This document shows positions 1 to 64,000 of a stretch of 64,000 bases of DNA, piece after piece. Under the pieces are notes generated by a model that worked only from the letters and a program-made list of their open reading frames with translations, had not been told where the DNA came from and searched no databases. Source of the stretch: Takakia lepidozioides (lineage: Eukaryota > Plantae > Bryophyta); NCBI GenBank assembly GCA_030704615.1, contig CM060732.1:39370001-39434000 (forward strand). The letters are read 5' to 3'. How positions within the stretch are numbered: position 1 is the first letter of the stretch; each line of letters opens with the position of its first letter. The translations under genes and the position numbers were made by a program.

Positions 1-1250
1 TGATCTTTTAATTCTACTGGCTATGGTGGAAGTCCACCTTACAGTTGGAGCTGGCTAAGTGTTACCTCTAAGTAGAAGTGTTAAAAATCCATAACTGTTA
101 TGGAAACTTTCACTCCCACAGAAAATACACTAGCAAGTGTTAAGTGTTATTAAAATTTTACTCCCTTCTTCATGAAAATGATCCATGTACGTGTTAAGGG
201 TGAGGATAATGGATTATGATCATAAGGCTTGCATGAAAGTAGCATGTAATAATCCATATGAGCTGATCTAAAACAAATCATCTTGATGTGGGCACAATTT
301 GTTTACTAAAACCACCAACCAATCCTGACCATACCTTCATTAGCTCCTCTTGGAGCAAAGGCCCAATGAAGTCATGCCATTTATCAAAAGTGTCCGTGCA
401 TTGGAAAGGAACTGGAAATTTGGCGAGTAGGAGAATCCCACCTAACCAGGATAGATTCATTCTTCCAACATGCATAGATTGATGCGATGCCATCTCAATC
501 AGGTGTGATGTGATACTCACCCCAACGTTGATCGATCGATTTATTTTTATAAGTGTTAATTTTAATGACCTGGTATTTCATATGTGTTAATTTTGTAAGT
601 GTTAAAGATTGTTAGTGGAAACTTCCTGTTAAACTGTTAATACTCTATTTCTATTATGTATTTTCCTACTCCCAACCCCCTAACACTTATTAGCCAGGTC
701 CGATTGTATTTAGGAACAGGAGTGCACAATGATGGGTGGGCTTATTGAAAAGGTTTGCATTCACAACTTACACACGCATTCATTCACCATAACTAATCTG
801 TATCTTGGACACGACACCTTTGTTGGACTGTCAAGCGTACACAGCATGACCCACCACCAACTGTAACCTGTTAGTCCCAGTCGCCGTTAAATAATTATGA
901 ACGCTTCATTCCCCTGCTCTCCAGGTTTCATCCACACACACCTCCAACCCACTGACACATCTGCAAGCATCTGTTTCAAAAAATATATCTATATATATTA
1001 AAATTGTTATTTAACTATTTATTTTTATTTTTTATGGGATGTCTCATGGATGATGGCACTACCATGAGGGTTTGAACTTTTTCCCTTCCACAATTTAAAG
1101 TAATTTGCTTTATTTTCTTAAAATATATTATAGACCATGTAACTGACCCTATTAACACATCAGTACCCTATGGCCGCTAACATTTATACTCCTGTTGCAA
1201 ACATAATACCTAGCCCTAAGTTAATAACTGTGGATTGTGCTGGTGCCAGC

Positions 1251-1530
1251 TTTTTTTTTTTTTTTCTTAAAAGAACAGGGGACATAGGCCCTGAAAACTT
1301 TATTAATAAGAGAAAAAAAGTGGGACAAGCAAGGAAAAAATAACCTTGCAGGGGAGCCATAAGACCAACAAAGAGGCACTGCTCAGTAACCAGAGTTCAG
1401 AGGCAGGTCCTATCAGAACAGTAAGGGAGAGAAGTGCCTAATAAGCCAATCACATCCTCATAGAGGGCTCAAATGAAAGATGAATCCTAGACTTTGTCTT
1501 AAGGAAACTTTATCTTATCTTATCTTCCTG
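1251..1530 (-). mobile_element. Probable 3' end of a 5'-truncated L1-type LINE (poly-A tail on minus strand)
   Basis: T-run at 1251-1265 followed by CTTAAAAGAACAGGGG..TTTATTAATAAG, the usual antisense look of plant L1 3' ends. A similar end (CCCCTTTCTTTAAAAGAAAA) lies on + at ~27862-27890. No coding motif seen. Confidence 0.4.
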
Positions 1531-1974
1531 CTAAGTCTTCACCTTCAGCAGGGGAGATTTTTGCACTATGTAATGGAACTGAAGAAAAGGAAAACTCCCA
1601 GGTTGTGAACTCTGGTGCAGAGGACACCTCCCTTTCCCCAGCTTTTTCTTGCTCTGCTCAGTACTCTGGTGCCATGTAATAAGGGTTTTTAATTTTTTTC
1701 CCTTCAATAATTTTAATAAAGCGTATAGCCAGCCTGGCAGGTTGTACGCTGGGCCACATTGACTACAGCAGGGTGACCTTCTGACACATGGCAGCACAGG
1801 ACAGGAAAAAATAAAAATTGTACAACGGCCTGACTTATGAGCGGTACTTATCACCTGACACGCTGGCACCTGAAAAACATTTTTCGCATGAGAGCAGCCA
1901 CCATAGTGTACGTTAGGAGGGTACATGAGCGGGCCACTCTGTACATGAGGAGGTAGGAGCCACAAATCCGTTGC

Positions 1975-1993
1975 TCATGACGTCATGACTCAT
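1975..1993. promoter_or_regulatory. Palindromic bZIP/TGA-type element upstream of ABCC
   Basis: Perfect 14-bp palindrome TCATGACGTCATGA (TGACGTCA core) overlapping TGACTCA, about 310 bp upstream of the ABCC ATG. Confidence 0.4.
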
Positions 1994-2300
1994 GTGGCAG
2001 CAGCAAGAGGGAGGTCGTTGCGAAGCTGTCGACTTTTCTGCAGCTCCACCTTTGTAGGTGTTCTCGAAGGGGAGGTGTGCTCAGCTCCTTTCTCGGCTCG
2101 ACAGTTTGTTCTGCTGAATCTTGCTCAAAGTTTTGGAAAGTGGCAGAGTCGCTGGTGCACTGTGGTTGCGGATGGAGTGTCACTGCCACAAGACACAAAA
2201 ATCGAACTGTCGATTCCCCGTGGACTCCCCAAGTGGGTGCCAGGCGTTAGAATGCGAGAGTAGTTCGTGACAGTAGTACTAGTAGAATTTGAAAGACAGA

Positions 2301-10380
<8,080 letters not shown>

Positions 10381-10659
10381 GTCTTCCCTTCAATGTTGCA
10401 CAACCTCAATTTGAACTCAGGGGCGGTCTCTCACAACTCATTCACCTTTTAGTCTAGTGGGTTGCAAACCAGTGCACGGCTTCTCCCCTATATGGGGCAA
10501 CCCTTTCTTATTGTTTCCTCTTCCCCAGTGGGGCTGCCCCTTTGTTGAGTCAAGTAACTGATCCTGGAGTAAGATGCTGAAAGTATTCAATTGGGGAGTA
10601 AGTATGCTGCTCATATGCTTATGGAGAGTGGCTCGGTGGCGAGTACGTTGATGGAGAGA

Positions 10660-13600
10660 AATGAAATGAAATGGTGCTTTATAACGTCCGCGAAAAGCCC
10701 ATAGAGCTTATGGGACAAGATGGAAGAACACATGAGAGGAACAAATCCAGAAACCACAATTAATGTTTTAGCGATTGTCTAAGGATGAAGGCCTTATGTA
10801 GGTAGGCTGCCAAGCATTTTTGATCCTCGTAGTGAAAGACATCAGCGAGAGTTTGGGTTCCATTGAATAAACAGTGGAATCTCCCACGGATTTGGTAATA
10901 TAGAGGGCAGAAGAAGTGTTCTTCAGTTTCAATTTCCTTGCTATGCCCTATGCAAGCTGGACATAGGCGGTCCTCCCGTCGCAGGTTTTCCCATCTGCCA
11001 GTCTCTATCCGTAGGTTGTGGGAATCCACCCTGAACCGCCCCAATGCCCTCAGTAGGGAAGAGATAAGGGTGCTGAAAAGTAATTTGGTCTCAAGATTCT
11101 ATCATCGTGGAGCACCAAGAATGTCTCTCGATAGAAGTGGAGTTTTGTCCTGAGATTGGGTAGCTTCCAAGTTCTCTTGACATGTAATTCCATAAGCTCT
11201 CTCTCCGAATGAGTCTGTTGCGGTCATGTCTGGATGTGATGTCCACCTCATCAGGGTTCATTGGTAATAGGAAAGCAGTAGAAAGTTTGTTACGTTGAAA
11301 TAAACTGTACACTCGAGCATACCAGGAGTTCCTGAAACCTGCAGCTTTTAGCCTCATAGATGTTGTGAGGGCCTTTGCCACTAGCCTTTTGGGTGGAAGG
11401 GCCTGCGATCTATGGAGAAAGATTGTAAGCCTGAAGAGGCTCGGATTGCAATGGTACACATGCGAACTATGCAGCTAGGATCTGAGATGGAGTTGTGCTC
11501 TTGGCGCCAAGCATTGCTTGGAGAAAATATGACTGTAATGGTTCCAAATTCTTTTCCCACCAGGAGACAGGGACACACCAGGTGCCCAGAACTCACAACC
11601 ATAGATGGTAGCATGTCTGACGACGGTGTCAAACAACCACTTTTTGGTCGGGGGATGCTGCAGATGTATTTGCTTGCATTTGGCTTGAAGGCGGACGGAG
11701 GCCGCCTTACCTTTAATCAATCTGTCCAAGGCAGTGGCTGCAAAGTGAAACTTGGGGGAGTGGATAACCAGACCCATGTACCGGTATGATTTCACAATCT
11801 CAATTTCCTGCTGGTTGAAGATGAATTTACGATCAGCCTGGCCATTGAAGACCATGATCTTGGTCTTGCTAAGATTGACTTGCATCCCATAGTCTTTGCA
11901 GAACTGTTCCAAAATTTTGAGATGGCGTTGCAAAAAGACCGGGGATTGTGCCAAAATGGCAAGGGCAACATCATCAGCAGGGAGGAGATCTGATTGGGTT
12001 GGTCCCCCATCCAATGGTACCCCCACCCCCATGGTTTTTTGATATGTAATTCTCCAAGGTGTCAATGTAGATCTCGAACAGGGTAGGTGAAAAGGGGCAG
12101 CCCTGTTTGACTCCAATGTTGTTGCGGATCTCGGCTAAGAATTCACCAGCGACGTTAACCATGCCAGTAACAATCTCATACATAAAAGAGATGGTACAAA
12201 GGATGTTTGGAGGGACTTCCACTCTATGGAGCTGTTGGAAGAGAAGGTCCCGAGGAACTGAATCAAAGGCTTTGTGAAAGTCCATGAAACAAACATAGAC
12301 CATTCTTTTGTCATAGCGTGCACTTTCCACCATAACCTGAAGAGTGAAGATGTGGTCAATAGTGGTGTTGCGACGGAAACCAGCCTGTCCCTCAGCACGA
12401 ATGCGAGAGGACTCAGCCCAATCATCCAGTTCCATGGCCACTACTGCCCCCAAACAGTTTAGCAAGTAATGATGACACCATGATAGTGCGATAGTTTGCC
12501 GGTGCGAGCCTGTCACCGCTCTTGAAAAGTGGGTGGATAATGCTCTTTGTCCACTCTGTTGGAAAGCCCCGTTGCACCACCTCATCGAAGTGATTAGCTA
12601 TAAAAGGAGCTAAAGTAGGTGCAGCATGCTTGATGAATTCACTCTGAAGTCCCTGAAATGTCCACTGCTCTGCCATTTTGCAGCTTCTTGATTGCCTTAC
12701 TGACATTGGCCGTAACAAAGAAAGAGAAGTGAAGGGGTTTAGAGGTTACACGAGGAGTTTGGGTTGGGGAATAGTACAAAGACTGTGCATATTCATGCCA
12801 GACGTGAATGTCAATGATTTGGGGGGGGGGGGGTCTCTATGAGGTTTAAGGAGGGACCAAAAAGAACGAGGATAAAATCTGATTTTAGCAAGGAAAGAAG
12901 ATTGCAACTTGATAGTGTAGGCTTGCTTTATGGATCTAATGCGGGACTTATAGTGCTTAAGAGCAAGATTAGTGGATTTTGGAGAAGAATTGGTATCAAG
13001 CAGTAAAGATTTGATGTGACGTCTAGCAGTCTTGCATTCCTCATCATAAAATGGTGCGTAATGACGAGTGGAGAAGGGTGAGGAAGTAGATGGAAGGTTG
13101 ATGGGAAATGATCGGAGGGCTGAGTCCCAAAGGGCTTGAGAAAAATGTGTAGGCTTGTTGTTAGGAAATCGTAGATGTAGAATGGAAATGAGGGTTGACG
13201 CTAGGTATGTTTCATACTCGGCGTCGTGTAAGTGAGAGAAAGGGGTATTAAAGTGGATACGTGGGTGTAAGGGAAGAGACGCAGAGGGAATCCTCACGGG
13301 GAGGGAGATGGAAGGAAATGCAAAGGAAAGGCTAGAGTGATCAAAATCCGGGTACCTCGTGATGTAAAAAAGAGCTTATTCTATCAGACTTGTTGGGGCT
13401 CCCCAAGAGATAGTCAACCACGTTTTGGCCCTTGTACGTGTGGCAAGTAAACTGGCTGGAGGATTTGAAGTTGGTTGTTCCATTGTAATTGACAAGCCCC
13501 TGAGTTTCACAAAACTTGAGTAGATGGTGACCGTAGCTTGTGATTTCGCAAGAGGAATCTGCACTTTGTCCCTCCAATTTCGTATGCGAGCGTTGGATGT

Positions 13601-15457
13601 GTAGAGGATCCGTGTGGTCGAAGGTGGGGGCCTGTAGTGATCATGTACGGGCGTTGAAATCTCCAACCAAGAAAATATCCGTGTGTGGGGTACGGAGACA
13701 GGCCGTATCGTCTTCCAATGGAACATATGGTGAATCTGTTCGAATATGTAGGCCACTGTGCGGAGATGCAGCAGGAGCAAAATAACATCCCGCCAGCAGG
13801 ATGTTGTAGCCTTTAATGTGACACCAAATGTACCTTGTCAGTAGGTCTTTGTATAGGAAAGAGATAAGTGGGAGAAGCCAGTCAGCAAAGTAACAAGCCA
13901 CACCTCCAAATCCTTTGAGACCTGTACGTGGATGAATCACTTACTGAACGCTATAACCAAGAATAAAAGGGGGGTCATTTCCTTCATACGCATGAGTTTC
14001 CAAAAGAAAAAGACCGTCACACTTGGAAATAATATCTAGAAGCCCTTGGGGGTGGCTCCACAACGAGCCATTACAGTTCCATGAGCCAATGTGTAGATGT
14101 GAGCGTGCGTTGGTTTCATGGTGTCCCAACCCCTATTTAGAGCTAAAGGGGCGACGCTCGTGCTCCCGGACAATTACCCTCCCATCTCGGTACACGACAT
14201 AGTGCCCCTGAGCTCGAGCTTGCTTAACCTGCAAGAGTTGCGCCCGCATGGCGTTGTATTGCAAAGGGGTCAAGTCATTGTTGAGATACATATCCTGACC
14301 TTTCAATTGAGGCCTCAGCCTGAGGACTCTATTCCGAGCACCCTTGTCCTTGAATCTAATGAAGAGGAGTTTGTGCTCTGAAGATCTTGCTCGCCAAGCC
14401 CTTTCAATGCCCACTCGCGCTCCGTGGTAGAGCAAGGTTTTGCTGAATAAGGTTGGTGGCAGCGTCAAGAGGGTCCCCCTCAGCAAGGCCCCTTAGCTTC
14501 CCAGTGATCTTGATGTTAAGGGCTTTGAAAGCCCATTGCTGTTCCTCTCGTAAGGTAGCCGAGTCTGTCACCTCTACAGAATGAGGACTGTTGTTGGATG
14601 TGCTCCCCTTAACTATATTAGCCCAGGAGGAGGCCTCTGCCTTGTGAGCTTGGAGCTCCCGAGCCATTGTAGACGTCGCAGTTCTGTGTGTTTCCAGCTC
14701 TTTGCTAGGGATTCCATTTGTAGGTGGATGTTTGCCGTGAGGGGATCTGGGAGGTTCTTCTCTGCAAAGGTCTTCACTTCACCTTCAAGTTTTGAAAGAC
14801 GCGTATGTGTGGATTTGTCATTGAGATGTTTCGATAGACCTTGAAGTTTGCTAATGCACTCATGAAGAGAGGCCCGCAAAACGCTATCGTGAACTCGCAT
14901 ATTGTTCTCCAAGTCTGTGTCTCTGTCTGTCATGCGTTTCTGCCAATCTTTGTCCAAGGAATCCAAGCGCTTCTTCCAGTCTTTGTTAAGGGAAACAAGA
15001 TGACACTTATGGCAAGTCATCATTCTCGACTCTATCTTCTGAAAGGTACGAGGTGACCGGAGTGAGCTGAATGAAGATGAAAGATTGCAGGGCCACTTTG
15101 AGTGCTTTAGCCGCGTCTCCCAGTCTTTGTCTAGGGAAGCCAACCGCTCCTCCGAGTCATTGTCGCGGGCAGCGAGCACTTGCTGCAGAGTCTCTCCCCA
15201 GATGCATTTCGTTTGTAAGATGGTGATTTGGTCCCAATGCGTTTGAACATCAGCACTCCTTGTGGAGTACTGATGCCAATGAGAGACAGGGGCAAGAAGA
15301 AGAAGCAGAGGGGAATCAGGTCGACGTGAGGGAGACGGGTAGTCTGCCTCGTCGGCAGCCGTCCTTTAGCGTTTGGACGTCATGGTGTGGTGGAGGTGGC
15401 GCTAGCGCGCCGACATGCTGCCGCGCGCGCGCGCGCGCAAGAGAGAAACGAGAGAGA
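10660..15457 (-). mobile_element. Full-length, decayed two-ORF LINE (RTE-X/CR1-like, not canonical L1)
   Basis: ORF1 pieces ~15200-14133 (repeated SLDKDW coiled-coil, RRM-like LLFIRF..YLNNDLT). ORF2 pieces 14129-10760: APE endonuclease (GSWNCNG, VGDFNART, VDYLL), RT (QAGFR, DFHKAFDSV, QGCPFSPTLF, ADD) and C-terminal RIETGRW..C..C..ETEEHFF. 3' tail (CATTT)3. GAGAGA target duplication supported by the empty paralogous site at 24843-24848. Confidence 0.9.
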
Positions 15458-15926
15458 GAGAGAGTGACGTTTTCTGCGGAATCTTCAAGGAAATATTGTC
15501 GGGTGACGAGTCGAGGTTCATTTGTGACAGGTTGTGGTACTTCTGATGATTTACTGTAAAGCACTCGTAAACTGATCACCAACTGACTAACCACCAACTA
15601 ACTGATTGGAGCTGTCACAAGCAATGTCAAAAATCATATTTACTACTAGGTGTTTGATGCTATTGTTGTTCCAGGAGCTGAATTGTATATTAGTCGGTTT
15701 GCTATTCCCATGCGAACAGTATTAGGTCCCCCAGAGACTGTCATATTCAGACTCTTGTATCAGCCACGGCCCAACAAAACCTACTGCTCAACACAAGCCA
15801 TCGAAGGCCTTCTGGGTGAAGAGACACCATAATTTACGCTTCCTTCGGGGAATGCGTCAAATATTAAAAATATTAATTGGTTTTACATGAGGGACCGTCC
15901 TACTGAGCAGAAGTGGGATAATATGT

Positions 15927-16985
15927 CGTAGTGATGGTGGCTCCCTAGTCTCCCTGCAGCGCGTCTACCAGCAGCGCACCTCCCGAGGCTTCGCACGCCT
16001 GGCCACACACGTGGGCCCGCCCCTCCATGTCTTCGTGTAGCTCGCCAATACTTGGCTCGCGCATGGCCCATAAACTTTTGCTTTACCCTTTGCCCTTCCC
16101 TGCCCGGACCTTGCACGCACTTCACCATTATGCAATTTTGGGGAATGATAAGAACAACCTTCCATTGGGTACTCTAAAATTGTTAACTCTAACAGGCTCA
16201 TTTTAAGATTGAATATAAACCAAAAGAAAATTAATTCTAGAATTGCTCAATCCAAACATATTGGTATACCCTCCAGAAGGTTGTTTAAATTATTTTTTAA
16301 CTTACATAATGTCCAAACAAATATGTGTAATACCTTACAGAAGGTTGTTTTTGCCATCGTGTCATCTCCAATGGTTACCTTTCGGAAGGTTGTGCATGTC
16401 AAGTTTAAAATTGCTTAATCCAAATAATGTTAGAGTACCCTCTGGAAGGTTGTTGTGACTCATTTTTAAACTTGCATAAATCCAAATAGATTTTCTTAAT
16501 ATCTTAAGGAAGGTTGTTTCTACCATTAGGTCATGCGCATGGAAACCGGGCGGAGGGTTGTTAATCTCAATTTTAAAATTGCTCTATCCAAACGTATTGG
16601 TATACCCTCGGGAAGATTCCGTGTCATTTTTTAACTTGCAAAAAAATCGAAACAAATGTGTTTAATACCTGATGGTTGTTCCTATCATTAGGTCATGCGT
16701 GATGGATACCTTTCGTAAGGTTGTTCATATCAAGTTTAAAACTGCTTAATTCAAGTTATATTAGAATACCCTCTGAAAGGTTGTTCTTATCATTCCCCCA
16801 GATTGCATAATGGGGACGTGAGGTCGGGGCAGGGAAGGGCAAAGGGAAAAGGAAAAGTTTAGGGGCAATGGGCGAGCCAGTTTTGGCGAGCTAAGTGAAG
16901 ACATGGAGGGGCGGGCCCACATGTGTGGCCAGGTGTGTGAAGCCTCCTCGGGAGGTGCGCTGCTTGGAGACCAGCGTCACTACCG
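15927..16985. mobile_element. Non-autonomous foldback/TIR element with ~270-bp inverted arms and internal ~60-bp repeats
   Basis: 15927-~16200 is the reverse complement of ~16740-16985 (e.g. CAGCGCACCTCCCGAGG / CCTCGGGAGGTGCGCTG). Interior repeats GAAGGTTG about every 60 bp. Its left end is where homology to the paralog at 25326 stops. Confidence 0.85.
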
Positions 16986-17796
16986 AAAATTCACGGGCGT
17001 GTGAAGGTAAGAAAAAAACATCAATCTCAGATCAGCACGCACAGCTACACACAATGTACTTTCGAAACACTCTACCAGACCACTTCTCTCTTCGAGGTGA
17101 GGGATATAAACTTTGAGCCAGCGTCATTGGGGAGTTCGCACAAGTTACATAGCGATCTTTGAACTTCACAGGGAGATGATTAAAATCCTGCAAAGCTTTA
17201 TTTCCAAGCACATCACATGACACAGGACTACCTTACCAGTGTGCACATGTATAATACCTAGTTTACATTCTGGAATCCGATTGCTTGCAACTCGAGACCC
17301 TCACATTTATGGATCATAATGAAACCACAGTTTCAACTTTCAATAGAGCCTCGTGGGAGCACAGAGATTGCAGCTACATATAGTGTAACCATCAATGCTG
17401 TCGCAACAAGTTAATAAAATGTCAAAGATTAGGGTATGCCAGACAGGATGGATGTTAGTATATGTACCGTAGTGGGAAGGCTGATCCGGCACTAAATAAT
17501 TAGAAAGAATCTGCCTAATAATTAAGTGAAAATTTAGGGAAAACGGCCGAAATTCCAGAAACTTTATAAAAAAATGCCTAAAATCTCCAAATATCAAATC
17601 TCCAAATGCATGTTTCAAGGCATAAAGCTGTAGGAAAATATTTTCCTTAGCTCTGAGAAATCCTAGAATAATTGGCTGCATTTGATGATTGACCAGCTCA
17701 TGGCTCCCCACATAATTTGTTTTTTTTGTTTTTGTTTTTGAAAAAAGGGAAACACCTTGGAGCGACAGCTCACAAATCAGGCCCCTTAGTAGTGAG

Positions 17797-18072
17797 CAGT
17801 GAGTTTTTTCTTAAATGTGAAAAATAGCACAAGTGGCTACAAAAAATAGCCATATATTCTGTTCATCCATTGAAAATTTGGATAGAATCATCCTCATATG
17901 TATTTTCATCCATTTATATTATCCATATTTGGTGAATTCATCCATCTTTTTTTTTCCCCCCTTTAGAAGTTTGGCGATTTCATTCATGAAAAAACAGGGA
18001 ATTTGCGACAGAATATTTCGTTTTAATGTTTTGAGGTCACCATTTGGCGATTTTTCACCAAAAAAAACACTG
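17797..18072. mobile_element. hAT-like MITE
   Basis: Imperfect TIRs CAGTGAGTTTTTT..GTGAAAAAT / ATTTTTCACCAAAAAAAACACTG. Flanks GTAGTGAG and GTAAGTGAG resemble an 8-bp TSD. AT-rich TTCATCCAT interior. Confidence 0.7.
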
Positions 18073-20310
18073 GTAAGTGAGAGAAAAAATAACCTCTTTC
18101 ACTTATGCACCATGGAGGCGGATGAGTGGGACACCGCCCAGGAACCATACCACACCCGTCGGTAGCAAAATTGACCCCAGAATCATCTGGGTGACACTCA
18201 GTGCACTCCACCATCTGAGCGGACTGTTTGTATATAATTCTCTTATCACATCTGGTACAGTAGATAGAGCAAGTTCATGCAGGGAGTCACCACCCAATTA
18301 CTTAAAATCTACTGGTGGCAGTGCCGTAAAATCTAGAAATTTCCTTAAGTTGTGCCGAAGAGTTTTGTTGTAAGAAAATAAATATTGGGCGCTTCACTGC
18401 CGGATCAGCCTTCTCACTAAGGTATGTAATAACATGAGAAACAGGGCTGTCAGGAGTCCAGGACAGGATAGGAAGGCCCAAGCCTGCGACTGTGTGCCAT
18501 TTATCACCAACGTGCTTCCATCGATACCCTGTGGGCTCCACAGGTACGGAAGCCAAAAAGAGCCATTCTGGAAAAGATTGCAAAACACATTGTACTATGA
18601 CCTGAAGACAACATGCCAAAACCCATAGGACTTTAGACTAATATTTAATCTCCAGATAAGATATTTTTCCAAGACATTATTAAAATAATCGTTTTATCCT
18701 CAAGATAAGATTCTTTATGCTAGAGACAATATTCTCTTAGGCTTGACGTTCAACCTCAGGCCAAATATGTATAATACCAAATATGATATGTAGAGCAGTT
18801 TCATTCGGGACCTGATTCGAGAGTGGTCCAGAAATTACTATGGCCCAAGAATTAGATATGGGGCGCTTATGTAGTAAGGTGTATTAGGGAATGACATAGG
18901 GGGTCCAAAAAAAACAGGGAGGAATTGGCCAAATTTAGAATAGGGAATCTTGTAGGGTTACCATGTGTCTAAGGCCTTCTAGAAGGTCCCCGGGTTTGGC
19001 AGGCTTCTAGAAGGGTTTCACGGCCCAGAGGGTATATAAGGGTGGGCCCCCTCTTTACTACCTACTACTTATTAAATTAGTAAATAGTGGGCTTGTAAAG
19101 GTAGGGCCCCCAAAAAAAACAGCAAACATGAATCAATTAATTAATAGAAGCCACAATAAATAATAGATTATGGCAACGAGTAAACAATTGTTAACAAATA
19201 AGACAACATTTGATAGTGTGCACACAAGTAAAGGAGTAAAATTATCTTAACATTTATGGCAGTTTAACGTTTATAGAAGTAACATTTATCCAGGCAGACC
19301 AAGTCTCCCTGGATAAATGTTAACAGTCGGGAGTAGGGAAAAAAATAACATTTAGACAAGGTTAACACTTTTTCTTTTTTTGAAAGATAAAAGGGGACAG
19401 GCGGTGTTTTGTTTTTGGCGAATTTCTACCCCTACCCGAGTTCTGATAATGCAACTAATATTTCAGTTGCGGACATATCGTCAGACGAGTCCCACAATTG
19501 CCGACATATCGATGCCGACCAGCATTGTCTGACTCGTTACTTCCACAGTTCGCCTCTCCTCCGCCTCTCCTCCGCTTTTCGAAGAGCCCAAGTTTCGAGT
19601 TGCTCCAGGTGATGTTCCCATAGTCTCTTGCATTGCCCCCTTGCCCTTTTCTAATCTGGTTTTGATCATGTTGAGTCTGTGGAATTCCCTTAGTTGCTTT
19701 GCTTTCAGATTGCATGCATTGTGTGCATTATTCCAGTCCTGCGTTTACCACTGAGCATGAGCTGCCAGTGAGCTTAATCCACTGTGTTTACCATACTGTC
19801 CCATGACTGAAGCTAACGTTGTACCTGTAGCTCCTTGGTTGCTTCACTTTTTAAATCCACCATGTTCTACAGCATTGTTTCTTGTATGAATCTGAATACC
19901 TAGCCCTTTTGTCAGCTGCTAAATTGGCTCCTACCTCTCCTTGACTCCTTCTCCTGTGTTTGCCAGTATATTTTGAACAAGCCTTTGCAATCGTTCCTTC
20001 GACATCACAGGGCGCTGTTCTCGCCATCCAAGGTATTGTATCCCTTCTGACCTCAGTTGGGCTTACTTCTGCCCTGATTTCACAAATCTGCACCATGTTG
20101 TTTCCTCCCTACAGTGATTTGTGGCCGTGTGCGTAAGTTGTTCTGAACTAATCTCCGGCATCCGGTGTTTGTTGCTTGACGCAGTTCGCGTTTCAACCAT
20201 CGTGGATTGAAAAGCGCTAATGTTATAAAATTACAAGACCATCTTTCCAGGGGAAAATTTAACTATTGCTTGTGGTAGTAAAGGTTTTGGGAGATAGTGT
20301 GCTGCTTAAT

Positions 20311-22864
20311 ATGGATCACTTCGCTCTGCCTGACGGCGGTCACCATATCCGTGTCAAAAATGCCACATCCCTTGAGTACAGTTCTGGAGAAGGCGGGTTC
20401 CTATGCTATCCGAGTCGGCGGAACTGGTCCAAAGAAGACCTGCGAGGTGAAAATTCGTTTGGCGGTAGATCCGCAGCTGAAGTGCGAGACTTTTTCCAAA
20501 CTTGGCTCTACTTTGGGTGCGTGATCGAAGTCCTCGCAGTGAACGGGGTCAAAGCGATCCCCGCCGAATTCCTAGATAAAAGCAAAAGGTACATTACAAC
20601 CAAGTATCTGCCGTCCAAGATACGCAAATGGAGGCGAAAGGTCCAGAAAGCGAAGGACGGCCAGCACGAGCGTTGTTTGGAAAGGTGTCTCATGGAGACG
20701 GAGACCATCCTGAGCGAGCTATCAAAGTACGTCAACTACTATTGCGCCACGCCCGGCCGTCCTCGTCTGGAGACGGAGATCGCGAAACCTGAGCACGCGA
20801 AATGGCCGCTCACCGAGGAGATCTCCATGTCCATCATTGCGCTCGGGTATACCCTCAAGCAAGCCATGCTGTCGTTCCACGACATTAGACGCACCGCGAG
20901 CAGGTGGGGGTATTCCATCCTTTTGAAGAATCGGATGCTGGCGCAAGGTTGGTGTCCGATGGATGTTCGGAGAAGTCTCTCGGATATGGGCATCGATGGG
21001 CATTACTATATCGCAGCGTTACCGAATCCCGAGGGGAAAGACATGCACGCGAGCAGGGGTTGCACGGAGGACATGTGTGTCGCGCAAAATATTGATGAGT
21101 CGACGTACCAGATGGCACATGCGGAAAACTGCGATGGCTGCGAAGATGTCTACGTCGATGTGAGTCGTGTCGTTGCAATCATGGACGCCAAAGGTACGCC
21201 GGTCATCTCCTGGAGCGAAGCGGAACAGAAACTACAAGTTGCGACCTTTGATAAGGACAAGTCGGATTCACCAAAGTACATAGCAATCTCCCACGTGTAA
21301 GCTTCCTACCTAAGCAACCGATCGAATTGGCTATACTTAATTTGTGAAACTGACAAACTTGTATGAACAGGTGGTCCGATGGAATGGGCAATCCGACTCA
21401 TAATTGTTTGCGGCGATGCCAAGTATCACAGATTCAAAAGATGGTGAACGCAGCTGCAGAATTTGGCAAGGCGAAGGGCAACCCAAGCCACTTTTGGATG
21501 GACACTCTCTGTATACCCGTCGCGAAAGATCTAGAGTCGTATCGACAGCTTGCCATCCAGGGACTAAAAGGTACTTATAGATATGCGTCTGCGGTGCTTG
21601 TGCTATCGTCTGACATTCGAAGAGTGCCATCAATGGCGAACGACCTCCAGAAGAGTGTCTGTCTGTATTTCTGCAATTGGAACCATCGGTTGTGGACGTT
21701 CCAGGAGGGAATCCTCGCGAACGAGTTGCTTTTGCAGTTTAAAGATCAAGCACTAAGTTTTCGTGAGGATATCAACGGGTTCGCTGACGGCATGCATAAG
21801 TCGACCGAGGACGGGCACTGCATCACGTTCCCATATGCATCGTCGGCGAACAATATGGGAGAGTTTGTCATCCTCCATGATTTCCTCAGGGATGGACTTC
21901 ATAAGCCTATCGACCGCGCATTGCAGTCGATAGTCGAGGCGCTCCAGTTCCGCAGACTTCAAAATTGGCTGATCAAACGCTGTGCATTTGCGGTTTAATG
22001 GGCCTAGATCCGAAAGATGTTCTAAATGCTACTGGGAAGGAAAAAGAGCTTGAAAAGCAGCGTATGGTGATCTTCCTGTCCATGCTGACGGAATATCCCT
22101 TCGACATCATCTTCAACACGCATGCCCGAGTACAAAGAGAAGGCTTCCGATGGGCGCCGGAATCTCTTTTGGGGATACCTAAGGACGGCTTCGTCAGGGA
22201 TATGAAAGATTGGGTGACTCTAACCCATGAGGGACTATCCCTGAATTCGTCTGGACTCTTCATCCCAAAACCTGTCATCGACCAGACAGCCTTCTCCACC
22301 CAATTCACCGCCCATATCCCTCGAGCCGGTAGGGAGCCCATCATCTTACAAATCAATGTCATCATCCCAAACCGGGAAAAGCTGCAGCAACCTCTTTATT
22401 GGGCACGGGGAGAGGACTACGCGGTCATAATGAAGACGACGTTCGAGGACGAGCGACGCCAGGAGGCTGAGGCCGCCTAGGGCTTTCCCTGCGGAACGGT
22501 GGAGATTGAAGATTTTCTGCAAAAACGCAATTACTTGCAAGCATCTTTAGGACGACCCTCGCACGACGCCGTGATCGGGATTGTCCGGGAGGTGAAGCGG
22601 GATAGTGGAGATGGAGTTGAGTACATACGCTTGCGACATGAATGCCTCGCAAGCGTTGTGTGGATGAATCCTTCCGCCTTGCTCGACGGCTCTTGGAAGG
22701 ATGTCGAAGACGATGAATCGGTTGTCACTGGCGCTCTGGCGAAGGCTTCGGTTGGAGATGAAGGTAACAAGGCAGGTACAGATGGAGACGTGGGCAACGA
22801 CGCCACTCATACTTCAATTCGGTGCGAATTTTTGCACAAGAAAACGAAGTGGTATCTTTTGTGA
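20311..22864 (+). pseudogene. Fungal-type HET (heterokaryon incompatibility) domain gene, probable horizontal transfer, disrupted
   Basis: Exon 1 20311-21296, intron 21297-21370 (GTAAGC..CTGAC..CAG), exon 2 21371-22864. Spliced motifs YIAISHVWSDGMGNP, FWMDTLCIP, VLVL, WNHRLWTFQEG, plus N-terminal MDH..F..QTWLYFG..GWCP and later FRWAP, as in ascomycete HET proteins. Frameshift ~21955 and in-frame TAG 22478-22480. Confidence 0.88.
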
Positions 22865-23084
22865 AACTCGTGGAACTTGGCTATTACACAATATTTTTTC
22901 TTAATTACAAGTATGGTATATTTGCATCTTGAGACTTCTACAAGCCATACTTCGGAGGTATTACTTTTATATGTTTCATAGACATGACAACAATATTTAT
23001 GGCGAGAGCATTGTTCTCATTTTTGGCGATTTTATTTATTTTTATCTCTAATAATATAATATAATATTTTGTCCCATGGATGAT

Positions 23085-23190
23085 ACCTCCAAACTTGTCC
23101 AAATACGATGAACATAATGGATGAATGCGTCAAATATGGATGATATGAATGGATGCTAGTACACAGGAGGATGATTCTATCCAAATTTCA
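23085..23190 (-). mobile_element. Truncated inverted copy of the 17797-18072 MITE
   Basis: ATGGATGAAT..AAATATGGAT..GAGGATGATTCTATCCAAATTTC matches the reverse complement of ~17870-17946. It ends at the duplication breakpoint. Confidence 0.75.
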
Positions 23191-23912
23191 AAGTGCTTGT
23201 CCTGGATGCTGGTAAGTGCATAGACCTCATAAGTGTTCTAATCGTCAATTTCATTGGGAACCCTTCTGCCATGTATTATCATGTGTATTATCATGTGTTA
23301 TCATATTATCAACTGTGGAGTCCCCCCATTTGACAAGTCTGGTCTGCAACTGTGGTAGTCCAGTGGGCTTTGTTAGCCAAACATTGCATTGTACATATCA
23401 TTCTACAATAGTCACACAATCATCGCAACCCTTACCTCATTGACATTGAACTCAATCAGCGCTTCCCATGGACAAGCAAGGTGGAAGAGTATGACAGCCC
23501 TATGATTCTACAGTAGTCACACAATGACCGCAACCCTTACCTTCTCTTGCTGTGACATTTTGGACTTAATCAGCGCTTCTCATGCACAGGCAAGGTGAAA
23601 GAGTATGACAACCTTACGACGCTTTTGGAGCAACTATCATCTATGTTTGCCTCTTTGGTTCATGAGTACTCATCAAGGTCGAGTGACTTCAGATCAGTTG
23701 ATAAACAGCTTCCAGCACAAGTCAATTTGCTTGACGAATGAGTCTTTCCTTCAATGCTGCACAACCTCAATTTGAACTCAGGGGCGGTCTCTCACAGCTC
23801 CTTCACATTTTAGTCTAGTGGGTTGCAGACCAGTGCAGGGCTTCTCCCCTATATATTACGACGTCGTATTTCAACAGTGTCGGGTTATCACGTTCTGTGG
23901 ATGGGCCGACAT

Positions 23913-24626
23913 TGTGAGTATAAAGTATGTATCAGATTAATATCTATCAAGTATCAGGTTGAAGCCATGGAGTCTCTAATCTGCTCTACATTACAACTCT
24001 ACTGCTTGCATTCATCAAGCATCAACAGATCGTCCTCCTCCTACTCCGTGCTCTCCCTCTTTCTGCTCAGAAATGCGCTCTCTGCCTCATTTCCCCCCAG
24101 TGATGTCCGAAGTCCCCCCAAGAAGTGATGATTTTTCCAGTCCTTGCTCCTGGCTTTATCTTCCTACCCGTTGTTCTAACCGTTTCCCTCACTAACCGTC
24201 ATCCGTGAACTAACATGTTCCATTCGTAGATGTTGTTCCCCATAGTCGTTCCTTGTCCTGCTATCCGTTCCCTATGGTCGTGACAGCTGTGTCAAGCTGT
24301 GACTGGCTGTGCGACTGTGTTGGGATGTGTCGGCTGTGTCGAGCTGTGACTGGCTGTGACGGCTGTGTCTGGCTGTGTCGGCTGTGTCGGACTGTGACGG
24401 GCTGTGATGGACTGTGACGGGCTGTGTTGGCTTGTGACAGGCTGTGTCGGACTGTGATGGGCTGTGTTGGCTGTGACGGGCTGTGTAACCCCCCCCCCCC
24501 CCCCCCCCCCCCCTTAAAGTGCGCTGCTGTCACCCCTAAGGCTCTTGTTGGTCTCAATCTGTGCAAAAATTAAGGGTACCCCACAGATCCCGTAAAAGTG
24601 CTTAAGTCCCAGACAGTCCTCTAACA
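23913..24626 (-). mobile_element. Truncated LTR copy
   Basis: Aligns to 26448-27150, including the GCTGTG minisatellite and the terminal AGTCCCAGACAGTCCTC.AACA. Confidence 0.85.
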
Positions 24627-24721
24627 GCAGCAACCTCTTTATTGGGCACGGGGAGAGGACTACGCGGTCATAATGAAGACGACGTTCGAGGACGAGCGAC
24701 GCCAGGAGGCTGAGGCCGCCT
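24627..24721 (+). repeat. Exact 95-nt copy of HET coding sequence (filler DNA)
   Basis: Identical to 22384-22478 by direct comparison. Confidence 0.95.
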
Positions 24722-25801
24722 TGAGCCCCTTTGTTGAGTCAAGTAATTGACCCTGGAGTAAGATGTTGAAAGTATCTAATTGCGGAGTAAGTATGCTGCT
24801 CATATGCTTTTGGAGAGTGGCTCGGTGACGAGTATGTTGATGGAGAGAGTGACATTTTCTGTGAAATATTCAAGGAAATATTGTCGGGTGACCAGTCGAG
24901 GTTCATCTCTGACAGGTTGTGGTACTTCTGACAATTTACTGTAAAGCACTTGTAAACTGATCACCAACTAAATAATCTCCAATTGACTAACCACCAACTA
25001 ACTGATTGGAGCTGTCACAAGCAATGTCAAAAATTATATTTACTGCTAGGTGTTTGATGCTATTGTTGTTCCAGGAGCTGAATTGTATAGTAGTCGTTTT
25101 GCTATTCCCATGCGAACAGTATCAGGTCCCCCAGAGACTGTCATATTCATACTCACGTATCAGCCACGGCCCAACAGAGCCTACTGCTCAACACAGGCCA
25201 TCGAGGGCCTTCTGGGTGAAGAGACACCATAATTTACGCTTCCTTGGGGGAATGCGTCAAATATTAAAAATATTAATTGGTTTTACAGGAGGGACCGTCC
25301 TATTGAGCAAAAGTGGGATAATATGTACTTTGATAACCAATATATAGTACATCCGCAATTTCAAAAATTATGTGATTTGCACAAGTGATCCTCGGTGATT
25401 GGGTTGTCGTGCGCATACGTATCGCTACATAACTACATCGCTGTCCAAACTATACCACATATATATGCATAATGAAGTAGTCTGCCACAATGATATGAAA
25501 ACTAAACTCACACTGTCTGTTGACACAAGAACACGAAATACAATATAATCACTCATTAAAATAAAAGTCGAGCCAGGGGCTCCCCAAGCTATGGGGACTC
25601 CACCCCACAACATCATACTCTCCCTCCATAAGTACACTCAGATGCTAAGCAGCGAGGGAGCTCGGTCGTGAAGATAAGATGGTTCAGGTGTCAAGCTAAA
25701 CCTGACACCTGACTTAATACTTGAACTAATTCCAAGTGTTAAATATAAATAACTAGATTTATTCTAGTTAGTTTCACACTGTGTTTATTTAACTTGATAG
25801 C

Positions 25802-27190
25802 TGTCGTGCGCATACGTATCGCTACATAACTACATCGCTGTCCAAACTACACCACACATATATGCACAATGAAGCAGTCTGCCACAATCGCTCCCCTAGC
25901 TGATGGATAGGTCCATCTAACTCCAGATAGCTATAAGATGTAATAGCCACAGCCGTACTAAGTCCTCTATGACTGTCCCTATTGTACTCAAACTCTATAG
26001 ACCAAGAGGCTGGGTACAAGAGTAGCCCCATCGTTAGTCGTCGTCTTGCAATCTGTGAACTTGAGCCAGGATCTCGTATGTTCAAGGTCTCCTAGTAGCT
26101 TGGCCTTGCATTTCTTGTTAGCCTTCCATGGTTGTATCCACTCCCACTATCCAATGCAATGCGGACATTGTCGCGCGGCTTTTACCCACCCATCTCTTCG
26201 CTATCCGAGGCGGAAACTCCAAGATAGAAGAGTTGGAAATCTCTAAGTACTCAGCCCGCTCAGAACAATTAGTCATGACTAACAGCTAGTGTATCATGGG
26301 GGTGTTTCCTATTTGTTTTCCTTCCCGCATTCATGTTAGCTAGTTACCTTACTGTTGGTAATTAAGTATCAGTTTGCTTCATCAATCTATCGGATTCCAT
26401 CAACTCATCCATTCATTCCACAGCTTCACTCAGATCTCTCTACACAGTGTGAGTATGAAGTGTGTATCAGATTAATATCTATCAAGTATCAGGCTGAAGC
26501 CATGGAGTCTCTAATCTGCTCTACATTACAATTCTACTACCTGCATGCATTAAGCATCAACAGATCCTCCTCCTACTCCGTGCTCTCCCTCTTTCTGCTC
26601 AGAGATATGCTCTCTGCCTCATTTCCCCCAGTGATGTCCGAAGTTCCCCCCCAAGAAGTGATTCAAGAATTGATCATTTTCCAGTCCTTGCTCCTAGCTT
26701 TATCTTCCTACCCGTTGTTCTAACCGTTTCCCTCACTAACTGTCATCCGTGAACTAACATGTTCCATTCGCAGGTGTTGTTCCCCACAGTCGTTCTCTGT
26801 CCTGCTATCCTTTCCCTATGGTCGTGACAGCTGTGTCAAGCTGTGACTGGCTGTGTGAAACTGTGATGGGCTGTGACTGGCTGTGCGACTGTGTTGGGCT
26901 GTGTCGGGCTGTGACTGGCTGTGTGGCTGTGTCGGGCTGTGTCGGCTGTGCGAAGCTGTGACGGGCTGTGTTGGCTGTGACGAGCTGTGCCGGACTATGA
27001 CGGGCTGTGTTGGCTGTGACGGGCTGTGTAACCCCCCCTAAAGTGCGCTGCTGTCACCCCTAAGGCTCATGTTGGTCTCAGTCTGTGCAAAAATTAAGGG
27101 TACCCCACAGATCTAGTAAAAGTGTCTAAGTCCCAGACAGTCCTCCAACATTACCCCTTCCCCTCTCAAAAAAACCGTGTCCTCACGGTT
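25802..27190 (-). mobile_element. Gypsy-type 3' LTR (~1.35 kb, TG..CA) with polypurine tract
   Basis: TGTCGTG at 25802 and ..CCAACA at 27150. The minus strand reads GAGGACACGGTTTTTTTGAGAGGGGAAGGGGTAA-TGTT (PPT then LTR). The same LTR end is repeated at 25405-25490. Confidence 0.75.
26826..27030. repeat. GCTGTG-based 9-10-bp minisatellite inside the LTR (paralog 24280-24487)
   Basis: Degenerate tandem GGCTGTGACG/GGCTGTGTCG units followed by a poly-C run. Confidence 0.9.
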
Positions 27191-28450
27191 TACTGATTGG
27201 GATTAGCAAACCTTTGTGAGCGAGCACCTTTCTGACGTTGAGTGTTTCGTGGTGGACTGTGTGTACGAGCCCGAGGTCTGTCACTGGTTGACGGAGATGA
27301 TTGAACACTCCTGCCTAGTGTGGTCCACGCTCTCGCCTTGGGTTTTTGAGAGAAATCCCCCCCCCTTTTGTTCAATATCTATTTTGATCTGTTAACTGAG
27401 GGATGAAAAGCTTAGGACTCTGATTGTGTGCAGCTCTTCCCCGAACTTCAGACCAACGCAAGAGGCAACTCTACCAAGATATCGACCTCACCTGGGGGAA
27501 GGGCGGCCTGCTCGGCTCCCGTGTTTCCGTGTCTCACCTGCCACAAACTCTGCCCTTTAGACTGGATACTCTCCCCACCTTCCATTTCTGCTCCCTCTGT
27601 TCTAATCTGGATACAGGGTGGTATCCCCTCTGTAAGCCCAGCCTTGCAGGTGATATTTATTCCTCCAACCAAGTAGAAGCCTTGGAACTCTGTTGGAACA
27701 CTTCATTTGATCACTATCTTCTTCGTGCTCTGTTTTTTTTGGCTAGCATGCTGAGGTTCCGAGGATGTTCCCCCACTGTAAGCCTGCATTGCCACCATGG
27801 TGGTTATTTTTCCCACCAGTTGTGACTCCTCTTTTATTTAATTTGATTAAAAGGGAAACTGCCCCTTTCTTTAAAAGAAAAACAAAACAAGGTAATTGGG
27901 TTAATCAATTTCTTCATGTTTGTGTACATGGGGACTCTGGAGTTTGGGAGGAAAGTTGGCCCATGGTGTTGCTCCAGCTCTGGTTAGGGCCTTCACCTGA
28001 AGTGACACAATAAGTAACCCGTGCTTCGGCAAGAGTCTTTCTCCACAAGTTGATAATAACTTCATACTTGGCAATTCTTTCTCCAATACTATCTGCTAAA
28101 CAAAACTTGTGCACAAGGCTGCCAGCTTATTAGCAGTCGTATTCACTTTCACCTTCAAGCTCTGAAGAAGCTCCACCATCCGCACCAAAACTAGAACAGA
28201 ACTTCCACTGTCACCAGAGGCGGTCAAACTCCCCCCTTGACTCAATATACCCGCTCCAGTCAAGTGCACTTGAGGGCTGACTTTCCACCTATGCTGGGTA
28301 GATCCACAATCGGCTCTTCGTAGTTTGATATGCAAAGAAGGAAATACCCTCAAGAGTACATCATTTCTCTGGAAATGGTGGATGAACCAAGCAGCTATGC
28401 ATATCAATGAATGAAGCAAGACACTTGCACCTATACAGAAAAAGATCAGG

Positions 28451-31400
28451 TCACCAGTAATCCCCACAAGAACAAACCCCATCTTTGAAGTGGTGAAAGT
28501 GGTTAGTGTCCCGTACAACAATTGCACGGCGGACAATCTTTGAGATGAACCTGATGGCGGTGTGGCAGTCACCACAAACCCGAAGATTCTTGATGATGCA
28601 GAGAGGCGTCCCAGGCGCTGTGCTGATCAACCCAAAAGCAATGGCCAGCTTCTCACTGTGGTAGCAAAGAGACATTTTCTTTTGCTCCTCCTCCACATCA
28701 TGCAATACAAAGCGAGTGTCAGGTACATACCCTGCCTCCTTCATCTGCTGAGACAGTCTTCTCAGCTCAACATGGATCTCCTCAATTTTCGGATGCAATT
28801 TGTCATCTACAAAAAAAGTGTGCACACTGTTGCCGACCTCAATGCAGCAGCGACCTGGCTCCTTTCTAACCCCTCTGATCTTCATCATTTTTCTCACCTT
28901 TGCAGTATCGTCCCACCTCCCAGCTGCAGCATAGATGTTTGATAGCAACACATAAGTCGCAGCGTCCTGTTCATCCCACTTGAGAATAGATGTTGCCGCA
29001 CGTTCAGCCATCTCCACATTGCCATGAATCCTGCACGCACCAAGCAAGGTCCTCCACACAACAGCATCTGGTTCAATTGGCATTTTGTCAATGAAGTCCT
29101 CTGCCTCATCCAATCGCCCTGCACGACCAAGAATGTCTACCATGCAGACGAAGTGCTCTACTGTTGGAGTGACACCATGATCTTGACTCAGTGAATCAAA
29201 GTAGTGTCTTCCTTCATCCACTAGGCCAACATGGCTACATGCAGAGAGAACACATATAAAGGTGATACTGTCCAGCTTCAAGCCTTCCTTTTGCATTCCT
29301 TCAAATAGTTGCAGGGCCTTCCTGTGACAACCATGCCGGGAATACCCTGCGATCATCGCAGTCCATGACACCACATTTCGTTCAGCCATATTGTCGAACA
29401 CTCCCTTTGCATCTTCGATGCTGCCGCATTTGGCATACATGTCCACCAGGGTATTGTTCAGAATGATATCAGGTACAATTCCAGCTTTGATTATGTCACA
29501 ATGGACCTGTTTGCCCTTTTCCAGGGCTGCCAGGCTAGCACACGCATTGCAAACACAATCCAACGTAACCTGGTCTGGCTTCACCCCTTCCCGCTTCATT
29601 TGTTCATAAGTTTCCAAAGCCTCCATCCCACACCCATGCCGAGCATATCCTGCAATCATCGCGTTCCACGACACTACATTTCGTTCAGTCATATTGTTGA
29701 ATACTCCCTTTGCATCTTTGATGCTGCCACATTTGGCGTACATGTCCACGAGGCTATTATTTAGAATGACATCAGGTAGAATTCCAGCTTTGATGATGTC
29801 AGCATGGACCTCTTTGCCATTTTCCAGGGCTGCCAAGCTTGCACACGCATTGGAAATGGAAACGAATGCGACTTGGTCTGGGTTCACCCCTTCCCGCAGC
29901 ATTTGCTCATAGATCTCCAAAGCCTCCATCCCACACCCTTGCTGCGCATATCCTGCAATCATCGTATTCCACGACACCACATTTCGTTCCGCCATATTGT
30001 CAAACACTCTCTTTGCATCCTCTAGGCTCCCGCATTTGGCATACATGTCCACCAGGGTATTGTTCAGACTGACATCAGGTACAATTCCAGCTTTCATGAT
30101 GTCACCATGGACCTCTTTGCCCTTTTCCAGGGCTGCCAGGCCCGCACACGCATTGCAAACACAAACAAACGTGACCCCGGTGGGATTCACCTGTTCCCCC
30201 ATCATTTGCTCATAGGTCTCAAAAGCCTCCATGCCACACCCTTGCTGCACATATCCTGTGATCATCGCATTCCACGACACAATATCTCGTTGGGCCATAT
30301 GGTCGAATACTCCCTTTGCATCTTTGAGGCTCCCGCATTTGGCATACATATCCACCAGGGTATTGTTCAGAATGACGTCAGGCACAATTCCAGCTTTCAT
30401 GATGTGACGATGGACCTCTTTGCCCTTTTCCAGGGCTGCTAGGCTGGCACATGCATTGCAAATGCAGATGAACGCAACCTGGTCCGGCCTCACCCCTTGA
30501 CATATCATTTGCTCATAGGTCTCCAAAGCCTCCATCCCACACCCCTGCTGGGCATATCCTGCAATCATCGCACTCCAGGACACCACATCCCGTTTAGCCA
30601 TATTGTCGAACACTCCCTTTGCAACTCTGATGCTCCCACATTTGGCATACATGTTCACAAGGGCAGTGTTCAGAATGACATCTGGTACAATCCCAGCTTT
30701 GATGATGTCAGCATGGACCTCTTTGCCCTTGTCCAGGGCTGCCAGGCTCGCACATGCATTGCAAACGCAAATGAATGCGACCAGGTCTGGCTTCACCCCT
30801 TCCCACATCATTTGTTCGTAGGTCTGCAAAGCCTCCATCCCACACCCATGATGGGCATATCCTGCGATCATTGAACTCCAGGACACCACATTTCGTTCAG
30901 CCATATTGTCAAACACTCCCTTTGCATCCTTGATGCTCCCACATTTGGCATACATGTTCATCAGGGCTGTGTTCAGAATGACATCTGGTACAATTCCCGC
31001 TTTCATGATGTCACTATGGACCTCTTTGCCCTTTTCCAGGGCTGCCAGGCTCGCACATGCATTACAAACGCAAATAAATGTGACCCGGTCAGGCTTCACC
31101 CCTTCCCATATCATTTGCTCATATGTCTCCAATGCATTCTTACCACACCCATGCTTGGTAAATCCAGTCATCATTATATTCCACGTGATCAAACCTCGTT
31201 CAGTCATTTTGTTGAACACTTGGTGTGCATCCACTACGCTCCCGCATTTAACATACATGTTGACCAGGGTGTTGTGTAGAAAGATATTTGGCTTGAATCC
31301 ACTTTGGATAATGTGAGCGTGCACTTGCTTTCCCGCTTCTAGGCCTTTCATCTTGATGCACTTATGCAAGAGACAGACATAAGTATCTGAATCTGCAGAT

Positions 31401-31681
31401 AAGCCTTGGTTCAAAATTTGTAGAGCCTCTTTCAGTCGCCCTGCCTCACATAGTGTCCTTATTTTGGAAGCTGTGGTCATGGTGGAGGTGCATGATTTTA
31501 TCAAATGTGCCACTGCTGCTACTTCCAGTTGATCATCTCCCCGTGCAGGTTTCTTGTAGCTATCAATCCGCAGGGAATCATAGCTACTCTTGTGCTTGAA
31601 ATTGGACCCTCTTGCATGAATCTGGACCCACACTCCATCCCTGCTCCTTCAGCTATTCCTGCCACGGCACCAATGGTGCAT
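28451..31681 (-). CDS. PLS-class PPR protein with E1-E2-DYW deaminase domain (organellar C-to-U editing factor), intronless
   Basis: About 23 L/S/P motifs in 303-nt triplets, then P2-L2-S2, E domains, HSEKLAIAF, KNLRVCGDCH and CSCGDYW-stop. The in-frame ATG at 31681 is followed by TGA at 31651-31649; the next ATG is at 31480. Confidence 0.95.
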
Positions 31682-33697
31682 AGATCCTCCCTTCGCTGCT
31701 CCCAGCTGACATTAACAGCCTAAATTTTTTCTAGCAAACACCCCAACCCTACTTATCACTAGTTCCGATGCTGAATTGCTCCCAAGACATCAAAATGTGC
31801 TGGGAGAGAGAGCATAACAATTTCCACAAAAGCTTTGTGATGCATCTTGTTGTCTTGCTTCTCTCTGTGACATATCAGGCGTTCGCCTTTTGGCCTCGAT
31901 TAATCCACCGTCGGCTGGGGTCCAAAAAATATTCCTTCCAAACTTTCTCCTTTTCTCCGTTTTCCATTATTGGACATTTACCTGTTACCATATTGGCAAC
32001 ATGATGTCATAATCACTCCAAACCACCATAGATCCAATTGCCGGGCTAACTTACATAATTCAACACGAATAATTAGGGACGACTCTAACAACAGGATAAA
32101 ATGTGTTGAAGAAGAGGGTGTCCTCACCACATCGTCCCTGACCTTGTGGCATGAAAGCAACAAGCTTTCCTTTCACCCAAGGTGGATTCAACCAACCCTT
32201 GATCCAAAGGACCTCCTGGATGCACTGCTTGTCTCTATAGTTGGGTGATCTTGGATTGGTCTGTAAGAACCACCACGATGCAGCTGAGCATCCATAGTTT
32301 TTAACACAACCTCCTAAGACCAAGCCGACCCTCCCAAGCATATTGTAAAAACCAGGAGAAAGAACAATCATGATACTAACCGGAAGAGCCACTTCTGCAG
32401 ATGCGAAATTTTCCTTCACATCTTACATTAAGAAAGCCGGACCTTCCGGATCTTGCCATTGTGATTGTACCACCATTGTGGAGGATCTTTACAAAACTCA
32501 TGCCAGCCCTGCTCCATGCTCCAAGGTAGACCTTTGTGCCCGAAACTACTCTGACGGCATCAATACTTTGACAAGTTCCTTTATGGAGGAGTGCTAGTGT
32601 AGTTTTCAACCTCAATCATGAAAACTCATTCTGGGTTCCGTTGGACTCTACACAATGAGGAGCATGCGAACATGTCCAAACTTACACAGAGCCTAAACAA
32701 GCTTGTGCATGACAGTCACCCCTCTAACCAGGTCACTGTGAGTGATACACACTTTCATCTTCAAGTTTTGGAGGAGCTCCACCATCCACAACCCAATCAG
32801 AACCGCAATCTGAGATCTGTCCACTGTCACCAGACTGTTCTTGATCTTGTGGCATGGCAAATTAGATAATCTTTCACCTAAGGAGGATTGAACCAACCCT
32901 CAATCCACAAGACCTCTCGTATACGCTGCTGAAGTCTGTAGCCTGGAGATTTTGTATTGGGCTGTGAAAACCACCAGGGAGCAGCTGAGCAGCCACAGTT
33001 GTAACCAAGCCACAACCATCAACCCTCCCACGCAGCAGACTCCAGGGAAAAGACCTTGCGCATCCTCCTTTCATGCCCTGCTGAGGAAAAACAACCTGCC
33101 ATACTGACAGCAAGCAAACCAAGAGTCTAACTTCACTCAACCCCTAGGGATACAATCCAGCCCACACAACATTACCGTACCAGAGTTCACTCAAACTCCC
33201 TCAGACTCCTTCACATCCTACAAGAAGAAAGCTCACCTTGTCAACGATGTAGTCCCACCACTGTGAAGGATCTCCAAAGAATTCCTGCCAGCGTCGTTCC
33301 ATGCCGCTCCAGCCTTGACCTACGTGCCGGATACCAATTATCGGCCTTGTCTAACTATCCCGTGTGCTTTCATGCTTCTTTGCCAAGCGCACATTGGTTT
33401 CTACTGGATTGCTCATAACACAATTCCAAACCTGGATATAGAATGGAAAGAAACTGATATCAAAGCGTTTCCTGTTATCACCTGATTTCGGTGGCGTTGC
33501 TGAAGAAGGTTTGGAAGGCGCCATAGCCACCATGAAGAACTTCGTCCTCTCTGCGGGCATTGCCAAGGAGGAGGGAGGATCCCTCCTTCATGTAAACCAT
33601 GAGAAGCAGAAAACACCAACCGGCCCCATAAACGATCCGTATTGCACCAAAAGCAAGGGCTAACAGAGCATTTTCCCATAAATAACTCTAAGCATAT

Positions 33698-33739
33698 ATC
33701 CCATATCGTTTGCACATATGTGAAACACTGCTATATATA
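33698..33739 (+). promoter_or_regulatory. Plant snRNA Pol III promoter (USE + TATA)
   Basis: ATCCCATATCG (USE consensus RTCCCACATCG) at 33698-33708 and TATATATA at 33732-33739, about -30 from the U6 start. Confidence 0.85.
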
Positions 33740-33761
33740 CGTAAACAGAACTAGTGCAGGT

Positions 33762-33781
33762 GTCTCTTCGGAGACATCTGA

Positions 33782-33813
<32 letters not shown>

Positions 33814-33866
33814 GGCCCCTGCGTAAGGATGACACGCACAAATCGAGAAATGGTCCAAATTTTTTT
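33762..33866 (+). ncRNA. U6: U6 spliceosomal snRNA
   Basis: 5' hairpin GTCTCTTCGGAGAC, ACAGAGA box, AGC triad, internal stem-loop, ..AAATGGTCCAAA and T7 terminator; matches the plant U6 sequence. Confidence 0.97.
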
Positions 33867-34505
33867 GGGATCATGGATTTCTCGAATATTCTCAGATCCC
33901 TCCACAGAGTTCATAATTGACTTGTTTAATTCATACTCAACCATGAGAAGCAGAAACACCAACCGGCCCGATAAAACCTTACCACGACAGCGTGGTAAGC
34001 GGAGTTGAACCCCAGACTGCTAGAGTAGGGAACAGGTTCCCAGATGGAGAACACGATTTTGAACATGTACTATATGCTTGTTCTCTTCACTTCCCGCGTT
34101 TTTCAATCTCTCGCGCGTTCAGCAGAAAACCCTAGCTAACCCTAGCCCTAATCTCTCTTGAGTCCTCCTCATGGCAAGTGCGGAGCATCTCTCTGGCGGG
34201 GTGCGGATTTCAACGGGTTCAGATCAGCTGTCATTCTGCGGAATTGATCTGAAGAAGGTCAGCGGCTTCTGCTGTAGTGATGTTACCTTCGAAACTTTTT
34301 TTCTGTACAGATTCCCCTAAAATTTGAAGAAGTTGAGGCCGAACCCCTGAAGAGTGCTGAAGTAGACAGTAATATGCGCTTTGCTGACTGATGGCTTCTA
34401 TGGACCAGAATCTGTTTGTCCCAAGGCAGGCACATCATCTTTGCTGGCAATGAATACTGGGCAGAAGGGAGCGTACTGGATTGTTAGGATCCCTTGAACA
34501 TCTAT

Positions 34506-37500
34506 ATGGATTCTCCACCGGAAAGTGCGGCAGCAGCACCAGCACCAATCAGGCGATTGGAAGAAACAGTGGTGAATCGAATAGCCGCGGGGGAGGTGAT
34601 ACAAAGGCCGGCGTCAGCCTTGAAAGAGTTATTGGAGAATAGTCTGGATGCAGGGGCCACCAGCATTAGCATCGTGGTGAAAGATGGCGGTCTGAAACTC
34701 ATCCAGATCTCAGACAATGGACATGGTATTCGGGTATGCCTGGTGTATTGTCCTACTTTTAAGTTTCCTCAAGTAGGGGAAATTGTAATGGTTATAACCT
34801 ACGAGGTTATTGTCTGACAAAGTTGCAGTACACAAGCTCTATTCTCTTGCATAATACTCCAGGCTGGTTGCCGAGCTGGATAGCAATCCTTGATTGAACT
34901 GTGCACCTCATACTCCCCTATACAACTGGCGTGCATTTTATTTATAGGGGAATAGTTATAGGGAAATTCTGCGCGAAGAAAGTTGGGTTGTTCCTTTTCC
35001 TGTCTGCTGAGAGCTGGTGTCGAGGGCTTATGGTTGTTACATTAGCGCGGCGGACTTGGGATATGTTTGCAATCTAGAATGGACATATTCCACATTGATT
35101 TTGTTTTAGTTTCTAGTTTGTAGGCCTGAGGGAGTTAAAAGTGTTAATCAAGGCTCAGTTTTATGTTGTGTAATGTTAGGAATGCTGGAAGATTCTCACA
35201 ACTGCATGTACACAGGTCAGGAGCTTGGGAACAAATATCTCACATGCTAAAAATAATTTTGTCGAGGGCCAAACATGTTGAAGTACAAAAAACACTAATC
35301 TACTAGAGTTAAGTTTGGGTCTGGGGATTGCTTCAATGATGGTGTTGGGAGTCATGGCCCATGTCGTCAGCTGTAAGCTACTGGAAATAGGAGTATACCG
35401 CTGAACTGTCTTTCTGATTTTGCAGAGTGAGGATTTACCAATCCTGTGTGAGAGGCACACAACATCAAAGCTGCGAGACTTTGAGGACCTGCAGACCATT
35501 AGCACATTGGGCTTCAGGGGTGAGGCGTTGGCCAGTATTACATTTGTGGCACATCTCAGTGTCACCACCATGACTGAGGGAAAAGCCCATGGTTACAAGT
35601 ATGTGAAGCTGCTCAACCATACCTTGAAAGTTTCCTTGAATCTAAGAATCTGAATCAGGACGAGGTCATCAGCTTTATCTACTGCAAGCATATTCTGATG
35701 CATTTATTTGTTTCTCTGGCTGCCTGTCTATCTGTCTGTCTGTCTAGGTCACTTTCCTCTTGTACTCATTTAATTGGGTTAGGTCTGTGCCTACTGCACA
35801 TACAATGCACACTCTCTCAATCCTCAACCGTCCAAGACCGCAATTCTCCACGCCAGATCTGGTTGGTGGTTGGTATCTTGATACCAATGACCAGTTCCCC
35901 TTTATCGCATTGAATTGGTTGATTTGCTGTCCTTGTGGCAGGGTAACTTACAAGGATGGAAAGATGGAGGGAGAGCCTCGTCCTTGTGCAGCAGTCAAGG
36001 GGACTCAGATCATGGTGGGTATAATCAAGATTATGCTCTAGGCTGGGGTGGTTCATATCAATCTCAGTCTATTTGCATGGTTGATGCTTTATCTAAAATG
36101 GGCTTCATTCCACAGTAAGGATACTCAACTGTCTTGATGTATCTGCAGGTAGAAAATCTCTTCTACAATGTGGCTGCTCGGAGGAAATCTTTCAATAATC
36201 CTAATGAAGAGTATGGCCGCATCCTGGATGTAGTGAGCCGCTACGCCATACACAAGATTGGTGTGAGCTTCTCTTGCAAAAAGGTTTGTATTTTGCTGTG
36301 GTTTTCCAGTGATCTTCCTCCCTTTCTCCCACCTGCTGCTGCTTTGAGAGCTATGCAGTTTCTCATCATATTGATAAGAGTCTACTATCTCAGCATGGTG
36401 ACAGCCGGGCAGACATGCACACAGTGGGGTCGTCATCACAAACAGATTCAATCAGGGCTGTCTATGGCCCAGGGGTTGCACGTGAGCTCACTGCTCTCTC
36501 CGTGTCTGATGATGACCCATTGCGCTCCACATTCAAGATGGATGGATACATCTCTAGTGCCAATTACAGCTCAAAGCGAACTATCATGGTTCTCTTCATC
36601 AATGGTATGGTTTCAACTCATGCTCTTATCATGTAGGACTTGTGATTGTTGTCGTCAGTGTTGTTCTTGTGACATGTGTTTTTGACCCACAGAACAGAGT
36701 CATTGGTTGAAAGGATGCAACTTTCTCATGTGCTTTAGTTCCAAATATGAATGAAAGCTGTCACAGATCATTTATTTGCAAGGTTGAGCTTTGGAGAGTT
36801 GGGGTCTCCCACATATCCCAGAGGTCTTCACCAGTGCGATGTAAAGACTTCAGATAAATTTAAAGAATTTTGCCAAACCAGCATTATATCAAGAGATCTG
36901 GCTTGCGAAGATTGGCTAGGATGTTATTAGGTATGTAAATTTTTGGCAGTAGATTCTACTTTGGTTGCTAAACGATCACAATGGTCGAATTTCAATTTTC
37001 CCAGTGTCTGTCCGTGTGTGAAGGTACTTGGCTAAATATATCTTGATCTATTGCATTGTCCAGACTAGCCCTCGAGTGTGTCGTCGATGTTATGGCAGAG
37101 AGAGGTGATGTCTGACAACCAATTATTATCCAAGTTCTTAGCGGCATCTAGTCAACTCTCCCCTACTACAAGGAAGTGGAACAAAGCTGCTATTGAGCAC
37201 GCCTCCTCTTTGTGAATTGAATCTGGAAGTGGTTCATCATTTGTTTGCAGACCGGTTGGTGGAGTGTGGGGTACTTAAAAAGGCCATTGAGGTGGTGTAT
37301 GGCACAATCCTCCCGAAGGCTTCTAAGCCATTCATCTACATGTCCATTTGGCTGCCCACTGAACATGTCGATGTTAATGTGCACCCCACAAAGCGAGAGG
37401 TAATGATTTCTCTCTTTTGACTCAAACCTCCTAGTGGGTACATGGGAGTTTGACAGTAGTGTGGGCCCCTGATAACTATAGAGAAATTGCTGAAGACAGT

Positions 37501-40500
37501 TGCCTGTAAATGCTGGGTATAGTGATGCCTGAGGCTGCCAAATCTACCTCCTCTGTAGACTATCATGGGCTTTTCATCTCCAAGAATATGAAACTCATCC
37601 AAACTTATGACCGTGACCATTACAATCCTATTGCTTCTAATCAATTGTTGATTGCCATCAGCGTAGAACCCTAAAGTTGCTTTCATCATTGCTGACAAAT
37701 GTGGCGATGATGGCACTTCCAGTTGCATTGCAGTTAGAGGAGGGCAGTATGTAGTCCACTGGTTTAGCTGGGATGTGGTGCATGTGGTGATGACTGCACT
37801 GTCTGTCACAGTAGTAGCACAGTATAGTGCGGGGGCAGGTTGGCAGAGGGAGAGGGACACACAGATAGGGATATTAAGAAGGGAATCTAGGAATCAAGAG
37901 GACTTCAGAGAAGAGCTGAAGTGGACTATGGACTTCGTCATTCTTATGTGGCCTACTGTCCATCTTACACACTCTCTTACTGTGGGTGTTTGCAGGTGAG
38001 TTTTTTAAATCAGGAGAGCCTGGTGGATACCATTCAACAAGCAGTTGAAGCAAAATTGTTGGAGTCCAACAACACAAGGAGTTTCCGTACCCAGGTCTGT
38101 AAAGGGCTGTTTCTGGAATTTAGATTGTACTCACAAGACGTTGTTTGCCGTAGCCTTGTGGCCATTGACCCCGCACCCAGTTTGAGCGGGAACAAAAGGG
38201 ACAGAACCTACCTCTGTCAGGGGCTGACGTTGGTAGTAAGACTTACCTCCATATAAAGAATTAATCCGGGTTTTCCAGATATCCTCTAGAAATCCCTTCA
38301 CACAAGCATCAATCTGCTGTGTGTGATTTGCCCAAAAACTAGGCCTCAGGAGGGCCTGGGCTTTTGGCTCAGCCTCGAGACTTTCAAAGTTGGTAAACAG
38401 GGGTACAGGCACAATTCCCTTGATAGATTTGAAGAGAGCGTCTCTTTGGTGAGAGAACCCCGGACAGTGTATCAGAAAATGAATACTGTCTTCAGATTGC
38501 CCACACAACGGGCAATTGCACTCTCCCTTTCCTCTCTGCTTCTGTTTGCTGTTCAAAGGTAGGCTTCCTGCCCTGAGTTTAAATTTCAGTCTAGTGCCGA
38601 GAGTGGGTAGACCCTTGAGGTCATCCAAGATGTCCTCCCCCATGTCACAGACTGGAAACAAGTTCAGGGAAGTTTTCTGCATAACTTCATTTTCATCAGA
38701 CAATCTCATGGCAACAGACATGGCTGAGGACACTACAGCCTCTAAGTCAGATTTATCCAGCAGGGTCAAGACTTGCGGATCCAGGTCCAGGTCCTTGAGG
38801 ATCTCTTCTACTCTCTTCTGCCAGGACTTAGCCTGTTTGACAGGGCGGTCCCGTTTCCAAGATATAGAGTCGATTAATTTAGGATATCTGGTGTTGGGCA
38901 TATGTTGCAGCTGACCCCACCATCTGACCTTGAATTCATCTCGTCGGGAGCTTAAGGACGGAATGCCAAACTCACCCCGAACAGCCACATTGGCTGTTTT
39001 GGAGCATGCTGACATACACTCCTTAAGCACCCCCACTTGAATGGATTCTAGAGACTTAGCCTGGTTGGAGTTATCAACCCATATAGCAGATCCGTACTCC
39101 AAGGCAGGTCTAATAACGCGACAAAGCATGGTTTTCTTAACCTCAGAGTTGACCCCTCTGCAGTGGAAAAATTTAGTGAGCCCCAGAGCTTTGCCTTGCC
39201 AGTCTGAACAACTTTCCGGATATGTGCATCCCAATTACAATTGGAGGTGAACTCAACGCCCAGGTAAGTGTAGGAAGGGAGGACCGGGATCTCTTGGCTA
39301 CCCCACTGCCACTTAAGATCACTTCCTCCCTCTCCTCTGTCGTTGAATGCTACCACTGCACATATGCTGACATTAGCCTCTAGCCCCCAAAGATCAAAGT
39401 ATCTCTTCGCGCAATCAATCAACTCCTGGAGATTGGTTGGAGTCTCCCCTATGCCTGCGAAGTCATCCGCAAACATAAGGGCTGGTATGGTGGTATCACC
39501 CACCCTTAACCCAAATCCCTCACTTTCCACATCCTCGAGGAGTTGATTGATGAAAACATTGAAGAGCAGAGGGGAGAGAGTACATCCTTGAGCTACACCT
39601 TGGTCTATGTCAAAGAAGTTGGACTTCTGTCCGTTAACAGTGACACAGCTTTTGGTGTGAGCATACAAGTTGTGGACAACTCTCCACATCTTTCCCTTGA
39701 TCCCACAAGACCAGAGGCGGAACCATAGGCCATCTCTCCACACTGTGTCATAAGCCTTTTTGACATCCAGGAAAAAGACATAAGTGGGTTTCCCTTCTTT
39801 TTTCCTTCCCTGGATAATCTGGCTTAGAGTGAAGATATGATCCACACAGCCCCTGTTTCGCCGAAAGCCAGCTTGGCCTTCGTGGAAACAACCTCTAGAC
39901 TCCAGATCAACCTCGAGACGAGTACTTATAACTCTGCAGAATGTCTTGCCAACAGCATTGAGGAGAGTGATGCCACGGTAGTTCCCCGGTTCTTCTCTGT
40001 CACCCTTCTTGTATAGATTGACAATGACCCCCCGTCGCCAGCGAAAGGGGATCATTTCAGTCTTCCAGATAAGGTTAAAGAGGAGAACTAGGGCCTCTAT
40101 CATGGGATCGCCACCGTGCTTGATAAGCTCGTTGACAATACCATCAGGTCCACCAGCTTTATATCCATTTAAATGTTCAATTGCTTCCACAATCTCAGAA
40201 GAACTAATGGGAGCATTATAAGCCATTGAAATATACTCCAGTTCATCAGGGCTGTTTTGAATCATAGGAACAGTTTTTCCAACTGTGTCCCTCCATTCAG
40301 CAGAAGACCCCTCACTGTTAGACCTAGAAGTTCTGCCAAGGATACTGTAGTGAGTTTCAAAGGTTTTGACAATGTCAACCGATGAAGTCACCACTGCACC
40401 TTTAGTAGTCTTCAGCGCTTGTACTTGCTGACCGTTTTTCGGTTTGTACAAACGTTGAAGGGCCAACCAGAATTTCTTGTCATTACCACCATGGTTGTTT

Positions 40501-43500
40501 GAGTTTATTTCACTGTATAACTTGTCCCAGTATAATTTCTTCTGAGACCTAACAAGCTGATTGATATCTTTACGGAGCTGGTAGTACCTCGCCCACAATT
40601 CTCTGTTGGTTTCCAAATTGCAGCACTCTTTATAGAGGGCTCGTCTCTCAGCTATCTTGAGTTTCTGGAATTTAGAGTACTTGCAGTGGTGACTAGTTTG
40701 GCTCTGGGCATTGTGTGCTTTTGCCATAATTGTTTGTCCAAATTTAAAATTACGTGGCTTTCAACTGAGGCATATCTTTATGGTCAGAGGTGTTTGCTAT
40801 TGTTGATATACATGTATATTTGGGTGGTGTAGACTTTGCTCCCAGGTGCTTCCATCGTGCCAGATCAAATAGAAGGGAGTAGTTCGCCCCAGCCCGCACC
40901 AGGTGATTCCAGACCAGACGATCTAACATGAACAAACTTGGTGTATGCAAGACTAGGGAAAAGTTACTCAACCCAGATTTTTTCCCAAGTAAAGAGCTTG
41001 GTTGTCCATCACTATATTGGGAATGCGCACCCTCCAAGTGGGGCACTACCTGCAAGGGGGAATAGGCTCTTACCTATATTTACTTGGGTTGGTGTCGTCT
41101 CTCTCTCCTTATTGGGAATGTCCCAGAACTATTTCACAAAACTATGGAATCAAGTCAGAATGGTTTGTAACTAGGAGACTTGCTAAAAATTGTCCTTACT
41201 GTTGTCTTCTGAGGCCTCATGATCAAGTTTTAATGAACGCAATGAGTGACACATGGTCAACACATGTCTGACATGTTTTTAATCCGTAGAGAGCATGAAG
41301 TTTTCTATCGCATCATATTCTGTGCTAGTAAGACCTCAGTACCTTTCCTTATTGAGAGATTCTTAATTGTTAACATAGACATACATGCATGCATGAACAA
41401 TTTAAGGGCTGCAGCCTGATGTTCTTGTTGACGTTGACTTGTTGGTTGGCAGCCTCTCAGAAAGCACCAGTCAGAAAATTGGTACGGACAGATTCATTGA
41501 ATCCAGCAGGCAGGCTGCATGCATTTCTGCACAAGAAGAAGAATGTTGGTCCTAGCTCCTCAGAAACTGAGAATGAGCTGGCAGCAACAAGGTACCTTCC
41601 TCAGAGTAGACAAGGGTTTTATTCTAAGGAGATGTGCTCTCAAAGGACGGCGAATAGTTCTTGAATGAGACATTTGGAAGGGTGCATCTGTACTAGCGGG
41701 TAGGAACATGGTGCAGGTAGCCAGCCACCCCTATGTATGATGCAAGTAGTCATCTCCATAAAACCTGGGAAGTACATCACTTTGCAATTCCTCTCTGTGA
41801 TTACAATTGGATTTCCTTCCGACTGCTGGCATTATATTCCAACTCCAACTATCAGATTCATCATGATTGGAGTGTACATGATTGAGAGCCATGTCCATGC
41901 TATATGTTGTAATGGCTGTGGGATTGTTGTAGGCGGGTTGTGAGGCAGCGGCGTAATCCCAAGGAAAGTGCAGATCTCACAAGCGTTCAAGAGCTGGTGG
42001 CTGCCATTGATCGCCAGACTCACACTGGTGAACCATCTTAGTAGAGTTCTTGCATTGCAGTCTTTCACAAATCCATGCAACCTTTTGAAGAGACACAGAG
42101 ACAGATGTACTCACTGACTATACCCTGCAATTGTTGTCTATGACGTATATCAGGATATTAGTTTTTCCGAGGCCAGTCCCTGGGTTCGTATCCGCCAGTG
42201 TAAGAAAACTGAGCTCCAACACAGAAGATGACAGTAATTCAGGGGCTGGCATCCACTGTGTGTTGGAGCACAAGTTGATTTCAGCAATCCACACTTAACC
42301 CTTCAATGAACCCTACCTTTCAGTCTCACACTTAGTACCTTTGACAGCACAATGAGCCACACTAGAGGGAAGTTCTTTGGTGAACCATAACAGGAACAAT
42401 TCCAAGTCCCCATTTGTTGGTTTTATGATAACTCTTGTAGGCTTTTTGGGGGGCGCATTGGCAGGCCTCATGGACATTGTCAAGCACTGCATGTATGTGG
42501 GCATGGCGGATGATTTGCTATCATTGGCACAATATAAGACGCGCCTTTATGTTTTGAACATTGTCAACCTCAGGTAGTTCCTTTCCAGACGTTTTTGTAC
42601 ATCTAAGCAGCCAATATGACTGTCTGTGTAATTGACTTGGTTCAGTCTATGCACACTTCTTTATGGAGTAGTAAAGTGGGCACAAAGACTTGGCTGGACA
42701 TTGGAGTCTCGTACGGAACTCCATAATGTTTGACTGGTTTTTCAGAAATCTGGATTTCGTAGGCATGCCAAGGAGTTTTAGCTTTCAGGACTTTCCACAG
42801 AAATTGTCAGGGAATTCCTTGTAAGAATCTGAGGGACGTATTCACTGTTTGATCCCCAACCGCAGTTATATCTAGAGGTCTACCCTAGGTCTTAAGCAGA
42901 CGTTAATTTTTCAAAGCAAGAATAAACTAGTTTGCTGTCATGTTTGGGCTCCGCAAAAAGATGGCAATCCTCTTTTCTAAGAACTTGGCCGTGCGGCTTG
43001 TACCCCTTGCATTTAGTATCTTCGATTGCTGGTCTTGCTATCTGATTGTTTATAGATCTTGTGGCCCACGGTTGCAGTAAAGAACTGGTGTACCAGCAAG
43101 TTCTGCGTAGGTTTGCCCATTTCAACGCAGTGCGCCTCAGCAACCCTGCCCCTCTGTATGACCTTCTCTTGCTGGCATTAGATGAAGAGGAATGCGCAGG
43201 CCGGTGGCATGAGAGCGATGGACCCAAAGATCAAATTGCGAAGGTGAACTTTTTCTCCCTTAAGGCCCCTGTGTATGCTAAAGTTCGTCTTTCTTTCTCT
43301 GTTTCTCCCACATTTCTACTTCTTGGAAGCAAGACGGTCGTGTGAAACAGGTTAAGTCCTGGCAGAAAAGGATAGAGGAGATTTTGGAGTATCTGAATCT
43401 GAATCCAGAAGAACTGACCCTGCGTTGATTTGGAGGCTGAAGTGTCAAAGGCTATGTCAGAAGCATGAAGAATGTCTGAACAAAATGAAGTTACGCATAT

Positions 43501-45879
43501 AACTTCCCTGGACTTGTTTCCAGTCTGTGATATGGATGAGGACCTTAAGGATAACCTAAGGGGCCTACCTACCCTTGGCGCTAGACTGAAATTTAAACTC
43601 AGGGTGGGGAGTCTATCTTTGAAAGATGAACAGATGCAGAGAGGAAAGGGACAATGTCAATGCCCAATGGTCGGGCAGCCTGAAGACAATATCCATTTTC
43701 TGATATGTACAGGGTATTTCTCATCAGAGAGTGACCCTCTTCAACTACAACAAGAACATAGTCTATGCACTTCTGCTCACCATCTTTCAAAGTCTCATGG
43801 CTGAGCCTAAAGCCCTGGCCCCTGTTGGGATCTAATTGCTGGGCAGATCACACACAGCAGGTTGATGCTTGTGTGAAGGGCTTTCTTGAGAAATCTGGAA
43901 AGCCCGAACAAATTGTGTATATCCCGGTAATTCCCATTACTGGAGTAAGCCCCTCAAAAAGTAGTGTATATTCCCATTTGTTCTGCCCAAACTGGGCACG
44001 GGGTTATAGCCACAAGGCAACAGAAAACGTCTTACGAGTACATTCTCTTTCTCCCGTATCCATTCAATTAGCTCCCTCTAACTGGATTATTCTCACCTGG
44101 GCTATCGGAACTTCAGTCAGAGGGTGAATCTCCAGAACTCATATTGAGGTTTAGGATTCATTATGCTCTAGATGGTATAATGTAGTCTATATTTACTGAA
44201 AATCATGATCAATGCCTAGAATACATCCTTTCAATCCTCAGCACAGGGCTTTATGACTGTCTGGCTAGGAAAGCAAGTCCAACACATCTCTCGTTCATCT
44301 CAGTAGGAAGCCTCTTATAATGGTCACCTCAGACAAGTTACTAACTGGTGATGTGTAAATGGGTTTCTTTGGGTGCAGTTGAATGTGGAATTGCTGAAGT
44401 GCAAGGCTGAGATGCTTCGTGAATATTTTTCCCTTGATATTGATGACGAGGGAAATCTGTGTACGCTGCCATTGGTTCTTGACCAATACACACCTGACAT
44501 GGACCGCCTTCCTCAATTTATTTTGAACCTAGGTAACAATGTAAGTGGTTACTAAATCAGTGCTAAATCCGTTGAGAGTTGATTTGATGATCCATTTGTT
44601 TTTTATCAATTGTTGCGGCAGGAGGGTATTGATTTGGGCCGGATTTTCTGGAGGTGAGGGTCTCCTGTGTCAAATTTTCCTCAGTAAATCCTCTCACCTC
44701 CCTCACTTGCCCTGTGTGTAGAATCTGAGGGCGTAATATTGTAGAGTTTCCACACAGCACTCGTCACACTTGGGAGTGATTTCTCCGCCATCATTACTCT
44801 CTAAAGAGGTGGCTCGGTGCTTTTGAAGTTCATCAGGCATCTCTGTGGAAGATATTGCTCTGATCAAGGTCTTTTCTTGGTATGTCAGGTTGACTGGGAA
44901 ACGGAGAGGGAATGTTTTGAGTCATTTGCAGCTGCCATAGCTGATTTTTATGCAATGCATCCTCCTCTGCTGCCAAATCCAGATGGAGAGGAGGGCTCTC
45001 AATTTTACCATGTGGGAAAACCCAAGCAGACACTAGAGGCTGGTATGTGAACACGCCCCCATTTGTTGGTCTGGGCACAGAAATGGATGGGACATATATA
45101 GCACTGTGATTCAAATGGGTTGCTCTCAGGGCACTTGGGCACACTGTTGGTGGTCTTGGGTTTATTACAAGCTCAGTTGTGAAACAATCTGCAAGACCAA
45201 CCTTGGCCCATGGCCTATGCTGGAGCTGCACTACGTTATCCACAGAGATGCTGGGGTGGAGGCGGTTACCTCACCTCGAGGGTACTCAAATCTCTAGGGA
45301 TGCTTGTACAGAGTGAAGAAATCTTCGTGTTTATGTGGTTCATGCAGGTTGAAGCTGTTTGGTTCTCTAGAGTTGAAGGCAGGAATAGCAAGTCAACTTT
45401 GTCTAGTCAGGAACCAGGATAAAGTGCCAAATACTGTGATAATTTTGCCAGGTGAACCTGGGGGAACTCCTAAATGGGCTGTTCATGAGGAAATGGAGAT
45501 GGAGAGTGAGCTGCGAGCAGAGGCTGAGACTGCATGGGCACAGAGAGAGTGGACTATTCAACATGTTCTGTTTCCAGCAATGAAATTGTTTCTCAAGCCT
45601 CCAAATCACATGGCAAATGATGGTACTGCGATTCAGGTGCGTTTGAAGTGGGCATCAAAACCATCATAATTTTCTGATGTAAATCAGGCAATGGAGGTGG
45701 TTCCAAGTTGAGCTCTGAATCAATACCCTGAAGATAGTAGAAAGTCAATCACCAGACAATGTCAGCAAGTGGGGAGCCAGATGATGCTCCGGTTGGCATG
45801 GATCTAACTATTTGGAGGCGATTGTGGGTAACAGATAGCATGTCTTGAGAATCTCTACAAAATTTTCGAGCGGTGCTGA
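34506..45879 (+). CDS. MLH1: DNA mismatch repair protein MLH1 (16 exons, apparently intact)
   Basis: Exons 34506-34733, 35426-35598, 35942-36014, 36149-36283, 36394-36604, 37251-37399, 37996-38094, 40833-40902, 41453-41591, 41933-42027, 42465-42573, 43078-43243, 44379-44540, 44889-~45042, 45452-45636, 45835-45879. Motifs: [42 protein letters not shown], and the C-terminal LYKIFERC diagnostic of MLH1. Telo-box-like AAACCCTA upstream at ~34127. Confidence 0.97.
38125..40730 (-). mobile_element. 5'-truncated RTE-X-like LINE in MLH1 intron 7 (antisense), nearly intact RT
   Basis: ORFs 39048-40727 and 38131-39234 joined by one frameshift (~39190). Motifs [41 protein letters not shown] and C-terminal [14 protein letters not shown]. 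No poly-A. Confidence 0.92.
43345..44045 (+). mobile_element. Degraded 3' fragment of the same LINE family in MLH1 intron 12 (sense)
   Basis: Translation [42 protein letters not shown] matches the 38131-38845 element. Confidence 0.9.
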
Positions 45880-48800
45880 TGTATGCAGTAACTGGAGTTG
45901 CGAGCTTCTTGTGCAAGTTCTCCTGCCAAGCCCTTCTCTGCTTCAGCTATCACTGCAGGTTAGTATCAAATATTCAAATTTGATGCAGTTTGGCAGGCCA
46001 GGGCATGATTTTTTCTGTCCACATCTCCCAACCAGTCTTGCATCTATTTTGCAATGTCGTTTTGGAGAATGTTATTGATGAAACATGAATGGTTCACCAC
46101 TGAAATTAGTGCATATAGCCTAAATTATTGTCCATATATCTGGTTTCTTCCAGAGTGTTATTCTCTATGAGATTGCCACTAAAACTACTGATGTATGTGC
46201 TGCTTTTAGGCAACCCTAACATCAGGCTTTCTGCGATGTCTTCTCAGGGACCTAATTTGCACTCTTACAAGCTTGTCTTCAGTTCATTTTGACTAATCCT
46301 CTCTCTAAAGCATCTCTCCTTTTTCTGTCTCTCTGCAGACAGCTGAATGAGTTTATCTCCTAGTTGACTTTGGACAGGTTTTGGTTAAGTCCCTGTTCTC
46401 TTCTACCATGGGCCACACCTTTTTACTGGTAAGTTCCTTAGCCCCACTGGCACCCGTGTGTCATTCCAAGCCTGAAAGATAACGCTGAACCTAAGAATGT
46501 TGAGCTATGTCAAGGAGATAGTGTTGTATGACCTGTGAAACACATGCAGTATATGAAATGCAGTCGGGATATGTTTTGTTATCAACAGGTGGCAAATGGT
46601 AAATGGCTTGTCTTTACCCTACTAATGAAGGGATGGGGGATTGTACAGAACTCATGGTAATGTATGGAGCCTCCTAGGAACATGAGACCAGATTGTTTCC
46701 GATGCTTTTGCACTGATGTGCAGTCTCTCCACTGTAGGGTAGAGACAACAAATGTGTTTCCTTTCGAAGGCAGTGTCAGCTTGAAACCGCCATTTTGGTT
46801 TCACTTGCTAACTTTGGCACATGGTTTTGGCTCAAAGGGCTACCGTCTCGCATTGAATGAGACTGGAGATCACATCATCGGGCACTCAGAATGGCAAGGC
46901 CTCATTCCTGAGGTAGAGTTGGTGGCTTGGTGCTCACCCCAAACGCCACTTTTACCAAATCACTTGGTGGCTTCTAACAGTGCCACCTTGGTGTCATTCT
47001 GCTACTCATTTCTTCCTGATTATTTGCAGAGTCTAGGGAATGCAGTTGTTTACATTTTAGTTCTCACGGGACTACAACAGTGCTACCATAATTTTCAGCC
47101 CACAAAGGCCCAAAATCAATGTGTCTTCAATTTGAGCAGAACATTGAGCGTCCAAGGGTCTTGGAGCAGAATTTAAAATGTAGCAACACAGGAGGTCAGC
47201 ACCAACTTTCATTTGCTACCTTTTGAAGAGCATACAGTTGCATACAGAGATGTGTCGAGTATACATGGTTGTGCGTAGATCTAATCCACGTGTTGAGCAT
47301 ATGTAGAAGCATGAACATGCTTTTGTCAGAAACAACCAGAATATTATTGTATGGTGGCCAGTATAATTACAAATCATCACACATACAACTGCAATGTTAT
47401 TCGTTCACTTCCAAAAAAGGGGACAGTATTGGAAGTGGAAGAGTATGTTAGTTCAATTTGGTTAATGCCATCTCTTTTTCTTGCTTCAAATTAGATGTTT
47501 AAAATCCATGGGAGTTGACATCTACATGAAGCAGATAGGAATAGTGTCTCTCCAAAAACAAGATAGGCTGCAATCATCTGCAGATGGTCCTTTGTTGGAA
47601 GTTTGAATATTGGTTGATTGATGATTTGCATGACATCAGGCAAGCATCATTTGGTACACTTCTTCTTTTTCTAAGTTGTGGGTGGGTCCAAAGTCCAAAG
47701 GGATCAATCAGTTTGGGTTTGGATGGAGTGGCCTCCAATAATGTGTGGGACTGCATGGCACCCAAATTACATTGGGCATTGCAATGGCAACATTTGGAGG
47801 AATCCCAAGCTAGTTCATTACAGGTTCTTGTTCCAGTTTTGTGTTTTTGTCGTCTTGCACACACAGAGAAGAAAGCCTGCCGATGCCTGTGCATGCAGCA
47901 TGATGGAGTTAGTACACACATTCCCTTTATACCACCAAAGGAGACACTAACTAACTCACATCTGGCTCAGGATGCTGTGACTCTCCTTCATCATTCTGTC
48001 GTGGAATCTGTACTCCCTCTTTCCTTTCTATGAGTGTCTCGGGAACTCCACTTTTCATTAGAGGGAGATGGAGGTAGAGAGGGAGGTAGAGGGAGACGTA
48101 GGTAGTTGGTAGGATTATATATGTTCCTATACATGAGTGCAGAGTGATCTCAGCCTCATTACTTCAAGTAATTTAGTTTCCATGAGTGGGGTTTGTGAGT
48201 TGCTAATAACTTTCAGTTTCTATCCTTTCCATGATTACAGTTCAAGGATGGGTGCAAATCTTTGTTGCCGCTTACATGCACATGAGTGCAGCTACTTTCT
48301 CTTTTCGAAATGGGGTACTTGCTGGAACTTGGACCTCTGCTAGATTTTCGTCTCCATGAGTACAGGAGCTTCGACCCTTTTCCTTTGCATGAGTTCAGCC
48401 TTTATCAAAGACCCACTTTTCTCTTTCTGCCTTTCCACGCAGGATGTCTGTATGTACCGCTAATATTTTACTTGTGAGCTCTACTCAAGTGCTGTTACTT
48501 ATTCCTCTGCATGAGTGCGATTTGTGGGCCTGCTTTCATGGCCTCGGTAACATAACCGTGAAGCGGCCGGATTGGGCTCATCACTTGTTCCTGATCCACG
48601 GTGTTGTCGGACTCCCTTCCCATTTTGCGTGCTTTATGAAGTCGGCATGGTTCTCAACACCTTCCCGCTCTCCCTCCCCTTTTAGATGCCGCTTCTACAG
48701 ATTCGTTTCCTATGGTGATTGCTACTGAACTAGTAGTCTGTCCTTTAAAGTGATTTTCTTGTCAGCATGGAAATTTCAGCTACAATTGGGGAATGATCTC

Positions 48801-49392
48801 ATACTTCAGACGAGTGTAGACTCAAGGTAAAGCAGACAACAACTCTATGACTGATTGTCTCGAGTGAGCAGTTTCTGCAAGAGTGATATACCGATCGATC
48901 GCCTGGGCCAAATGACACTTGAAATGTTGTGAGTACTTTTACGAGAGCAGATCTTTAAATTGTACCAGTCGGCAGCACCCATTTCGAGTCCCACCGTTCT
49001 TCAATGCTCGTTTCCCAGTAACTGGACCACAAATGCTACTTCGAGGCCCTGTCAATTTGGAAGCGAGCTTCAACTCAGTTTCATTTTGACAAGGGAAAGT
49101 GCTCAGATTCGTTGCTTTTGTGACTGGCTGGCCGTTACATGGGTGCTCTCTAAACACTCTATCTGCGGTCTGATCCATCGACGTTGTCTTGCCAAGTGAT
49201 GCCTGCATACCGTTGTTAGTTCGGACCGTCGACATCTGATCATGACAAGTTTACACTGCTGCGAAACTAGGACCAAGTAAGGCGGGACAAGAGAACAGAA
49301 TGTTTACGGATTTCACTATTGATCAACACGGAGGTTTATACTACTTTAAAGTGTGAAGAATTTTACAGGCACGTTAATTACCAATCTGAAAA

Positions 49393-52300
49393 ATGGCAGT
49401 TTGGCGCGTGGTGATGCTGCTGATAGCAGTGACATGGACTGAATGGGTTTATGCAAGACACGAAGTGGAAATTTTGTTAGAAGCGAAAGCTGCTCTTGAT
49501 CCAACGGGAAACATACTGGGATCCTGGGTGGCAGGTGGCAATCCATGCGGCGGATCATTTGAAGGGGTGACTTGCAATGCAGGTATAATACTAGACTTGC
49601 TACAGGTGCATTTTCTTAGAGATAGAACCCTCGTAAAACCTTAAAGTCAAGTAGATGAAGATTTGAGTGCAGTTTGACGATGGAAAAACCGTCATGTACA
49701 ATTTAGAAGCGTACGAAGCATTACGCTTTGAAGATGGAAACTGGCGTAGTTTGACGGTGGATTAATAGTGAAACAATGACAGCAGGAAACTGTTCTCCCC
49801 AAAATTGCGCTACTATTCTTTCAATATGTACATTCCTGCAGCAATCAAAGGCTGATTAGAAATAGTACTGCATGTTGTCGACTACGATACCCTCGTACTC
49901 TTGAGAATTACTAGACTTAACATAAAACGGAAGCCGGGATTTGTCAGTGCTGTCTTTTCAGTACCACAAGCGACATCTGGCACAGCAACTCATCGTAGTA
50001 CATGGAGAAATTTAGCTGGACATCCAGAGAGTTGTTTACAGTGGTCATGGTGTTATGAATTCAAATGCTTGCAAATTGAACATCTCTTGTTGAAGATCAG
50101 GGAACAGAGTGACCAGCGTGTCACTTCAAGGACGCGCCTTATCAGGTTCCATCCCCTCATCACTCTCTGAGCTAGCAGGGCTCACAGATTTGTACCTCAA
50201 TGGCAACAATCTGTCTGGCACCATCCCCCCCGAGCTGAGGTTGCTTTCCAGCCTACAAGGTGCACGTCTTTCAATGCATAATGTTTATTAATCTATAGAT
50301 CTAGACGCAGAAATTGGTGTTGCTATGTTCTGTATTTTTGAGAGTTATGCTCACTGATATAGATCTGACCATGCGTTCGGAGGCTTCGACAACCACCTTC
50401 AGGAATCGTCGTGTCAAGTTTTTTAAAACACGTGATTTTTGGCTTGGGGTCCTCAGTGCTGGAGCTGTGCTGCAATAAACTGGAGGGGGGCATCCCCAGG
50501 GAGCTTGGGCAACTATCACGACTTAGGATCCTAGCCCTGCAACTAAACAACCTCAGCAGGAGCATACCCGAATCACTGGGCAACCTAAGCAAACTAACCC
50601 ACCTGGATGTGAGCGTCAACATGCTCGGTGGGTCCATCCCCACTTCTTTGGCCAACTTGACAGACCTCAATTTTCTCGATGTGCATGAAAACCAACTCTC
50701 TGGCCCTATGCCTGTCGGTAAGTACAATCTTTTGGCTCTAATCTCCTGGTTTGAGAAATGAACATGTATATTGTGATTTGGTACTTGTAATTAAGTTTCA
50801 AATGTGTCTCACAGCGTGGCTGCTGGCGATGCTAATTTGGCAGAGAGCCCTTTAAAGCACCAGCCTTATTAGTTTGAAGCTCCCAAGATACACAGTTCAG
50901 TAGCTAAGAAACTCAAGTGATGCACTAAGTTCTGTTAAAGTCGACTTGTAAATGGAGTGCTCTTTCATGCACAGGACTCCACGGCTTGCAGCAACGTTTC
51001 ATATACGGCAACAACAGTGGGCTTTGCGGCGACGTATTTGTGGATCTCTCCCAGTGTGCAATGGACATAGTCCCTGTTGACGTTTTCGGCTCACCGTCAC
51101 CACAAGCAGACACTATCAGTGCCATCCCTGGAAGTCCTTCTGTAAACGGAATTTCTTCAGCAGATACAAATGTAACAACGTCCACCAGACTCCTGCACAG
51201 ATTGAAGAGTTGGGGCACGATTGGGACGGTTGCAATTATAGCCGTAATTGCTGGAGGGGGTGGCATATCTTACGTTGCGCGTGTCTGTATCAGACGGCGC
51301 AAAGCAAGGATTGTTAGTGCTCATGAAACCATGGACAGTAAGCTGGACAAAGATTTTTATATGGCCATTGCTTGGGTGGCCGATAGTTTCGGTCATGGGC
51401 AAGGTTCCTTCCGGAGCACACCAGATGTCCCGATGCTTATGTCAGACGGCAGCTCATCATTGCTTCCCAAGGGGTTCACCAGCCCTACTGCGAGGAGATT
51501 TTGGATTTACTTGGATGAGCTAGAAATATCAACCAACTTCTTCTCGGAAAAATGTTTGCTGGGGAAGAACATGCACTCAGCAGTGTACAAAGGAACCCTT
51601 ACAGACGGCTCAACTGTGGCCATTAAGGGCATCTACAACACCCGTTTCTCATCTGGGGAGGGAGACTTTCAGACAGGAATTGACGCCCTGTCACAACTCA
51701 GGCATGAAAATATTGTAACGTTCAGGGGTTTCTGCACTTCCAAAGCAGGAGCGGAATGCTTTCTGGTCTATGACTTCGTGCCGAATGGGTCGCTACAGCA
51801 TCATCTCCACGGCAAGATGGGGGATCCGTTGGATTGGCCGAGCAGAGTGAGCATCGCAAAAGGCATTGCTAAAGGTATGCCAGCTGACCAGTGTCGCTCA
51901 TTTTTACTTCTTCAATACCATCATCTGGCAATTCCTTTGGGGATCCCACATTCAAGACATCCGGCGTCATAGTGGGGTTTTTATTGTACATACTGCTTTT
52001 GATTACTTGGGCTAGTATCCTGGAAGCCGGAAAATGTAGTGCATAATGGGGCTGCCATCTGTTGGCAACAAAGCTACATACTGTTACCACCCTTATTGAA
52101 GCTTCTCATAAAACCAGTGGGTGTTACCCCTGCTGCCATATCGTCTAGCACCTTCCTTTCAACACTCGAGAGAAAGCTGTTGTTAAGTATACATGTTTGA
52201 CACCCTCACACCAGCTCTCAGAGGATATACTTGCTGACATTGAATTTACAAAAGCCTGGTACTAGCAAAACTTCACAGATTATAATACATGCTTAATTTA

Positions 52301-52966
52301 AGCTTTTATGAGCATTGTTCAGTGTCTAACTCCTATGTGACCTCCAATCTTCCAGGGCTGACATACTTGCATGACGGTATATCACAGCGTATAGTCATCC
52401 ACCAGAATCTTTGGGTAGCCAACGTGTTGCTGGACACATCTGGAAATGCACTGCTATCAGATTATGGCCTCTCTGATATTGTAGCTGAAGAAGTGATGTA
52501 TGCAGTTCATAAGAACTTAGCAGCACTGGGATATTTGGCACCAGAGTACGGGTGCATGCAGTACATGACGGACCGAAGCGATGTTTATGCCTTTGGGGCA
52601 ATCTTACTGGAACTCCTTACTGGCCGGAGACCTGTGTTTGTAGATGACAGAGGAGACAAAAGCATCAATTTAGCTTGCTGGGTTCGCTCTCTGTTGGATA
52701 TAGGCATGGTCCGTGATTTTATGGACACAAGGTTGGGGAACAATTACACAGAAGAAGAAGCAGCAGGCCTTGCCAGCATAGCTCTCTCGTGTATGGGTGA
52801 CGAACCAAGTCTTAGACCCTCTATGGGTACTGTTGTGCAACGATTGTATGCCACCGACACCATTGTTGCGCCGGAAAGGGATGCATGCTCAACAAGCTCG
52901 TCTGGGAAGGAGCATCCAGTTCATCAACTTGCTGCATATGCTGATATGGCTGATACGGATTTGTGA
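49393..52966 (+). CDS. LRR receptor-like kinase, subfamily LRR-IV-like, probable pseudokinase
   Basis: Exons 49393-49582, 50101-50259, 50457-50717, 50975-51874, 52356-52966. Signal peptide, LRRNT (LGSW..NPC..FEGVTC), LRRs, TM segment, kinase with VAIK and GYLAPEY but HQN for HRD, DYG for DFG and a degenerate G-loop. Confidence 0.9.
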
Positions 52967-54589
52967 CCTGGTTGTTCAGGGGTAGTGAATTCGGCATTGC
53001 GACGAGCTATGGTGATGAGCCGCTTGAAATTGTCCATCCAATTCCCTGTTGCCACTCAGATAGAACCAATGAAACAGGTTGGGTAACGGCGGGGGCGCAT
53101 GTTGGCTGTGGCGAATAGGAGGAAAGATGTAGCTGGATAACAAGCTGAGAGTTTCCAACCAAAGCCCATGTCCTATATTCTGATATGTTCCACATCTCTT
53201 TCTTTCATAGATGTCCGGATTGGCACTCTCCAAATCGGAGAGTAGGACCAACAAGACATCTAAGTCTTGGATTACTTCACCCAAGAGGCGAACTCACGGA
53301 GCTGTCTAGCATCCGGATGAACTACTCAAAGTTCTGATCTTTGGGAGAATTTTGCCAAAACACCCAATTGCTCGCGGGTATATAGAGAATCAAAAAAAAT
53401 TCCCGGATTTCTGCTGTCTTCTCAGAGACCACCTATCCTGTACCTCTTCTGTTCAGTCGACCATACATACCGCGAGGAAGGCTGTGGCAATGAGAAGGAG
53501 CTCTCTCTGTCTCTTTACACCCCCACACAGAGAAGACAGATCTCTCCAAGGGAAGGGGGGAGAGGGTCCGGGTCAACCACTGCAAATCGTTGCCATCTCT
53601 AAGAGGGAAAAAATTATGAACTGCAGATCACTGATGAACTGAAAAGCTTCCCATCCTAAGGACTCAAATACCATAAATACCTCAGATGTGTATACCTCCA
53701 CATATTTAGGGCGGTAGACTCTTACGTAAGAAGGGACTCAACATGCACTTTTACTCATATCATTATCTGAGCCTGTATGTGGACTGCTCTTGGATACATC
53801 AAATGAAATTTTCTGGGTCCGAGATCGTTTGTGGATCGTTTGTTCACATCCATCAAAAGGCCAATGCCTCTCAGTAAAACCTAAAGCCCCGGCTAGGATT
53901 TTTTACTTAGAGAGGATGGCGCCTTACGCGGAGGGATTTTCCGGCCTGGCACCTTACAACGATAGTTGAGCAGGAAGAGCGGGATGATTGGGTTGCGTCT
54001 GGTTGTGTCCAAGTACTCTTTTATTTTTCTGAAAAAAGGGACTGAGCCCTAAGAGATTAATAAGGTGAAAAAAATAACCACAATGTAAGTACTTCAGTCT
54101 GAAAGTTAGCTTCCTAGTTTCTGATCTGACTCTGCAGACACACAGCTCAGCCATCTGATATATATATCTATAGCTATATAAGTTATGGTGTCCTCTTGAC
54201 CCCCAAGGCCTACTGCCTTCCAGTAGGAAGGTGGACACCTTTGGACACCAATTGGTGTTTTGTACCCACAACCACTTCCGAGGTGGTATGTGCTACCACT
54301 AGGCTACAACTTGGTTGCCATATGATATAATTGGTTTTCCCTTACCATTTTCCCATAGAAAAAGTAGTTAGTCTATTACTATTAGTTAGTAGCATATGGA
54401 GGTTTGAATAGTTAAGACTCTTGGTTTTGGATTTGAATAGATAGATCTAAATTGTGTTTGTGATCCAACGTTGTTTGTTGTAGCTTTGGGGCCATAGACT
54501 CAAATAAGAGACAATGTTGTTTAGTCATGTCATCACTCTTCTATGGTTGGGAGGAGAGCTCTGTTGTCTAATAAGTTGTCTTCTCTATA

Positions 54590-55960
54590 TTCTAGTACAT
54601 GGTGTCAGAGCCACCTTAGATCTAAAGCAGTGAGAAATGGTCTTGGGATCACATGAGTGGAGATAGAATCCATCTCTCTAATTAGTGAGAGTAGACTCTC
54701 ATGACATCATCACCTACTTCAGGTTTAGGCAACCATGGATCTAACTTTAACACGTTAGATGCTTATAGAGTGGAGGATAGGTTCGATGGGACTAACTACC
54801 ATACTTGGAAATTTCGAATGGAAATGATCCTCCCCAGACAAAGACTTGTAGTCACTAGTTGACGGCACTATAATAAGGCCAGCCTAAACCAACATTCGGT
54901 CAAGCTACCACTGCAATGGCGATTTGGGACAAGTTGGCCACAATATTTGAGATTAATGACGTCACGTCAACTGTGTTTGCCACTACTCATTTAAATTGTC
55001 CAAGTTCAATTAAAGCTTTCAAAGATGAGAATATAGAGTTACACTTAAGTTCCTTCAATGTCTTGAGAAGAAAACTAGAAGCAGTAGGAACTTCAGTTTC
55101 CGACGAGCATATAGGAGTAATGTTGCTTGGTTCATGACCAAGATTCCAAAATCTTATGACGGGTTTGTAGTGTCACTAAAATGGCAAAACAGCTTATCGG
55201 TGGATAATGTCATAGGACTATTATTCAAAGAGGAAATAAGTAGATTATTGTCTAGAAAGTTTAGAAATTTTTTATAAAAAAATCTTGTAGGAAATCCTCT
55301 CAAAAACAAAAGTTAGGAAAATCTACTAAGTCTAGAATAGAGTGCTTCTACTGCAAGAAACTAGGTCATATGATCAAGGACCGTAGAAAATGAATAGTAA
55401 ATCAAATCACTTCAATAAGAGTATTGATGGCATTGGCCGGTATTGATGGGCATTGGCGTCGAGAATGATTTTGATGTCCATCAAATGGATGTAAAAACAG
55501 CGTTTCTCAATGACTATCTACAAGAGATCATTTATTATATGGACCAACCTCAAGGTTTTATCAAACCAGAGACTAAACACAACGTCTGTAAGTTACATAA
55601 GACGCTTTTCGGGCTCAAACGGTCTCTGAGAGCATCGTACGAAAGGATTGATACTTTTCTTCTAATATTTGGATTACAAGAGGGTTGCATACCAATGTCT
55701 ACATTCTTACACAAGGAAGTCAATTGGTGATATTGGCTTTATATGTGGATGACGTTGTGTTGGTCAGCAATGATGGTCAAGGATTACTATTACGGTTCAA
55801 GAATAAATTATCCAAGGAGTTTTCCATGACTGCTATGGGTTCAATTCAATTTTGTACTATTGGCAAACACATTAGTAATATAAGAGATAGACTAAAGCAT
55901 TTAATAGCAATCCAACACAAAAGTCACATTACTCAAACTTACATAAGAAAATCATTGTAA
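54590..55960 (+). mobile_element. Internally deleted Ty1/Copia retrotransposon remnant
   Basis: LTR end ..ACA then PBS TGGTGTCAGAGCC (tRNA-iMet-like) at 54600. Gag FDGTNYHTWKFRMEM, zinc knuckle CFYCKKLGH (~55344), then RT HQMDVKTAFLN and LYVDD with no recognisable protease or integrase between. Confidence 0.85.
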
Positions 55961-58900
55961 CTCTTCTGTCACAAAGTTATTGATTTGTGTATCTTAGGGT
56001 GATTGCAGCCTACAGTGTTCAATTTTTAATGAAGCTATGTCATTTTTCCTGTACATAGTTTGTTGGTTTTGATCTAGTCTATGAAATTTGTTAAAATTGA
56101 CTCACAACATTGTCCCTATCTACATGTAGTATATATCTTTTCAGACTTGCCGCCAAAAACCGTTATCTCTAGAAGTGATGGACTTTTATGAAAAGTCCAT
56201 AAGCTTTTGTTACAGTCCATACAAAACTTGTTATGGACTCATTATTTGTTAGATTTTGTAACATAATTGGAACATGGGACTTGGCCCTCCCTAGACATTC
56301 CACGTGATATAGTGTAAGTGAATCCATGTTTTGGGTTTTTTTTTCTTATGTACTTTTATATAGGCCACATCTTCAACTTTTTGGTCCACTCTTCGTTGCA
56401 ACTACCCCTTTGGAGCTCAACCTCTTGTAGTGTGAAAAGAAGGGGGCATAAATCCCCTTCTAGTTAACTCCTAAATTGTTCCTTACCCAAATACACACTT
56501 ACTCACACCACACTTAATCACTCCTACTCTATTCATGATCAGAGATTGGGTACCCTCATCCACGCCGCAGCGGAAGAGAAGACATGGACAGGGGTTGAGA
56601 AGTTTCTCAAACTTATAACTTGGCTCATTTGTAAACAGGGTATTGCATATGCCAGGGTTCTGTTTCCTAAATGTTTCAAGACATACATTATCACAAAATC
56701 AGGTTAGCCAGCACCCATGAAGGGCAATCCCTTCATAATACTGGCAGGCTAGTTCCATGAAATACACATCAAGTTTTATGGTCACTGGTTCAACTACAAC
56801 GGGCTCCGGGTTTTTCACACACACATAGCCTCACTTTGATGATCCACCATTCCTCTTTCAAGATCTCTTTTCCCCATCCATTTGCATCAAGGACATATGA
56901 CACTTTCAACCCTCTCAATCCCTTCTTGCAGATACAAAATGGGCTACCAATAATCACCCTCAAGTGATCTTCTCTGTTGCAGCCCTCAGCCCCTGCATGC
57001 TTCTAAGTAATCATGCAATCAGCAGCCAACAGGTTTACTTCTACCTGATTCATTCTCTCTGAAATATGCTACTTCCTAACCTAATTATATGCATGTTGCC
57101 CTCATTGTAAGTCATGGGCACTTCTTCTTTACTCAACCTCATTCACATCCGCCCAAAATAGGAAACATCCTTTGTTTAAGAACTGACTTCCCAACTTCTT
57201 GCAGCACTCCACACAACTTCCACCCTGCCTCACTTTCTCTCTACCACCAGGACTGGTATGAATTCCAGAAGTCACCATTCCATTTGCCAAAATCTTTTTC
57301 TATCTCCCTCATTTCCATTGAGAGTATCTCTACCAGAATTCCACAGCAACTATCCCTAAGTAAGAGAAGAGGTTTGTATCTATGAACTTAGCTCTCTTAT
57401 ACTCCAGCTGAAGCGGTGGGATCGCCTGCCTGAAATGGCACCTCACCATCTCTGTCAGCAGCTCCCCTAACTCCTCTTGTCGTTTGAATGTCATGTTGTA
57501 AAAACAAAGATCTATGCATGTCAGATCCTGTCATTGCTCTGCCACTCCACCTTCAGATATTTCGTCGATTCAAGCGTTCCGTGAGTCATGACAGCTCTGT
57601 TTCAACCTATGGCAGTAACCTTGTTGCTTGCCAACTAACTACCCTATCCTACCATCTCTGCTAATCTACGCTAAGATCTGATGTGATAACAAGAAGACAG
57701 TCATTATCTGAAAGCTTCCTGCTCTACATATTTCACTCTTTGCTTCTTTATTTACAGATAACCTGTATCACTGTCCACAAGCCAATGCCCTCATTCTGGC
57801 GATTGCACCATGAATGCAATGGCGGCGGTATCAGTTTGCACACCCTACCTCTGGCAGATGCCCGTCATGATGGAGCTGCTCCATCATCTTAACTAGCCTT
57901 TGATCAAGTCGGCAACCCCACCTTCCTATTCCCTGGCAGCAGGCTGTTTCCCTTGCAAGTTCATCCTCCTTGTCATCGTGGTTATGAGAGTAACGACGGC
58001 ACTGCCGCCCCTCCACCGAGCTGCTTTCCCCGCAACTCCTACACCTTCAGCGGTCAAATCACAGGAAGCACCGCCTCTATGCCTTCATTACTTCTGTCAG
58101 TAGTACATGATATTACTTCCCTTGCCCTTGATGAATCGTCCTGCAGCACTCCCTCTCTTCAATGCCATGAAACGATTACTGCACCGCCTCCCTTCTCCCG
58201 GCTTGAGCAAAATTACCTAGCTGTTCCCTGCACGATTACCCTCCAGCAAGCCCTAAGCTTCCTCGACCCGCGTTTCTAAGGTAATCACCAGCGATGAAAG
58301 CCATTCATCCTATGGATGAAAAGGCGTATTTCATGACTTAGCCACATTTTGTCCTGGCAGCGCAATAGCATATGGATTTAACTGTAGGCATGGATACTTC
58401 CTTCCTTGTTATTAGCACCAGGGCTCTCCCTTTGTAGTAATGCCGAATCCTGATGCCAAACAAAAATTTCCGTGTTACTCCCCTGCATTCACACTACACT
58501 CTCTAGCAACCCAACTAAATGTTGGACCACACTTCATATACCCTAGTAAAATCTTGCTATTAACAGAGTTTTGACCTTTGCAAGAAATTAAGAAGAAGAT
58601 TAAAAGTATGTTTGACGTCAGTGAATCTACAACACTTCAATCTCCAAAGTCTGCACAAAGCCTATCATCTATTATTATAACCCAATTTAAATTCATTAAC
58701 AAAATCATGTCATTTGGTCCTGATGTCATTGAAATCCATTATACCAAATGCAGGTGGTCAAGAAAATGACGACCTGCAATAGGCTTTTTGGGTATAGATG
58801 CATTTGTTACCTTTATCTATAGGTTTGTATGACTTGAATTACAAAGAAAAACCTCACACTACAAAATAATGTTGTCATGTTCATTGACGGGTGTGAACTC

Positions 58901-59574
58901 CCGAACAATGGATGACGCCTCCTGAATGGCCTCCTTGATGCTCCGAAAGAGGCTCTCTCGTTCGTGAAGTTGCATGTTCTTCAACATACACTTGATCTCA
59001 AAGATCAAGTCTGTCGCAACACCCCCCCTTCCCACCCTTCGAGGCATTCACCTTCTTCACGGCAACACCCAACAAGTTCAACAAATGGGTGCCAGATAAG
59101 AATGTTCGTAAAGATATCATCAAGGGGATTCATGAGGAGATTGGGCATTATAGAGTGCGCAGGATATAAAATAAAGTGGTTTGACACCTGAGAGCGTCGA
59201 CACATTGGATTGGCTGTAGGATGCAAGGATGGTCAGGAGCATTGTAGATGTTTGGCTTCAAGCTCTCATTTGATCTACTCGGTACATGCTGAGTGACCCG
59301 CTCCATAACCTTGCGCTCACAGCGCTTGAACGTCGACTCAACATGCAATCCAACAAGGTCAACAACCTTTGGATCGGAGTTGAGTTTTGTTGCACTGGCC
59401 CCTAGATCCACTTTGTTGAACACTATCCTCATCCCCCACTGTTTATGTTTTCAAGACCCTCTCTCTCTTCGCCTTAGGCTCGATAGGATGAACATCCTTT
59501 GCCCCTGCAAACAACTCATCGGGATTTCTCCTCGACATCATTTCAACCACAGAGATGGTTTTCTTCGAATTCAT

Positions 59575-60865
59575 GAATTCATACCAATCGAGGAGCGCAA
59601 GACACATGATGGACATACCCTTCCTCACCCGGTTCGATATGCTAAAGGAGTTTCTCCCTCCATGGTTGCAAGACTCGAAAGAATTCACAAGTAATCTCTT
59701 GCACAAATTTACCTTTATTGTCGTCATAGTTCAACTGCTCATTCAGCTCTTGCATTTTATTTGGAGAAAAAGGATTCTCATCAATTTTTGCGATCCTCCA
59801 CAAGGTTTGGCAACTTTCGGACTTAGAAACCTTAATGAGTCAAGATTTAAAAGTATTAGACAATTCTTGATTCTTGATTCTTGATTCTTGATTCTATTAG
59901 GCAATTCTATATATGTATTATTATGCAATTCATTATATGTATATATATTAGGATATTTTTAATTCTTAATTGACTAAAAACTAAGCAAATTATCTAATGC
60001 TTCTAAATCTTGACTCATTAAAGTTTCTAGTCCTAAAGCTGCCAAAAGAATACTGCAAAAATTGATGAGAAGGGGAGAGGGGTTTTGGCGCGCCTTAATG
60101 ATGACGCGGATTTGAACGGCGGGCCCATCTATGCATACGTCCAAATGCAGCGCGGCCCAACCCTAAACCTAAACCCTGATGTGGCTTGTCTGACCGTATC
60201 CCTGGCGGGCTCCACCAGGAGCTCGTCGATCTAGGCTCTGCGATGGCGCTTTGCCAAGACTTCGTGTTGAATCACGTCACAGCAATGGCGGGACTGCTCG
60301 CTGATCCAAACGTCCGGATGACCAAACAAACGGGCCTCCGCAATTTCGCGGGTCTCGATTGGACGACGATCGACCAATAACCGGTTATGGAGTTCCTCAA
60401 TCACGTTCAACAAGATTGGGTGGACGTCGATGGAAAGCGTAAACGCATCGACGACGACCTCATTGCCCGAGTTTTTTTTTCTCCCAAAAAACGGCATCAT
60501 CGGTGGGAAAAAAACGACAGCCCGGCCACGAGCTCGAAACAACCGCGCTGTTCCGGCTCACCTGATGAACAACCTGCAAATCGCACTGGTTTGTCGGGAA
60601 AGTGTCAACTGGACACAGTATTACACCAAACGTCTCATTAATAAATTCAGGGACGTTATTTCATTGTTTCCAGATAGCATGCAAGAGGTAAAGAAGCAGT
60701 TGAACTATGACAACAATAAAGGTAAATTTGTGCAAGAGATTACCTGTGAATTCTGTGAATTCTTTGGAGTCTTGCGGCCTTGGAGGGAGAAACTCCTTTA
60801 GCAGATCAAACCGGTTGACGTGGGGTATGTCCATCATGTGCCTTGCGCTCCTCGATTGGTAGCTA
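59575..60865. repeat. Inverted pair of transposon-like coding fragments
   Basis: 59575-59740 is the reverse complement of ~60695-60865; ORFs 59555(+) and 60661(-) share SYQSRSARHMMDIP..KEFLPP..LLHKFTFIVVIVQLL. Confidence 0.85.
59775..60071. mobile_element. MITE with ~85-bp TIRs and (TTCTTGA)n interior
   Basis: TCTCATCAATTTTTGC..AATGAGTCAAGATTTA / TAAATCTTGACTCATT..GCAAAAATTGATGAGA. Confidence 0.75.
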
Positions 60866-62093
60866 GGAACTAACCACATTAGTATGTATCGCATCCACTC
60901 TTTTGGGATGACCCTAAAATACTTGGATCCATCTGTTTATACTCGAAAGTGCGTGGGTTCATTGACGGGATGCGTGATATTCATCGCCACGGATACAACC
61001 ATAGAGTTGGCCTAAAATGGAGATCTGATCAATACATGCTTGCTTGGAGGGTGGACTCGCGGCACGGATTGGCTATGTAGAGGAAGGCTTAGATTAGGGG
61101 TGGAATCGCGACACGAATTGGCTGTTTTGAGGAAAACATGAGGGCTCGGATTGAGGGTGGAATAACGGCACGAATTGGTTATTTGGAGGAAAACATGAAG
61201 GCGATTCAAGATGAGGTGAAGAACCTCAAGGTGGTTCAACAAGAATTCTCATTCTGCTCCTCAAAATCTTGCTGGGATTGCTCCCTCATCGAAAGAGATG
61301 CTACACTCCTTGAATGAATCTCCACCTTCGCCAGCACTTATAGTGTTGCCACAGTGATACCTGATTCGACAAGATCCTTATACTTACTTCCTGAAAGCTG
61401 CATATGTAGGCGGTACAGATTATATTCTCTATGTTGCATGCATTCAATTTCTGTATCAGTTAGCCAAGAATACTCAACATTGATACTTAGCCTATGTATA
61501 TATTTATATCATTGTATTTGTTGTTGTGGCTGTTTTAACGATAACCTCCTCATCTATTCACCTAATTATGTACTTGCATAGAGCTGAACCAGCCCCTTGG
61601 AGATTAAGACCCTTCTCTAAATCTACACTTCTAGTTGAAGATGATGCTTGGCTCATAAATTATAACATCCTACTCTATTGCTGCTGCTCACAATGATTTC
61701 CCTTTCACACTCTCAAGTCATCCATCATTGCATTCAAAGCTTGTGGACGACAATCTATAACATGTACTCCCTCTCATCACTGCTCAATCATTCGCTCACG
61801 GCACACTATGCTGGAATTCAGATATTCAGTCTCCACCATGACACCCTTTGTTATTTCCTTAGTACCACCGCTGCATCCCAAAATCATGGCCGTCACCGTT
61901 CAGAGATTTTTGCACAAACTCTCGGTGACCCATCTGCACTTCTAATAAAATACCGCAAAAGACGGCTGGGTTTATACCCCTTTTCCTCTTTTGAACAAAC
62001 GACAATGCCTACTTTTAATTTTACAGTGCCCCATTAGTAACCCCTATAGTTTCTACAACAAACTACCACTTAGGATCTGTCACTTCATTCTGG

Positions 62094-62459
62094 ATGAACT
62101 GTTTTAGAACTCCATCTGTCCTTCATTCATCCATCACAAATTGCCTAGTGACTCGTTTTATGGACGTTCCTTCACCTGGATATGGACGGGTGTGCACGAT
62201 TGTTACATCTAGATGTGTTATGCAGTACAAGACATATGACATCAGAGTGGGAAACTTTCCTAATTGCAGTTGTCTGGATTTCACTTGTATGTTATCAGCT
62301 TGTCTTGGTAGGAGAGGAAAATATGTCCCTGGCAAGCATTTTTATTCCATCGTTCTCATCAGGATGATATGTGACCCCAAACGAGATGAATTTGTTCACC
62401 GGGTTATACTATCCTACACCGAGGTTATTACTCCAGTGGGTTTGGAAACTCGACATTGA
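62094..62459 (+). mobile_element. SWIM zinc-finger fragment, MULE-like transposon remnant
   Basis: YDIRVGNFPNCSCLDF..KYVPGKHFY fits CxC..CxH with the third Cys lost. Confidence 0.6.
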
Positions 62460-63049
62460 GTATGAGTAGTTGAACAACTCGTTGGATGACATCCACCTGC
62501 ATCCCTTCTTCATTCATCAGATCAAAGTGTTTGCTCCATCTCTGCTCATTCCAGGATTTGATGTCAAAACCAGTCAAAACCCCTTCATCCCCATCCGTTC
62601 AATACTTTCATCCACAGAAGGACATGTCCCTTCTTTTCGTCTAAGATCATGACACGCATGCTAGTGCCCCAGCTGTGGAACACTCCCCTTTTTAAGTATT
62701 CCTCAGTGACACTCCATTCAGTACACTTGGTGATCCAAATTAGGTTCATGACATGGCACTTCATTGTCACTGTCTAGAAACTACCTGCACGTTAAAGATA
62801 TGAGATATTAACGTGGCTGATCAACATGACATTTACCGGTGGTTCGAAACACAGAGCTCTTCCTTTTTCTTTCTTCTTATGCTTTACCTTGTTAGCTTCG
62901 GTGCATCGTAGCTTGCTCTGTGACTTTGTTCTTTCGTTGTGGATTCAAACTTTCGCCAATCATGGCAGCCCTGGGAGGTTCCCCAGATTGTACCTTCCTC
63001 GTATCTTTTTTTAATTAGAGTAACAGGGCCACCGTGACACCGTCCCCTT

Positions 63050-63900
63050 TCTTTAAAATCTTGTTTCCAGTCCTGCGTTCACATTAGCCATAGCTGAATT
63101 CTCGAGAAAAATCACCGATCAGTCATCTGCGTACATTACCTGCTCTGAGACATTTTGCTGGAAACCGAGTTGCAGCCCAGTAATGCAGTGGGGACGCAAG
63201 GCAAAGAGGTGACCCATTGCATCCGCAGCTATTGGAAAGAGAAAGGAGCCAGAGGGCATCCTTGACGAACAGATCTGGAAAGCGGGAAAGCCCTGGACAA
63301 ACATCCGTTAGCAATAACTTTGCTGGAAGACCCAAGAAGGATCTTGATCCATTTTTAGGAAATTGGCGGTGATGCTGATTCTTTCGATTGCACCAAACAG
63401 ATACTTCCAGCTTAATATACGGTCGATCGAAGCCTAAGAGAACCAAAGGTATCATGGGTTTGCTTCGAAGCTTCTGCATACTGCAAGGCTTCACATGTTA
63501 GAACCACAATGTCCAGGATCATTCTACCCTTCAAAAACTCGGACTGCTTAGGTCCTATGATTGAAGGCCGCAGAATTTGAAGTCTTTTAGCTAGAGCCTA
63601 AGTAGCTATAATATTGTAAGAGGATTCGAGGAGAGTAATGGGTCCGTAGGTAGAGATATATACAATCTTTGGACACACCTCTTTTGAAAATAAGAGAGAT
63701 GACATGACCAAGTGCACTTTGGGATGGCATGTGGGATGGCATGATGTTTTTGGAAATGATGTCCATTGCCATTGAGTAGGAAATCAGGACTCACTGATTT
63801 CCATTCAAAGTGATCTAAAGAAAAATTCCATCTGCGTGCCATCAGGTGATCCTGGAGCTTTGCCTGGGTGAGTCCATCCAGGGTTAATTCCTCGTTAATT
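63050..63900 (-). mobile_element. Degraded L1-clade reverse transcriptase fragment
   Basis: Minus-strand frames give GKAPG..DG (~63860), VISLIFK, SRSVRQGCPLAP (~63260) and YADD (~63125), broken by stops and frameshifts. Confidence 0.8.
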
Positions 63901-64000
63901 CCTGATGTGTGAGGTCGGCCCAGAGAGAGGAGTCCTGGAGCACCGATACTTTGGAGGGGATCGTGTTTACATGCTCTCTGATTGCACTGGAGCTACAGGT

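Follow-up and report, generated by a model that had tools for sequence, protein, structure and literature searches.

A full-length fungal-type HET-domain gene, probably recently inactivated, in the genome of the moss Takakia lepidozioides

Here, we report a full-length fungal-type HET-domain gene at positions 20311-22864 (+) of a 64,000-nucleotide stretch of Takakia lepidozioides DNA (GenBank assembly GCA_030704615.1, contig CM060732.1, positions 39,370,001 to 39,434,000, forward strand; hereafter, the window). Taken as a whole, the evidence makes it likely that this copy is a recently inactivated paralogue (a pseudogene) belonging to a small fungal-type HET family. The features of the gene, its lesions, and the host DNA beside it are as follows, in window coordinates.

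19706..20032, + strand: 5' untranslated exon, minimum extent; X5 RNA-like contigs cover 19706-19997 and join about 20032 to about 20185
20033..20184, + strand: 5' UTR intron, 152 nt, GT..AG; skipped in an X5 contig, splice sites read in the sequence
20311..21296, + strand: coding exon 1, an intact 329-codon open reading frame (ORF); family-specific N-terminal domain (about 315 residues, mostly helical) and the first HET strand, YIAISHV
21297..21370, + strand: phase-2 intron, 74 nt, inside the SHV-W motif; GTAAGC ... CTGAC ... AG
21371..22864, + strand: coding exon 2, in which the HET core spans about 21371-21950 and is followed by the C-terminal region; Pfam HET match, collinear with relatives
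21953..21957, + strand: lesion 1, a frameshift with one base fewer than the sister copies; the frame changes between the ORFs 21363-21998 and 21965-22480, and the relatives' alignment breaks there
22478..22480, + strand: lesion 2, an in-frame TAG; homology runs on past it in the same frame to the TGA
23189..25326, + strand: host flank, a duplicate of the ABCC 3' end and downstream DNA (by identity to the upstream copies), broken by an 870-nt insert
24627..24721, + strand: exact 95-nt duplicate (100% identity) of 22384-22478, in a host repeat 2.2 kb downstream

Gene structure and fungal relatives

The ATG at 20311 opens the 329-codon frame, and the first ORF piece (20311-21297) ends in ...KYIAISHV. 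An intron inside SHV-W, which a first-pass annotation made from the letters alone had described with a GTAAGC donor and a CTGAC about 16 nt from the acceptor, was confirmed at 21297-21370: the donor lies at 21297 and CTGAC at 21350-21354 (16 nt ahead of the acceptor AG, 21369-21370), a Val codon is split in phase 2, and exon 2 restarts with W-S-D-G-M-G-N-P. The native TGA (22862-22864) follows KTKWYLL, a protein end that agrees with the C-termini of full-length fungal relatives (KTQWYIS and RWYIL), and the protein start, MDHF..., is also matched in such relatives, which are 820-1010 residues long. Start codon, both splice sites, and native stop were all intact.

Four pieces (20311-21297, 21372-21995, 21965-22477, and 22481-22861) were searched apart, never as a joined spliced and read-through protein, and all four were collinear with single genes in two loci (L001 and L002; 36-51% identity). 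The complete set of HET motifs claimed earlier was recovered: all three blocks, ISHVW(S)DG, FWMDTLCIP, and NxRLWTFQEG, were present and aligned to invariant columns (alignment A4), where one invariant Met of the HET core was replaced by Leu, and the piece 21372-21995 alone scored above the gathering threshold of the Pfam HET family, PF06985 (23.7 bits versus 22.5; E, 6.9e-5). A language-model search pointed to HET clusters only, and PF06985 was carried by most full-length relatives listed in the profile search. The PF06985 threshold was passed although the intron takes the first strand out of the piece searched.

The exon-1 domain (invariant residues C215, H246, C251, C256, and H270) kept 22 of 22 invariant columns (alignment A3). 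Its model was mostly helical (mean pLDDT, 83) and matched nothing in the PDB with Foldseek at E ≤ 0.001. For the HET core, a model of a relative (pLDDT, 75) gave an alpha/beta fold, for which Foldseek likewise returned nothing at E ≤ 0.001; its best structural neighbors included nucleoside deoxyribosyltransferases, SIR2 proteins, and several TIR domains, at Z scores (3.0-4.8 overall, 3.0-4.0 for TIR) below the trust level of the tool. HET has been proposed as a distant relative of TIR; this predicted fold is compatible with such a kinship but reflects it only weakly; a 2025 review lists HET structure and biochemistry as not determined, and the HET domain is reported to be enough for cell death in Podospora on overexpression (PMC12881547).

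With the HET core as query, an exhaustive HMMER search yielded 3139 relatives. First among them was an 847-residue Bisporella (Helotiales) protein that shares the architecture; Dactylellina and Madurella proteins and unnamed metagenomic ORFs came next. The exon-1 piece had 18 relatives (44-60% identity), the best of which (60%) lies on 1.3- to 1.9-kb soil-metagenome contigs; a metagenome scan with the exon-1 alignment found nothing closer. In the profile search (full-length relatives, with the four window pieces as separate rows), every named member of the best 120 full-length relatives listed was a fungus (Pezizomycotina or Agaricomycetes), and no plant protein was among them. The named ones of ten further HET-core matches were all fungi as well. 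Sources were looked up for 20 of the 31 best HET-core matches, and 11 were named, all fungal, with no named plant. Physcomitrium patens proteins were included in the named sources searched.

Maximum-likelihood trees were inferred separately from exon 1 and from the HET core, both without Physcomitrium HET proteins. With exon 1, the window sequence had P0156/P0159 as its sister (support, 97/88), and both fell in a clade of 26 rows (100/99) in which all named members are Pezizomycotina (Geoglossum, Trichoglossum, Bisporella, Phialophora, Orbilia, Dactylellina, and Madurella); Mycena and other groups fell outside. The HET-core tree placed the window sequence sister to L005, which is exon 2 of the same metagenomic gene (71% identity; 100/95), within a matching clade of 28 rows (100/96). 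In both trees, the gene nests in a clade of Pezizomycotina and unnamed sequences, next to a soil-metagenome gene of 60-71% identity. The two independent trees agree, and the named relatives are all fungi; the fungal origin proposed at first reading is thus upheld, and the tree that it had called for places the gene among fungal sequences.

The intron occupies the same position and phase in five distinct relatives (L001, L002/L009, L003/L004, L005/L006/L008, and L007), one of which lies on a fungus-like 144-kb contig beside uninterrupted GH3 and kinase genes and a DUF3425 gene. Being common to these five, the intron goes back to the ancestor of the family, and what the plant acquired was genomic DNA and not a retrocopy; this check of intron position thus also bore out the suggestion of a DNA-mediated fungus-to-plant transfer. 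The sequence holds no poly(A) tract 3' of the gene; with the ancestral intron kept as well, the copy is not a processed (retro-copied) pseudogene.

Residence in host DNA, composition, and expression

The observed/expected (o/e) ratio of CpG was 1.08 in 20185-22926 versus 0.47 in the rest of the window, and the HET gene ranked highest of 246 segments of 2.5 kb. That the gene is richer in CpG than MLH1 or the PPR gene had been noticed by eye, and the ratios of host sequences agree (PPR, 0.46; ABCC, 0.39; a LINE, 0.39). A GpC control was flat (1.01 in the gene versus 0.97 in the rest), and the TpG/CpA excess of the host (1.28) was missing from the HET gene (1.06). Upstream, CpG is again depleted from about 20.1 kb, which takes in the 5' exon and intron (o/e, 0.14-0.46 in the untranslated exon region 19706..20032), and downstream from about 22.95 kb. 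We take the pattern to mean that foreign coding sequence was joined to 5' sequence derived from the host. That CpG has not decayed points either to arrival fairly recently or to methylation that has been absent throughout, and the data do not separate the two.

The host genes of the window comprise an ABCC gene (about 2.3-10.7 kb), LINE reverse transcriptases, an intact PPR-DYW gene of 1060 residues, a kinase, and MLH1. The PPR-DYW protein matched best in Diphasiastrum (54-59% identity), ahead of mosses, liverworts, and gymnosperms (45-54%). A 7.2-kb segment with the HET gene is bracketed by the ABCC 3' end plus downstream DNA on one side and a 92-95% duplicate of both on the other (23189-23854 equals 9819-10493 at 95%, 24725-24848 equals 10536-10659 at 93%, and 24843-25326 equals 15458-15926 at 92%). 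An ABCC duplicate had been annotated on both flanks; it stands downstream only (23189-25326), and upstream is the ABCC gene itself. The 95-nt fragment of the HET gene adjoins a repeat at 23909-24626, itself similar to 26444-27150, and its position beside this host repeat indicates that the gene took part in local rearrangement of host DNA. The fragment, which was copied recently, stops at the first base of the TAG and is silent on the TAG itself. No co-transferred neighbors were found by tblastx of both flanks against fungal loci or by Pfam on five flanking ORFs. A 72-nt inverted pair (17874-17945 and 23117-23188) was considered as transposon ends and dropped, as it did not match the extent of homology in read contigs (about 19594-22926).

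Public runs of the same organism from three studies (P1, P2, and P3; 2017, 2021, and 2023) were examined as Logan contigs placed on 19000-24900. The HET gene was present in contigs of all three independent studies, and in the DNA run its summed depth (155-267) was similar to that of non-repetitive flanks (240-290), so that the coverage check proposed earlier did not set it apart from the host. A DNA contig (X1) retained the intron at 21297-21370; from contigs of X5 and X6, exactly this stretch is missing, with GT..AG at its borders, and one X5 contig also lacks 20033-20184. Since two introns are skipped, X5 and X6 hold RNA, and an untranslated exon lies upstream of the coding sequence.

These data bear on the very improbable reading that the locus is an assembly chimera or contamination, in which the HET gene of a plant-associated fungus was misjoined to plant DNA. 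Fungus-like composition (CpG o/e, 1.08), a fungal intron, the fungi carried by wild-collected bryophyte samples, and the shortness of the Logan contigs, none of which bridges the gene into clearly host-only sequence, speak for a misjoin. Against it, the 5' exon and 152-nt intron of the transcript belong to host-like DNA, poor in CpG, that runs without a break into the gene, a host repeat 2.2 kb off contains 95 nt of the gene, host duplications lie on both sides of the segment, read depth is like that of the flanks, and the gene recurs in three studies spanning 2017-2023. Residence in the host DNA, as first supposed, is thus supported both by the host flanks and by the read contigs of the three studies.

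The RNA-like contigs showed the in-frame form only, differed from the window by 2-3%, and departed from it 62 nt after the stop (past 22926), all of which identifies the expressed sequences as a sister copy or copies, or alleles. Intact sister copies or alleles are therefore transcribed and correctly spliced in the plant, and among the RNA-like contigs (X5/X6) no RNA of the window copy was seen. At variable sites, contig depth fell into three parts, as three or four near-identical copies would give or, equally, a mixed wild population.

State of the window copy

At lesion 1, an extra base at 21954/21955 was carried by 140.5 of 192.7 depth in X1 and by all depth in X5 and X6, and an X1 contig without the extra base at 21954, as in the window, accounted for about 52/193. 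The frameshift form is thus seen in independent short reads, and lesion 1 is probably real. That the copy is instead alive, and that the missing base and perhaps the TAG are long-read consensus errors among near-identical paralogues, is improbable: it would agree with the majority of read-contig depth at 21954/21955, which has one more base, and with the use of PacBio reads, Illumina-polished, in the T. lepidozioides assembly (PMC13120521), but about a quarter of X1 depth lacks the extra base, like the window.

No further lesions were found in the window HET gene beyond the frameshift and the TAG. That there are only two, that the invariant exon-1 residues are all kept, and that the sister copies differ by only 1-4% and are in frame point to a recent inactivation, in line with the first-pass annotation. 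Given the base loss near 21954 and the TAG at 22478, the window copy can encode at most a truncated product (N-terminal domain and HET). Among changed codons that could be read across the copies, 21 of 25 alter the amino acid and 4 of 25 are silent; the set is a selected subset with copies mixed, and the ratio fits neutral or diversifying change but carries little weight.

Acquisition and comparison with known systems

Fungus-derived HET genes are already published in moss genomes, and the novelty implied at first reading was overstated: in P. patens, 20 genes make up a HET superfamily of fungal origin (Yue et al. 2012, PMC3493653), and there are two fungal regions, FR1 and FR2, with HET, HLP, and CF genes and mobile elements (Sun et al. 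2020, New Phytol 228:1169, as summarized in PMC7911284). Botrytis is reported to induce two HET genes of P. patens (bioRxiv 10.1101/2020.10.29.361329).

We propose that the family entered the plant by DNA-level horizontal transfer from a filamentous ascomycete-like fungus. It would have kept the donor architecture (N-terminal helical domain, HET core, C-terminal region, and short phase-2 intron) and gained a host-like 5' UTR with a 152-nt intron. Its intact members are transcribed and correctly spliced by the plant; the window copy has lost one base near 21954 and carries the TAG at 22478. Since fungal HET domains are enough to set off regulated cell death, the intact members are, by analogy, candidates for executing cell death or defense in the plant. 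More tentatively, the history may have been an independent, comparatively recent acquisition of a complete fungal HET gene by an early-diverging moss lineage, in which the gene gained a plant promoter and a 5' intron, multiplied, evolved mainly by amino-acid changes, and now serves as a cell-death or antifungal executor.

That the window gene comes from the same old acquisition as the P. patens HET superfamily (FR1/FR2), vertically inherited and later duplicated, seems to us rather doubtful. The published moss genes lend it precedent, and a closest known relative of only 60-71% identity leaves room for an old event. However, no named plant is among the 120 best full-length relatives listed or the 20 of 31 best HET-core matches with sources looked up, P. 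patens being in the sources searched; the P. patens HET domain is described as truncated whereas the window gene is full length; and its CpG is undepleted, unlike that of every host gene in the window. The full length, the donor intron, the undepleted CpG, and closest relatives that are only fungal or unnamed favor, but do not prove, an acquisition separate from and later than that of the P. patens HET genes. The window family may or may not be orthologous to that of P. patens.

The locus is an unusually legible fungus-to-plant transfer, with the donor intron in place and spliced by the plant, the foreign segment delimited by CpG to about 20.2-22.9 kb, and a host-derived 5' exon and intron that indicate how the gene was plugged into plant transcription. 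Its significance lies mainly in the intact sister copies rather than in the pseudogene: if these trigger cell death in the plant, a fungal non-self cell-death module would have been recruited into plant defense. The broken copy is of use mainly as a neutral yardstick against which the family can be dated and selection on it gauged.

Like the P. patens HET genes, the window gene is of fungal ancestry, sits in a bryophyte-grade nuclear genome near mobile elements, and is one of several family copies, and for both a part in plant-fungus interaction has been proposed; it differs in its retained donor intron and undepleted CpG as well as in its length, and no HLP or CF gene stands beside it in the window, unlike the clustering in FR1 and FR2. 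The proteins of Bisporella sp. PMI_857 (KAH8589133.1; 847 amino acids) and Trichoglossum hirsutum (GP486_000359) are collinear with it throughout, from the start, MDHF..., to the end, ...W-Y/F-I/L-x, at 44-47% identity and with the same invariant Cys, His, and Trp positions in the exon-1 domain, whereas the window gene, on its plant chromosome, is preceded by a host-like 5' UTR that holds an extra intron, and this copy is broken. With HET-E/D/R, HET-B, TOL, PIN-C, and HET-6 of Podospora anserina and Neurospora crassa, it shares the PF06985 HET domain; in those proteins, which serve fungal allorecognition, HET has NACHT-WD40, lectin-fold, or other domains as partners, whereas the N-terminal domain of the window gene is a different one, and the gene lacks an NLR part and any known partner. 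The moss KP4 killer-protein genes (Guan et al. 2023, cited in PMC11228847 and PMC12513842) are likewise a fungal family gained by transfer, retained, and expressed, but they encode an unrelated protein family with a tested developmental effect in moss. Beside these, the T. lepidozioides HET gene is a clear, though not unprecedented, case of fungus-to-plant gene transfer.

Duplicated host DNA around the HET segment

The 3' end of the host ABCC transporter gene, together with DNA downstream of it (9819-10659 and 15458-15926), is duplicated in direct order at 23189-25326, and the duplication brackets a 7.2-kb segment bearing the HET gene, a broken copy of a fungal-type HET-domain gene. Both copies of this duplicated stretch are interrupted, the upstream one by a 4.8-kb LINE (reverse-transcriptase open reading frames at 11478-13297, reverse strand) and the downstream one by an 870-nt insert. 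Between the downstream ABCC duplicate and a host repeat (23909-24626, similar to 26444-27150) lies a 95-nt exact copy (24627-24721) of HET coding sequence 22384-22478, ending at the first base of the premature TAG of the HET gene. This fragment looks like filler DNA or the product of a template switch in repair.

Repeats and neighboring gene

The following further features were recorded in the window.

15963-16971: foldback structure whose arms, each about 220 nt long, are inverted and match at 85%
24286-24495 and 26831-27038: short-unit arrays, CTGTGAC/GGCTGTG-like
24490-24514: run of about 25 C, closing the short-unit arrays
28454-31633, reverse strand: PPR-DYW gene, intact and intron-less, encoding E, E+, and DYW deaminase domains in 1,060 residues

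The inverted arms of the foldback flank tandem units, each about 168 nt long. Summed read-contig depth reached about 1.1 million at the short-unit arrays and C run, compared with about 220 for the HET gene; the arrays therefore belong to a very high-copy repeat family. The best named relatives of the PPR-DYW gene were from Diphasiastrum, at only 54 to 59% identity.

Candidate promoter and sequence change

A CpG-dense patch (19402-19596; 15 CpG in 195 nt), surrounded by CpG-poor host DNA, lies shortly before 19706, where RNA coverage begins; it is a possible promoter island for the HET transcript. In sister copies (near-identical HET paralogues or alleles in read contigs of the same organism), two one-base indels compensate for each other: relative to the window, there is one base more at 22201 and one fewer at 22205. 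Together they alter one or two amino acids within a variable region. Since the split from the metagenomic sister (the closest gene in both trees, from a soil metagenome), the HET-core tree gave a branch of 0.27 for the plant lineage versus 0.06 for the sister, about four times as much change in the plant; the exon 1 tree gave equal change on both sides (0.29 and 0.27, respectively).

N-terminal domain of the HET subfamily

The exon 1 product (20311-21260) was modeled as an N-terminal domain of about 315 residues, predicted to be mostly helical (pLDDT, 83). Five residues are invariant in this domain across the HET subfamily (C215, H246, C251, C256, and H270) and may form a metal site. The model had no match in the PDB, and the domain appears to be an undescribed one, common to hundreds of fungal HET proteins.
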